Part shown: piece by piece, positions 1 through 64,000 of the stretch
Numbering within the stretch: position 1 is the first letter of the stretch
Layout: each line of letters starts with the position of its first letter
From: Planctomycetota bacterium
GTDB taxonomy: Bacteria > Planctomycetota > UBA8108 > SXIK01
Direction of reading: 5' to 3'
Length of the DNA stretch: 64,000 nucleotides
Assembly: GCA_965223265.1 (NCBI GenBank)
Contig: OZ244999.1
Span: 1,952,001 to 2,016,000 of the forward strand
Notes under the pieces: model-generated
Database searches by the model: none
The model's input: the letters and a program-made list of their open reading frames with translations, nothing else
Told to the model about the DNA's origin: nothing
Made by a program: the position numbers and the translations under genes

Positions 1-2510
1 TCGGCGGTGTCGTCACTGCGCAGCCACAGGTGCCTCTGAGTCATCTGTCGATCCGAACCGCGCGACGTGGGGCGCCGAATGCCTTCGTTGCCGACGCCTT
101 GTCCGAGTTCGCGCCGCATGCCGGACAGCTGGTGAGGTTGGAAGTGCGTTCCGATGACTATGACGTACGACCGGCGACGCTCGAAGAGGCCGAGACGTTT
201 TGGCGCGAGAGTCGCCCGAGTCTCTCCGCGCCGCCGCAGCTCGATTTCGAGTTCGCTGCCCTGCCGGCGTTTGAAGAGATCTCTATGCTCGAGATGGGGG
301 CGCCCGGTGTCGCACGCTTTGGCGGCAAGGCGACCAACCTCGCGCGCCTCCAGGAGATCTTGGACGGACCATGGAGTCAGTACCGGGAGAAGGGATTCGC
401 GGTGCCGATTCGTTACTACTTCGACTTTCTGCGGTCGAACCGAATGTCGTCCGCACTCGATGCGGCGCGGCAGGTGACCTACGAGGAGTACCTCAGCGAG
501 CTCTTTGCCAGTGCCGCCTTCCAAAGCGATTCGGAGTTTCGATTCCAAACTCTCGACGCGCTGCGCGATCAGATGCGTGACGAGGGGCAAGTCGATCCCG
601 CGCTGATCGAAGCCATTGGTGCTCGCGTTGGCGAAATCTTCGGTACGCCCTCGACGACGCGCGTGCGATTTCGCTCTTCGTCAAACGTCGAGGACGACAT
701 CCAGTTCAACGGTGCGGGGCTCTACGATTCAACCTCCGGCTGCCCTCAAGACGATTTTGACGCCGATACTGTTGGACCCTCGCACTGCGATCCGACGCGC
801 GAGAACGAGCGAGGGATCTCGCGCGCGCTGAAGCGTGTCTGGTCGAGCTTGTGGAACTTTCGCGCCTACGAAGAGCGCGAGTTCTTTCAGGTGCCGCACG
901 ATTTGACAGCTATGGGGGTGCTCGTCAATCGGACGTTCATCGACGAAGCCGCGCAGGGCGTTGCATTCACTGGGAATCCGTCAAACGTGCGCGACCGGCG
1001 TTACACTATCACCGTTCAGCTGGGAGAGGAGAGCGTCGTCAGTCCTGAACCGGGAGTTCTCGCCGAGCGCAACCTTCTCGAGGTCGTCGACGGCGAAGTC
1101 GTCGGAATCACTCGGGCGACGCGCTCAACGCTGACTGCTCCAGGAGAGTTCGTACTCAGTGAGGAACAGCTGCGTGAGCTTGGCGCGCTTATGGCACACA
1201 TCGACGCGAACTTTCCGCTAGAAACGGGCGAGTTCGACCGTGAGCAGGTCCTCCTCGACATGGAGTTCAAGTTCATGCGCGACGGTGAGCTGGCAGTGAA
1301 ACAAGTGCGACCGTTTCTGCTCACGGAGGCGCCGCCTCCGGCGCCAACGTTCGAGCTTGAAATCCCCGCAGCTCAAGAGATGTGCGGGGTCTTCGCGCTC
1401 TCGGGCGCTGCTCGGGGGCCGCGCGAGGAGTATGAGCTGAAGGCACGTGTCGAACTTCGAAGCGGCGTGCATGAGCTCCCGACACTGACGGAGACGTTCA
1501 CGCTCGATCTCATCGAGACGGTATGGTTTGGTCCAGACAAGGAGTTGGCCGTACCGGTTGGCAGCGGCCACGTGGGCGTTAGCTCCTTTTCAGGGGCGAG
1601 CGGGGAGACCAATTATCGTTTCACTTATTTCCAGGCGTTCGTGCTAACCGACGAGAGGATCTTGGAGATCGAATTCGGCCAGCCGCTTTCGTTCCAAGCC
1701 GAGGGCGACCAGCCGATTGAGCGTCGGAGACGGCTCGGCGAGGAGTTTTTCACGGTTCGCTCCGGCTTCGAGCCGTTCCATGCGTCGCTGGGGGGTGTTG
1801 CTTCGGTCCGATTCGGATCTTGTAGCCATGAGCTCTTGCCGCTTTTCGCCATCGATGCAGAGCTCGAGGACGGGACCAGTCTGCACTTTGAGGAGCGTTT
1901 CGAGGCGGCGGTCAGTCTCTTTGACACGGGTCCCGCTAGTTTGGTCCGCGCCGAGGTCACGGCGGGTGCGGAGCGTCGTATCGTGCGGGAGTATGAGCGT
2001 CTCGTCTACTCCGCGTTTCGGCACAACACGTTCGTTGTCTACTGGGCCGTTCTCGACCCACCCCTCACGATCGATGGCGTCACTCGTCCGGTCCGCGCCA
2101 TCGAGTTTGCTTTGCCGGAACCGACTCAGCAGTCGCCGGCACGAGCTGCGTATCTCGACGAGGACTTTGCCGTCATCACATCGCCGAGTGTCAGGTCTCT
2201 GTCGCTCCGCACCGCGGTTGACGAACGCCTGCGACCGTTTCGTCGTGGCGACGTCAACGACGACGCGACCCTCGACGTCGCAGATGCGCTCTCTCTTCTC
2301 AACTATATCTTCCGCCGCGGTGGGGAACCGAGTTGCGTGCTCGCGGCCGACGTCGACGACGATGACCGCATCGTCGTATCCGACGCGGTCGGGATTTTGC
2401 GGCATCTCTTTGTGGGCAGTGGTCCGTTGCCCGCGCCGTTCGCGAGCTGCGGCGTTGACCCGAGCCCGGGCCGGCTGACTTGTGGAGATGCGGCGGCGTG
2501 TGATGGTTGA
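1..2510 (+). CDS. PEP/pyruvate-binding (PPDK_N, ATP-grasp) domain protein with C-terminal dockerin-like domain; 5' end lies upstream of the window
   Basis: Frame is open to the window edge (GGVVTAQPQVPLSHL). PEP-synthase N-domain motifs FGGKATNL, RFRSSSNVED..FNGAGLYDS, VWSSLWN.RA, GVAFT, DMEFK, KQVRP. C-terminus FRRGDVNDD...AADVDDD...CGVDP. Confidence 0.85.
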   Translation, partial: GGVVTAQPQVPLSHLSIRTARRGAPNAFVADALSEFAPHAGQLVRLEVRSDDYDVRPATLEEAETFWRESRPSLSAPPQLDFEFAALPAFEEISMLEMGAPGVARFGGKATNLARLQEILDGPWSQYREKGFAVPIRYYFDFLRSNRMSSALDAARQVTYEEYLSELFASAAFQSDSEFRFQTLDALRDQMRDEGQVDPALIEAIGARVGEIFGTPSTTRVRFRSSSNVEDDIQFNGAGLYDSTSGCPQDDFDADTVGPSHCDPTRENERGISRALKRVWSSLWNFRAYEEREFFQVPHDLTAMGVLVNRTFIDEAAQGVAFTGNPSNVRDRRYTITVQLGEESVVSPEPGVLAERNLLEVVDGEVVGITRATRSTLTAPGEFVLSEEQLRELGALMAHIDANFPLETGEFDREQVLLDMEFKFMRDGELAVKQVRPFLLTEAPPPAPTFELEIPAAQEMCGVFALSGAARGPREEYELKARVELRSGVHELPTLTETFTLDLIETVWFGPDKELAVPVGSGHVGVSSFSGASGETNYRFTYFQAFVLTDERILEIEFGQPLSFQAEGDQPIERRRRLGEEFFTVRSGFEPFHASLGGVASVRFGSCSHELLPLFAIDAELEDGTSLHFEERFEAAVSLFDTGPASLVRAEVTAGAERRIVREYERLVYSAFRHNTFVVYWAVLDPPLTIDGVTRPVRAIEFALPEPTQQSPARAAYLDEDFAVITSPSVRSLSLRTAVDERLRPFRRGDVNDDATLDVADALSLLNYIFRRGGEPSCVLAADVDDDDRIVVSDAVGILRHLFVGSGPLPAPFASCGVDPSPGRLTCGDAAACDG

Positions 2511-2901
2511 GGGGAGCACGCCGTGCCGTCATTGTTTGGATTTCGGAACGTGATGCACGCTGGCGCGAGCGACCCCATCCGAGGCACCAGGCGGGCACGT
2601 CGGCCGAGACGGGCTGCTAAGCTAAGATCTGTCACAGCTCGTGCACGCTGTCGACGGAGGCACCTGGCTTCCCAGGTGATCATTTTGTTCCTTTTTTGAG
2701 GTCTGGAGGTTTTCCTTCGTTCTATCTGGGTTTGGGACCTGTCGCACAGAGTCCTCTGGCACCGGCGCCGTCGCCTGAGTCGAGGCGGCTCAGTCGCCGG
2801 GTTCCCGAGAGCGGGTGCGTTTCTTGCGCGGCCGTCAAAGAGAGCAGACAATACAGTCGAAACTGCGTGGTCGAGACCTTACCTGGAAGGAGATGTGAGC
2901 G

Positions 2902-4155
2902 ATGAGAAAGTTCCTCGCGTGCGTCGTCGCGAGCGTGCTGGTTGGGGCGACCGCGATGTTGGGCGTCTTGGCCCAGACGAGCGACCCCCTCCTCGATATC
3001 CCCAACGCCGACATCGACGGCGCCTTTCTTGCCGCCGGGAGTACGGTGATTCACTTGGAGAATGCAGACTCGCGCGCGGGGGTGACGTGGGACGGCGTCC
3101 CCGAGACTCTGGGTGACGGTGTTTACGACGCCGAGGAATTCGCAGTCGTCTTCAAGTACAGCTCCGTCGATATCCCCGCTGGAACCTCCGTAGCGTTCAC
3201 GAATCATCCGACGCGAGCTCCGGTCGTCTGGCTGGTCTCAGGAGACGTGACGATCGATGGCACGCTGGATCTGAGCGGTGCTTCACACGACGCGGGCACC
3301 CTGTTCGCTGTTCCCGGGCCGGGTGGCTTTCGCGGTGGCTCGTCCGGGAGTCGAGGTAGCGCTGGCTTCGGGCCAGGCGGTAGTTTGTCGTTCTCCGGCG
3401 ACGACGAGAATCTCGTCAAGAGCGGTGGCAGTTACGCCACGCCCGGAGGTGGCGACGACGCCGGACCGACGTACGGCAATGCGGAACTCATTCCGCTCCT
3501 TGGAGGCTCCGGTGGCGCGGGATTCCGCTCCGGCGGTACTCTCGGCGGCGCTGGTGGCGGCGCGATTCTTATCATCGCCGAGAACATCATCGTGAACGGA
3601 ACGATCGTCGCTGACGGCGGCGATCACGGTCAGACCAGTAGCGGCGGCAGCGGTGGTGCGATTCGCCTCGTCGCCAGAAACGTTGGCGGCACGGGCATGC
3701 TGCTGGCGCGGGGTGGGGGAATCAGTCCGCCCGGGCAGCGAGGTGGCGACGGCCGGATTCGTATCGAGTCGGAGTCCGCCATCGATGCCTCGCTCGAAGC
3801 CGCTCCAGCCGCATCGACAGGCACCCCGAGCGACCCCGTCACGATCTTCCCCGGCCCTACGGAGCCGACCGTACGCATCGTCTCGATCGGAGGCGTCGCC
3901 GCTCCGAGCGACCCACAGGCGAACCTGTCGCATAGCGCTGACGTCGAGCTCTCCACTTCCGACCCAGTCGACATTGTGATCGATACCGGCGTCGAGGTCG
4001 ATCCGGCGACGATTGTCGAGGTGCGGATCACGCCCCGCGAGGGAGCTGTGCTCACGGCGCTGGCGAGCCACACGATCGGCACGACTTGGACCGCTTCCGG
4101 TGTCGTTTTGCCGCAGACGGTTTCGGCGCTACAGGTCTTGGTCGACACGCCTTGA
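2902..4155 (+). CDS. Secreted glycine-rich hypothetical protein
   Basis: GGAG upstream of ATG, signal peptide (MRKFLACVVASVLVGATAMLGVLAQ), repeated GGSGG/GGAGGGAI/GGSGGAIRL motifs. Confidence 0.8.
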   Translation: MRKFLACVVASVLVGATAMLGVLAQTSDPLLDIPNADIDGAFLAAGSTVIHLENADSRAGVTWDGVPETLGDGVYDAEEFAVVFKYSSVDIPAGTSVAFTNHPTRAPVVWLVSGDVTIDGTLDLSGASHDAGTLFAVPGPGGFRGGSSGSRGSAGFGPGGSLSFSGDDENLVKSGGSYATPGGGDDAGPTYGNAELIPLLGGSGGAGFRSGGTLGGAGGGAILIIAENIIVNGTIVADGGDHGQTSSGGSGGAIRLVARNVGGTGMLLARGGGISPPGQRGGDGRIRIESESAIDASLEAAPAASTGTPSDPVTIFPGPTEPTVRIVSIGGVAAPSDPQANLSHSADVELSTSDPVDIVIDTGVEVDPATIVEVRITPREGAVLTALASHTIGTTWTASGVVLPQTVSALQVLVDTP

Positions 4156-4176
4156 CGCGTGCGCTGGAGTCATGTG

Positions 4177-7100
4177 ATGGATCCCGCCCGCCGTCGTGTG
4201 TTGGTGTTCGCTCTGCTTGCTGCCTTTGCCTCCAGAGCAGACGCACAGATTTCGATCTCCACAGCCGATGTCGTCTCGCGAGAGGTGACGGTGTTCGTGC
4301 CGCCGCCGCGCCCTGCGTACGACCTTGCGTCGCGACCGATGGTTGTTGCTGCCGGTCCGACGATCGCTACCGAGCGGCGTTCCTTCGCCTCGCGCGAGCT
4401 CAGCGTCGACGTACCGCTCGGCGATCTCGTCATCTCCAGCGTCGACGTGCCGGCGTCGGGGGTCGCTGGGAAGTCGTTTGAATTCCGCTGGCGGGTGGAA
4501 AACGCCGGGGGCGGAGCGCTGGACGGGCCGTGGGTCGACCGCATCACGATCACTCCGGAAACTCCGCCGGGCCCGGAGACCGTCCTCGCCGACATCGAAC
4601 ATCCGTTCCTTGCTTCGGCAGGCGGGCCCTGTGATGAAGACGAAGAGCCTTGCGGCGTCTACGAGAAGATCGAATCGTTGACGTTGCCGGCGACACCCGG
4701 GACTTTTCGCATCCAGCTCGCGGCCGATGCTGACGGCGCTGTCGTCGAGGGTGATGAGACGAACAACGTTGTGGAGCGTACGATCCAGGTACGCCCAGCG
4801 TTTCTTGCCGACCTCGACGTGACACTGATCACGGCTCCGGGTGGTGGGGCGGACGTTTTCGCGGGCAGCATGGTGGCGGTGACCTACGAGGTGATGAATG
4901 CGGGAGACTGGCCGACAGAAGTTCCGTTCTGGCAGGACAGCTTTTTTCTCACCGCGGCCGATGACGCGCTCGCTCCTTTCCTCGCCGATGAACCCTTCTT
5001 TCTCGGACAGTTCGGCAACGCGACATTTCTGCCCGCAGGCGCGAGCTACCGGGAGACAGTGCTGGTGCAGTTGCCTGACGACATCGAAGGCACCTTCTTC
5101 GTCGCAGTCTACCCGGACAGCCGGCGGCTTGCGCCCGCAGCGTGGCGTCGTGGTGCAGACTTCGACATCCCCGAGAGCGATGAGGAGAACGTGGAGTTCA
5201 GTGCCCCGTTCGCGATTGCCGCACCGCCGCAGCCAGATCTCGTCGCCACCGAGGTCGACTTCTTCTCGCCGGCGTTTTCGGGGAACGAGTTCACGGTGAC
5301 GTGGACCGTCGAGAATCGCGGCGGTGCCGACACCGACTCGGGAATTTGGGTTGATGCCGTTTACCTATCGGACGACGACGATCCGATCATCCATTGCGAC
5401 GATTTGCTCCTCGGCACACAGCGACGTAGTGGCGCTGTACTCGCACCGGGTGCGAACGACGAGACGCGAAGCTACACGGCTCGCCTGCCCGATGATCTGC
5501 GCGGTCACTTTTTCGTCAAAGTGTTCACCGACGCGCCCGTGCCGCTCAATTGTGATCAAATCGGCGGATCGCCTGGAAGCATCACCGAGTTTCGCCTCGA
5601 GGGCAACAACGTCGGGGTCAGCAGTGACAAGGCCGCGTGTGTCGCGCTGTGCGATCTGGACCCGACGAGCCTCGAGTGCATGAGCTGCGGCCGCCTTGAG
5701 GTGCGGCTCAGCCCGGCTGTCGATCTCAAGCCGGTCAGCGCCCAAGTTGTCCCGGAGCGCGGTATCCCCGGGCACGTGCTCGAAGTCACCTGGACGGTGG
5801 AGAACATCAATGCACCTTTTCGTGCTGACGCGGCGTGGCAAGACGAGGTGTATCTCTCAAGCGATGATGTGTACGACCCAGGTCTCGACACGTTTTTGGG
5901 TCGCCGTACGGCTTGGTCTTCGCTGCTCGATAGCGACGAAGCGCCGCCACAGTACACACTCAGCCGGTCGGTCGTCCTGCCTCCAGCGACAGCGTCGGGG
6001 CCTTGGTGGATGGTCGTCGTCGTTGATGCAGGCGGTGCGGGCAGCGTCTTCGAGGGTTTTGACGAAGCGCCCGGAGACGAGACGCGCAAGGAGAATAACA
6101 ACGTCGCCAGTGTTTCGTTTGTCGTCGACCAAATGCCGACCGATCTTTCCGTTGAGGTCAATTGCGACACCTGCCCACAAGTGTCGCCATCGGGCGCGGC
6201 CTTTGACTCGATCACTCTCGCCTGGAGAGTCACCAACAGTGGCGTCCAAGAAACACCGGTGTCGCATTGGCGCGATCGCGTCTACCTCTCGAACGATAGC
6301 GTGCTCGAGGAGGACAGCGACCTCGTTCTGACCGAGTTTGTGCGCAGCGAGCCCATGCCTCTCGCGGCTGGATCCAGCTACACAGCGGAGGTGAACGCGT
6401 CTGTCCCCGCTCTGGCGCCAGGAAGCTATTTTTTGATCTTCGTGACCGACGCGCGGGGCGATGTGTTCGAGGCGGCGCCAGGCGAAGAGAACAACACGGT
6501 CGCGTTATCATTCGAGGTCGACGCGGCGGGTGTCGATCTTGTGGTCGATCAGCTCGACTTCAACGACAACGCATCTTCGGGGAAGCCCGTGCAGATCTCC
6601 TGGCGCGTCACGAACACAGGAACCGTGCGGTGACGGCGCCGTCGTTTCGCGATCGCGTCTATTTGTCTGCCGACGACCGCATCGAGGGCGGTGACTTCTT
6701 GCTCGGCTCTTGGATTCACGACGGCGCGCTCGCAGCCGGAGCCAGCGCCCCCGTTTCCGCATCCTTTCATCTGCCCCTAGGCCTCAGCGGTTGTTTTCAG
6801 GTGATCGTGCAGACGGACGCCGGAGACGACGTTTTCGAGACCGACGAGGCGAACAATGAACGGGCGGAAATGATGCTCCTCGAGGTGGAGCTCTCGCCGC
6901 TCTCGAACCTCGTCGTGACGAGTGTCAACGCCGACGCCCAGGCGACGTCGGGGCAAACTTTGACGGTCGCCTGGACAGTTCTCAATTCTGGCCCAGGACC
7001 GACAAACTCTTCCACCTGGCGCGACGTCGTCTACCTCTCTCGCGACGGTTTCCTTGATCGACAGCGCGACCTCGTGATCGGATTTCGCGATCGTGGTTGT

Positions 7101-10100
7101 CCGGATCCGGAGTGTGTCGGCGGTCAAGGGTTCCTCTTTGCCGGCGAGAGCTACAACGTCCAAGCCACATTCGACGTGCCGCTCGGCGCCAGTGGGCCAT
7201 ACTTCGCGTTCGTCGTCACGGACAGCTCGGATCGCATCCTGGAGCGCGACGAAGACGACAATCAGAAGCGCGACCTTGACGTCGTCGACATCGCCGTGCC
7301 GCCGCTTGCGAACCTCGTCGTCGCAGCGGTCAACCCTCCACCGACGGCGACGCTCGGGGAGGTGGCGCGCATCGAATGGCAGCTGCAAACAACGTCGACG
7401 GAAAGCGTTTCCGGGCGCTGGTCTGACTCTCTCTTTCTCTCGAGCGACGCCGTCTGGGATCTTGGGGACGCGTTCTTTGGTCGCTTCGAAGTCGATCCGC
7501 AGACGCTGCCCGAGGGCGCAATCTTTGCGGCAAGCGGCGAGGCAGCGATCCCGGCAGTGCTCCCGGGCGACTATCACGTGATCGCGCGGGCCGATGTCTT
7601 CAACCAGATTCCTGAAATCGACGAGAGCGACAACGAGACCGCGTCGGTGGGAACGCTCAGCATCGCGGCGCTTGGTTTTGACGTCGACGCCGCCAGCGGC
7701 GAGGGGAGCATCCAAAGCACGCTCGAGGCTGGCGGCGAGCGGTATTTCGAAATGCGCGTGCCGCCGGCTCTCGCTGGCCAAACGCTACGCGTACGCCTGG
7801 AACACGATAGCGACGCAGCGTGGACCGAGCTTTACGTGAGCTTCGCCAGTGTTCCCACGCCGGGGCGCTTCGACCTGCGCTTCGATCACCCCGCACAGCG
7901 GTTCCAGGAGGTCACGATTCCTGCGGTCGACGCGGGCTCCTACTTTGTTCTCGCGCGGGCGATCGAGTCTGGGGGGCAGCTGCTCCCGGACGGCGTCAAC
8001 ATCTCGGCGCAGGTCGTCCCGTTCGCCGTCGACACCGCGACGCCGATGCGATTCGGCGACCAGGGGCGCGTGACCGTCGAGGTGACAGGTAGCCAATTCG
8101 AAGATGGCGTGAGCGCGGCGTTGGTAGCTGTCGACGACGCTGAGCGACGTCTCCCCGCGCGCTGGACGCGAGTGGTCGACAGCACGAGACTTCATGCCAA
8201 GTTCGTTCTCGATCCCGTCAATGTGACGCGTGGCGCCTACCGCCTGACGGTGACCCATCCCAGTGGCGAAAGCGATGAGTTGGAGAACGTCACGATTGAG
8301 GCGGTCGTGCCGCCGTCTTTGGAAGTCCTCGTCGCCGATCCGCCGCCACTTCGTGAAGGCGCGGCTGGCAACGTCGACTGCGTTGTTACCAATGCCGGGA
8401 ACGTTGACGCCGAGTACGTCTTTCTGTTTCACGTTATGGAGGCCGTTGACGACCGAGACGTGCTCCGCGTCGTCGCCTCGTCGCCGTTCACCTCCAGCGT
8501 CGCGGAGGACGAGGTGCTTGTGCAGAGCGCCGTCATCCCATCCTTACCGCCGGGCAAAAGCGCTCGACTCACCTCGACCGTTCGTGTCGCTGTCGGCTCC
8601 ACCGACATCGCGCTGGGCCAAGGGGCCGCGGTCTTTTCTACCGTCGAGTTCTTAGAAACTCAGGCAGCGGCCGCCGCCGCGGCACGCGATGCAGTCCGCG
8701 AAGATGCGACGGTGGTTGACGAAACCGATCGTCAGCAGACGCTCGGCGAGGCGGAGAACACGGCGACGTGGCGCACCGCTTGGTTGACACAGCTTGAAGC
8801 TTCTGGGCTCGTCGACGCGGAAGATGCTTTGGCCTTCCTCGGCGGTGCTGACCTTGTTGTGGCGCCAAAGCCGCCGCAGCGTCGCCACTGTTTCCCGACT
8901 TCTACCGCAGAGCTCATGCCGCCGCTGTGCGATGAACTCGCCGGTCACCTCTGCGGTGCCTGGCTTGGACACTCGCTCACGCTTGGGGCTGAGGCGCGAG
9001 GTGTCTTCGCGCTTGAGCTTTTCGGCGTGCGCGTCGGTCCAAGTGACGTTGATCCAGCGATCGGCCTCACCTGCACTAGCACTGGGTCTCTCTGCGCTTC
9101 CTGCATCTCGTGGTCCGTGTTGCGATCGGTGGACCCGAACGAGAAGACGGGAACCGACGGCTTCGGCGACGATCGCTTCGTGCCGCTCGAGCGGCCGATC
9201 GCCTACCGCGTCTACTTTCAAAACCTTCCGGACGCCACAGGTCCGGCGTCAGCGGTCGAAATCCTTGACCCTCTCGACCCGTCGCTCAATCCAGGCTCGG
9301 TGCGGCTTGGCAGCATTTCCTTCGGTGATCAGGTCGTCGACGTCCCAGCGGACAGCTTGACGTTTCAAACCGAACTCGATCTCACCTTAGAGCGTGGTGT
9401 TTTTCTCGAGATCACCGCAGGCGTTGATGCGACCCGCGGCGAACTGCTTTGGCTTATGCGAAGCGTGGATCCGTCCACTGGGGAGGCGCCGACGGACGCA
9501 ACACTCGGCTTTTTGCCGCCGGACGACGCCTCCGGACAAGGATCCGGCTGGGTAGAGTACACGGCCTTGCCGCGGCCGGGTGTGATCGCACTCACGGTGG
9601 TCGAGAACAACGCACGGATCCGCTTCGACATCAATGCTCCTCTCGACACGGGAACGGTTCTCAACACGATTGACGCAGACGCACCGCAAAGTCACGTCGA
9701 GCCGCTCGCCGAGATTCAATCTCAGCCGACGTTTCCTCTGAGCTGGTCTGGTGCCGATGTCGACGGCGGATCCGGGCTCGCGGCCTTTACAATCTTCGTT
9801 GCGGTCGACGATGGTCCCTTCGCACCGCTCGTCAGCGACACCACCGCGTCGCAGCTTGTTTTCACGGGCGAGCCAGGGCGACGCTATAAGTTTTACAGTC
9901 GCGCTCGTGACAACGCGGGTAACGTCGAGGCGGCACCCGAAGTGGCAGAAGCGACAACAACGGTCTCCGCTCCGGACGCACGGTTCCGACGCGGCGACGC
10001 CAACAGCGACGCGAGCCTCGATATCTCGGATCCGATCTTCATCCTATTGTGGCTTTTCGTCAGTGGTGAAGAACCAACGTGCCTCGATGCGGCAGACGCC

Positions 10101-10265
10101 AACGACGATGGCAGTGTCGACATCGCCGATCCGATCTACTCGCTCAACTTTCAGTTCGTCAGCGGTGAAGCGATTCCACTGCCTGGCGAACTCACTTGCG
10201 GCCTCGATCCAACGCCTGACCCGTTCGTGGCCTGCGTCTATGCGGCCGGGCTGTGCGACCTCTGA
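4177..10265 (+). CDS. Large secreted CARDB(Ig-like)-repeat protein with C-terminal DPNEK-type module and dockerin-like tail; split by a 1-bp frameshift near 6625 (ORFs 4159-6633 and 6630-10265)
   Basis: Repeats of DL.V...W.V.N.G....W.D.VYLS.D...E..E.NN run through both ORFs and one repeat straddles the junction. SVDPNEKTG...YRVYFQN module; FRRGDANSD tail. Confidence 0.8.
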
Positions 10266-10336
10266 CGCCGACGAGATCGCTGTCGGGGTGGGAGTTCGGC
10301 CGTTCGCCTCGCTTGACTTTCTGGCCTTCTCATGGA

Positions 10337-10491
10337 AGGCAGAGACAGATACCGAGGCAGAGACAGAGTCAGAGACAGATACCGAGACGGAAGCGGAGTC
10401 AGAGGCAGATCCAGATGCAGAGTGCCGGCACCCCCACGTCCACGCCCACGCCCTCGCCCTCGCCCTCGCCTTCGCCCTCGCCCTCGCCCTC
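10337..10491. repeat. Period-6 low-complexity tracts (GAGRCA-like, then GCCCTC/GCCCAC)
   Basis: Directly visible between convergent genes. Confidence 0.85.
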
Positions 10492-10555
10492 GAAAACGCA
10501 AAACGACCCGGAAAACCTCACAACCTCGCCGCGTTCCACAGCCTGAGAAAAGGCT

Positions 10556-10587
10556 GGACGGCACACAGTGTGTCTGCCTGCTACTTT
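10556..10587 (-). repeat. Isolated GTAG-type REP-like palindrome (variant of the 32.5-kb array unit)
   Basis: Minus strand AAAGTAGCAGGCAGACACACTGTGTGCCGTCC versus array AAAGTAGCAGGCACACTCCGTGTGCCGTCC. Confidence 0.75.
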
Positions 10588-10615
10588 GGGTGCGCTGAAT
10601 GGGCCAAGCTCGAGG

Positions 10616-13600
10616 CTAGCGTCCCGTCGCGTCTTTCGATGGACTCTCGGCACTGCTCGCGGCGACGTCGGCGACCAGGCGGATACCGATGAAGTTGAAC
10701 TTCTTCTCCGGTTCACGTCGGTTGTGCGTCGCGAGACGAACATCGCGGGGATCCGTCGCCGACCAGTTGGCACCGCGATAGACGAACATGCGTCGTCCAG
10801 GAGTTCGCTGTAGAACCGGCTCCGAGATCGAACCGGCGAGGTCTCGGACGCCGAAGATGCTTTCGTCGAGCGGATAGAGCCCGACGGGTCTGGGCCTGGC
10901 TGAGCGTCGCCAATTCCCGGAGCGTGACGCGCAGTACGTCCACACGACTCGTTTCCCCCAAACACAAAAGCGTCGATCGATGCCGCGTGCGGCGCGTTCC
11001 CACTCGAGATTGTGAGGCAAGCGGAACTGCCAACGATTGCCGTGCAGCTCAGTGAACCAAAGCGCGTACTCGGCAGCGGCGAGCATGGGGACTTCAAGCA
11101 CTGGCCACGACGGCAAGATGCCTGCGGCGAGGCTCCAGCGTCCGGCATCTTCGTCGTGTGAAAACATTTTGTCGGGGACGAGCAGAACATCGTCTTCGGA
11201 GGGCAGCCTCAATTCGTGGAAGATACCGCCCTTCCAATCGATGCGCGGCGCGGCTCGGCCACTCTCTGGATCAATCCTTTCGTAGTTCGCCTCGTGGTTG
11301 AGGAAGGCGAGGTACTCTTTAAACGTGACCTCGAGTTCACTCATGAAGAAGCCATCGACGTGTTGTTCACCACGTGGTTTCGAGCGATAGGCCTGGTCGT
11401 CGCCGCCAAACGCTACATACCCGGGGGGAACGTAGACGAAGCCCGGCGGCACGTCTTCGAGTCGTGGCAACACCAACCGGGAGCGAAACTCACGATTTGG
11501 CGACGACACCGGCACGCGCGTCTCGACGTGACCGGCCTTGCGCGCCACCAGAAGGTAGCTGCCTTGCGGCAGGGAGAAGGTCAATGGGGATGGGGCTTGG
11601 GCGATGCCGACGCGACAACCGTCTTCGTATCGAGGGGATAGCCTGCGAAGGTGATTCCGAGCTGAAAACTGATGTCGAGGAGTCGACCCGGCCGCAGACG
11701 TGTCTCGTCCGCGTCGAGCGCTGCGTAGACCTCATGGGGAAACGGAACCCACGTAAGATCCGCTCTCTTTCCGTGTCGCTCAACAGTGAGGGGAATCACT
11801 TCGTCCGCGACGACAGCCGCTAGTGCCCGAGCAAGATCGCCACGCCGTACGACACGCTTGCCGCCAACGGTGAGTAGTCGGTCTCCTGGCAAAAACGGTG
11901 GCAGCTTTGAGGCATTGGTGAGTGCGGAGACCGTCGCCTGCGGCCAAAAGTCGTTGAACCAGAGACGCTCAACCTGGAGAACGGGCTCGGAGAGAAACCC
12001 GTGCGAGACGTTCTCCCGTCCCTTCGCCGGCGAGAACGGAATTGGGACCAGGTGCTGTTCGCTCTTTTCGTAGCGAAAGCAGAAGACTTCGGTGCCACTT
12101 GGCTCGACCTCGAGGTTGACATTGATGTCGCCGCGGAGTTCGCGTTCGTACGTCCCGAGTCCCTGCGATGCGACCATCGTCTGAAAGAACTCCGCGTGCA
12201 CATTCATGACGGAACCTTGCTGTCGCGCCTGTTCCAACTGTCCCCAATGAATCGTCTCCAGAGCTTTGCGACTGGCAAGAAGAACGGTGGACCCAGGAGG
12301 GGCGATCTGTGAAGCTTCGCGGTATGCACCTACAGCTTCGCTGTAGAGATGACTTAGCTTCGCGTTTGCGGCGTCCAGTTCGTCTTCAAGTGCAAACCGA
12401 TCCGCCTCCCAGACAGGCTCCCAAGTTACCTCGGGCAACTCGTTGATTCGGGCGGTCAATGCTTCGCGTCGTTTTTGTAGTGCGGCGAGATCACGACGGA
12501 ATGCATCACCCGCATCGAGACGCTCTTCCGCGCGCTGAATGGCAAGTGAATGGTTGCGATATGAATTCGCGACGCCGAACAGCGCCATCAAACCGAGGAT
12601 GGTGGTCGCAGCGATGAGCCCCCGACGATGCTTGCGTGCAAGTTTACGAAGGCGATCAAGAGAGCTGGGGGGCGTCGCGAGAACCGGCTCGCTTCTCAAG
12701 TAGCGTCGCAGATCGGCCGCGAACTCCGAGGCGCTGGCGTAGCGCTCCTGTGGACCTTTCGCCATCGCTTTCATGGTGACCCGATCGAGATCGCCGCGGC
12801 TCTCGCGGACGAGGGCGGCCGGCGTGGCGCGGCGTTGTGCAGCGATCTCGCTGGACGAAACTCGGTCGATGCCGCCGAGGCGTCGACTGGGCTCGAGTGG
12901 TTCGTCCTCACGTAGCACGCGGAGCATTTCGCTCAGACCCGCGAGGCGCAGTGAACTGGGGTCGAACGGCAAGCGCCCGGTGAGAAGCTCGTAGAGAAGA
13001 ACGCCGAGCGAATAGATGTCCGTACGGGTGTCGACCCCTGACGGGTCGAGCTCGGCCTGCTCCGGACTCATGTACTCCGGTGTGCCGACGACTTGGCCAA
13101 CTTGAGTGTAGAGAGTCCTGTCGGTCAGCGCCTGATTGGTTGCCTTGGCGAGACCGAAGTCGATCACCTTCGGCACGTGGCGTCCATCCTCGAGCATCAC
13201 GAGCACGTTCGACGGCTTGAGGTCGCGGTGGATGATGCCCTTTTGATGCGCGTGATGGATCGCGTCGGCGACCTGGATCAGGAGGTCGAGACGTTCGGTC
13301 GTGGGCAGGCGATGCTCATCGCAGTAGCTTGTGATGGGAACGCCAGGAACGTACTCCATGACGAAATAAGGGCGCCCTTGTTCCGTCGTCCCGGCTTCGT
13401 AGACGCTCGCGATGTTCGTGTGACTCATCAGCGCCAGCGCCTGACGCTCGGACTCAAAGCGAGCGATGACGTCTCGCGTGTCCATCCCCGCTTTGATCAA
13501 CTTCAGCGCGACACGACGACGCACGGGTTCTTGCTGCTCGGCTAAGTACACATGCCCCATACCACCTTCCCCGAGGGCCTTGAGAATCTTGAAGGAGCCG

Positions 13601-13749
13601 ATCTGAGACGGTGCGTCGGCGTCGGAACTCGATCGAGCGAGGAAAGCCATTGACCCAATGGAAGGCCCATCGACGTCGCCGGAACCCCCTCGGCGACTCT
13701 CATCTTCAGGTAAAGGAGCCCGGCGATCGTGCGAGGAGTCGTCGTTCAT
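10616..13749 (-). CDS. Membrane Ser/Thr protein kinase with PDZ-like segment and C-terminal FGE-sulfatase (SUMF1) domain; split by a 1-bp frameshift at about 11585-11640
   Basis: Hanks motifs LGEGGMGHVY, VALKLIK, HRDLKPSN, DFGLAK, GTPEYMSPEQ, DIYSLG, then a TM helix. Downstream ORF has VPPGFVYVPPG, EVT..EY..F, FRLP...EWERAARG, DLAGS..E, RGANW, IGIRLV. Confidence 0.85.
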
Positions 13750-13899
13750 GGCTCTGGTTGCTGGCTGGAATTCCGCGCGAGCTCGACAGACGCGTCGCGG
13801 AAAACCAGCGCACTCACCTACTCGCTCAAACGGTTGAGATGATAGAATGCCGATTCATGGTGTCTGCTCTTCTCGCCTCTTGATAGAACATGGCTGCAC

Positions 13900-14568
13900 A
13901 TGAAGCGAGATGTTTTTCCGACCACGCGCGAAACTTGGATTGATGATCGTCTTCGTGCAGGAGACGACGGGCGTCGCGATGTGAACCACCATCTGATGAG
14001 CGTCTATTCTGAGCCTTTGCAGGTCTATTTTAAGGGGAGCTCGAGCCGCTGGCTCGGGGAGGCAGACGACATCGTTCATGGTTTCTTTGCCGACCGTCTC
14101 GCGAAGGGGCGGTTTCTCGAGGACTGGGCGAAGAGCGGCCTGCGCCTGCGGCGCTGGCTGATGAATGGATTCTGCTACTACCTCCAAGAACTGCGCTCTC
14201 GTCACAAGCGAGACGGTAGGATGAAGGAAGTTTCGGCTGACGTGCCGACGCAGGACGACGCCTCCGCTCTCGATCGAGCCTTTGTCGTATCGGTTGTCCG
14301 AGAAGCCCTGAAGCGGGCCGAGGCGGCGTGCTCTGCCGAGGGGCTCGAGCAGCATTGGGGGGCTTTCTTCGAACACCACTATCGAGGCCGCCCTTACTCG
14401 GAGGTTGCGGCTGAGATGCAGACTGACGCTGCTCGTGCCGCGGTGATGGCGCGTAGCGGTGCGAGAAGATTCGTGCGCGCCCTGCGTGAATTGCTCGCGC
14501 GTGACGGAGCGACGCCGCAAAGTCTTGAAGAAGAAATCAACGTGCTCTTGGAGGCTGCAGCATCGTGA
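13900..14568 (+). CDS. ECF-type RNA polymerase sigma factor (kinase-associated type)
   Basis: FPTTR N-terminus, Y..PL..Y, ADDIVHGFF region 2, PYSEVAAEM helix-turn-helix; divergent from the kinase. Confidence 0.7.
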   Translation: MKRDVFPTTRETWIDDRLRAGDDGRRDVNHHLMSVYSEPLQVYFKGSSSRWLGEADDIVHGFFADRLAKGRFLEDWAKSGLRLRRWLMNGFCYYLQELRSRHKRDGRMKEVSADVPTQDDASALDRAFVVSVVREALKRAEAACSAEGLEQHWGAFFEHHYRGRPYSEVAAEMQTDAARAAVMARSGARRFVRALRELLARDGATPQSLEEEINVLLEAAAS

Positions 14569-15044
14569 GCGCAGAACGAGAGTCTGGGGAGCGCTACGGT
14601 GGGCTCGACCTCGAGAAATCAACGCGCCTCTTGAGGCTCGGACTCGGTGGGTCGGGGCGGCCTGTCGATGAACTAGCGCTGCGGCTTGAGGCGGCGGACG
14701 GGCATCGTTGGTTCGGCGAGCTCCTCGAGCGCGACGCGGTTCTTCGCCAGCTGTCGGCGCAGATCGTTTCTGGGAATGTCGATCTTGGAGAGTTGAACTC
14801 GCTGAAGGAAGCGGCGAAGACGAAGCTTGCGGCAGCGAACGATCAGGACGCTCGCCTTGAGGGCGTGGCGGCGTATTTTCTCTCGCTCGCGGCCGCCCTG
14901 GTGCACTGCGGCACACTCATCAGCAGCCATTCCGCGCCTGACCTCGCAGCGGTGTTTGTCGATTTGGCCGCGGTCACGCCGAGCCCGTGGGACGAGCAGC
15001 TGACCAGAGCGGCATCTGCATGTCGCGACCGGAGCGCTGAGTAG
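14565..15044 (+). CDS. Hypothetical helical protein, translationally coupled to the ECF gene
   Basis: GTGA 4-bp overlap with the ECF stop; protein-like composition. Confidence 0.7.
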   Translation: MSAERESGERYGGLDLEKSTRLLRLGLGGSGRPVDELALRLEAADGHRWFGELLERDAVLRQLSAQIVSGNVDLGELNSLKEAAKTKLAAANDQDARLEGVAAYFLSLAAALVHCGTLISSHSAPDLAAVFVDLAAVTPSPWDEQLTRAASACRDRSAE

Positions 15045-15285
15045 TGGGCTGTTTCGCAAGGGATACAGCTCTTCGTCCTTTTTCTCGTCTTCGCTCGCGA
15101 TCGAAGGAGATCCGTATCTCTAATCTCCTTGCATCGCAGTGGAATCACCGTCAACCTAGTTCCGCCTCCTAGCCTAGCGCTAGGTCTCCCATGTGTTCGT
15201 GTGTCAGTGCTTTGGCTCAGACACGCAGGTGCGTCATGAGCGCTGGGAGGCTGATGTGCGCACAGGAGGAACGCGTTGAAACCAG

Positions 15286-18246
15286 ATGACGTGTGAGAAT
15301 TATTTGCGAGCTATGATGCGAACGACCCCCCGCCCAAGCTATTGTCCGGTCGCACTCAAACTCCGGTGCCTGCGATCCGTGACGGCGAACGGCTGGCGCG
15401 CTCAACGGGTTGCGCCATTCTTGGTGGTCGTCGCGGTTGCCTTTTGTTCACCGTCTCTGCCCGTCTCCTCGTCGTCGTTCTATCTGAGTGCGGGGGAGCC
15501 ACGAGGCGCTTCGCCGCCTCGAGAGCACTGGGCGTTCAACACCCCGGCCAGGCCGGAGGTGCCCCCGTCCGATTTAGAGTGGGTGCGCAATCCGATCGAC
15601 GCATTCGTCTTCCGACATCTGCAGCGCGAAGGTCTGGCGCCGTCGCCGGTAGCTGACCGCGCCACTCTCCTGCGTCGCCTGAGTCTCGATCTCATCGGGC
15701 TGCCGCCAACGATCGATGAGGTCGACGCTTTCTTGGGTGACACGAGCTCTAAAGCCTACGCCCGCCAGGTCGAACGCCTTCTCGACTCGCCGCACTACGG
15801 CGAGCGCTGGGCGCGATTTTGGCTCGACGCTGCGCGCTACGCGGATTCTGACGGTTATGAGAAAGATAAGCCGCGGACGGTGTGGTTTTACCGCGACTGG
15901 GTGATCTCAGCCTTCAATCGTGATCTACCCTACGATCAGTTCATCATAGAACAGTTGGCCGGAGATGAGCTGCCCGGAGCGACGCAAGATCAAGTTGTCG
16001 CAACAGGCTTTTTGCGTAACTCCATGATCAACGAGGAAGGCGGGATCGACCCGGAGCAGTTTCGCATGGAGGCGATGTTCGATCGCATGGATGCGATCGG
16101 TAAGAGCATCCTCGGCCTGACGATCCAGTGCGGTCAGTGTCACGACCACAAGTACGACCCGCTCACTCAAGAAGAGTACTACGGCATGTTCGTCTTCTTG
16201 AACAACGATCACGAAGCGAACATTGAGGTTTACACGTCTGCCCAACAAATGCAGCGTGCGGAGATTTTTCGTCAGATTCGGATGCTCGAAGACGAGCTTC
16301 GCCACCAAAATCCCGACTGGCGACAGCGCATGGCCGAGTGGGAGAAGCAGGTCGCGTCCGATCAACCGACGTGGACGACGGTGCATCCGAAAGTCGATCT
16401 GACGACTGCTGGCGGCCAGAAGCACCTGCCACTTGAGGATGGGTCTTATCTCGCCCAAGGTTACGCGCCGACGCGCCACACGGTGAAGATGACCGCGCGG
16501 AGCGAGCTGGAGGCGATAACCGCGGTGCAGCTCGAGCTGCTCCTCCACGACAACCTTCCGCGTGGTGGACCAGGCCGTTCCGTGCTCGGCACCGCCGCAT
16601 TGACCGAGATCGAAGTCTACGCACGTCCGGCTGCGCGTCCGGGCGAGGAGGCTCTCAAGGTAGACATCGACACCGCGACGGCGGATTTGAATCTGCCTGA
16701 GCGCGAGCTCGACGCGCGCTATGACGACCGCAGCGACCGTCGCCGCGTCACGGGGCCGATCGAGTTCGCCATCGATGGCAAGGAAGAGACGGCGTGGGGG
16801 ACTGACGCCGGACCGGGCCGTCGCAATCAGGCGCGCAAGGCGGTCTTTGTCTTCAAGGAACCGGTCACGTTTCCCGGTGGCGCGCTCGTTACGTTTCACC
16901 TCAGCCAGCGTCATGGCGGGTGGAACAGCGACGACAATCAGAACCACAACATCGGTCGCTACCGGCTAAGCGTCACGGGAGCGCCCTCGCCGCAGGCGGA
17001 TCTCCTGCCCCGGCGTGTCCGTGAGCTGCTCCTCACGACAACAGGCGCTGGACGCTCTTTCGCAACAGGCGCTGGACGCTCTTCCGCAACAGGCGCTGGA
17101 CGCTCTTCCGCGCAGGAGGCAGCCATCTTCAGCTACTGGCGTCGCACGGTCGACGAATGGCGATCGACGAACGATCGCATCGAAGCGCTGTGGCAGAGCT
17201 TCCCGGAGGGAAGCACTCAGCTCGTGCTGAAACCGCGAGAGCGGCCGCGGATGACGCATGTACTCAGTCGCGGCGACTTCTTGAAGCCGCTCGAGCGCGC
17301 CAACCCGACGGCACCCGCGTTCTTGCACCCGCTCCCCGACGGCGCGCCTGCGACACGGTTGACGTTCGCACGTTGGCTTGTCGATCCGCGTTCGCCGACG
17401 ACAGCTCGTTCGATCGTCAACCGCATCTGGCAAACCTACTTCGGCATCGGCCTCGTTGCGAGCAGCGAGGATCTCGGCGTCCGAAGCGAGCGACCGTCGC
17501 ATCCGGAGCTGCTGGATTGGCTCGCTGTTGAGTTTATGGAGCGGGGTTGGAGCTTAAAAGCGCTCCATCGCTTGATCGTCGACTCGTCGACGTATCGCCA
17601 GTCTTCTCGCGCGACACGTCAGCAATACACCGATGACCCACAGAACCGTCTTCTTGCCCGCGGTCCACGGTTTCGCGTCGACGGTGAGATCGTTCGCGAC
17701 ATCATGCTTTCCGCCAGTGGCCTTCTGACACCGCGGGTCGGTGGTCCCAGTGTCTACCCACCGCTCCCGGAGTTCATGCTCAAGCCGCCGGTGAGCTACG
17801 GCCCGAAGGTGTGGAATGAGGAGAAGGGTCAGAATCGATACCGTCGCGCGCTCTATACGTTCAGGTTTCGCTCGTTGCCGTTTCCGGCGCTGCAAGCGTT
17901 TGATGTACCGAACGGCGACTTTTCATGCGTACGGCGAAGTCGGTCCAACACGCCTTTGCAGGCACTGACAACGCTGAACGAAACGGTCGCGGTGGAGTGC
18001 GCGCGGGCGCTTGCTGCGCGAGTGTTGGAGGACGTCGCAGACGGCGATGACGCAGCGCGCATCGATTATGCGTTCCGCCGGTGCGTCTCGAGAAACCCTG
18101 ATGCCGCAGAGACCGAGGAGCTTCTTGGCCTTCTGTCGCGTCAAAGGAAGCGGGGAGCGACAGACGGGGAAAGCGCGGACCTCGCAGCGTGGACCGTTGT
18201 CTCACGTGTCCTTCTGAATCTCGACGAGGCTATCACGAAGGAATAA
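15286..18246 (+). CDS. Planctomycete DUF1549/DUF1553 (PSCyt2/PSD1) domain protein; start uncertain
   Basis: [78 protein letters not shown]. Confidence 0.92.
17041..17112 (+). repeat. In-frame 24-bp tandem repeat x3 (TGAGRS[F/S]A)
   Basis: ACAGGCGCTGGACGCTCTTYCGC[A/G] three times. Confidence 0.9.
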
Positions 18247-18266
18247 GCCACTTCGCAGGTCGAACG

Positions 18267-19712
18267 ATGAATTGCCAGTCTCACCTACATCGCTTTCAAG
18301 ATCCGTCGCTGGTTTCGCGCCGTTGGTTCCTCCGCGACTGCGCCGTCGGCCTCGGTTCGATGTCGCTTGCACAGCTCCTAGCGCGTGAGGGACTCGCTGC
18401 GACCGCGACGGACGAGCCGGTGAGCGGTCCGTTGGCGCCGAAGACACCACACTTTCCTGGCCGTGCGAAGCACGTCATCTTTCTCTTCATGGCAGGCGCA
18501 CCGAGCCATCTCGATCTCCTTGACTACAAGCCACAACTGGCGAAGTATGACGGCACGCCGCCTCCCGCCGAGCTCATCGAGGGTTACCGCGCGGCGTTTA
18601 TCAACCCTGGGGCGAACTTGCTGGGGCCAAAGTTCAAGTTCGCGCGCCATGGGGAGAGTGGTGCTGAGTTGTCGGAGCTACTCCCGCACCTCGGTCGTGT
18701 CGCGGACAACATCGCGATCGTTCGTTCGATGGTGACGGATGCTTTCAATCACGCCCCGGGCCAGATCTTTATGAACACGGGCTCGCAGCAATTCGGGCGA
18801 CCGAGCCTTGGGGCGTGGACGACCTACGGACTCGGCAGTGAATCGCAGGATCTGCCGGGCTTCGTCGTTTTCAGCTCGGGGCGAAAGGGACCTAGCGGTG
18901 GCGACTCTAACTGGGGCAGCGGTTTTCTGCCGACGGTCTACCAGGGCGTGCCGTTTCGCAGCGGTGGCGACCCAGTCCTCTATCTCTCAAACCCCGAGGG
19001 CGTCGATGCCGAGGCGCAGGCTGATACGGTGTCGACGCTTGGGCGTCTCAACCGCAGGCGGCTCGGGGTTGTGGGCGATCCGGAAATCGCGACGCGCATC
19101 GCATCGTTCGAGATGGCGCACCGAATGCAGACGAGCGCTCCCGAGCTGATGGATCTGTCACAAGAGCCGCAGCACGTCTTGGATCTTTACGGCGTTGAAC
19201 CAGGTAAGCCCTCGTTCGCGAGCAATTGTCTGTTGGCGCGGCGTCTCGTCGAGCGCGGCGTACGTTTCGTGCAGCTATTTCATGAGTCCTGGGACCAGCA
19301 TGGGAATCTCGTCAAAGGCTTGACGCGCAACTGTCTGGAGACGGACCAGGCGTCGGCGGCGCTCCTAACAGATCTCAAGCAGCGTGGACTTCTTGACGAA
19401 ACGATCGTCATCTGGGGTGGCGAGTTCGGACGTACACCGATGGTCCAAGGAGGCAACGATGGCCGTGACCATCATCCCAATGCGTTCACGATGTGGCTCG
19501 CTGGCGGCGGCATTCGAGCTGGAACAACGCTCGGCGAGACGGACGAGTTCGGCTTCAACGCCGTGCGCGACCGCGTCCATGTCCATGATTTGAACGCGAC
19601 GCTCCTTCACCTCCTCGGGTTTGATCACACCCAGTTGACGTACCGGTTCCAGGGACGCGACTTCCGCCTCACCGACGTGCACGGTGAAGTAGTCGAAAAA
19701 CTCCTGGCGTGA
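18267..19712 (+). CDS. DUF1501 domain protein (Tat-type signal)
   Basis: [73 protein letters not shown]; usual partner of DUF1553. Confidence 0.92.
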
Positions 19713-20102
19713 GTTCGGGATTCCACCGCAGGCGTGCCGGCGGTGTTGTCTCCAGGCGGGGCCTTCCATGGGGCTCAAGCACTGGCGCTAGCGCTTTCAA
19801 ACGGTCCTGTGCGCGCGTGCCTCTTGCGCACGTGCCTCTTGGGTTGCCGTGCCGCGGTCTCACGGATGCTGTCTTTCGAGTGCTGTAACCTCTGCGATTG
19901 CAGTTGTTTGCGACTTTATTCTGGGGGTGCTGCACTGCCTGCGGCGTCACGCGCGGTCCACGGTGGGGCTCGCCGCATCTTCCTCCCGTCACACGCTCCC
20001 ACGCTTTCCGTCCACATCGATGGTGCGGGCGGAGGCTCTGATCCGCACCCGGTCCGGGTTCTCGAAGAGCCTACGGTTGGGACACCTTCAAGGAGGTAGC
20101 GC

Positions 20103-23100
20103 ATGAGACGCCCACTCGCCTTTCGCTTCGCCCTCTCGCTTTCGGTTGCGATTCTGACACTCGTCGCCGGTCACTTGATCGGCCCAAGTCGCACGCACGC
20201 CGGCAGCGGCATCGTCAACCCCGACGGAACGATCGATATCACGCTCAACGTTCGTTTCCCGCCGACACCAGAAATCATGGCAGAGATCCAGGCCGAAGTA
20301 GTAGCCGCCAGCGAGATCATCTGGGATGCGAGTGAAGGTCAGCTGCGTTTCGGTACGGTCACCATTGGTTGCGGCAACGTCAACGAGGATCTCGCGGACA
20401 TGTGGGTCTTTCCACAGAGCGGCCGCGCCGGCACGTCATTTCGCTGCGATGGTTCGCTTCTCGGTGAGAGTGGTGCGCACGTGACACAGTTTCTCCCGAG
20501 CTCTTCGGGTCTTGTGCTTGCGCACGAGTTCGGGCATCTGGCTCTCGGACTCGGTGACGAATACGACGAACAGAATCGATTCGGCGCTTGCTGGGGATTT
20601 GGTCGCTGTATGGAGACGGACGAAATCACTGAGAGAAATCAGTGCCTCATGCAGCTTCAGGGACCCGCGGGGATGACGTGGAGCGAATTCTGTACAGTCG
20701 ACGGCCACGACACGATCGTCGGCGACGGTCTCTCCTGCGAGGAGCAAGAGGTTCCACATGGCTGTGAGGACAACTGCCATCTCTTCAACCACGACACCAA
20801 CCGTTACGAGACGAGTCAGGAGACGAACAGCTGCAACGCCGACGGCTGCTGGGCTCACTTGGTCGACAACTTTCCCTTCATGGGAGAGCCCGACGGACTG
20901 CCGCAAGAGGATGTCCCCGCGGACTTCGTGCCGCCGATTTTCGTGGACAACTGCGACGTGACCGACACTCTGCTCCTCGTCCTGGATGCCTCTGGTAGCA
21001 TGAACTGGGCGACGAACGACGATGACGCCGAGGTGTGCGACAATGGCGAGGATGACGACGGCGATGGCGATGTCGACGAATCCGCCTGCCGCAACTCGCG
21101 GCTGTCGTACTTGAAGGCCGCCGCGCGTGGTCTCCTGGAGCTCGCCGCCGGTTCCGAAACGCGCATTGGAATCATGTCCTTCAACTGTACTCCGAATCTC
21201 GAAGCGGGCTTTCAGGACATTGACGATGACTTCGGTGGCTTGCAAGCAACAGTTGACGGCTTGACCGCAGGTGGTGGCACCGCGATCGGCCGAGCCTTGA
21301 GCTCGACAACACTGCTTTTTGGCGATGAGACCGAAGCCATGAACAAGACCGCGTTCCTGATCTCCGACGGTCACAACACGTGCGGCGAAGATCCCGCCGC
21401 GGTGACGCCGGCACTCAACGACGAGGACGTTCGGGTTTTCACGCTGTCGACTGGATCGGCTTCTGATGCAACCTTGCTGAGCGAGATTGCGGGCGATTCG
21501 GGCGGCACGCGTGTGGACATGAAGGACTCCCAGGCGCTGGTGCCCGCGATCGTCCAACTCTGGGCGCGGTATCAGAACGCGGGCGTGATTATCCCCAAAG
21601 CCGGCTATCAGATCGACGCCAATTCAAAGATCGAAGAAACGATCAAGGCCGCAGCGTCAAGTCGCCACTGGTTGGCGCTACCCGAACTGATCCGCAAGCC
21701 CGCGCCAGTCAACAACGTCTTTCGCATTGAGATCGAAGAGGGAACAGAAATCGTGACGTTCATGCTCGCCGGAAACCTCGGCAACATGGATGGCTTCGGA
21801 GTGAAGGCCACGCTCACCGGTCCCGATGGGCCGGGGCCTCACCTGTTCGACTCGGAAACTCCTGCTCCCGACCTGCGCGTCGTGCGCGATCCGTTTTTCT
21901 TACTCGTTCAGTTGCATCGACCGAATCCAGGCATGTGGAGCCTCAACGTCGAGGTCGCGCCGGGAGCCAATGCGTTCCAGAGCGGCAATCTCACGGTAAT
22001 CACTCAAAACCCACGCGCCGACCTATTCACCAGTCTCGACCGCGAAGTCGTCAGCGCAGGTGCTTCCGTGGAACTGACGATGCTGCCGTACTTTGATACC
22101 GGCCTCGCGTACGTCGCGGAGATGAACGCCGCAATGCTTCGTCCCGATGGCATCGTCGTGCCGGTCGACATCGACGATCGTACTGACGAGAACGGCGGCT
22201 ATGGAGCGATCATCACGGATACGTCGTTCGAGGGTCTCTATGAAGTGCGGGTGCGCATGCGAACCGGACTCGGAGCTCTGAACGACCCTGGTGAGATCAT
22301 CTTCGCGGATCGAGGCCCCGCCAACTCGGTGAAAGTGCCTGACTTCGAGCGCACTTCAGTTGAATACTTCTACGTGGTCGGAGGCAAACGCGTTTGCGTG
22401 AGTGGGAACCCTGTGGACTGCGACGGTGACGGCATCCCGAACGAGAGTGACACCGATGATTCCGACAAGGATGGCATCCCCGACGGCTTCGACACGGACT
22501 CCGACAACGACGAGATCCCCGACGCCGTCGAGTGGCAGGGCGTGCCGACCGACTTGGACGGCGACCGCATCCCTGATCACCTTGACGTTGACGCAGACGG
22601 CGACAAGATTCCGGACGCAGAGGATCCAGTCGTCTCGATCAAGCCAGTTGCGCCGTGGCTCGAGATGGATGACGCTGAGTTGTCACCATGCGCAGAAACA
22701 AAGCCGACGGTTGTCCGCGTCAAGTCTGAGCGAGCCGTGATCGCCGTCGAAATGGGATTCGTCTGGGAACCCGATGCCCTAGCGATTGCCTTCGTCCGGC
22801 CGAGCGACGAAGTCGCCAGGCAACTGCGTACGTTCGAGATCATCCAAGAACAAAAACCTCTTCTTCCGGGCCAGATGATCGTTCGTATGGAGTTCGCGGA
22901 GCCGCTCAAGGCTTACTGCAGTGACTTGCTCAACTTCGAGGTCAAGGCGCGCAAGGGATTCCGCGAGACTCAGCTGTGTCTCGTACCAAAGCTGGGGGAT
23001 GTCGCGACGAGCATCACCGTAGTCGACGGCAAGGCGATTGCACGATTTCCAGTGGTCGCCACTTGCAGCGCTGTGCGACAGAGCGGCGATCGAGTCCCGC

Positions 23101-23879
23101 CTCGGCTGATGTCCCCAGGAGACATCTTTGTCGACTGCGGGAGTCCACGCGGTGAGATTGTGCGCTTCGAAGTCAAGGCCGAGGACGACTGCGACGACGT
23201 CAAGCTCAGCTCGACTCCACCCTCCGGCTCGCTCTTTCCACGTGGCGCGACCACTGTGACTTGTATCGCCGAAGACGTATCTGGGAACAAAACGTTCGGT
23301 TCGTTTCGCGTGATCGTCGGCGATGTCCTGGCACCAGAGATCGACGCACCGACCAACGTCGTCACGCTCACCGACAGTTCCGACGGCGCCGTTGTCACGT
23401 TCGACGTGTCGGCCAAGGATGTTTGCAGCAACACGAAAGTTTTTTGCAAGCCGGAGTCAGGGTCGATGTTCCCGATCGGTAGGACCGTCGTCACCTGCTA
23501 CGCCGTTGACATCTCCAACAACATCGGCGTCACCACCTTTGAAGTCGACGTGAGGTTGGCTCAGGGAGATTTTCGACGCGGGGACTCCAATCACGACGGC
23601 GGCGTCGACATCTCCGATGCACTCCGGACGTTGAACACTCTGTTCGTGGTGCCGCAGAAACCGACCTGTATGGACGCTCTCGACTTCAATGACGACGGTG
23701 GAGTCGACATCTCCGATTCCATCGCGACGCTCATGTTCCTCTTTGTCTCCGGTCCAGAGGCTCCTCCGCCAGGGACCGAGGAGTGTGGCATTGACCGCAC
23801 GTCCGATCCGTTTTCCGTCTGCGCGTACGAAGCGTGCGGTGACGAAGGCCAAGTGGGGTTCGACAACCCGCTGCGGTAG
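20103..23879 (+). CDS. Secreted CLCA-like zinc metalloprotease with vWA, TSP3-like Asp repeats, two HYR domains and dockerin-like tail
   Basis: GGAGG RBS; signal peptide; HEFGHLALGLGDEY; LVLDASGSM, GGTAIG, LISDG (MIDAS); DxDxDGIPD repeats; PPSGSLFPRG and PESGSMFPIG (HYR); FRRGDSNHD tail. Confidence 0.85.
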   Translation: MRRPLAFRFALSLSVAILTLVAGHLIGPSRTHAGSGIVNPDGTIDITLNVRFPPTPEIMAEIQAEVVAASEIIWDASEGQLRFGTVTIGCGNVNEDLADMWVFPQSGRAGTSFRCDGSLLGESGAHVTQFLPSSSGLVLAHEFGHLALGLGDEYDEQNRFGACWGFGRCMETDEITERNQCLMQLQGPAGMTWSEFCTVDGHDTIVGDGLSCEEQEVPHGCEDNCHLFNHDTNRYETSQETNSCNADGCWAHLVDNFPFMGEPDGLPQEDVPADFVPPIFVDNCDVTDTLLLVLDASGSMNWATNDDDAEVCDNGEDDDGDGDVDESACRNSRLSYLKAAARGLLELAAGSETRIGIMSFNCTPNLEAGFQDIDDDFGGLQATVDGLTAGGGTAIGRALSSTTLLFGDETEAMNKTAFLISDGHNTCGEDPAAVTPALNDEDVRVFTLSTGSASDATLLSEIAGDSGGTRVDMKDSQALVPAIVQLWARYQNAGVIIPKAGYQIDANSKIEETIKAAASSRHWLALPELIRKPAPVNNVFRIEIEEGTEIVTFMLAGNLGNMDGFGVKATLTGPDGPGPHLFDSETPAPDLRVVRDPFFLLVQLHRPNPGMWSLNVEVAPGANAFQSGNLTVITQNPRADLFTSLDREVVSAGASVELTMLPYFDTGLAYVAEMNAAMLRPDGIVVPVDIDDRTDENGGYGAIITDTSFEGLYEVRVRMRTGLGALNDPGEIIFADRGPANSVKVPDFERTSVEYFYVVGGKRVCVSGNPVDCDGDGIPNESDTDDSDKDGIPDGFDTDSDNDEIPDAVEWQGVPTDLDGDRIPDHLDVDADGDKIPDAEDPVVSIKPVAPWLEMDDAELSPCAETKPTVVRVKSERAVIAVEMGFVWEPDALAIAFVRPSDEVARQLRTFEIIQEQKPLLPGQMIVRMEFAEPLKAYCSDLLNFEVKARKGFRETQLCLVPKLGDVATSITVVDGKAIARFPVVATCSAVRQSGDRVPPRLMSPGDIFVDCGSPRGEIVRFEVKAEDDCDDVKLSSTPPSGSLFPRGATTVTCIAEDVSGNKTFGSFRVIVGDVLAPEIDAPTNVVTLTDSSDGAVVTFDVSAKDVCSNTKVFCKPESGSMFPIGRTVVTCYAVDISNNIGVTTFEVDVRLAQGDFRRGDSNHDGGVDISDALRTLNTLFVVPQKPTCMDALDFNDDGGVDISDSIATLMFLFVSGPEAPPPGTEECGIDRTSDPFSVCAYEACGDEGQVGFDNPLR

Positions 23880-24017
23880 GACCGTGGAGGCGAACGCGAG
23901 AGTTTCGAGGTGGCCTGCTCGGCGTGAGACATCGGGCAGGCCACCTCTTTCGCTGTCAAAGCTTGGGTTCGCCTCACCGTTGAGTTGATTCAAGCGAGCC
24001 GACGGCGTCGCTTGTCG

Positions 24018-27000
24018 TCATTTTTTCTCCGGTGGGGCAGGTGTGTCTGTCGCCGCGCGCGTGCGACGTTCGTAAGCTCGATACTGGGGCCCAAGCTCGA
24101 GCGCTTGCTGAAGTTTCGTCTGAACCATCGCCGGCACTTCGCGCTCTACGAAGTGCACCTTACCGCCGACGCGACTGGCAAGAAGGCGCCCGCCCGCAAG
24201 TACGATTGTGTTGCCCGCGACGCTCGGCACTCGTGAGTTGTCGTCAAGGATGCCCGTCAAGTTCAGTGGATCGACGGCTGAGATGACGATCCACCCGTTC
24301 TCGCTGTCACCAGCGGTGTGCTGGTCGCGAAGAAGTCGCAAGCGTTCGAGCGCGGCCGGCGTGGCGTACTGCTCCCCGCCTAAGCCGGCGACGAAGCGAC
24401 CGCCGCGAACTTCACCTCTCGCTTCGGCACGCCTGAGGACACGGGCGATCGATTCCCACCGCGGCGCTGCATACTCGCGTTCAAGAAGGTCGCGGCAGAT
24501 GACGCCGTAGCGCAAAAGTAGCTGGTGCGCCCAGCGCGCGGCGCGGTCTCCTTCAGTGATCTCTGGCAGCAAGCCGGGAAAGAGTGACCAGCGACCGCCG
24601 CGCAGGTGAACACCTCCGGTCGGCAGCTCGGCCGCAGCGCCGAGCGCCCGGCGTGGTCGCTCTCGCGAGCGGCGTCGCTGTGCGCTAGGAATCGAGAGTT
24701 GCCGGACCGAAGCGAATCCGTCACTGCTGACGAGTCCACGCAGCGTCAGCTCTGCGAGAGCTCGCTCGACCTGTGAGCGCAGCAGCCCCGTCACTTGTTC
24801 GAGGACTTGCTCGAACAAAGCTCCGTGCTGTTTGAGCGCGTCATAGACGGCGGCCGCTTCACTACCGAGATCCGCGTCGCGTCCCTCCTCGAGCGGCGGC
24901 AGGAGCCAGCCAAGCTCAGAGCGCTGCATGAGCGCAATGGGCACTAGGCGTGTCATCGGAGATGAACGACCTGCTCGGCCTTCGGCGTCCACCCGTACGG
25001 TACGTCGGGTCACCGGGCGTCCCCACACTACGGCGCCAGAAAGCATCAGGTCGTCGAGCCAGCTCGTGTCGTACTCCTCCACGCGCAGCGGCAGGACTTC
25101 CGTCTCCCAAGCGGCGGCCGCGAGCGGGAATCCTTGCAGTTGCTGCAGTGCGAGCGCCGTTCCCGTACTGCCCAGAAGTCGCTGACCGCCCATTGCGTGC
25201 TGGTGCTCGAAGAGAAATTGCCAGAAGACCTCTCGGCTCGCAGGCTCGACCTGGGCGCGCAAACCTTCCAGGGTGAGGCGATGGATGCGCTGCAGCAGGC
25301 GGCGATCACACCACTCGCACGCAAAGACGTCATCGCTCCCAAGGGACGCTCCGAGAGGCGCAGCAAACCCTGGCGTGAAGCGACCTCGCAGGACCGCGCC
25401 TTCCGACTCCAGCTTGAGAAGAGATCTCTCAACGGCTTGAGTCTCCAGTCCGAGTTTCTCGCTGAGCTCCTTCGCAGTTGTCGGTCCCGTGCTCTCCAGG
25501 CGTGCCCTGACGATCGCCAGCTGTGCCTCTTCAGCGTCGAGAGTTTTGGTGTCGAGGAAGTCAGGCAAGACGATTTCTGGCGAAAACTTGAGCTCGGGGC
25601 GTGCTGCCTGAACGCTCGGGCAACACTCAGCGGCTACCAGATAGGACTCGCCACGCGGATCGATCGCCAAAGCGGCTCTGTTCGCCTCGACGAGCTCTTG
25701 AAACCATTCCAGCCACGCCTCGCCTTCGCGTGCTGGAAGCGTGTAGAGCAGAACGAGTGCTTCGTGCAGCTCGTCGGCGTCGCGCACGATTGGCCACGCC
25801 TCACCACGCACCTGATCTATAGCGTCTGCGTCCAATTGTCCGAGCTCGTCGACGGTTTTTGGATCGGCAAAACGTCGCGTCGCTACGGCCCGGGCCCTGC
25901 GCTCCTCGAGTGGCGCGTCGTCGAGAAACGCATAGGGATTGGCGTTGAGGAGCTCATGACTGAACGGCGAGGGCTCGCGCGTGTCGACGCCGCGAAGCTC
26001 GACCGTCTCGGCGGCGATGTCTTCGAGCACTTGCCTGCAACGCTCGAAATCCATCGCCTCCGTGAAGCAGTCGGCGAGCGTTTGCCCCACAAGCGGGTGG
26101 GATGGAATTTCCACGTCGCCGCTGTGGTTCTCCAGACAACCGGTCTGAGCGGGAAACACTGCGGTGAGGAAGTCGTCGGCGCGAAATCGCTGCAGCGGCG
26201 GTGGGACTTTTTTGCCGCCGCGCATGCGCAGCACCGCCAAGGCGCGCGTTGCGTTCCAGCGCCATCGCGTTAGGAACATTGGAACCGCGAGCACAGCTTG
26301 CGTCAGCAGGTTTTCGAGGTTGTCGGGGTGGACCATGCGAAAAAGAGTGTCGATCGGAAAGCTATGCTGCGGACCGAACGACAGGATAATGCCGTTGTCG
26401 TTGGCGGCGGCTTGGAGCTCGAAATTGAAACTGCGACAGAATCGTTTGCGCAGCGCCAACCCCCAAGCCCGGTTGACGCGAGCGCCGAACGGCGAGTGAA
26501 TGACCAGCTGCATGCCGCCGGACTCGTCGAAGAAGCGTTCGAAGATCACGTGTGTCTGCGTTGGAACTCTACCAAGAGCGCGGCACTGCAGGTCGATGTA
26601 GTCTACGACCTGGCGGGCCGCGGCCTCCGACGCTCCGCACTCTCGTTGAAGTCGTCGTCGAACACCGAGCGTCGACTCTTCGTCTTTCGCGGCGTCTCCG
26701 TCCCCTGGAGCAAGGAGCCATCCTTCGAGGTCTTCGCGAAGCCGGGAGACTGCCGCCGAGAGCTCGAAGGTTCTTCCTGGGGCTTCCCCGAGCCAGAACG
26801 GGATCGTCGCAGGCGCCCCGCGCGCGTCAGCCACCGTGACGACCCCGCTGCGCACGTGTCGGATCTGCCAGGATGTGTTCCCGAGTAGGAAAATGTCTCC
26901 TGCCATGCTCTCGAGCGCGAAATCCTCGTTGAGTGTGCCGACATATGTGCCGTCGCCTTCGGTCTCAACGCGGAAATCAGCGTTTTCTGGAATGGCGCCA

Positions 27001-28637
27001 CCGCTGGTCACCGACGCGATCCGAGCACCACGGCGAGCGCGGACGGTCTTGTTGATACGATCGCGATGGAGGTGACGAGCGAAGCGTCGTGCACCCCTCT
27101 TGCCGTCACTCAACATCTCGAGTACAGCGTCGAAATCCGTGCGGCGCAGGTCACGAAACGGCCACGCGAGCCGACAGAACTCGAAGAGTTCGTCTTCGCC
27201 CCAGCTCTCGTCGCAGGCTGCCGCGGTGATTTGCTGGGCCAAAATGTCCAGCGGCGCTTTAGGGATGTCGATTGCGTCGAGGATCCCCTTCCGTGCTGCC
27301 CGAATGAGCGCGAGACACTCGAGCAGCTCGTCGCGCGTGAGAGGGAAGAGCCGCCCCTTCGGAGTCTTGCCAAGCGAGTGGCCGGCGCGGCCGACGCGCT
27401 GCAGGCAGGTCGCGATGGCGCGGGGCGAACCGACCTGACAGACCAGGTCGATATAACCGACATCGATGCCGAGCTCGAGCGAGGCGGTTGCGACAATGGC
27501 TTTGAGCTGACCCGTCTTGAGACGTTCTTCGGCGTCGAGGCGGATGGAGCGCGAGAGACTGCCATGGTGGCTGGTGACGCTCTCTTCGCCCAAGAGGGCT
27601 GAGAGGTAGTGCGTGACACGCTCAGCGAGGCGTCGGGTATTGACGAATACGAGGGTGCTGCGGTGGGAGGAGATGAGGGCTGCGAGTTGGGCGTAGATTT
27701 CGTCCCACGTCTCGAGCGAGCAAACGGCGCTTAATTCCGAGGATGGGACTTCGATCGCAAGATCTATTTCGCGTGCGTGTCCCATGTCGACGATGTGGCA
27801 GCGGGCAGAGTCCGTCCGAAGGCCTGCGGCGGCAATCCTGCGGCCGCCACCGTCGCAATCGGTCTTGCACTTGCCTTTGCCGCTGCGTCTGTCTTTGCCG
27901 CTGCCCTTGCTCTTGCTCAGCCCTTTGTCGTTGCCGTCTTCTTGAATGTCGCCACGCGCGCTGCGATCGACGTTCGCTGTGCCGACCAAAAACCGCGCGA
28001 TCTCTTCGATCGGTCGCTGCGTCGCCGATAGGCCGATGCGCTGTAAGGGCTTTTCCCCTAGTCGCTCAAGACGCTCGAGCGACAGGCTCAAGTGTGAGCC
28101 GCGTTTGTCCGCGGCAAGAACGTGGATTTCGTCGACAATGACCGTCTGCACATTCTTTAGAAGAGCTCTCGAGCGCTCAGCTGTCAGGAGGATGAAGAGC
28201 GACTCGGGAGTGGTCACCAGAATGTGGGGCGGATGGCGCAGCATGGACTGACGATCCTTTGCCGGCGTGTCGCCGCTGCGGACGAAGGCACGGATCGGCT
28301 GCGGCGTGTGTCCTCGCTGCGATGCAAGCGAGAGGATCCCAGTGAGGGGTTCTTCGAGGTTGCGTCGGATGTCGTTGCTGAGAGCTTTCAAGGGCGAGAC
28401 GTAGACGACGTGAACTTCCGGCGTCAGCTTGCCTTCGAGGGCTTGACGCAGCAGTCGGTCGATACAGACTAGGAAGGCCGTCAGCGTCTTGCCGGAACCC
28501 GTCGGCGCCGCGACGAGCGTATGCTCAGACGTTGCGATCGCCTTCCAACCGCTCTCCTGCGGCGCGGTAGGGGCGTCGAACTTCGACGTGAACCACTCCC
28601 AAGTGATTGGATGAAACAGGTCCCTGAGATTTTCCAT
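24018..28637 (-). CDS. lhr: Lhr-family ATP-dependent DEAD/H helicase
   Basis: APTGSGKTL, YVSPLKALSNDI, LVTTPESL, DEIH, KRGSHLSLSLERL, GLSATQRP, HHGSLS, ATASLELGID, QRVGRAGH, C-terminal GEVRGGRFV. Start taken at MENLRDLFHP. Confidence 0.93.
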   Translation of the reverse strand: MENLRDLFHPITWEWFTSKFDAPTAPQESGWKAIATSEHTLVAAPTGSGKTLTAFLVCIDRLLRQALEGKLTPEVHVVYVSPLKALSNDIRRNLEEPLTGILSLASQRGHTPQPIRAFVRSGDTPAKDRQSMLRHPPHILVTTPESLFILLTAERSRALLKNVQTVIVDEIHVLAADKRGSHLSLSLERLERLGEKPLQRIGLSATQRPIEEIARFLVGTANVDRSARGDIQEDGNDKGLSKSKGSGKDRRSGKGKCKTDCDGGGRRIAAAGLRTDSARCHIVDMGHAREIDLAIEVPSSELSAVCSLETWDEIYAQLAALISSHRSTLVFVNTRRLAERVTHYLSALLGEESVTSHHGSLSRSIRLDAEERLKTGQLKAIVATASLELGIDVGYIDLVCQVGSPRAIATCLQRVGRAGHSLGKTPKGRLFPLTRDELLECLALIRAARKGILDAIDIPKAPLDILAQQITAAACDESWGEDELFEFCRLAWPFRDLRRTDFDAVLEMLSDGKRGARRFARHLHRDRINKTVRARRGARIASVTSGGAIPENADFRVETEGDGTYVGTLNEDFALESMAGDIFLLGNTSWQIRHVRSGVVTVADARGAPATIPFWLGEAPGRTFELSAAVSRLREDLEGWLLAPGDGDAAKDEESTLGVRRRLQRECGASEAAARQVVDYIDLQCRALGRVPTQTHVIFERFFDESGGMQLVIHSPFGARVNRAWGLALRKRFCRSFNFELQAAANDNGIILSFGPQHSFPIDTLFRMVHPDNLENLLTQAVLAVPMFLTRWRWNATRALAVLRMRGGKKVPPPLQRFRADDFLTAVFPAQTGCLENHSGDVEIPSHPLVGQTLADCFTEAMDFERCRQVLEDIAAETVELRGVDTREPSPFSHELLNANPYAFLDDAPLEERRARAVATRRFADPKTVDELGQLDADAIDQVRGEAWPIVRDADELHEALVLLYTLPAREGEAWLEWFQELVEANRAALAIDPRGESYLVAAECCPSVQAARPELKFSPEIVLPDFLDTKTLDAEEAQLAIVRARLESTGPTTAKELSEKLGLETQAVERSLLKLESEGAVLRGRFTPGFAAPLGASLGSDDVFACEWCDRRLLQRIHRLTLEGLRAQVEPASREVFWQFLFEHQHAMGGQRLLGSTGTALALQQLQGFPLAAAAWETEVLPLRVEEYDTSWLDDLMLSGAVVWGRPVTRRTVRVDAEGRAGRSSPMTRLVPIALMQRSELGWLLPPLEEGRDADLGSEAAAVYDALKQHGALFEQVLEQVTGLLRSQVERALAELTLRGLVSSDGFASVRQLSIPSAQRRRSRERPRRALGAAAELPTGGVHLRGGRWSLFPGLLPEITEGDRAARWAHQLLLRYGVICRDLLEREYAAPRWESIARVLRRAEARGEVRGGRFVAGLGGEQYATPAALERLRLLRDQHTAGDSENGWIVISAVDPLNLTGILDDNSRVPSVAGNTIVLAGGRLLASRVGGKVHFVEREVPAMVQTKLQQALELGPQYRAYERRTRAATDTPAPPEKK

Positions 28638-28908
28638 CGAGTCGCTTTCCCGAGCGCCTTCGGAAGCCTTCACGTGGTGACAGACACCCATCAGAATGAG
28701 GCCTTGACGAGGGGTTCTCAAATGAAATCGGTCCAGCGTGATCGACCACCGTGTGGAGTTTTTTCTTCTTTTCTTCTCTGCCCCTTCTTGGTCTCCTGGC
28801 AGCCTCCATCTCGCGTCTGGAGCGCGGAGAGATTGTCACGAATCGATTCAAGTCGGCCGATCGTCGTGCGGTCGAAGATCTTCGTTCGGAGCTACGAGAC
28901 TCGAAAGG

Positions 28909-29952
28909 ATGCCGAAGACCGGGCTGCTACTGATCAATTTGGGTACACCGGATGCGCCGGACACGGCGTCGGTGCGTCGTTACTTGCGTGAGTTTTTGTC
29001 TGACCCGCGCGTACTCGATGTCAACCCCGCGATGCGTTCGGTCGTCCTCAATCTTTTCATCTTGCCGCGCCGGCCGGCGCAATCGGCTGCAGCCTATCAG
29101 ACGATTTGGACCGACCGTGGCTCGCCGCTCCTTTTTCATACCGCCGACTTGACCGAGAAGGTCCGCCAGCGCGTCGGCGAATCGGTTCACGTCGAGTTCG
29201 CGATGCGCTATCAACACCCGTCGATCTCCGACGCGCTCGAGCGGTTTCGTGAGCGATCCGTTGACCGCATCGTCGCATTCCCTCTGTTCCCGCAATACGC
29301 CTCGTCGGCGACCGGATCGGCGCTCGCCAAGGTGTTCGAGGAAGCGGGAAAGCTGTGGAATGTGCCTGCGATTCAAGTCGTGCCGCCGTTTTTCGATCAT
29401 CCCGCGTTCATCCGTGCATTCACGGCAGTCGCGCAGCCCGTGCTCGATGATTTCGCACCCGACTATGTTCTGCTGAGCTACCATGGCCTTCCCGAGCGCC
29501 ATGTCGTCAAGAGCGACGAATCCGGCGGACGACATTGCTTGCGGCAGGGGAACTGCTGCGATGAGATTGTCGACGCCAACCGCAATTGCTATCGCGCCCA
29601 GTGCTTCGCGACGTCGCGGGCGCTCACCACGAGCCTCGGCTTAGCGCCAAAGAGTTGGGAGATCACGTTCCAGTCACGTCTTGGTCGTGATCCATGGATT
29701 CGGCCTTACACAGACGTGCGGCTCACCGAACTGGCAGCCTCCGGGGTGAAGAGACTCGCAGTCCTCTGCCCGGCGTTCGTGGCTGACTGCCTCGAGACGC
29801 TAGAGGAGATCGGTATCCGTGCGCTTGAGGATTTCAAGGCGCACGGCGGCGAAGATCTCAAACTCGTGCCTTCGTTGAACGCCACGGACGATTGGGTTTC
29901 GGCCGTGATTGACATTGCGAGCGCGGAGATTCGGCACCCGGCCGAAGCGTGA
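28909..29952 (+). CDS. hemH: Ferrochelatase
   Basis: GLLLINLGTP, RRYLREFLSDPRV, GSPL, AMRY, PLFPQY, SYHGLP, FQSRLG..PW, FVADCLETLEEI. Confidence 0.96.
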   Translation: MPKTGLLLINLGTPDAPDTASVRRYLREFLSDPRVLDVNPAMRSVVLNLFILPRRPAQSAAAYQTIWTDRGSPLLFHTADLTEKVRQRVGESVHVEFAMRYQHPSISDALERFRERSVDRIVAFPLFPQYASSATGSALAKVFEEAGKLWNVPAIQVVPPFFDHPAFIRAFTAVAQPVLDDFAPDYVLLSYHGLPERHVVKSDESGGRHCLRQGNCCDEIVDANRNCYRAQCFATSRALTTSLGLAPKSWEITFQSRLGRDPWIRPYTDVRLTELAASGVKRLAVLCPAFVADCLETLEEIGIRALEDFKAHGGEDLKLVPSLNATDDWVSAVIDIASAEIRHPAEA

Positions 29953-30351
29953 GTCGGCGACGGTTCGCAGCATGTGAGGGGCATTTTTGCGAGGCGTGCA
30001 CCAACAACGCTCGACCTGTCCCGACCGTCTCCATAACGACAGAAAAGAACGCTTCGATTCACTCACTGAAGAGGCTACATTTGGTCGGTGGAGAGGGAAA
30101 GACGGGAGGGGGCTTGGGCGGGCGCCGAAGAGGGAACGTTGTTCGGCCCCGCTCTTTCTTCTCCTTCGCCTGAGCGGGAGCGCTCGGCGCGGGGAGACTC
30201 AACTCACGATGCTGGGTATCGTCAGACCGTGAGAGATTTCGCTGGCAAACATGCCCGGGTCTCCGCAAGCTTTGGAGGTCTATCTCGCGCCGCTGGCGAT
30301 GATCGACCTTCGGGCTTGGGAACATTGTCTTAGCGAGGAACCACAGGCGAG

Positions 30352-31617
30352 ATGCTGCACCGTCGATCTCAGCGTCCTTCCAGCGACGCCCGTCGCGCAC
30401 CGACCACTATTGAGCGGCGGACGTCGCCACCGGACGAAGCTGCATGGCGGACCCCATGGGTGCAGTTGCGGTCGGCGACCTACCACACGTTTATCTACAA
30501 GCGGATGGTGCAGAGTGCGTCGATGGACGCCGAGCTTGGCAGCCTCGTGAGTGTGTACGACAAGCTGGGGCACTTCTTCGGTACCGCATTTTTCAATCCG
30601 GAATCGCAGATCGCCCTGCGTCTGGTTTCGACTCGAGACGAAGAAGTCGACGCGGTCTTTTTCGAGCGGCTCCTTGAGCGTGCGGTCGCACTGCGACGTG
30701 ACGTTCTTCAAGTCGATCGAGACACCAACGCGTATCGCCTGGTCAACTCTGAAGGCGATGAACTCAGTGGACTCGTCGTCGATCTTTTCGACGATGTGCT
30801 CAGCATCGAGCTCTTCAGTGCTGGAGCGTTTAAGCGTCTTGGGGCCTGGCTTCCGTTCTTGCAGCGACTCACCGGAACCGAGAAGTACCGCGTTCATGTC
30901 GATCCGACGGTCACCCGCCGGGAGGCGATTCGGACACCGCTCCCTGTCGCCCCTTTGGCACCGACAAGCTTGAAGGCCGTCCGCATCCGCGAGCACGGAG
31001 TGCGCTACGCCGTCGATTTGGCGAGCGGGCACAAGACTGGTTTCTTTTGCGACCAGCGTCAGAACCGCGTCGACGTATCGCGCCTCGTGAGCAGTCGCAG
31101 TTTGCTTGACGTTTGCTGCTACAGCGGCGGTTTTGGCATCAGCGCCCTCGTCGGCGGCGGGACTCAGGACGTGACGGGCGTTGACCTTGACGAGCGGGCG
31201 ATCGATCAGGCGAAGCACAACGCCAACTTGAACCAAGTTCGCGCCAAGTGGGTGCACGCCGATGCATTCTCGTACCTGCGTCAAATGCACGAGGGCGGAA
31301 AACGATGGGAAATGGTCGTTCTTGATCCCCCGAAGTTCATACCGACGCGGCGTGACTACGACGAAGGTGAAAAGAAGTACCATGATTTGAACCGCCTCGC
31401 GGTCTCCGTCGTCGCCCCCGGGGGCCTGTTCGTCACGTGCTCCTGCTCCGGTCTCATGCCGCCAAACGAGTTCGACCGTCTTGTCTGTCAGGCCGCACAT
31501 CGTGCCGGGCGGCGACTGCAGATTTTTCGCCGCACCGAAGCGGGCCCGGATCATCCTGTGCTATCGAATTGCCCTGAGGGGCGGTACTTGCAAGTTACGT
31601 GGTGCCGTGTGTTGTGA
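30352..31617 (+). CDS. rlmI: RlmI-like class I SAM-dependent rRNA methyltransferase (start uncertain)
   Basis: RLVNSEGDELSGLVVD, GHKTGFFCDQRQNR, LDVCCYSGGF, VLDPPKF, TCSCS, DHPV...PEGRYL. Confidence 0.85.
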   Translation: MLHRRSQRPSSDARRAPTTIERRTSPPDEAAWRTPWVQLRSATYHTFIYKRMVQSASMDAELGSLVSVYDKLGHFFGTAFFNPESQIALRLVSTRDEEVDAVFFERLLERAVALRRDVLQVDRDTNAYRLVNSEGDELSGLVVDLFDDVLSIELFSAGAFKRLGAWLPFLQRLTGTEKYRVHVDPTVTRREAIRTPLPVAPLAPTSLKAVRIREHGVRYAVDLASGHKTGFFCDQRQNRVDVSRLVSSRSLLDVCCYSGGFGISALVGGGTQDVTGVDLDERAIDQAKHNANLNQVRAKWVHADAFSYLRQMHEGGKRWEMVVLDPPKFIPTRRDYDEGEKKYHDLNRLAVSVVAPGGLFVTCSCSGLMPPNEFDRLVCQAAHRAGRRLQIFRRTEAGPDHPVLSNCPEGRYLQVTWCRVL

Positions 31618-31728
31618 TTTCGCTGCGACGACGTCTTTGAAGCGCGTTGATCACGGCACCGCCAAGCAGACTCCGGACCTCAGCCGATTCGGTTGATTCC
31701 GGATGCTCTTGTTTCACGAGGACGTTCG

Positions 31729-32481
31729 ATGCTGAAGTTCTACAAGTTCTGTTCCGATGTCCCTGCTCCTGTAGCCGCGCGAGGCGCCTACGAGAAACGA
31801 GCGCCGGGACGAGGATGGCCCGAAGAGTGTCCACCGGTGCGCGCCGCGAACGCGTTCGGTTGGGACGTGCTCGCGATGCACGATTTAAAGTTTCAGCGGG
31901 ACGGAGAGAATTGGACGCTCGCGGAAGCCGTCGACGTAGAGAGTGATTGGGCCTACAGTCCACCCGACGCCCCGAACGGCGAAGAGGGCGAGCCGCTCGT
32001 ACAGCGAAATGCCTGGTTCTGGCAGGAAGATCAGGTCTTGCCGCACGCGATCAGCAAGGACGTTTACCGAGAGATCCGCCACCAGGTCAAGGTCTCGACG
32101 TTCCTGTTCCTCGCAACTGACGAGAATGAACTCCTCTACATGACGGACATACCGAGTCGATCACGACCGTTTCGAGTCATCAGCGCGCTTGTCGATACGG
32201 ATTGGTACCCGGCCTCCTATCCGTGGCACTGCGTTCTGGAGCTCGATCGCGATGCGAGCGAGGTCACCATCGCCAAGGGCGAACCCCTCTGCCGTCTCTT
32301 CACCGTACGACGAGACGATTACTTCGCGCGTGAAATGTCCCAGAGCGAGTTTGAGGACTTCTTCAACCGCACGCAGGAGTGGCTTGCCCGCTATGGTAAG
32401 GGCGAGCACGAGGGGATGGTCGACATCACCGGCAATTACGTTAAACAGCAGCGACTGTCGCGTTTTTCCGTGATTTTGTAG
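31729..32481 (+). CDS. DUF6065-like hypothetical protein
   Basis: ECPPVRAANAFGWDVL, ALVDTDWYP and KGEPLC resemble the DUF6065 family (recalled motifs). Confidence 0.65.
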   Translation: MLKFYKFCSDVPAPVAARGAYEKRAPGRGWPEECPPVRAANAFGWDVLAMHDLKFQRDGENWTLAEAVDVESDWAYSPPDAPNGEEGEPLVQRNAWFWQEDQVLPHAISKDVYREIRHQVKVSTFLFLATDENELLYMTDIPSRSRPFRVISALVDTDWYPASYPWHCVLELDRDASEVTIAKGEPLCRLFTVRRDDYFAREMSQSEFEDFFNRTQEWLARYGKGEHEGMVDITGNYVKQQRLSRFSVIL

Positions 32482-32518
32482 CCACGAACTCGGTGTCACC
32501 GTCGATGTGGGGGTGGGC

Positions 32519-32890
32519 GAGTGCGAAAGTAGCAGGCACACTCCGTGTGCCGTCCGGTCTTGTATAGCGTGTGCGAGTGCGAGTGCGAAAGTAGCAGGCA
32601 CACTCCGTGTGCCGTCCGGTCTTGTATAGCGTGTGCGAGTGCGAGTGCGAAAGTAGCAGGCACACTCCGTGTGCCGTCCGGTCTTGTATAGCGTGTGCGA
32701 GTGCGAGTGCGAAAGTAGCAGGCACACTCCGTGTGCCGTCCGGTCTTGTATAGCGTGTGCGAGTGCGTGTGCGAAAGTAGCAGGCACACTCCGTGTGCCG
32801 TCCGGTCTTGTATAGCGTGTGCGAGTGCGAGTGCGAAAGTAGCAGGCACACTCCGTGTGCCGTCCGGTCTTGTATAGCGTGTGCGAGTGC
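32519..32890 (+). repeat. Tandem array of six 62-bp units, each with a GTAG-type REP hairpin
   Basis: GTAG at 32529, 32591, 32653, 32715, 32777 and 32839. Each is followed by CA-GGCACAC-TCC-GTGTGCC-GTCC. No variable spacers. Confidence 0.95.
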
Positions 32891-33317
32891 GTGTGCGTGG
32901 GAGTGGGGAGTACTCCGCTTCTGACTCTGTATCCGTATGTACCTCTCTCTCTGTGTCCGTCTCTGTCCCCATTGTTGCAAAAGAGAAGCACTTTTAGGTC
33001 GTGCGCGTCTGCGTGGCCCGTGGGCTTGACCGTGGGCGTTCTGTCTCTGACTCCGTCTCCGTCTCTGCCTCTGACTCCGTCTCCGTCTCCGTCTCTGTCT
33101 GACTCTGATCGGCGTGTGCCAGACCGGACGACACACGGCACTGCCTGCTCCGTTGGACGGTCTTCCTTCGTTGACCTGGTTTCCTTTCGTTCAACTCTTG
33201 TTCTGATCTCTTGAATCTCGAACAGAAGCAAACGAAGATGAGGCAGAGAAGCGCCAGGCGCTTGAGGATCCACGCCCACGGGAACGGGAACGGCCGTCGC
33301 GCACGCCGACAGGGCCA

Positions 33318-33343
33318 GACGGCACACTCCGTGTGCTTGCTAC
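33318..33343 (-). repeat. Inverted REP copy (a more degenerate one lies at 33121-33151)
   Basis: Minus strand GTAGCAAGCACACGGAGTGTGCCGTC. Confidence 0.8.
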
Positions 33344-33404
33344 GTTGAAGAGGCGCCCACGCCCACGGTCACGGTCACGGTCCACGGTCCACACGCACGC
33401 GCAC

Positions 33405-33482
33405 GCAAACGCAAACGCAAACGCAAACGCAAACGCAAACGCAAACGCAAACGCAAACGCAAACGCAAACGCAAACGCAAAC
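33405..33482. repeat. (GCAAAC)13 microsatellite
   Basis: Perfect hexamer run, directly counted. Confidence 0.95.
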
Positions 33483-33604
33483 GCGCACGGCCTTGAAGCG
33501 CTTTTCTTTTGCAACAATGGGGTCTGCCTCCGTCTCCGTCTCCGCCTCTTCCGTTCCCCGGAGCGAACTCCTCCCAGCTCGAACGACCGCTCCCGGCTCG
33601 TTTC

Positions 33605-35857
33605 TCACCCCTTCTCAAACATCCGCTCGAGCCACTCGTACGCCTCGTATCGGGTGGCGTCTGGAAAGTCGTGCTCGCTGTCGGGATAACGCGCCGTCAG
33701 GGCTGCCGAGGCATCCTGGAGAGCGTAGACTCGGCGCGCGGCGTCGACCACCTTGCGGACGCCGGTGACATCGAAGTTGCTGTCGTGCTGCGGTGCGCAA
33801 ATGAAAAACGGACGCGGTGCGAGGGCGGCGACGAACTCGTAAAAGTCGAACGGCACTCGATCGGGGTTGTTGCCATAGACGTCGCGGATGCGCGGCATGT
33901 AGCGGTCGCTTGTCCAGCCCGCGAGTCGTCCTTCGTAGTAGTGATGGAAGGCGGTGAAGCCGCAGCTGGAGATCACAGCGCGAATCCTCTGGTCGAATAC
34001 CGCCGAGAAAATCGCATTGTGGCCGCCCAGCGAATGCCCGATGCAGCCGATGCGCCTGGGATTCACCTGGGGTAGGGACTCGAGCAGATCGATGGCCCTA
34101 ACGTTGTTCCAGATGGCCTTCATCGTACCGCTCGCGTAGCGTGTGTGGATGGAGCTCTGCTCGAAGTCGTACTCGTAGCTGCCGAACGACGGATAGTCGG
34201 GCACGAGACAGATGTATCCGCGTTCGGCAAGCTCGTGAGCGTAGTGAAGAGAGGGTCTGCCGCCGAGTCCTGCCGGTTCATCCTTGCCGAGTCGAACGGT
34301 TTGGTGCAGGCAAAGCATCGCTGCGTTGCGACGTCCTGCACGGAGTTTCTTCGGAAGCAGTAAGTACGCCGGCACGCGATCTCCCGACTCGGCGGCGAAA
34401 GTGATCGTGCGTCGAAGGTAGGTGCCAGCGTCGACTTCGGACGCGACCTGCACGTCGAGAGGTACGCGTCGCGTCGTTTCAGGGAACCGTCCCATCGCAC
34501 GTTGCGCACCCTCGAGCACGTGGGATCGCCGTCGACCCCAGTCGCGTGCGGTTCCGATGGTTTGGCGGGCACCGGCGGCATTCATCCAGACGGAGAGGTC
34601 GCTGTGATCGGGATAGAATGCCGCCATGGCGGGGCGAACCGGCGGCGCGGCGCGCGAGTTGGTCAGATTCTCGAGCCAGAAGAGGCCGCTTCGTCCCGGC
34701 GCGATGAGGTCGAGGTCGCCGTCGGCGTCGAGATCGACCGCCTTCGGATCGAGCCCAAAGCCGACGTCCGCACCGACTGAGATCGCCCGACGTCGCCATG
34801 TGGAACTGTCGGGAACGAACTCGTAGCTGTAGACGACCAACGGGTCGTAGGCGCCTGGATCTTTGCCGTCGTGAGCCATGTACCGCTTGCCCACGACAAT
34901 CTCGATCTTTCCATTGCCGTCGAGGTCTGCTGCCAGTGGTGCATGACCCTGAGACCAGCTGGAGTCGATCGTGTGATGATTCCAGCGGCGCGGGCGGCCG
35001 TCGCTCCTCTGCTCAAGCCAGTAGAGGCCAAAATCGTGTCCGCGTGCCCACACGATGTCTTGGTCGCCATCACCTTCAACGTCGAGCACCAAGATCGGAA
35101 TGCTCGCGGCACCGAGATCGAACTCTTCGTGCCAGAGCCATGCCCCTGTGTGCCGATCTCGGGGGGCTTGGAGCCACCCGAGAGGTGCGACGATGTCACC
35201 TCTGCCGTCGCCATTGATGTCTCCGAACCCGATTCCGTGGCCGTCTGCCTCCGACGGGAGGTCGTGTCGGGTCCAAGTGGCGCTCCCCTTCGCCGCTTCG
35301 ATGTCCCACCAAGCGACGAAACCGCGACCGTTTGGTAGCAGGTCGAGGTCGCCGTCGCCATCAACGTCGATCAGGCGACCAGTCTCCATCGCCCCGGGCC
35401 TATCGATGACGTGTTCACTCCAGGTGCCGAGTGTGGCGCCAGGGTGTTCGATCCAGGCGAGCTTGCGGCTACGGAAGTTTGCCGAGACGAAATCGGTCCA
35501 GCCGTCGCCGTTCAGGTCGATCGGCTGGTTGGAGTAGCCATCGAAACGTCCGCGAATCTCTTCAACCTTTCGGACGTGGTGGTGCTTCCACCGCGGCGCC
35601 TCGTACCAGTAGGCACCGGAGACGATGTCGAGCCGGCCATCGTGGTTGACGTCGATCGCGGCGCAGGCACTGAAGGTCGATTCGGCGTTGATCGTGTGTT
35701 TCTTGAAGCGAAGGTCTTCTGCGTTGGCATGCGGCCATCGCAAGACGGCGTCGAGCAGCAGCAAGGCCAGTAGCGGCACGATGGACACAGTACCGCGTCC
35801 ATATCTCTTGCGAACTCGTTCGAGCGGCCGGGGTCGCGAAAAAAAGCGTGTCGGCAT
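33605..35857 (-). CDS. Secreted FG-GAP/VCBS-repeat protein fused to a dienelactone-hydrolase-like alpha/beta hydrolase
   Basis: DVNHDGRLDIV, DLNGDGWTDFV, DINGDGRGDIV repeats; GHSLGG nucleophile; HDF catalytic His motif. Confidence 0.88.
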   Translation of the reverse strand: MPTRFFSRPRPLERVRKRYGRGTVSIVPLLALLLLDAVLRWPHANAEDLRFKKHTINAESTFSACAAIDVNHDGRLDIVSGAYWYEAPRWKHHHVRKVEEIRGRFDGYSNQPIDLNGDGWTDFVSANFRSRKLAWIEHPGATLGTWSEHVIDRPGAMETGRLIDVDGDGDLDLLPNGRGFVAWWDIEAAKGSATWTRHDLPSEADGHGIGFGDINGDGRGDIVAPLGWLQAPRDRHTGAWLWHEEFDLGAASIPILVLDVEGDGDQDIVWARGHDFGLYWLEQRSDGRPRRWNHHTIDSSWSQGHAPLAADLDGNGKIEIVVGKRYMAHDGKDPGAYDPLVVYSYEFVPDSSTWRRRAISVGADVGFGLDPKAVDLDADGDLDLIAPGRSGLFWLENLTNSRAAPPVRPAMAAFYPDHSDLSVWMNAAGARQTIGTARDWGRRRSHVLEGAQRAMGRFPETTRRVPLDVQVASEVDAGTYLRRTITFAAESGDRVPAYLLLPKKLRAGRRNAAMLCLHQTVRLGKDEPAGLGGRPSLHYAHELAERGYICLVPDYPSFGSYEYDFEQSSIHTRYASGTMKAIWNNVRAIDLLESLPQVNPRRIGCIGHSLGGHNAIFSAVFDQRIRAVISSCGFTAFHHYYEGRLAGWTSDRYMPRIRDVYGNNPDRVPFDFYEFVAALAPRPFFICAPQHDSNFDVTGVRKVVDAARRVYALQDASAALTARYPDSEHDFPDATRYEAYEWLERMFEKG

Positions 35858-35993
35858 GGACGTCTCCGGACTCTGTGACTACAGCGGAACCTGAGCTTCA
35901 CTGTAGTGGCGAAAAATAGATGCTGATGGTTTCAGAAGCGCCTGTTAAGAAAAGAACGGCGGACAACGACCAGAGATAAGAAAGACGACGTCC

Positions 35994-37421
35994 ATGCTCA
36001 AGGAAAACTATCCATACTACCTTGGCGGCGAGCCGGTTTACGCCAACGAAGAACTCGAGGTGAGGGACAAATACAGCGGCACGCTGGCGACGCGTGTGGC
36101 GCTGGCCGACGACAGCGCGATTGACAGGGCCATCGGTCGAGCTGTCGCCGCAACCGAGGCGTGTGCGCGTCTGCGGGCACATCAGCGCCAGGCAGTCCTC
36201 GAGCATTGCGTGCGACGCTTCCAGGAACGGTTCGAGGAGCTGGCGGTCACGCTCTGCGTGGAGGCTGGCAAGCCCATCAAGGACAGTCGTGGTGAGGTCA
36301 GTCGCCTGATCGACACGTTTAAGATTGCGGCCGAGGAGGCGGTGCGGCTCAACGGCGAAGTCCTGGCGCTCGATCGGACGCCGCGCACGCAGAACTACTC
36401 GGGCATGTGGAAACGCGTTCCGGTCGGGCCGTGCTCTTTCATCTCGCCGTTTAACTTCCCGCTCAATTTGGCGGCTCACAAGGTTGCGCCGGCCCTGGCC
36501 GTTGGTTGTCCGTTCGTCCTGAAGCCTGCGAGCCTCACTCCTCTCGGTGCGCTGATCATCGGCGAGGTGCTGGCGGAGACTGATCTTCCCGACGGGGCGT
36601 TTTCCATTTTGCCCTGCCGTCGCGACGGCGCTCGCCTGTTCACGGAGGATGACCGTTTTAAGTTGCTGAGCTTCACGGGTTCGCCGACTGTCGGTTGGGA
36701 TTTGAAGGCGCGCGCCGGAAAGAAAAAAGTCGTCCTTGAGCTCGGGGGCAACGCTGCCTGCATCGTCGATGCAGACGCCGACCTTGACGACGCAGTAGAG
36801 CGGATTGTGTTTGGGGCCTTCTATCAATCTGGCCAAAGCTGCATCGGTGTGCAGCGTATTCTGATCCACGATGCGGTGTACGACCGATTGAAGACCAAGC
36901 TTGTAGCTGCGACGCAAGCGCTCAAGATGGGTGATCCCAAGGATCCGGAGACGTTCATTGGTCCACTGATTTCCGAGCGTGAGGCTGTCCGCCTCGAGAA
37001 TTGGATTCAAGCCTCCGTCGCGGCCGGCGGAGAACTCTTGTGCGGTGGCCACCGTGACGGCGCTATGCTCGAAGCGTCGCTTCTCGAAAGCGTGCCCAGC
37101 GACCAAGATCTCTGTACCAAAGAGGCCTTCGGTCCGGTCGCAGTTTTGTCGCGGTTTTCGGACTTCGACGCCGCACTCGACGAAGTGAACGATAGCGTCT
37201 TCGGGCTCCAAGCAGGCATCTTCACGCGCGACCTGTATCGTGCGCAGCGGGCTTGGGATCGCCTTGAGGTTGGCGGCGTCGTCATTGGCGACGTTCCATC
37301 TTGGCGTGCCGATGCGATGCCGTACGGTGGCGTCAAGGAAAGCGGTCTCGGGCGCGAAGGTATCCGCTGGGCGATCGAGGACATGACGGAAGTGCGCCTC
37401 TTGGTGATTCGGACGCCGTGA
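35994..37421 (+). CDS. Aldehyde dehydrogenase family protein
   Basis: SPFNFPLNL, LKPAS, FTGS, LELGGN, GQSC, EAFGP, PYGGVKESGLGREG. Confidence 0.96.
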   Translation: MLKENYPYYLGGEPVYANEELEVRDKYSGTLATRVALADDSAIDRAIGRAVAATEACARLRAHQRQAVLEHCVRRFQERFEELAVTLCVEAGKPIKDSRGEVSRLIDTFKIAAEEAVRLNGEVLALDRTPRTQNYSGMWKRVPVGPCSFISPFNFPLNLAAHKVAPALAVGCPFVLKPASLTPLGALIIGEVLAETDLPDGAFSILPCRRDGARLFTEDDRFKLLSFTGSPTVGWDLKARAGKKKVVLELGGNAACIVDADADLDDAVERIVFGAFYQSGQSCIGVQRILIHDAVYDRLKTKLVAATQALKMGDPKDPETFIGPLISEREAVRLENWIQASVAAGGELLCGGHRDGAMLEASLLESVPSDQDLCTKEAFGPVAVLSRFSDFDAALDEVNDSVFGLQAGIFTRDLYRAQRAWDRLEVGGVVIGDVPSWRADAMPYGGVKESGLGREGIRWAIEDMTEVRLLVIRTP

Positions 37422-38407
37422 GTGTGTTTGGCATGACAGCGACTTCTCCGTGTTTCGGCATCCCGGGTCGCAGCTGTCGTCGCCGCAAGTCGCTTGCGGT
37501 TCTGGTGGCGCTAGCGATCACCGTCGCTCGAACCGACGCGATGCATGGACAGGAAGGCGGAATCGAGGTTTTCGCCGCGGAGACGCTTTTCGGGCAAGGG
37601 TGGAGACTTTCGGCCAGCCATCTTTACAAACGCAAGGGCAACGTCTTTCGGGGAGACCGGCACCAAAACGACCCTCTGGATCGCCTCTTCGAGGAGCAGC
37701 GCTTCGTTGCTGGCGTCGACTATGGCGTGCTCCCGGCGTTGACCCTTTCCTTGCTCGTCCCCACTGTCTACAAGTCACAGCGGCAACGGGTGAGCGGTGG
37801 TGGGCGAGAGCGTCTGGAATCTTTCGGCCTCGGCGACGTGGCGCTCTTGGGGAAGTATCGCGTGTTCAAGCGCGACTGGGAGCGTGGCGCGTTCCACCTG
37901 GCGGTTATCTCGGGGCTGGAGTTCCCCTCCGGCGACACTGACGCCGACGAGGATGGCGTCCGCTTGCCACCAGCGCTGCAGCCAGGTCTTGGGGCATGGA
38001 ACCCGGTGACGGCGCTTGCAGCGAACCTCGAGCTGGACCTTTTCCGCTTCGATGGCCTCTTCTTTTACAAGATCAACACTGAAGGAGCGCAGGACTTCGA
38101 AGCCGGCGACTTCATTGTTGTCGAGTTTGATGCCCACTATCGCTTCTTGCACACTCAGTACCCCGGGCCGACCGCAAGTGCCAAACTCGGCGTGCAGTGG
38201 CGTCACGAAATGCGCGACGAGTTGGATGGGCATCGCGTTCGTAACTCCGGTGCGGACGTCATCGCTCTGCGTCCGGGCGTGTCGTGGCATCCTTTGCCGC
38301 AAATCGACATCAGTGTCACACTGGACGTTCCGATCTATCGCTATGTCAGAGGCGAACAACTGGTGTTGGACGTGCGGACGTTCTTTGCAGTAGGCTTGCG
38401 ATTTTGA
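37418..38407 (+). CDS. Outer-membrane beta-barrel, 'transporter'/MetA-phenol-degradation-like family
   Basis: GTG overlaps the ALDH stop (alternative ATG 37433); signal peptide; GLGDVALLGKYR, GLEFPSG, QPGLG motifs; amphipathic strands; terminal Phe (VGLRF). Confidence 0.8.
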   Translation: MSVFGMTATSPCFGIPGRSCRRRKSLAVLVALAITVARTDAMHGQEGGIEVFAAETLFGQGWRLSASHLYKRKGNVFRGDRHQNDPLDRLFEEQRFVAGVDYGVLPALTLSLLVPTVYKSQRQRVSGGGRERLESFGLGDVALLGKYRVFKRDWERGAFHLAVISGLEFPSGDTDADEDGVRLPPALQPGLGAWNPVTALAANLELDLFRFDGLFFYKINTEGAQDFEAGDFIVVEFDAHYRFLHTQYPGPTASAKLGVQWRHEMRDELDGHRVRNSGADVIALRPGVSWHPLPQIDISVTLDVPIYRYVRGEQLVLDVRTFFAVGLRF

Positions 38408-38466
38408 GATCTTTGTAAGGTCTGAACGTTGCGCCGTCTATCGAAGGAACCACTCGAGGAGAGAGT

Positions 38467-39027
38467 ATGCTGAAAAGACGCGCAAGTGCCGCGGTTTGGG
38501 CAGCGGTCTATGTTTCCAGCCTCGTTGGCTGCATGACGGCATCCAATGAATTGCCGCCTGGTGTGCGTCCGTTTGCTGAGGTGACGCTTCTCTTCGAGAG
38601 CTGAATCTGAAACGACAAGGCCTTCGGTTTGGAGAAGGCCTTGCGGCGCCAGGCTGGTGCCGACACCGTGACGCTCGACACCCGCAAGGGGACTGCGACT
38701 TTTACGTACAACACGCCGCGCCAGATTGACTTTGGTTCGATTCAGCGCGCGGCTCACACGGCCGCCTACACGATCAAAAGGCTTGAGCTAAGTGTGCTCG
38801 GCCAGTTGACGAGCGCGGCGTGTGCTGCCTGTCAAAAGGATGTGCCGCACTTGAAGGTCGATCAGACGGGGCAACTCCTGGAAATCCGAGGCGACCTCAG
38901 TGGGGTTGCCACCGGCACCCGCGCCCGACTGCTCGGCCGCACCGGGAAATGGGGCCGCGACCGTTTTGGCGCGCTCAGACCGCGGCCACACGTTGTTCTC
39001 GACGTTGTAACCTTGACGGCGGAGTGA
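38467..39027 (+). CDS. Putative selenoprotein: lipoprotein with HMA/MerP-like domain and U-x-U motif (186 aa)
   Basis: GAGGAG RBS; ATG 38467 is in frame with ORF 38629-39027; lipobox LVGC; VTLLFES-TGA(38602)-I-TGA(38608)-NDKAFGLEKALRRQAGADTVTLD; hairpin immediately downstream. Confidence 0.7.
38616..38643 (+). promoter_or_regulatory. Candidate bacterial SECIS element
   Basis: Perfect 10-bp stem CAAGGCCTTC/GAAGGCCTTG, loop GGTTTGGA starting with G, 21 and 15 nt after the two TGA codons. Confidence 0.65.
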
Positions 39028-39129
39028 GGGCGGGCGCCAGGCGGTCGGCGCCTTTGCAGCAGCGAGAGAAGCGGCTCCGCTTCGCCTTTCCATACGGGCG
39101 TTCGCGCATCAGTCCCTTCGTGGTGCGAT

Positions 39130-39591
39130 CTATCGATGCGCTTTGTGACAACCGCGACACGACCGGCCGATCGCTGAGAGCGCCGACTTCGCTGCGGAGT
39201 GCTTGTTAGCGGTCGTCGCGGCCGCAAGCTTCTTGGTATCGGCGGCGTACTCCCGAACGTACTTCGACCAAGAGCCGCTGCTACCTTTCGCCGGCTGCGT
39301 GCGTGCCAGGGCCGTCGAGAGGTGGGCGACAACTGCAGCCTTGGCTCGCACTGCCGCCCACGACTTGTCGTCAGCAGGGCTCTTTGCCAGATCCTTCTTG
39401 AGCTGTTGGACAAGCCCGCCCTTGCCGTTGACCACGATCATAATGTCAGTCGCGGTCAGCGCGCCGCCGCGCTTTCCCTGAGCATCGAGGCTCGGAATCG
39501 TTGTGGATACTCGCCGCGGCGCGACGAGCGCCGCAGCGCTCAGCCCTACTGCAGTAGCTAAGATCCATAGCGCACAGCGACGAGGTGTCAT
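39130..39591 (-). CDS. Periplasmic class II (cytochrome c'-like) c-type cytochrome
   Basis: AAGGAG RBS, signal peptide, helical body, C-terminal SCRGCHKAHR. Confidence 0.85.
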   Translation of the reverse strand: MTPRRCALWILATAVGLSAAALVAPRRVSTTIPSLDAQGKRGGALTATDIMIVVNGKGGLVQQLKKDLAKSPADDKSWAAVRAKAAVVAHLSTALARTQPAKGSSGSWSKYVREYAADTKKLAAATTANKHSAAKSALSAIGRSCRGCHKAHR

Positions 39592-39615
39592 GTCGAGCTC
39601 TCCTTTTTCTTGGCG

Positions 39616-41061
39616 TCAGTCACCCTGCTTCGCAGCGCGATCGTTCTTGATCAGCCGCTCGACCGCCTGGTTGAGCTTTTCCGGGGAGAATCCCACGTGA
39701 TGGCGCACGACGCGCCCGCTGCGATCGACGAAGAAGTTGGTCGGGTAGAGAAGGACGCCGTATGTGTTGTCCGCGATCGCACCTCCCATAAGAAGAACTT
39801 TCTGCTTCAGTTTCATCTCGCTGACGAACTTGGCGATGGTTGGGCCAGGTTCGTCCCAACCGTTCACGGCGACAATCACAAGACCTTGGTCACGATACTT
39901 CTCTTGCAGTTTGCTGAGGTAGGGAGCCTCCCTACGACAGGGTCCTCACCCGTAGCCCCAAAAACTCAAGATGGCTGGTTTGTCTTTGGTCAACTCCTTG
40001 AAGCTGACTTCCTTGCCGTCGAGGTCCTTGAGCTTGAAGTCGGGAGCTTGCCGGCCAAGTACTTTAGCGAGCATCTTGCCGGCTTCGGTCGCCTCGAAGA
40101 AGGAGTGGAACGCTTCGAGACGCAGCTCGAGCACGTCAGACAGGATCGCCACCGGCGTCGCCTTCGCCTTGGCTGCGAAGGCGGTGACCGCTGCCTTGAT
40201 TTCCGCGGACGGTGGGCGTTTGTCGAACACTGCTAGGGTGTTATCGAATGCATCGACCACCGAACTCCACGATGGTTTGGTGGCGCCTTTGAGTGCACCG
40301 CCTGTGTCGCGTTTGAGCTCGATCGTTTGCGCCAGGACGATCGTTTGATCGTCGACGGTAACGTCCACGGCGAGCGAGCGCTTAAACGACTCAACCTCAC
40401 CAGTCTCGGGATGCAGTTCGTAGCGGGCGCTGTAACTTTTTAGTTTCGACGGATTCTCCTGCAGCTCGAACTTGCGCGCTTCGCCGTCGCCGTTACCGGC
40501 GTTGAGAGCCCGTTCGATCACACGGCCGCTGGAATCGACGGTCGTAACGAAGGGAAGCTTCAGCGTCGCTGCGTTGAGGACGTTCAGCTCTGCATCGCTC
40601 TCAAGCTGCATGCCCTTCGCGGGCACCTGGAACGCCGGCAAGAGCTCGATGGGAAAGAAGATGTTGAGACCATGTGTCTCCTCACCGAGCTCGTGCGCCA
40701 CCGGGCTCGAATCGTCGGGGGACAGCGAATAGCCGCCCGGCGATGTCTGGAGGCCGAAGTATTCAGTCGTGGCGTACTTTGTGCCCGCCTCATCATCGAT
40801 CAGGCGCGTGATTCGCACTGACGTCGGGGATCGCCCTTCAATCATGACGTGGGCGGCGTAGGGAGAAGACGATGTCTCGTCTCCGATCGTTTGCGACAAC
40901 ACGGTCTTGCCGGAATAAATGGCGACCATTCCAGGCGCGGGGGTGCCAGCGCCTGGTTCGCCCCAGATCGCATCCGGGCACGCGCCGAGAACGACGGCGA
41001 GCAGTCCAAGCCGGCTGAATGCGAGCCAGCGTCCGCCGCGGTGCAAGCAAAGAGGATTCAT
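39616..41061 (-). CDS. Putative selenoprotein: exported TlpA/ResA-like thioredoxin-fold protein, UGPC active site (481 aa)
   Basis: ORFs 39946-41061 and 39616-39879 share one frame. Read-through gives APDFKLKDLDGKEVS...ILSFWGYG-U-GPCRREAPYLSKLQEKYRDQGLVIVAVN...YPTNFFVDRSGRVV. Confidence 0.9.
39919..39935 (-). promoter_or_regulatory. Candidate bacterial SECIS element
   Basis: Minus strand GTAGGGA-GGC-TCCCTAC; G-starting loop 17 nt after the TGA at 39948-39946. Confidence 0.65.
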
Positions 41062-41332
41062 AAGCGCTCCAAGTTAAGTGGACATGAGCCGGCGAAGAAA
41101 CGCGAACGCGCAGCCTGTCCCGGGCTCATCGCAAGCGTTTGACTCTGGTGACGGGATAGCGTAGTCACTCTCACTACGGCAGGGGACGGGTGGCCGCGAG
41201 CGGCACGCCGTGCGCCCATCGGCGCCAAGAAGACCGGCCACCCAGTCTACCAAGCGAACGCGCATGGCGGTAGGATCGTTCCCTTCGGATCCTCGCTCGG
41301 CGGCGAGGACTCACCGAGCCGCCGAGCCATGC

Positions 41333-41373
41333 CACATTGGAGGTGGCACATTGGAGGTGGCACATTGGAGGTG
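41333..41373 (+). repeat. 14-bp tandem repeat x3, each containing a Shine-Dalgarno sequence
   Basis: CACATTGGAGGTG(G) three times, ending 7 nt before ATG 41381. Confidence 0.9.
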
Positions 41374-41380
41374 ACGCGGT

Positions 41381-42157
41381 ATGAAACGAGATACGGCAGC
41401 CGACCTCGTCGGCAAAGTGGCGCTGATCACCGGGGGCAGCCGCGGCATCGGGTTCGCGATCGCTAAGGGTTTCCTGGAGCGAGGCGCGCAGGTCGTGATC
41501 ACCTCGCGAAGCCACAACGGCATCCAGGCGGCGGTCACTAAGCTGAAGGATGTCGGCTTGACTCAAGTCGAAGGCGCCGTCGCGCACAGTGCCAATCCCG
41601 AGGCAGTCCAGCAGGCGTTTCAGGCGGCTGCATCGGCCTTTGGTCCGGTGCAGATCGTCGTCAACAACGCGGCGACCAATCCGATCATGAAGCCACTTGC
41701 CGACACGGAGCTCGAGGTTTTCGACAAGATCATTCAGACCAATCTGCGTGGTTATTTGGTGGTCTCTCAAGAGGCTGTCAAGCGTCTACGTGCAGCTCGC
41801 CTCGGTGGCTCCATCATTAACGTCTCCACCGTTGCGTCGATGCGTAGCTGGCCGGGTCTCGGCGCTTACAGCGTGAGCAAAGCCGCGGTGAACATGATGA
41901 CGCAGGTCCTCGCTGGCGAACTCGGGCCCGAGTCGATTCGGGTCAACGGCATTGCCCCTGGTCTCGTGCGGACGCGGTTCAGCGAGGCGCTTTGGGGCGA
42001 CTCCGAGGCGGAGGAGCGCGTGAAGCGAAAACTGCCGCTCAGGCGCATCGCCGAGGTGGAGGACATCGTCGGCGCCGCGATCTTTCTAGCTTCCGACGCG
42101 TCGTCCTACGTCACGGGTCAGACTCTTGTCGTTGACGGTGGAATGCTCGCGACCTAA
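41381..42157 (+). CDS. Short-chain dehydrogenase/reductase (classical SDR)
   Basis: TGGSRGIG, VNNAA, YSVSK, IRVNGIAPG, YVTGQTLVVDGG. Confidence 0.96.
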   Translation: MKRDTAADLVGKVALITGGSRGIGFAIAKGFLERGAQVVITSRSHNGIQAAVTKLKDVGLTQVEGAVAHSANPEAVQQAFQAAASAFGPVQIVVNNAATNPIMKPLADTELEVFDKIIQTNLRGYLVVSQEAVKRLRAARLGGSIINVSTVASMRSWPGLGAYSVSKAAVNMMTQVLAGELGPESIRVNGIAPGLVRTRFSEALWGDSEAEERVKRKLPLRRIAEVEDIVGAAIFLASDASSYVTGQTLVVDGGMLAT

Positions 42158-42297
42158 TCGCCGAAAAGTCATGCTGCGGTGAAAAAAATCTTCGCGCTGT
42201 ATGTCGAGAATTCCTCAACAACCAGCGGGCGGGGCCTTAGAATACGCAGGAGAGAGATCATTTGACGAGCCCTGCGAAATCCACGCTCGGAGGAATC

Positions 42298-43206
42298 ATG
42301 CGTTCAGGAACGGTCAGCAGCATGCGCGTGTCACGTCGCCGGCCCTTCAGCGGCCGGAGCTTGGTGCTTACGATCGCAGCGGGGCTTTGGCTTCCCACCG
42401 CGTTTGTGATGGCGGAACCCCCACGACTTGGCCTCGGGGCGAGCGAACAAAACGTCGGCGAACTTTACGTGGACCGTGGTACCGATCACGCCGTCGAGTC
42501 GACGCCCGCACACCCGACTCACGGGTGGCACCCCTACTACAATCACTACGGCTACTACCCCTGGTACGCGATCCCGCGCACTTACCGCTACAAACGTTAT
42601 CCCGAAAACACCCGCACGGCGCGCACCCCTGACCTGCAGCTGCGTCCGTATGACCCGTACGCGTGGGTGCACGGCCTGCGTCTGCCAAAGGACGCGGCGC
42701 CGCTACCGCCTCCTCCCGATTGGCGCGGCTATGAAGGCGTTGTGGGCGCGGCCAAGCGCGAAGCCGGAGAGAACGCGTCGCTCGTCGGTGATGGGCGGGC
42801 GATCGAGCTCATGAAGAAGGCGAAATACAAGCAAGCCGGACGCTTGCTGGCAGCAGCCTTTCGCCGCGACGATCACCCGCGATATCCGCTTCTTCTGTCC
42901 GAGGTGTTTCTCGGGCTCGGCAAGACGGAGCACGCTGAGCTCCTTCTCGGCGTGGCGCTGGAGTCCGAGGACGTCGCTGCAGTGCTGCCGCGAAAGATCG
43001 CGGAGCATTTTCCGCCGAATGAATTCGAACGCATCGCGAGTGAGGTGACCTCGAAGAGCGGCGACACGCTGCTGGCAGCGTATCTTCTCGTTCACTCCCA
43101 AGCACCCGAAAAGGGATTGGATGCGCTCAAGAAGCTCTACGAGGCGGGCGACGTAAAGGCGGGGGTCCTCTACCGTCACTACCTGGGTCAAGTTTTTCGC
43201 GACTGA
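42298..43206 (+). CDS. Secreted hypothetical protein, Tyr/His/Pro-rich segment followed by helical (TPR-like) region
   Basis: GGAGG RBS before ATG 42298; hydrophobic signal; helical C-terminus. Confidence 0.7.
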   Translation: MRSGTVSSMRVSRRRPFSGRSLVLTIAAGLWLPTAFVMAEPPRLGLGASEQNVGELYVDRGTDHAVESTPAHPTHGWHPYYNHYGYYPWYAIPRTYRYKRYPENTRTARTPDLQLRPYDPYAWVHGLRLPKDAAPLPPPPDWRGYEGVVGAAKREAGENASLVGDGRAIELMKKAKYKQAGRLLAAAFRRDDHPRYPLLLSEVFLGLGKTEHAELLLGVALESEDVAAVLPRKIAEHFPPNEFERIASEVTSKSGDTLLAAYLLVHSQAPEKGLDALKKLYEAGDVKAGVLYRHYLGQVFRD

Positions 43207-43339
43207 GCGCGGCGACAATTGAACCCAGGAACGCTTCGGAAGGTTCCGAACAGTTTGCGGGTCGTCTTCGTTCGTCGCAGCTTTCATCGGTAGCGGTGGG
43301 GACCTCTACGTTTCGATCGCTTTGGATGGAGGAGGAAAT

Positions 43340-45448
43340 ATGCGTGCGGCGTCGACTTTTCGCCTCGGGATGGGACTGATTGGTTGTGTTGTCGCACTCA
43401 CGGTTGTCGCGGCCCCCGTGGATTCGCGGCTCGAGCGCGCCAAAACGCTGAACGACGAGCACGCGTTTGATCCGCCCGCGACGCTCCAGGCCTGGGAGCG
43501 GCGTGCGGCACGCGTGCGTGAGCAGATCCTTGTCGCTGCGGGTCTGTGGCCTTTGCCTCCAGTGGCGTCCGTGAACGCCACCATCCACGGTCGCATCGAA
43601 CGGGACGCGTACAGCGTCGAGAAGGTTCTCGTCGAAAGCTTTCCTGGGTTTTACGTCACGGGCAACTTGTACCGTCCTCTGGCGCCATCCACGACGCCAC
43701 GGCCGGCAGTCTTGAGTCCGCACGGCCATTGGCCGAACGGGCGCTTCTACGAGCGCAGCGAAGAGGAGGCACAGGCCCAGATCGACGCTGGCAAGGAGAA
43801 GACCATGGCTGGCGCTCGGTACCCGCTGCAAGCCCGCTGCGCCATGCTCGCGCGGATGGGGTGCGTCGTCTTTCACTACGATATGGTGGGCTACGCCGAC
43901 AGCAAGCAGATCCCTCACGCCAAAGGATTCGAGGACGCGGAGGCCGGCCTGCGCCTGCAGAGCGCTTTCGGCCTGCAGCTCTATAACTCGATCCGCGCTT
44001 TCGATTTTCTTGCCTCGCTTGAGGGCGTTGATCCGCAGCGCATCGGCGTCACCGGTGCCAGCGGCGGTGGCACGCAGACGTTCTTTCTCGCCGGGATCGA
44101 CACGCGTCCGAAGGCGGCGTTTCCAGCCGTGATGGTGTCGACGGGAATGCAGGGCGGATGTGTCTGCGAGAACGCCCACCTGTTGCGAGTCGGTACCGGC
44201 AACGTCGAGTTCGCTGCCCTGGCCGCACCCAGACCGGTCAGCATGACTGGGGCGAACGATTGGACGATCGACATTGAGACCAAAGGGTTGCCCGAGCTGA
44301 AGGAACTGTATCGCCTCTACGACGCCGAGGAGCGAGTGGCGGCAAAGTGTTTCCCAGACTTCGAGCACAACTACAATCAGGTCAGCCGGGAGATCATGTA
44401 CGGCTGGTTCAACGAGCACCTGCAGCTCGGCTGGGAAGAGACGCCCGTCACGGAGGTCGTCTTCGAGCCGATCGCGCCGGCCGAGCTCTCGGTTTTCGAC
44501 GATGAGCATGCATTGCCTTCGGATGCTGTCGACGTTGAGAGGTTGCGTGAGCTGTGGACCGAGATGTCGACGGCGCAAATGCGTTCGCTCTCGCCGTCGG
44601 ACGCTGACGACTTTGTGAAGTACCAGCAAGTCCTTCGAGCCGCGCTGCGAGCGATCGTCGGTAGCGACTTGCCGGCGACTTCCGACGTTGATGTTGAGGC
44701 GACCGCACAGGCCGAGGTGGACGGGTTTCGTCTTGAGTGGCGTCGGCTCTCGCGCGCCGGTCGCCGCGATCAAGTCCCAGCTCTGTGGATCGAGCCGCCG
44801 ACTTGGGATGGGCGCGTCGTCGTCTGTGTCTCGGACCGCGGCCAGGGCGATTTCGCGCGTAGCGCCGGCGACGGCCGCTTGCAGGCGGTCGCCGCACGAG
44901 CGTTGACGCGCGGCGCCGCACTCTTGCTGGTCGACGTGTTGCTCACGGGGGAGTCGGCGACCGCAGCATCAGAGGCGCCACGGCTCCCTGTTGACACGAA
45001 GCGACACGAACGTTTCTCGGGGTACACCTATGGATACAACCGCACTCTCCTCGCAGAGCGTGTACACGACGTTCTCACCGCGGTCGCGCACGCGCGTGCG
45101 AACGAAACGACGCGTGCGGTTCACTTGATCGGTGCGGGAGAAGGTGGTCTTTGGTGCCTCTTGGCAACCGCGATCGCCAGCGATGCCATCGGCGCTGTCT
45201 TCGCCGAGCGGCCAAGCTTTCACTTTGCGGAGATCGCCGATGTCAACGACCCGCGCTTCTTCCCCGGCGGTCTCAAGTACGGCGATTGGGAAGCGTTCGC
45301 TGCGGCTTGTGCGCCCGTGCCGCTGTGGCTCGTCGGAGCAAGCACCGTTCCTGTCGCCGTCGACAACGCATACCGGGCGGCGGCCGCTGGAGCCGCCGAA
45401 ACGATGGCGCGTCTGTCACCCGAAACGATCGAACAGCTGCCGCAGTGA
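43340..45448 (+). CDS. Secreted acetylxylan-esterase-like tandem alpha/beta hydrolase
   Basis: GGAGGAGG RBS; PAVLSPHGHW, YDMVGY, IGVTGASGGGTQT, QGGCVCE, HNYN. Confidence 0.88.
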   Translation: MRAASTFRLGMGLIGCVVALTVVAAPVDSRLERAKTLNDEHAFDPPATLQAWERRAARVREQILVAAGLWPLPPVASVNATIHGRIERDAYSVEKVLVESFPGFYVTGNLYRPLAPSTTPRPAVLSPHGHWPNGRFYERSEEEAQAQIDAGKEKTMAGARYPLQARCAMLARMGCVVFHYDMVGYADSKQIPHAKGFEDAEAGLRLQSAFGLQLYNSIRAFDFLASLEGVDPQRIGVTGASGGGTQTFFLAGIDTRPKAAFPAVMVSTGMQGGCVCENAHLLRVGTGNVEFAALAAPRPVSMTGANDWTIDIETKGLPELKELYRLYDAEERVAAKCFPDFEHNYNQVSREIMYGWFNEHLQLGWEETPVTEVVFEPIAPAELSVFDDEHALPSDAVDVERLRELWTEMSTAQMRSLSPSDADDFVKYQQVLRAALRAIVGSDLPATSDVDVEATAQAEVDGFRLEWRRLSRAGRRDQVPALWIEPPTWDGRVVVCVSDRGQGDFARSAGDGRLQAVAARALTRGAALLLVDVLLTGESATAASEAPRLPVDTKRHERFSGYTYGYNRTLLAERVHDVLTAVAHARANETTRAVHLIGAGEGGLWCLLATAIASDAIGAVFAERPSFHFAEIADVNDPRFFPGGLKYGDWEAFAAACAPVPLWLVGASTVPVAVDNAYRAAAAGAAETMARLSPETIEQLPQ

Positions 45449-45517
45449 ACGCCACGACACGCCACGACACGCCGCGACACGCCACGACACGCCGCGACAC
45501 GCCGCGACACGCCGCGA
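45449..45517. repeat. 10-bp tandem repeat (GCCRCGACAC) x6+
   Basis: Directly visible just after the hydrolase stop codon. Confidence 0.9.
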
Positions 45518-45638
45518 TCACGGTGCCGCATCGCACGGCGCCTCTTTACGCTGCTGCGGAGCCGGGCTATAACGGTTGTTTCGATTTGTTGACAACCTAG
45601 CGCCTTTGCACCGTGGTCTTTTCAAGGAGCGTCTAACG

Positions 45639-48017
45639 ATGGCTACGACGTTGACGGTAAAGAATCCAGGTCCGACTGCACGAGTTCCGTTGCAACCGAT
45701 CACGCCGAGGGCCCAGGCGACGGCTGGTGCATTGCCAAGCTGCGCCGCGCGGCGGTCGACGCTGAGTTTGCTTCTGGTCGCTGTGCTGGTGTTGCCGGCG
45801 TCTCTTGACGCACAGAGTTTGTCAGTGATCAGCGGTGTGGAGGCGCAGCCTCTCAAGGCGCAGGCGCGCAGGATCGTGGAGGCGCTCGGATACGTTGGCA
45901 GTCCGATCTCGCCAGGGGACCAAACGCGACTGAAAGAGATCTTTGACGCACCTGACGACGAGAAGTCGAGTCAGGAAGTGCAAAAGATCCTGAACGCTTA
46001 TGTGGTCAATGCCGTCCACATCAATCCTGAGAGTCGTGTCAAGGTCGCAGCTGGCCCAGCGAAGCCGGAGCTTCTCATGCAGGGGTGGCGCACGTTCCTG
46101 GTTCGCGTGCACAACGAGGCCGGCGTGACAGCAGAGCTCCAGGTGGAGAGTCCGAACGCCGCGCCGCTCTACAAACGCTCAACCGGTTCGAAGGAACCGG
46201 AGATCACGATCAAACCTGGCGACGTCGGCAACCGCTGGATGGACATCGCGCTCTATACAGGACAGCCGCTACAGCCTCGACTTTCCGGCTTGCTGCTAGA
46301 GTACCGTATCGTTGAGATCTACGCGCGGGACTCGGGCAAGCGTGAAGCGAAGATCATGTACAACGTCGGTCAGGGGACGCAAGACATCGGGTTTCGCAAC
46401 GAGGTGGACATCCTGTTCGACTGCGTACCGTCGGTGGAGGTGATCCTCGACGTGCGCGACCACGATGGTTCGGAAACGATGGCATCGTTCGAGGTGCGCG
46501 ATCGTCGTGGCCGTTTGTATCCGGCGCCGTCACGCCGTTTGGCGCCAGACTTCTTCTTTCATCCACAGGTCTATCGTGCCACGGGCGAGTCGATTCACCT
46601 GCCGGCGGGGGAGTACGAAGTGATCTTCACCCGTGGCCCCGAATATTTGGTTTCAACGCGAACGATCGAAGTGCCGCCGAACGTCAAGTCGCACCGCGAG
46701 AAGTTCGATCTGGAGCGCTGGGTGCATCCATTGAAGCTCGGCTGGTTCAGCGGCGACCATCACGTCCACGGAGGCGGCTGTGCGCACTACGAGAGTCCGA
46801 CAGCGGGCGTTACGCCCAAGGATATGTTCCGGCATCAGCTCGGTGAGGATCTCAACATCGCCTGCGTGCTGACCTGGGGGCCATGCTGGTATTTCCAGAA
46901 GCAGTTTTTCGAAGGCCGGGTCAACGAGCACAGCACGGCGAATTACAAGATGCGCTATGACGTCGAGGTTTCTGGTTTTCCGTCCGACCACTCGGGCCAC
47001 CTTTCCCTCCTGCGTCTGAAGGAAGACGACTATCCCGGGACGACGCGCACGGAGCAGTGGCCGAGCTGGGATTTGCCGATTTTGACGTGGGCGAAGGAGC
47101 AGGGCGGTGTGGTCGGATTCTCGCATTCCGGGTGGGGGCTCGCGGTTGAAACTGATGAGCTGCCGAACTACGTCATTCCACCCTTTGACGGCATCGGTGC
47201 CAACGAGTTCATCGTCGACGTGGTCCACGGTGTCGTCGACTTTATCTCATCGGTCGACACGCCGTATGTCTGGGAGCTGAACATTTGGTACCACACGCTG
47301 AACTGTGGCTTCAGGACGCGGATCAGCGGCGAGACCGATTTTCCATGCATCTACGGCGACAAGGTGGGGCTCGGAAGAATCTACTGCAAGCTTGACGGCG
47401 AGTTGAACTTCGATAAGTTCTGTGACGCCATCCGCGAGGGGCGATCCTATGTTGGTGACGGATTGAGTCACCTGATCGACTTCTCGATCAACGGCGTCGA
47501 AATTGGCACGCGCGGCAGCGAGGTACACGTGGCGAAGCCCGGACGAGTGAAAGTCACAGCGAGGGTCGCTGCCTATTTAGATCAAACGGCGAATCCTGAC
47601 TTGAGCGAGGTGCCCTACAGCACGAAGCCCTACTGGCATATCGAGCGCGCCCGAATCAAGGGCGAGCGCAAGGTGCCACTTGAGATCGTCGTCAACGGAC
47701 AAGCGGTTGCGCGCCATGAGATCGTCGCTGACGGCAAGCTCCGCGACATGACCTTCGACGTGCCGATCGAGCGTTCGAGTTGGGTGGCGCTGCGCATTCT
47801 TCCAAGCTCGCACACCAATCCAATCTTCGTGCTGGTCGATGGCAAGCCGGTGCGTGCTTCGCGCCGCAGTGCAGACTGGTGTCTCAAATCGGTCGACCAG
47901 TGCTGGGAGCGGAAGCATCCGCGCATCCGAGAGTCGGAGCGCGACGCCGCGCGCAAGGCGTATGACGTGGCGCGGACTGCGTACAGAAAGATCCTGGCGG
48001 AATCGCATGCGGATTGA
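45639..48017 (+). CDS. CehA/McbA-like (PHP-fold) metallohydrolase
   Basis: AAGGAG RBS; GWFSGDHHVH, FSHSGWG, WYHTLNCG, SGETDFPC, RSSWVALR, HTNPIFV. Confidence 0.85.
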   Translation: MATTLTVKNPGPTARVPLQPITPRAQATAGALPSCAARRSTLSLLLVAVLVLPASLDAQSLSVISGVEAQPLKAQARRIVEALGYVGSPISPGDQTRLKEIFDAPDDEKSSQEVQKILNAYVVNAVHINPESRVKVAAGPAKPELLMQGWRTFLVRVHNEAGVTAELQVESPNAAPLYKRSTGSKEPEITIKPGDVGNRWMDIALYTGQPLQPRLSGLLLEYRIVEIYARDSGKREAKIMYNVGQGTQDIGFRNEVDILFDCVPSVEVILDVRDHDGSETMASFEVRDRRGRLYPAPSRRLAPDFFFHPQVYRATGESIHLPAGEYEVIFTRGPEYLVSTRTIEVPPNVKSHREKFDLERWVHPLKLGWFSGDHHVHGGGCAHYESPTAGVTPKDMFRHQLGEDLNIACVLTWGPCWYFQKQFFEGRVNEHSTANYKMRYDVEVSGFPSDHSGHLSLLRLKEDDYPGTTRTEQWPSWDLPILTWAKEQGGVVGFSHSGWGLAVETDELPNYVIPPFDGIGANEFIVDVVHGVVDFISSVDTPYVWELNIWYHTLNCGFRTRISGETDFPCIYGDKVGLGRIYCKLDGELNFDKFCDAIREGRSYVGDGLSHLIDFSINGVEIGTRGSEVHVAKPGRVKVTARVAAYLDQTANPDLSEVPYSTKPYWHIERARIKGERKVPLEIVVNGQAVARHEIVADGKLRDMTFDVPIERSSWVALRILPSSHTNPIFVLVDGKPVRASRRSADWCLKSVDQCWERKHPRIRESERDAARKAYDVARTAYRKILAESHAD

Positions 48018-48819
48018 CGCGCGTTCGAACGGGCTGCGCGACACGCCGGGCGCCGAGGCATCTGGGCGACTGGCGTGCCGCGTATCTCCATCGCCGCGAC
48101 GCTCTGCTTCGCGCGCGGCACCGCTGCCGCGCCTGTTGGCGCTGGCGGTGAGTGTGGCGGTGAGCGTCGGTTGTGAGGACGAGCGCGCCGCCGGTCTCAC
48201 CGGAAACGTCGTCGTCGACAGAGCGGCAGCAGAGATCGAGATCCACGCCGTGTTTCAGCGCGCGCCGGCCACGGAGGGTTCGTGGCATCTGCTCGTGCAG
48301 AAAGATGGTTCGATGGCACAGCAGGCCTGCTTCGTCACCGACGCCTCGCCGCAGCTGTTCTACGACAGTCTTCGCGGTTTGGCGTTCGAAGCGGCTAATA
48401 CGATCACCTGCGATAACATGGGAGATCTCAATGCCGCGACGCGGGGAGAACTCCTGGACTACTCCTTCGAGTGGGCGACAAGCGCTGGACGACGGAGCTT
48501 GGACGACCTCTTCGTCGAAGTCGTGCCCGAGTCGGAAGAGGCGGCTCGTGGGAAGCGCGGCATCGAAATGCGATTTGGCGGCAATCACACCGGTGAGGAC
48601 GAGGGGAGCCCGCCGTCGCACCGCAGCGGCTGCCTGGCCTGCCTCTATACTTGCTGCGCGGGAGTTACCTCAAATAGCCGTGCCAACTTGGCGACACTGC
48701 GCGCCGACGGCGACGTCCATCGCTACCGCATTCGCCCGGGCGTGAAGCTGGATGACGGCACCGTGGTGACGATCTTTGTGCGCCGCAAGCCTACTGGAGA
48801 AGACGCGCAACGTCGTTGA
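48007..48819 (+). CDS. YdjY-like lipoprotein with Cys cluster (start uncertain)
   Basis: Lipobox SVGC; MRFGGN...SGCLACLYTCCAGVTSN resembles the YdjY CxxCxxxC motif. Confidence 0.65.
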   Translation: MRIDARSNGLRDTPGAEASGRLACRVSPSPRRSASRAAPLPRLLALAVSVAVSVGCEDERAAGLTGNVVVDRAAAEIEIHAVFQRAPATEGSWHLLVQKDGSMAQQACFVTDASPQLFYDSLRGLAFEAANTITCDNMGDLNAATRGELLDYSFEWATSAGRRSLDDLFVEVVPESEEAARGKRGIEMRFGGNHTGEDEGSPPSHRSGCLACLYTCCAGVTSNSRANLATLRADGDVHRYRIRPGVKLDDGTVVTIFVRRKPTGEDAQRR

Positions 48820-50884
48820 AGGTGACGAAGATCGCGAGCGCCAGAATCAGCAGAAAAGCGATGTTGGTCGCCCACTCCTGGACGCGAATGTCGACCGGAC
48901 TGCCCTTGATTTTTTCGATCAACAGGAAGAGGAGATGTCCGCCGTCGAGGATAGGGAACGGAAGGAGATTGAACAGGCCCAAGTTGACGCTGATCAGCGC
49001 GATGAAGTAGAGCAGGAATCCGAAGTCGCGTTGCTCCGTGATCTTCGTCAGCACGTGCGTGATTCCGACCGGTCCGGTGAGGTTCTTCGCGGAGACATCC
49101 CTGCGGATGAGGCTCCGCAGCGTGAGGAAAACCCATTTCGAGACGACGTAGACGCGTCGCGCACCAAGGGTGAATGCCTCAAGCACGCCTGTTTTGATCA
49201 GTTTCTCTTTGGACATCCAGGCGACGCCGACGACGTCGGTTCGATGGCCGACCGTCAGCTGCGTCGATTCGGTGCTGCCGTCTGGCCTTCGCCACACGAC
49301 GTCGAGCTGATCGCCTGGCTTGTGCGATTGAACGACTTCGATGAGCTGTCTCCAACGCTCAAGGGTGACGTCGCCGAGGCGCACGATCACGTCACCTGCA
49401 CGGAGCCCGACAGACTCGGCCGCGCTCCCGACGGCTACGGCGGCGATCGGCGGGAACGTCTCCACGGCGATCTCGGTCAACAGTTTCGCTTGCGGCCGCG
49501 ACAGCTCGAGCTGCTGCGGCTCACTGCCGCGCAGGATGAGCAGCGCGAATGAGTCGACGTTTTCTCGCCCAATTTGGTCGGCCAAATCTGTAGCGCTGTA
49601 AACCGGCTGGCCGTTGATTGCGCTGATAGCGTCTGCGCTCTCGAGTCCGGCATCGCTCAACTGAGAGCCGTCACTCAATTCTGGAACAGCGAGCGGAAAC
49701 CTGTCCAAATGAAAGTCGTCGCCGAGGAGCCATTCGATCAGAGCGTGGACTTGAACAGTCAGCGAGGTGACCGTGCCGTCGAGGCGGGCGACCTCGAGAG
49801 TTGTCTCGACTTTGCCTGCCTGTTTGAGTGCCGCGAGTGTGAACCAGTCGAAGATCCGCTGCGGATTCCCGTCGAGGCCGACGATCTGGTCGCCAGGGAG
49901 AAAAAGCCCGGACTGGGCCGCCTCCGATCCAGGGCGAATCGCGCGAATGACGCTGTGGCCAGGGTGGATACCCAGTTGCGGTTCGTCGCTGTCGGTCTTC
50001 TGCGGTCGTGACGGAATTGTTATGCGCTGAAGCTCTCCGTCGCGTTCCACTTCGATTTCGAACGGACGGTTCGCCAGCTGCAGGCGAGTGAAGACATCGA
50101 AGCGCGTCGCAACCGGTAAGTCACGAAACTCTGTTCCGGCGATGGACAAAGACTTCAAGCGATCACCGTCTCGGAGGCCAGCCTGCGCGGCGATGCCTCC
50201 TTTCACCGGCTCAAGCTTGTCGTCGAACGGGGGGAGAAAACCCGCGGTGTTCATGCCGAGCGCTGGGTTCCAGCGCGGGCGCAGCGGCAACGTCGCGGTC
50301 TCCGGAGAGTCCTCGCGACCGCGCTCGACCTTGACGCTGAGCTCCTCGTCGACGTTGGTCGTCGCGATCTTGACTTGCATCTCCATATGCTCGATCACTC
50401 GGCTGCCGTCGATCTCGACGATGCGGTCGCCGGGAAGGAATCCTGACTCCCAGGCTGGCGATCCAGGCTGAACGCTACCGACTTCTGCCGCGGTGAAGCT
50501 CACTCCGAGCGCGAACGCGATCATGAAGAAGATGAATGCGGAGAGGATGTTCATGATGGCGCCGGCGGCAAACACGAGGGCTCGCGCGCTGACCGACTTC
50601 GAGGATAGCTCGTCGGGGTTGCCTTCGCGGTCGTCTGAAAGCAGGGTTTCGCCGGCCATTTTTACATAGCCGCCAAACGGGATCATGCCGATCACGTATT
50701 CGGTTTCACCGCGAGTGAACGAGAAGAGTCGAAGGTTCTTGCCGCGAATGGGAGGATCAAAACCGACGGCGAAACGTTCGACCCGCACCCCGACTTTCTT
50801 GGCCGCGAGAAAGTGGCCAGCCTCGTGGATGAAGATAATGACACCGATGGCGAGAAGTGCATAGATGATATAGAGGAGAGTCAT
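48791..50884 (-). CDS. rseP: RseP site-2 intramembrane metalloprotease with multiple PDZ domains
   Basis: HEAGH, IPFGGYVKM, AGAIMN, GPVGI, NLGLFNLLPFPILDGGH; directly downstream of dxr. Confidence 0.94.
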   Translation of the reverse strand: MTLLYIIYALLAIGVIIFIHEAGHFLAAKKVGVRVERFAVGFDPPIRGKNLRLFSFTRGETEYVIGMIPFGGYVKMAGETLLSDDREGNPDELSSKSVSARALVFAAGAIMNILSAFIFFMIAFALGVSFTAAEVGSVQPGSPAWESGFLPGDRIVEIDGSRVIEHMEMQVKIATTNVDEELSVKVERGREDSPETATLPLRPRWNPALGMNTAGFLPPFDDKLEPVKGGIAAQAGLRDGDRLKSLSIAGTEFRDLPVATRFDVFTRLQLANRPFEIEVERDGELQRITIPSRPQKTDSDEPQLGIHPGHSVIRAIRPGSEAAQSGLFLPGDQIVGLDGNPQRIFDWFTLAALKQAGKVETTLEVARLDGTVTSLTVQVHALIEWLLGDDFHLDRFPLAVPELSDGSQLSDAGLESADAISAINGQPVYSATDLADQIGRENVDSFALLILRGSEPQQLELSRPQAKLLTEIAVETFPPIAAVAVGSAAESVGLRAGDVIVRLGDVTLERWRQLIEVVQSHKPGDQLDVVWRRPDGSTESTQLTVGHRTDVVGVAWMSKEKLIKTGVLEAFTLGARRVYVVSKWVFLTLRSLIRRDVSAKNLTGPVGITHVLTKITEQRDFGFLLYFIALISVNLGLFNLLPFPILDGGHLLFLLIEKIKGSPVDIRVQEWATNIAFLLILALAIFVTFNDVARLLQ

Positions 50885-64000: not shown

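Follow-up and report, generated by a model that had tools for sequence, protein, structure and literature searches.

Do four exported proteins, encoded within less than 3.7 kb of a planctomycete genome, form a single selenium-based envelope system, and what would the two selenoproteins among them do? The window analysed here is the whole 64,000 nt stretch of Planctomycetota bacterium (SXIK01), assembly GCA_965223265.1, contig OZ244999.1, positions 1,952,001 to 2,016,000. A first-pass annotation of this DNA had described the four proteins as two convergent pairs, with an in-frame TGA and a hairpin in two of the genes. This layout was recovered: all four genes were found where it had placed them, with a barrel and a lipoprotein gene on the plus strand facing a cytochrome and a thioredoxin-fold gene on the minus strand, and three in-frame TGAs, followed by hairpins on their 3' side, were located in the lipoprotein and thioredoxin-fold genes. 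The features are as follows:

37418..38407, plus strand: barrel gene, 329 aa from GTG 37418, with an alternative in-frame ATG at 37433
38467..39027, plus strand: U-I-U lipoprotein gene, 186 aa, with signal peptide, lipobox LVGC, predicted HMA-fold domain carrying U46-I47-U48 and predicted C-terminal beta (OB-like) domain
38521..38532, plus strand: lipobox L-V-G-C (Cys22), invariant at the Cys in alignment A1; the first Sec lies 24 residues further on
38602..38604, plus strand: UGA 1, putative Sec46, TGA in all close homologues, aligned with the Leu/Met of G-[LM]-x-C in Cys-type relatives
38608..38610, plus strand: UGA 2, putative Sec48, TGA in all close homologues, aligned with the first Cys of the canonical CxxC
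38616..38643, plus strand: hairpin 1 (RNAfold), candidate SECIS, 9-10 bp stem and 8-nt loop GGnnnnGn, beginning 11 nt past UGA 1
38645..38661, plus strand: hairpin 2, 7 bp stem and 3-nt loop (GGY/GTK), built like the SECIS of the TlpA-like gene
38821..38832, plus strand: C119-A-A-C122, in the hairpin loop of the C-terminal domain, between model strands 103-118 and 125-131
39130..39591, minus strand: cytochrome c'-like gene, 153 aa, with signal peptide and C-terminal CRGCH
39616..41061, minus strand: Sec-containing thioredoxin-fold (TlpA-like) gene, 481 aa
39919..39935, minus strand: SECIS hairpin of the TlpA-like gene, 7 bp, GGC loop, 10 nt past its UGA
39946..39948, minus strand: UGA of the TlpA-like gene, putative Sec372, in 'WGYG-U-GPC'
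41381..42157, plus strand: short-chain dehydrogenase (SDR) gene, divergent from the TlpA-like gene

The explanation that fits best, with a probability of about 0.6 as a whole, is that these are two mutually unrelated selenoprotein loci arranged tail to tail, locus A (37418-39027) and locus B (39130-41061), and that locus A would be an envelope device for capturing a soft metal.

The lipoprotein had been taken at first as an HMA-domain protein, and structural comparison bears this out. Its AF2 model reached a pLDDT of 87 and was aligned by VIA-align with CopZ (6ff2_A) with a Z of 8.6 and an rmsd of 2.0 over 66 residues; MerP, Atx1, ZntA and GolB were also among the structural matches. By hhalign, the protein matched Cys-type HMA relatives with a probability of 99.2 and an E of 1.4e-19 over 155 columns, at only 19% identity. 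The Pfam HMA model scored 18.7 bits, under its cut-off of 24.8, and the HMA assignment therefore rests on the predicted fold and on profile-profile homology, with Cys in place of Sec, from which the protein is predicted to consist of a CopZ/MerP-like HMA fold and an OB-like beta domain. Membrane anchoring is a consistent trait: 27 of 32 distinct lipoproteins carry the strict lipobox pattern, and the other five comprise four with a Cys at the equivalent position but less strict surroundings and one cut at its N-terminus. In the metal-binding loop, the canonical G-M-x-C-x-x-C appears from the alignment to have been rebuilt as S-U-I-U-N-D-K, so that the second Sec would occupy the first Cys position of CxxC and the first Sec the Met/Leu position of GMxC, the second Cys being lost (K51).

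The metal context comes from the Cys-type relatives, exported HMA plus beta-domain proteins of many phyla with the motif 'G-[LM]-[SA]-C-P-F-C', whose source names are only 'heavy-metal-associated domain-containing protein' or 'mercuric ion binding protein'. Like the window lipoprotein, with which they are homologous across both domains, they are paired with the same kind of barrel, of FapF/COG4313 type, in 67 of 80 loci; unlike it, they carry CxxC, and the RNA beyond this motif forms no stable structure. Around them, an NHL propeller was found in 57 of the 80 loci, a MerR-family regulator in 42 (scoring under the MerR cut-off, with ZntR, CueR and CadR nearly equal), a MerC-like gene in 21 and a small thioredoxin in 13. 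At one locus, the gene immediately 5' of the HMA and barrel genes encodes a true MerA (825 bits, cut-off 600), and in the pyridine-nucleotide oxidoreductase cluster one of the two representatives scored is a true MerA. The heavy-metal connection suggested in the first-pass annotation thus holds for distant relatives in mer-like clusters. None of the NHL propeller, MerR-family or MerC-like genes usual at these loci flanks the Planctomycetota operon, alongside which no conserved metal gene was found, and no MerA above cut-off was detected in this genome (best 387.9 bits, cut-off 454.45). In the capture device proposed, the two selenolates of the lipoprotein would serve as envelope ligands for a soft metal ion. 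The most likely ion would be Hg(II), followed by Cu(I), because the Cys-type relatives of both genes pair in MerR/MerC/MerA-type clusters, a connection drawn from relatives only 19% identical to the window lipoprotein.

Alternatively, the U-x-U pair could be a redox centre, cycling between diselenide and diselenol in an envelope oxidoreductase, or in a scavenger of peroxides or electrophiles, built on an HMA scaffold. Prokaryotic selenoproteins are mostly redox proteins according to the sections consulted of PMC13188914, the canonical second metal ligand is gone, and the Planctomycetota operon stands without flanking metal genes. Moreover, C119-A-A-C122 is a possible second thiol site in the model, and this CxxC, which recurs exactly 73 residues past Sec46 or its equivalent in 19 of the 30 complete lipoproteins, could be a resolving pair. 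However, it is missing in the other 11, both the fold and the family of homologues are those of metal-binding proteins, the Sec residues fall within the metal loop with one at a ligand position, and the Cys-type relatives sit in metal-regulated clusters, which makes a redox role unlikely.

The partner of the lipoprotein is an exported protein that carries a signal peptide and, at its C-terminus, the motif GLRF, and it matches Pfam PF13557 with 50.3 bits (cut-off 22). Its AF2 model (pLDDT 72.5) has 12+ strands, and Foldseek retrieved FapF (5o67_B, E 1.6e-10) and the COG4313 channel (4rl8_A, E 6.8e-8, TM 0.70); from this model, the protein is predicted to be an outer-membrane channel of FapF/COG4313 type. 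The plugged barrel fold of the COG4313 channel Pput2725 (4rl8; PMC4493636, in the part consulted) and of FapF (5o65/5o67; PMC5557850, likewise) is shared with the window barrel at TM 0.66-0.73, whereas the sequence of the window barrel has no match among PDB chains at E ≤ 1. Neither of these solved barrels is known to act together with an HMA partner. In Planctomycetota, 14 of 14 loci from the genome search and 30 of 31 from a DNA-pattern search have the barrel gene immediately 5' of the lipoprotein gene, and the functional pair first proposed is borne out by this adjacency: barrel and lipoprotein are a fixed, self-contained two-gene operon in a minority of Planctomycetota. The coupling to the upstream ALDH gene had also been put forward. 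The ALDH stop and barrel start do share a GTGA overlap (37418-37421), with the in-frame ATG 15 nt further downstream, but an ALDH homologue is absent near the pair in the 14 and the 31 loci, and this coupling is local to this genome.

Within the capture device, the channel would either admit the metal or position the lipoprotein. A different assignment would have the barrel dedicated to exporting or anchoring the lipoprotein, in the way that FapF serves its amyloid subunit; the selenoprotein would then act at the cell surface, and no metal pore would be involved. The strict one-to-one coupling of the genes agrees with this, as does the barrel itself, in which no cluster of conserved Cys, Met or His residues is available as thiol or thioether ligands (H291 is the sole invariant residue of these kinds). 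FapF polypeptide transporter chains also outrank the COG4313 channel as structural matches, but both share one fold, and the ranking therefore does not discriminate; the barrel model is moderate only, and the Pfam family of the barrel is PF13557. An exporter or anchor is accordingly a doubtful reading.

As regards the neighbouring pair, the TlpA-like protein has an N-terminal region of ~330 aa without a Pfam match, followed by an AhpC/TSA-Redoxin domain with U372-G-P-C (PF00578, 74.2 bits, cut-off 26; PF08534, 72 bits). Against NCBIfam it remained under the cut-offs of the ResA, TlpA, DsbE and WAxxUGC families, the best match being ResA (92.3 bits, cut-off 170). All 19 orthologous loci examined retain its TGA, and across 20 sequences the SECIS stem shows compensatory changes (GTAGGGA/TCCCTAC, GTAAGGA/TCCTTAC, GTGCGGA/TCCGCAC). 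Table 1 of PMC13188914 has the entry 'Prx-like thiol:disulfide oxidoreductase, PF00578, UxxC', and, like such selenoproteins, the TlpA-like gene combines the AhpC/TSA-Redoxin domain above cut-off, U-x-x-C and a SECIS 10 nt past the UGA with compensatory changes. By its sequence features it counts among the long-known Prx-like UxxC selenoproteins, differing in the additional N-terminal region. Its recurring partner is the divergent SDR gene, of which 14 of the 19 orthologous loci have an adjacent homologue (one a partial match only); the cytochrome c', which scores 24.6 bits with PF01322, just below the cut-off of 26.5, is a local neighbour that recurs in 1 of 19.

The first-pass annotation had joined both pairs into one envelope system, in which a metal would enter through the barrel and be captured by the U-x-U lipoprotein, whose redox state Sec-TlpA and the cytochrome would then restore. 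TlpA-type proteins reduce periplasmic thiols, the four exported products lie close together, and near the Cys-type relatives TlpA-like matches occur in 4 of 80 loci, in addition to the small thioredoxins in 13. Against this, the pairs were never found syntenic: homologues of TlpA, cytochrome and ALDH were absent near the barrel/lipoprotein pair in all 14 and all 31 loci, and those of barrel or lipoprotein were absent near the Sec-TlpA orthologue in all 19. The lipoprotein and Sec-TlpA lie ~4.9 Mb apart in one relative, on a contig of several megabases. Of the 15 genomes that have the lipoprotein, 14 also have a Sec-TlpA-type match, as do 40 of the 46 that lack it, and co-occurrence is uninformative. 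The link between the pairs was not upheld, lack of synteny being a ground for refutation that the first-pass annotation had itself named, and a single system is very improbable, the more so as the TlpA-like gene recurs with an SDR.

The capture device depends on both lipoprotein UGAs being read as Sec, across which the window protein reads 'ES-U-I-U-ND'. The Sec machinery is present in the same genome, with tRNA-Sec (70.3 bits, gathering 47; ARAGORN anticodon TCA), selA, selB and selD all above cut-off. Both TGAs are in frame in 15 of 15 true homologues from 61 related genomes, in 16 of 16 strong matches from 401 genomes of the phylum, and in the 31 true matches among 34 retrieved with the DNA pattern, although related genomes are non-independent samples and the DNA-pattern and genome-search sets have 14 records in common. 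Co-occurrence with sel genes was also checked: selA is present in 16 of 16 phylum genomes with a strong lipoprotein match versus 290 of 401 overall. The motif S/T-U-I-U-N-D, both TGAs and the lipoprotein Cys are common to every close homologue. A profile search of 1.84 billion representatives returned 295 proteins at E ≤ 0.001, and among the 150 matches listed 136 align from residue 1-4 of the protein itself and from no earlier than profile position 51, the pattern left by gene callers that break at the TGAs. TGA also serves as the real stop of the lipoprotein and TlpA-like genes, and the genetic code is therefore not altered.

The RNA downstream agrees with this decoding. Hairpin 1 has 87% of cells paired over 30 distinct sequences, with three pairs changing on both sides and an invariant G25 and G26 in the loop; hairpin 2 has 96.2% paired, with both sides changing in four of seven pairs (GC to AU). 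Together they reach 90.8%, versus 31-47% in slid controls, and their covariation score of 0.213 (0.161 in shuffles) was reached by 0 of 500 shuffles. The mean folding z-score after the motif is -3.17 in the Sec forms (26 of 30 below -2) versus -0.80 in the Cys forms (18 of 76). The TGAs and hairpins of the two genes go far beyond chance, and the reading of the TGAs as Sec codons, proposed at first, is supported. The two tandem conserved hairpins would take part in reading both UGAs, hairpin 1 being spaced from UGA 1 as a normal SECIS would be and hairpin 2 having the build of the clade's SECIS; hairpin 2 begins 34 nt past UGA 2, versus 10-11 nt for the other two hairpins, which counts against the best explanation. 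That the TGAs are true stops, leaving a short lipopeptide gene with a separate ORF downstream, or a pseudogene, is scarcely credible: gene callers annotate only the downstream fragment, but the frame and both TGAs are kept, with no sense codon or other stop in their place, in all close homologues down to 31% identity to the window protein (alignment A1), the strand encoded 5' of the TGAs (residues 37-43) forms part of the predicted fold and completes it, covarying hairpins follow, and the genome holds the Sec machinery.

Several known systems resemble locus A in part. MerP and CopZ/Atx1 (PF00403) share the beta-alpha-beta-beta-alpha-beta fold (Z 7.4-8.6, rmsd ~2 Å, 65-72 residues), with ligands in the loop preceding helix 1, where the Sec residues of the lipoprotein lie, and MerP is likewise exported; the lipoprotein differs in its sub-cut-off Pfam score, the lack of GMxCxxC, its two Sec, lipid anchor and extra domain, and in a metal role that is predicted. 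Also comparable are the 'UxxU metal-binding (seleno)protein' NF041115, which has two Sec, the 'MerT/CopZ fusion-like heavy metal transport selenoprotein' NF045683 and the 'MerP' selenoprotein named in the portion consulted of the GOS list (PMC2398784), all with an HMA-type fold, Sec in the metal loop and a presumed role as soft-metal ligand, as for the window protein. However, NF045683 scored 13.7 bits on the lipoprotein (cut-off 375) and NF041115 was not reported at E ≤ 0.1. The window motif is U-x-U, shifted two residues, versus the U-x-x-U of NF041115, and the lipid anchor, second beta domain, coupling to an outer-membrane barrel and two hairpins set the protein apart from the catalogued HMA selenoproteins. 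A U-x-x-U variant of the same two-domain family was found in one Planctomycetota genome (L198; NF041115 22 bits, cut-off 95). Neither a fitting NCBIfam model nor a fitting entry in the 2026 list of 119 families was found for the U-x-U lipoprotein. Thus, while the Sec-containing TlpA-like neighbour is of an already known kind and unrelated to it, the two-Sec (U-x-U) HMA lipoprotein with its barrel is apparently an undescribed type of selenoprotein.

Positions 37418 to 41061 carry four genes in two convergent pairs, as the first-pass annotation had described.

Genes of the two convergent pairs
37418 (GTG) to 38407, plus strand: outer-membrane barrel gene, 329 aa; its GTG overlaps the TGA of the upstream aldehyde dehydrogenase gene
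38467 to 39027, plus strand: lipoprotein gene, 186 aa; two TGAs, at 38602 and 38608, taken as read through
39591 to 39130, minus strand: cytochrome c'-like gene, 153 aa, downstream of the 481-aa gene
41061 to 39616, minus strand: Sec-TlpA-like gene, 481 aa; single in-frame TGA at 39948-39946, 'FWGYG-U-GPC'

The lipoprotein gene begins 60 bases past the end of the barrel gene, for which an alternative in-frame ATG is found at 37433, and its read-through translation across the two TGAs is LLFES-U-I-U-NDKAFGLEKAL. The barrel gene had also been described as coupled to the upstream aldehyde dehydrogenase. The GTG/TGA overlap at 37418 is indeed present, but the dehydrogenase is rejected as a member of the module, as none of 14 loci has one nearby and only 1 of 31 has a match, about 7 kb away. 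A scan for promoters and terminators gave nothing usable, as it found no promoter-like site and 3 terminator-like ones where 6.3 were expected. Elsewhere in the window, a head-to-tail array of 6.1 copies of a 62-bp unit (32517-32897; 99% identity), each with an inverted repeat, is followed by hexamer arrays of GTCTCC-like units (33043-33100) and of ACGCAA x13.7 (33403-33484), all of them just downstream of a 750-aa FG-GAP/esterase-like gene; a 10-nt unit, ACGCCGCGAC, is present 7.3 times at the 3' end of a 708-aa gene (45449-45522).

The genome, a single contig of 9.18 Mb, encodes a tRNA-Sec (70.3 bits against a gathering threshold of 47; ARAGORN anticodon TCA) as well as selA (548 bits), selB (324 bits) and selD (309 bits), all of which pass their cut-offs. 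An altered genetic code is rejected, and the code is taken as standard, because TGA also serves as the true stop of both selenoprotein genes. The selD sequence itself lies within a 790-aa open frame (G000:C1:3460049-3461653 of this genome; fetched loci L019 and L188) whose N-terminal part matches pyridine-nucleotide disulfide oxidoreductases, so that from its sequence the frame looks like a putative oxidoreductase-SelD fusion.

Both TGAs of the lipoprotein gene are kept in its homologues. Searched in all six frames with the read-through protein, 61 related genomes gave 16 matches, each with two in-frame TGAs; after one weak match without the U-I-U motif was left out (genome G003, E 2.7e-5), S/T-U-I-U-N-D-[KAL]-A-F-G was common to all 15 that remained. 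When 185,579 species genomes were scanned with a degenerate DNA pattern, 31 of the 34 hits proved to be family members, and the other three, in Coprococcus, Bacteroidales and one Planctomycetia contig, arose by chance. Of the 31 members, thirty are in records whose label is Planctomycetota, Planctomycetes, Planctomycetia, Planctomycetaceae or 'uncultured bacterium', and the last is a short contig binned as Glaciecola; 14 of the 31 records had also come up in the related-genome search, and the genomes compared are kin, hence these counts do not come from independent samples. Across 401 evenly sampled genomes from the phylum, all 16 strong matches (E<=5e-33), from nine families, had two TGAs, while six weaker matches were other variants of the lipoprotein. 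Co-occurrence with sel genes, proposed earlier as a check, was found: selA is present in 16/16 strong carriers, compared with 290/401 genomes overall. As an observation in its own right, this phylum-wide figure (E<=1e-40, with 285 passing the family cut-off) indicates that Sec use seems to be the rule in Planctomycetota. With the machinery complete, both TGAs conserved and hairpins downstream, we conclude that both UGA codons of the lipoprotein gene are predicted to be read as Sec.

The same feature bears on how the family is represented in databases. Profile searching of 1.84 billion protein representatives returned 295 relatives, 116 at E<=1e-10, and among the 150 of the 295 that were listed, 136 are aligned from their own first residues and from a profile position of at least 51, which is the pattern left when gene callers start afresh beyond the TGAs. 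With the read-through lipoprotein as query, a word-indexed protein search found only the window's own shortened fragment. We conclude that the family is almost always cut short in databases; with nearly every member truncated by gene callers, it is therefore invisible there.

The first-pass annotation had noted a hairpin with the in-frame TGAs of this gene; two stem-loops follow the lipoprotein UGAs, and they are kept in 30 of 30 distinct aligned sequences.

Stem-loops downstream of the lipoprotein UGAs
38616 to 38643, plus strand: hairpin 1, 9-10 pairs, loop GGnnnnGn
38645 to 38661, plus strand: hairpin 2, 7 pairs, three-base loop opening with G

Invariant loop positions (alignment numbering) are G25 and G26 in hairpin 1 and G51 in hairpin 2. 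Over both hairpins 90.8% of cells are paired, against 31-47% in a control with the partner slid by 1-3 columns, and the covariation score is 0.213 versus 0.161 in shuffles, with 0/500 shuffles reaching it. Hairpin 2 is paired in 96.2% of cells, and its exchanges from G-C to A-U set a second or third codon base against a synonymous third base elsewhere. Folding of the 66-nt stretch gave a mean z of -3.17 for the Sec forms (26/30 below -2) and of -0.80 for the Cys-type relatives (18/76 below -2). The single SECIS of the TlpA-like gene, 10 nt past its UGA, has seven base pairs closing a GGC loop and shows clear compensatory changes in 20 sequences. Hairpin 1 begins 11 nt past UGA 1, whereas hairpin 2 is built like the SECIS of the TlpA-like gene yet lies 34 nt past UGA 2. 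The stem-loop just 3' of a UGA with G at the start of its loop occurs twice in the lipoprotein gene, an arrangement that suggests one hairpin per UGA. Rfam gave no match at E<=1 within 37000-41500, and no description was found, for bacterial Sec decoding, of tandem SECIS elements with one per UGA and the UGAs 6 nt apart.

The assignment of the U-x-U protein as a lipoprotein is upheld: in family members the signal peptide ends in a Cys located 21-28 residues ahead of the first Sec, and a strict lipobox is present in 27 of 32 distinct proteins, the other five comprising four with Cys at the same place in a looser context and one cut at its N-terminus. With Cys written for Sec, AlphaFold2 on a 14-row alignment (pLDDT 87) predicted a beta-alpha-beta-beta-alpha-beta domain at residues 37-118 (strands 37-43, 67-71, 76-81 and from 103; helices 49-63 and 89-98), followed by a beta domain. 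The first domain of this model has the ferredoxin-like fold of HMA domains, and superposes on CopZ (6ff2_A) by VIA with Z 8.6 and rmsd 2.0 A over 66 of 67 residues, with PacS, ZntA, MerP, Atx1, GolB and further HMA entries as additional matches. Foldseek with the whole model returned nothing at E<=0.001, and the fold is therefore assigned from the VIA comparison; weaker Foldseek rows for the rest of the protein are OB-fold proteins, which is only a hint that the second domain may be OB-like.

The HMA label had been given on the first pass, and it holds for the predicted fold and for homology but not for the Pfam cut-off or the canonical motif. The protein misses PF00403 (18.7 bits against 24.8, E 0.0023, residues 56-101), and S-U-I-U-N-D-K stands where G-M-x-C-x-x-C would be expected. 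Profile-profile alignment (hhalign) with seven exported 'G-[LM]-[SA]-C-P-F-C' HMA proteins, taken from the same profile search as the 295 relatives, gave a probability of 99.2 and E 1.4e-19, and because the alignment spans 155 columns, both domains are homologous to the CxxC proteins. Two of the seven were scanned against NCBIfam and matched models of CopZ and MerP with scores that miss the cut-offs. In the PDB, neither the lipoprotein profile nor the barrel profile found a meaningful sequence relative.

In the hhalign alignment, U48 coincides with the first canonical Cys of the CxxC relatives, U46 with a Met or Leu two residues earlier, and Lys51 with the second Cys. Judged by this alignment, the metal-loop site has been rebuilt, which is more than a residue-for-residue substitution. 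Among relatives, the full-length database protein P0113 has C-N-C-K-D-C at the motif, and P0016, P0108 and P0132 retain the scaffold without any ligand residue. One Planctomycetota genome (G123) encodes an HMA + beta-domain protein with a U-P-V-U, or UxxU, form (fetched locus L198:515-1060, minus strand), in which Sec occupies each of the two canonical Cys positions; the protein scores 22 bits with NF041115, below the cut-off of 95. In a loop of the second domain, a C-x-x-C (window 38821-38832) occurs at a fixed offset of 73 residues past the first Sec in 19 of 30 complete lipoproteins; those lacking it comprise one group of genus rank and a few others. A further protein, the 197-aa lipoprotein P0097, has the C-terminal half common to the family and a different N-terminal part that replaces the Sec-bearing strand and loop.

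The partner gene encodes a channel-like barrel. It matches PF13557 Phenol_MetA_deg (COG4313) with 50.3 bits against a cut-off of 22, and its model (pLDDT 72.5) matches FapF (5o67_B, E 1.6e-10) and the COG4313 channel Pput2725 (4rl8_A, E 6.8e-8, TM 0.70), so that Pfam score and predicted barrel fold both agree with a COG4313 / Phenol_MetA_deg channel. A C-terminal G-L-R-F is kept in the barrel alignment, in which no Cys or Met column is conserved. In 14 of 14 loci from relatives, and in 30 of 31 pattern loci, the gene immediately preceding the lipoprotein gene on its strand is a barrel homologue; the remaining pattern locus ends short of the barrel's expected place. By ORF clustering of 12 loci, nothing besides the barrel and the lipoprotein was common beyond close kin, and the other neighbours were sulfatases and further common planctomycete genes.

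The second pair had been joined to the first in a single selenium-based envelope system, and this functional link is not borne out. The 481-aa protein contains AhpC/TSA (PF00578, 74.2 bits against 26) and Redoxin (72 bits against 26.6) domains; 54 of the 61 related genomes yield a match to it at E<=1e-10, in most cases with a single TGA. In all 19 orthologous loci FWG-x-x-U-G-x-C-R is kept (U-G-P-C in 17, U-G-A-C in one and U-G-M-C in one), and 14 of the 19 have a divergent SDR gene beside it, one of these being a partial match. A cytochrome c' homologue occurs in only 1/19, and no barrel or HMA gene was found near any of the 19; therefore, the two pairs are neighbours by accident in this genome. 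The 481-aa gene has the features of Prx-like selenoproteins, namely an AhpC/TSA or Redoxin domain, U-x-x-C and a SECIS, and the protein is a member of the 'Prx-like thiol:disulfide oxidoreductase' selenoprotein family as listed in Table 1 of PMC13188914, from which it differs by an extra, unassigned N-terminal region of about 330 residues. It remains under the NCBIfam equivalog cut-offs of ResA (92.3/170), TlpA (33.5/230) and DsbE (43.8/123). The cytochrome gene scores 24.6 bits with PF01322, against a cut-off of 26.5, and has C-R-G-C-H four residues from the C-terminus. Between the divergently oriented Sec-TlpA-like and SDR genes, a 14-nt unit, CACATTGGAGGTGG, is repeated 2.9 times (window 41333-41373), and is possibly an operator or regulatory site.

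Cys-type relatives of the lipoprotein, of which at least 503 were confirmed in species genomes, occur in Omnitrophota, Acidobacteriota, Nitrospirota, Zetaproteobacteria, Zixibacteria, Planctomycetota and others. Within the best 80 Cys-type loci a barrel homologue adjoins the HMA gene in 67, and ORF clustering of the same 80 found an NHL propeller (57), a MerR-family regulator (42), a MerC-like protein (21), a small thioredoxin (13) and a pyridine-nucleotide oxidoreductase (8). One such oxidoreductase, whose gene comes immediately before those for the HMA protein and the barrel, is a true MerA (825 bits, cut-off 600), while a second one scored is not. The MerR-family regulators miss the MerR cut-off, with similar scores as ZntR, CueR and CadR. 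The gene order in one locus is MerR-family, MerC-like, thioredoxin, barrel, HMA and NHL, and in another a heavy-metal P-type ATPase lies upstream. This cluster is widespread in many phyla (fetched loci L105-L184, e.g., L165:2773-6382 and L166:2949-6205), and no description of it, with its HMA, barrel, NHL, MerR-family, MerC-like and sometimes MerA components, was found in a full-text search of the literature. Features of a mer operon (MerR; MerT/MerC/MerP; MerA) were found in part, and only in these distant relatives; none of the set is adjacent in the window or in related Planctomycetota loci, and the best MerA match in the window's genome has 387.9 bits against a cut-off of 454.45. Because of the gene context of the distant Cys-type relatives, the barrel + HMA module is a candidate for soft-metal handling, with mercury as the best-supported candidate metal.

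With respect to novelty, NCBIfam release 20 contains no fitting model for the lipoprotein, the best being NF045683 (13.7 bits against a cut-off of 375), and neither NF041115 nor NF045648 was reported at E<=0.1. Neither a U-x-U motif nor an HMA lipoprotein is in Table 1 of PMC13188914 (119 prokaryotic selenoprotein families, 2026), whose supplements may list more; the nearest entries of that table are a U-x-x-U 'metal-binding protein' (NF041115), MbdU and a Sec-containing cation ATPase. A 'MerP' selenoprotein is listed in the GOS survey, in the accessible text of which its motif is not given (PMC2398784). The U-x-U lipoprotein is not mentioned in the accessible parts of the Haft preprint on eight selenoprotein families (10.1101/2022.07.06.499078) or of a 2022 review (PMC9312934). 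Full-text literature on HMA, lipoprotein or Planctomycetota selenoproteins gave no report, and supplements may hold more. HMA-type selenoproteins are thus already known as a kind; what is new here is that the motif differs and is shifted in position, that both Sec residues are obligate, that the protein has a lipid anchor and a second domain, that a channel is dedicated to it and that two hairpins stand in tandem. To our knowledge, every characterised HMA protein uses CxxC, and transport or chaperone proteins in which Sec serves as a metal ligand are known to us from only a few computational families, none of them characterised and none with this geometry.

The boldest reading, to which a probability of roughly 0.3 is given and which is therefore tentative, is that of a new, obligately double-Sec family in which the U-x-U diselenolate of an envelope lipoprotein would hold a soft metal, with a dedicated FapF/COG4313-type outer-membrane channel and with each UGA served by its own tandem SECIS hairpin. 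In this entirely computational analysis, which metal is bound, on which side of the membrane the lipoprotein sits, what the barrel does and how the two hairpins share their task are inferred.

The same two-domain protein, found with CxxC, UxxU, UxU, CxCxxC or no ligands beside the same kind of channel, represents a natural experiment, and as scaffold and channel neighbour are shared, the chemical gain from selenium becomes comparable within one scaffold. The lipoprotein gene is also a compact test case of how a bacterial ribosome decodes two UGAs two codons apart, and of whether SelB requires one hairpin per UGA. Beyond the Sec forms, the widespread Cys-type cluster is a possible outer-membrane branch of heavy-metal handling and is worth a look.

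Follow-up and report, generated by a model that had tools for sequence, protein, structure and literature searches.

A predicted UxU selenoprotein of Planctomycetota: an HMA-like lipoprotein whose two in-frame UGA codons precede paired RNA hairpins

A lipoprotein gene conserved in Planctomycetota is interrupted by two in-frame TGA codons, and it probably encodes a selenoprotein with the motif UxU (selenocysteines U46 and U48): a periplasm-facing protein that would bind a soft metal, work with an outer-membrane barrel, and be decoded by means of a two-hairpin SECIS. From sequence comparison we infer that selenium is inserted, which metal type is bound, that the barrel is a partner, and what each of the two hairpins (H1 and H2) does. 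The gene lies in a window of 64,000 nucleotides, the whole stretch of planctomycete DNA that was analysed. Its features are collected in Table 1.

Table 1. Features of the UxU lipoprotein locus, in window coordinates
Feature	Position	Strand	Remarks
Outer-membrane beta-barrel gene, ending FFAVGLRF-TGA	37433-38407	+	PF13557; start codon not certain
Ribosome-binding-site-like stretch, purine-rich, GAGGAGAGAG	38456-38465	+	Ends 1 nt 5' of ATG 38467; read from sequence
UxU selenoprotein coding sequence (predicted)	38467-39027	+	186 codons (two are TGA) plus TGA stop; orthologues align full-length
Lipoprotein signal peptide with lipobox LVGC	38467-38532	+	Predicted lipidated C22 at 38530-38532; read by eye
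HMA-like (ferredoxin-fold-type) domain, about residues 38-110	38578-38796	+	Weak Pfam HMA match; hhalign to CxxC relatives
First in-frame TGA, predicted Sec46; extra ligand at -2, the Met/Leu position of GMxCxxC	38602-38604	+	TGA in 29/29 UxU genes
Second in-frame TGA, predicted Sec48; on the first Cys of CxxC	38608-38610	+	TGA in 29/29 UxU genes
Hairpin H1, 10-bp perfect stem, loop GGUUUGGA (38626-38633)	38616-38643	+	dG -17.3 kcal/mol
Hairpin H2, 8-bp stem, apex A-GGC-U, loop GGC (38652-38654)	38644-38662	+	dG -12.5 kcal/mol; common to all Sec forms
C-terminal domain, about residues 111-186, common to CxxC relatives	38797-39024	+	Covered by hhalign
CAAC (C119-C122), CxxC motif of the C-terminal domain	38821-38832	+	In part of the family only
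Genuine TGA stop of the lipoprotein gene	39025-39027	+	Frame open up to here

The reading frame runs VTLLFES-TGA(38602-38604)-ATC-TGA(38608-38610)-AAC-GAC-AAG and stays open as far as 39025-39027. A preliminary description of this DNA had read a ribosome-binding site, an ATG, an LVGC lipobox, and S-TGA-ATC-TGA in a single frame continuing to 39027; each of these elements was found in place. Lipoboxes follow the pattern [LVI][ASTVI][GAS]C. Here, as judged by eye, a basic n-region followed by a hydrophobic stretch leads up to L19-V20-G21-C22 (38521-38532). C22 is invariant in the aligned orthologues (14/14 rows), and lipobox-like motifs occur also in the variant (non-UxU) forms.

Genetic code table 11 splits the locus into two open reading frames: one of 45 codons' worth of protein (45 aa, 38467-38604) and one of 132 aa that starts with TTG (38629-39027). 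Gene callers were expected to truncate such a gene, and they do: database proteins begin just past the second TGA. Public data annotate the family solely as truncated hypothetical proteins, and the sole match in a single-sequence protein search was the window's own truncated product. A promoter and terminator scan of the locus gave nothing useful.

The two frames of table 11, and the presence of the downstream piece alone in public protein sets, would also fit TGAs that do not specify Sec: a pseudogene; two genes, one for a lipopeptide of 45 aa and one for a cytoplasmic protein of 132 aa; or UGA read as Trp, Cys, or Gly. All of this is very improbable. The downstream piece by itself would have neither strand 1 nor the ligands, and nothing to direct its export. 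In UxU rows that span families of the phylum (31 from genomes and 22 from metagenomes), both TGAs, the motif U-I-U-N-D-x-A-F-G, and the signal peptide are all preserved in one frame, as they would not be in a pseudogene, which is thereby ruled out. TGA serves as the stop codon of both the lipoprotein gene and the upstream barrel gene (38405-38407), so that it is not reassigned genome-wide and no change of code applies. Cys stands in place of U among relatives, and the hairpins track the presence of UGA. Sequencing error is ruled out as well, by the conservation of the TGAs and by a comparison across both of them: positions 38602-38610 are identical in the assemblies of three runs (two samples from one study, possibly this DNA's own source).

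That Planctomycetota homologues would retain both TGAs had been predicted, and they do so in 14 UxU genes from related genomes and 16 in a phylum-wide sample. A homologue is present in 15 of 60 related genomes, always with two in-frame TGAs; 14 of these read [ST/A]-U-I-U-N-D, and one is UxxU. The phylum sample comprised 400 evenly drawn Planctomycetota genomes, 24 of which have a homologue: 16 UxU, four UxxU, and one each of UxUxxU, CxxU, single-U, and CxxC. A DNA pattern scan returned 27 genome contigs, nearly all labelled Planctomycetota, along with 46 metagenome contigs; from the latter came 22 new distinct sequences, every one of them (22/22) UIU with both TGAs. The TGAs are kept in every Sec-form relative found, and the Asn-Asp directly after UxU is invariant in the UxU subfamily.

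The Sec machinery presupposed by the first reading was detected. The genome contains selA, selB, selC, and selD: tRNA-Sec scores 70.3 bits (anticodon TCA), SelA 474 bits, the SelB wing domain 68 bits, and SelD 309 bits. SelA is found in 57 of the 60 relatives, including all 15 that carry the lipoprotein gene. Four redoxin-family genes of the same genome have one in-frame TGA each, at the UxxC/UxxT position.

The preliminary description had also laid the loop upon that of HMA domains, with the second TGA at the first Cys, Lys at the second Cys, and an additional Sec at -2. Profile comparison agrees. Alignment A1 (14 rows, UxU orthologues) matches the CxxC forms by hhalign with a probability of 99.2% (E 1.4e-19, 155 columns), and its columns pair U48 with Cys1 and K51 with Cys2; U46 falls on position -2, which is Met or Leu in HMA domains. 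The CxxC relatives match solved MerP, CopZ, and ATP7 domains (E ~1e-10 for MerP/CopZ), pointing to shared ancestry with the MerP/CopZ-type HMA metallochaperones (PF00403; 1afi, 1osd, 1k0v). Matched directly to the window protein, Pfam HMA (PF00403) gives 18.7 bits (E 0.0023, residues 56-101), below the gathering threshold of 24.8; the window loop reads E-S-U-I-U-N-D-K, not GMxCxxC. A sequence search of the PDB with the UxU profile gave only chance-level matches to archaeal histone. Homology of the UxU lipoprotein to HMA (MerP/CopZ-like) domains is therefore supported indirectly, by way of the CxxC relatives.

MerP is periplasmic. MerP and CopZ carry a pair of soft ligands where strand 1 ends and helix 1 begins, and the predicted UxU protein would do the same. 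The differences are several: the ligands would be Sec rather than Cys; they stand at i-2 and i rather than i and i+3, with Lys at the second Cys; the protein is predicted to be lipid-anchored and is longer by a C-terminal domain of 75 residues; and in place of MerT or a P-type ATPase, it has an outer-membrane barrel as its conserved partner. The C-terminal domain has no match in Pfam, NCBIfam, or the PDB by sequence searches. The CAAC motif noticed earlier downstream of the TGAs belongs to this domain, whose CxxC occurs in 5 of the 14 A1 rows and is absent in genus g5 and others.

The loops of relatives form a series: UxxU, CxxU, CxxC, CxCxxC, and one UxUxxU. An interchange of TGA and Cys had been predicted, and each of the three ligand columns shows it. 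Column 48 is Cys in L080, L076, and L082 and in seven CxxC representatives; column 51 is U in UxxU forms and Cys in CxxC forms; and column 46 is Cys in P0113 (CxCxxC) only. No Cys-only CxC member was seen within the UxU clade, so the Sec/Cys support for U46 comes from one sequence. Some clade members have lost the ligands altogether: P0016 has G-I-S in their place, and no ligand remains in P0108 or P0132. The existence of such ligand-less members means that the C-terminal domain may have a function of its own.

The UxU protein is probably a descendant of CxxC-type HMA (MerP/CopZ-like) lipoproteins with an extra C-terminal domain, in which the ligand pair would have moved from i, i+3 (CxxC/UxxU) to i-2, i (UxU), followed by Asn-Asp. 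A metal ion, soft or borderline, would be held by two selenolates, perhaps joined by Asp50 as a third ligand from the same side of an extended strand. CxxC, CxxU, UxxU, UxUxxU/CxCxxC, and UxU in one scaffold and with one partner make up a natural series of metal-site evolution. Because all forms share this scaffold and partner, both the swap of Sec for Cys and the migration of the ligand pair are directly testable.

The predicted partner is the barrel encoded directly upstream, a member of Pfam family PF13557 (Phenol_MetA_deg, E 4.6e-13). A barrel homologue occupies this position in 54 of 59 loci (partly redundant), and HMA lipoproteins that are more distantly related, of both Sec and Cys type, have the barrel next to them too. 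It is the only conserved neighbour across loci: the cytochrome c'-like gene, the redoxin selenoprotein, the aldehyde dehydrogenase, and the SDR of this locus are not kept beside the gene elsewhere. (The redoxin, a TlpA/ResA-like UGPC selenoprotein, is encoded about 600 bp downstream on the opposite strand.) PF13557 is named for the uptake of aromatic compounds, not metals; the literature on the family offers no link to metals, and the barrel alignment has no conserved Cys, His, or Met column. A lipoprotein beside the barrel would capture, or pass on, metal that comes through the outer membrane, whether a trace nutrient or toxic.

The ties of the barrel family to small organic molecules would suit another role for the UxU motif, as a redox diselenide/selenol centre in an extracytoplasmic oxidoreductase, or in a carrier of sulfur or selenium, with substrate arriving through the barrel. 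Predicted bacterial selenoproteins are thought to be mostly redox proteins (PMC13188914, section 7), a TlpA/ResA-like UGPC selenoprotein stands about 600 bp away, and the sole UxU motif found in print belongs to a rhodanese-related sulfurtransferase (PMC1976440). Such a redox role is nonetheless unlikely. The domain shares its ancestry with the HMA domains that bind metals, and the nearest full-length relatives retain both the classical GMxCxxC metal loop and this barrel as partner; at other loci the redoxin is not kept next to the gene. Moreover, the invariant Asp two residues past U48 may resemble the Asp ligand of Zn/Cd/Pb-type HMA sites. Metal binding remains the preferred function.

The novelty lies in the UxU arrangement and in the lipoprotein family that carries it; Sec in the HMA fold itself is already known. 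Neither NCBIfam release 20 nor the 119 selenoprotein families of a 2026 review (PMC13188914, Table 1) include this family. No description of it was found in the literature searched, leaving aside table S9 of PMC4807772 (planctomycete selenoprotein candidates), which might mention the gene. The preliminary description had known of no family with this motif. That stands for the UxU family, but not for HMA-type selenoproteins in general, of which two NCBIfam families are examples. NF041115 (UxxU_metal_bind, "metal-binding (seleno)protein") is likewise of HMA type with two Sec in the metal loop, and it is tabulated as a putative mercuric reductase (UxxU, 2 Sec; PMC13188914, Table 1). It is small, with 74 positions and UxxU, as opposed to 186 residues and UxU in the window protein, which does not match it even at E <= 10 (cut-off 95 bits). 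The UxxU cousins score 23-32 bits against that cut-off of 95. NF045683, a MerT/CopZ fusion-like heavy metal transport selenoprotein, likewise has Sec within a module resembling CopZ. No other NCBIfam family matches the window protein, and this one does so at 13.7 bits against a cut-off of 375; the window protein lacks its MerT membrane part.

The rhodanese-related sulfurtransferase of the Olavius delta-1 symbiont shares the UxU motif, the only one found in print. Its fold and chemistry are unrelated, and this protein is a variant within a one-Sec family that is not fixed for UxU (PMC1976440). The lipoprotein family extends the known bacterial selenoproteome. It also points to selenium-dependent metal handling at the cell envelope of Planctomycetota, many of which are known from metagenomes.

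How might two UGA codons so close together be decoded? The preliminary description had noted a perfect 10-bp hairpin whose loop begins 21 and 15 nt after the TGAs, and supposed that one SECIS would serve both. The hairpin is there, as H1: the base of its stem lies 11 nt past the first TGA and 5 nt past the second. The supposition of a single SECIS is incomplete, as a second conserved hairpin, GC-rich and overlooked earlier, directly abuts H1 on its 3' side. The loop of H2 begins 47 nt from the first TGA and 41 nt from the second.

Both hairpins appear to be maintained. A 70-nt stretch folds with z = -3.48 (1 of 200 shuffles folds as well), shuffle statistics that overstate significance because related genomes are not independent. 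H1 is 78% paired across 38 sequences, and H2 is 91% paired. Against synonymous resampling, H1 has a mean of 8.52 of 10 pairs as opposed to 6.65, and H2 a mean of 7.19 as opposed to 4.62. None of 2000 resamples reaches the observed value in either case. The covariation that had been predicted for a hairpin is found in H2, where 6 of 8 pairs have changed on both sides, and RNAalifold recovers H2 unaided. Codon choice in 29 UxU genes is frozen in the stems and free in the loop and outside. For example, Ala52 is GCC in 25/29 genes, as against four codons at Ala37; Gly64 is GGC or GGT only, as against three codons at Gly54.

The hairpins also follow the Sec forms. In the H2 register, 6-8 of 8 pairs form in nine Sec-form HMA genes, versus 0-5 in 20 Cys-form HMA genes. 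A covariance model (E <= 0.01) recovers 6 of 7 held-out Sec-form loci and none of 20 Cys-form loci. L076 (CxxC) has neither hairpin, and its close relative L082 (CxxU) has both.

The bacterial SECIS model calls for a loop of 3-9 nt, a stem of 4-16 bp, a G in the first two loop positions, and a minimum free energy of -7.5 kcal/mol or below; the apical loop is to lie 16-37 nt from the UGA, with the apex pattern N1-G-[G/U]-N-N2 (PMC13188914 and its Fig. 2 legend). H1 agrees with this model in every respect for the first TGA, at 21 nt, and lies 15 nt from the second. H2 agrees in loop, stem, and energy, and its apex fits the pattern, but at 47 and 41 nt it is beyond the window for UGA46 and UGA48 alike. 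Only the pair of first TGA and H1 fits 16-37 nt, and so the standard model does not account for decoding of the second UGA.

A simple arrangement would have H1 alone as the SECIS for both UGAs; H2 would then be a hairpin for ribosome pausing or mRNA stability, for example, or would offer SelB another landing site, where a second SelB-Sec-tRNA complex is loaded in advance. The placement of H1 speaks for this: its base is 11 nt (UxU) or 12 nt (UxxU) past the first UGA, and the SECIS of E. coli fdhF, likewise a coding-region hairpin just past its UGA, also has its base at 11 nt (PMC8659212). Besides pairing above synonymous resampling, H1 has compensatory synonymous changes (L038, columns 27/42; L040, columns 24/45), and its loop in UxU forms begins with GG. 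These Gs say little, since they are set by the codon for Gly54, and the H1 loops of UxxU forms (CAAGC, UGAAG) fall outside the SECIS loop pattern. In addition, H1 varies in register among subfamilies, being shifted 3' in UxxU forms, and the register of H2 is constant. For a UGA at position 51, H1 starts no more than 3 nt downstream; given the size of the ribosome footprint, it would then sit inside the ribosome. This H1-centred arrangement is possible but doubtful.

The preferred model assigns the roles differently. SelB and tRNA-Sec would read both UGAs, aided by the two-hairpin element: H2 would be the hairpin that binds SelB, and folded H1 a collapsible spacer. H1 would place H2 at the mRNA entrance of the ribosome for the first UGA, and then unzip toward the next. 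Tentatively, then, the element may be an undescribed type of bacterial SECIS, with one SelB site (H2) and a spacer (H1) for two or three UGAs 6-15 nt apart, and the protein may carry a facial Se-Se-carboxylate site (U46, U48, and D50) on an extended strand, with which marine Planctomycetes would trap soft metals present in traces at their outer membrane, more tightly than Cys allows. In contrast to the fdhF SECIS and the bSECISearch consensus, there are here two abutting conserved hairpins and two UGAs (three in L075) over 6-15 nt. The family thus offers a natural test-bed for the decoding of close-set UGAs, for which the standard model wants a fixed distance between UGA and hairpin, and has relevance for the engineering of multi-Sec proteins.

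Rfam has no match above noise in 38400-39100. A scan of the 9.18-Mb genome with covariance model R1 gave just one strong copy, so the two-hairpin element is not repeated there. The apex of H2, A-GGC-U, is the same as that in the hairpin of the neighbouring redoxin selenoprotein.

The lipoprotein gene follows a purine-rich stretch and begins with a lipoprotein signal peptide (codons 1-22, ending LVGC). Its frame continues through ...VTLLFES, TGA (38602-04), ATC, TGA (38608-10), AAC GAC AAG GCC TTC... and stays open to its stop codon. All elements of the preliminary description are thus present: the RBS-like stretch; ATG; LVGC; two TGAs (U46 and U48); the open frame; and a 10-bp hairpin, here H1. 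The CAAC noted there is a CxxC motif in the carboxyl-terminal domain, found in only part of the family. Both TGAs are identical in contigs assembled from three sequencing runs (two samples, one study, among which the source of the window DNA may be), so the suggested read check revealed no difference. TGA is a stop codon in this genome, ending both this gene and the upstream one, and table 11 translation breaks the region into a 45-aa ORF and a 132-aa TTG ORF. The Sec machinery sought was found on the 9.18-Mb single contig: tRNA-Sec (70.3 bits; anticodon TCA), SelA, SelB, and SelD. Of 60 related genomes, 57 encode SelA, among them all 15 carriers of the lipoprotein gene. Just past the stop codon, two GC-rich hairpins (39033-39056 and 39067-39090), each with a few consecutive T's after it, were noted by eye; neither appears in the terminator-scan output.

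Features of the lipoprotein gene, its RNA element, and other likely or related selenoprotein genes (G000, the window's genome; L075, a contig with a relative)
Feature	Location	Strand	Details
Lipoprotein CDS	38467 to 39025-27	+	ATG to stop TGA
H1 hairpin	38616-38643	+	10 bp; loop GGUUUGGA; dG -17.3
H2 hairpin	38644-38662	+	8 bp; loop GGC; dG -12.5; abuts H1, no gap
Small exported cytochrome c'-like protein	39130-39591	-	End ...CRGCHKAHR; PF01322 E 5e-5, below cut-off
Likely second selenoprotein	39616-41061	-	481-codon frame; FWGYG-U-GPC; one in-frame TGA
Redoxin-family gene	G000:C1:8072102-8072548	-	In-frame TGA; GDT-U-PVC
Redoxin-family gene	G000:C1:7582879-7583166	+	In-frame TGA; WATW-U-GPC
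Redoxin-family gene	G000:C1:8063664-8063933	+	In-frame TGA; VASK-U-GLT
L075 relative (UxUxxU)	L075:49-126		Three in-frame TGAs; S-U-T-U-N-D-U-A-V-G; contig end, gene cut at 5' end

A six-frame search recovered homologues in 15 of the 60 related genomes, and all 15 have two in-frame TGAs. Fourteen read [S/T/A]-U-I-U-N-D-x-A-F-G behind a signal peptide that carries a lipobox Cys; the other, which belongs to the same family as the window, has GGVT-U-P-I-U. Among 400 Planctomycetota genomes, drawn evenly across the phylum, 24 contain a homologue (E <= 1e-5): 16 of the UxU type; four UxxU; and one each of UxUxxU (three TGAs; L075), CxxU, single U, and CxxC. A 26-position DNA motif identified 27 genome contigs, nearly all labelled Planctomycetota, the exceptions being one labelled Glaciecola and one labelled Acutalibacteraceae, the latter without the full motif. 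The same motif retrieved 46 metagenome contigs, yielding 45 full segments and 32 distinct sequences; 22 of these are new, and all read UIU. In the protein databases the family occurs only in forms that lack the N terminus, the truncation anticipated of gene callers. Searched with a protein profile, 1.84 billion representatives yielded 295 matches at E <= 1e-3 (116 at E <= 1e-10); by a reading of the match table, about 136 of the 150 matches listed start at most four residues away from the position right after the second TGA, and the only member with a name is annotated "hypothetical protein" in a Planctomycetota MAG. The gene is conserved, and both of its TGAs are predicted to be read through, with insertion of selenium.

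The Glaciecola-labelled contig (L040), binned as a gammaproteobacterium, carries a complete cassette of barrel and UxU lipoprotein. Its nearest neighbor in the tree is L050 (labelled only "bacterium"), followed by a Planctomycetota MAG, L041; the cassette reflects either a binning error or transfer. In two metagenome runs, several contigs from other organisms match only the ultra-conserved stretch at 38581-38665 and end there, and depth over it rises to 58. The UIUNDKAFG/hairpin segment common to co-occurring relatives seems to break their assemblies.

Alone, the window protein gives a sub-threshold match to HMA (E 0.0023), and its sole NCBIfam match, a weak one, is to a MerT/CopZ selenoprotein model. 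Seven full-length non-Sec (CxxC) representatives, reading G-[LM]-[SA]-C-P-F-C-A-[YF]-G-[LV]-E-K, score as MerP/CopZ-like and match solved HMA domains. Profile-profile comparison joins the UxU family to these seven (99.2% probability, E 1.4e-19) over 155 columns that span the HMA part and the carboxyl-terminal domain (~75 residues), which has no sequence match in Pfam, NCBIfam, or PDB. The comparison reproduces exactly the alignment first proposed: U48 on the first Cys; Lys51 on the second; and U46, the extra Sec, at the Met/Leu position two residues earlier. The TGA/Cys interchange expected at codons 46 and 48 was borne out at both, for 46 in one sequence only. All three ligand positions are filled in L075 (U-T-U-N-D-U), which joins old and new positions, and in its Cys counterpart P0113 (C-N-C-K-D-C).

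Being unrooted and long-branched, the maximum-likelihood tree (50 rows) does not show in what sequence the changes took place. One clade (100/97) comprises the i/i+3 forms CxxC, UxxU, and CxxU; another (96/85) comprises the UxU forms and ligand-less degenerate members (P0016; as sister, P0108, P0132, and L072); and the three-ligand forms fall between. P0016, P0108, and P0132, in or beside the UxU clade, are full-length with loops lacking Sec and Cys (S-G-I-S-S-D-Q in P0016); the ligand pair was apparently lost from an otherwise retained protein. Other Sec HMA lipoproteins of the phylum (L087, L092, L096, L106, L108, L083, and L082) show loop motifs GME-U-[TS]-P-U, GMD-U-AVC, and GMVCNL-U. All have the same hairpin pair, and several have a distant barrel copy alongside; L108, with two model matches, may contain two such genes.

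How are two UGAs decoded? Folding of the 70-nt stretch has a z-score of -3.48, and 38 distinct Sec-form sequences align gap-free over 78 nt, starting two codons upstream of position 46. Across these, H2 is 91% paired, with both-side changes in six of its eight pairs (at 50/66, for instance, 21 sequences have G-C and 13 have A-U; at 56/60, 19 have A-U and 11 have G-C), and RNAalifold predicts H2 unaided. In several covariations a silent position, for instance base three of codon 65, varies together with the amino acid encoded by codon 60. Within the stems, codon usage is narrow: GCC for Ala52 (25/29) and Ala58 (23/25); CGC or CGT only for Arg61; CAG for Gln62 (20/20); and GGC or GGT only for Gly64. 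The spacer codon Asn49 is always AAC (29/29); Gly54, in the loop, uses three codons, and Ala37 and Gly75, outside the element, use four each. When synonymous codons were redrawn by local usage, none of 2000 resamples reached the observed pairing of H1 (8.52/10; expected 6.65) or H2 (7.19/8; expected 4.62), a significance overstated by the relatedness of the rows.

The hairpins accompany the UGA rather than the protein fold. Among HMA genes of the phylum, the H2 register forms 6-8 of 8 pairs in nine Sec-form genes and 0-5 in 20 Cys-form genes. A covariance model from the 38 sequences finds six of seven held-out Sec-form loci and none of 20 Cys-form loci (E <= 0.01). Both hairpins are missing from the CxxC gene L076 but present in L082, a close relative of the CxxU form.

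Only UGA46 with H1 (21 nt) falls within the published bSECIS spacing of 16-37 nt from UGA to loop, as given in PMC13188914. UGA48 lies 15 nt from H1, and the distance to H2 is 47 nt from position 46, 41 nt from position 48, and 32 nt from position 51. H1 is the less uniform of the two hairpins: columns 21-30 pair with 39-48 in UxU forms, shifting to 28-35 with 41-48 in UxxU forms, whereas H2 stays fixed. The H2 apex, A-GGC-U, agrees with the bSECIS model loop pattern N1-G-[G/U]-N-N2 described in PMC13188914, and also tops a 7-bp hairpin 10 nt past the UGA of the neighboring redoxin selenoprotein gene. The base of H1 lies 11-12 nt past the first UGA in both UxU and UxxU forms, the same UGA-to-hairpin spacing reported for E. 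coli in PMC8659212. In the model favored here, H2 would be the SelB-binding hairpin. With H1 folded, the base of H2 would adjoin that of H1, at the ribosome mRNA entrance when the first UGA occupies the A site; ribosome advance would then unzip H1, with H2 remaining within reach. Alternatively, H1 may serve as the SECIS with H2 in an assisting role, or one SelB may be loaded at each of the two hairpins.

Directly upstream lies an outer-membrane β-barrel gene of the PF13557 type, a Pfam family named for phenol degradation. Its product shows no conserved Cys, His, or Met. A barrel homologue occupies this position at 54 of 59 partly redundant loci, UxxU, CxxU, and CxxC forms included, and more distant copies adjoin further HMA lipoproteins of the phylum, in both Sec and Cys forms. 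No other neighbor is conserved around the lipoprotein gene. Because of its HMA ancestry, export signal, and barrel partner, we infer that the lipoprotein captures or hands over metal on the inner side of the outer membrane. The invariance of N49-D50 after the two Sec residues suggests three predicted ligands, U46, U48, and D50, pointing to the same side of an extended strand. The main rival is a redox or chalcogen-carrier role.

Among the known HMA-type selenoproteins in Table 1 of PMC13188914 are NF041115 (UxxU), NF045683, and a UxxC-bearing P-type ATPase. The window protein scores below all of their cut-offs, and its UxxU cousins score 23-32 bits against the NF041115 cut-off of 95. In a full-text search for UxU with selenocysteine, the sole relevant mention was a rhodanese variant described in PMC1976440. 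Deep-Sep and BSepDB return nothing under HMA, heavy metal, Planctomycetes, or lipoprotein, and no protein of this kind is mentioned in the main text of PMC4807772, on planctomycete genomes. Given these scores and searches, the lipoprotein is filed as a new family among metal-binding selenoproteins, with an unusual decoding element.

The likely second selenoprotein is a ResA/TlpA-like thiol-disulfide oxidoreductase (NF002854, E 3e-26), whose frame table 11 divides into ORFs 39946-41061 and 39616-39879. Between it and the UxU gene sits the cytochrome c'-like gene, whose position next to the UxU gene is not kept at other loci. Three further redoxin genes in this genome each have a single TGA at the active-site position, followed by hairpins that differ among them.
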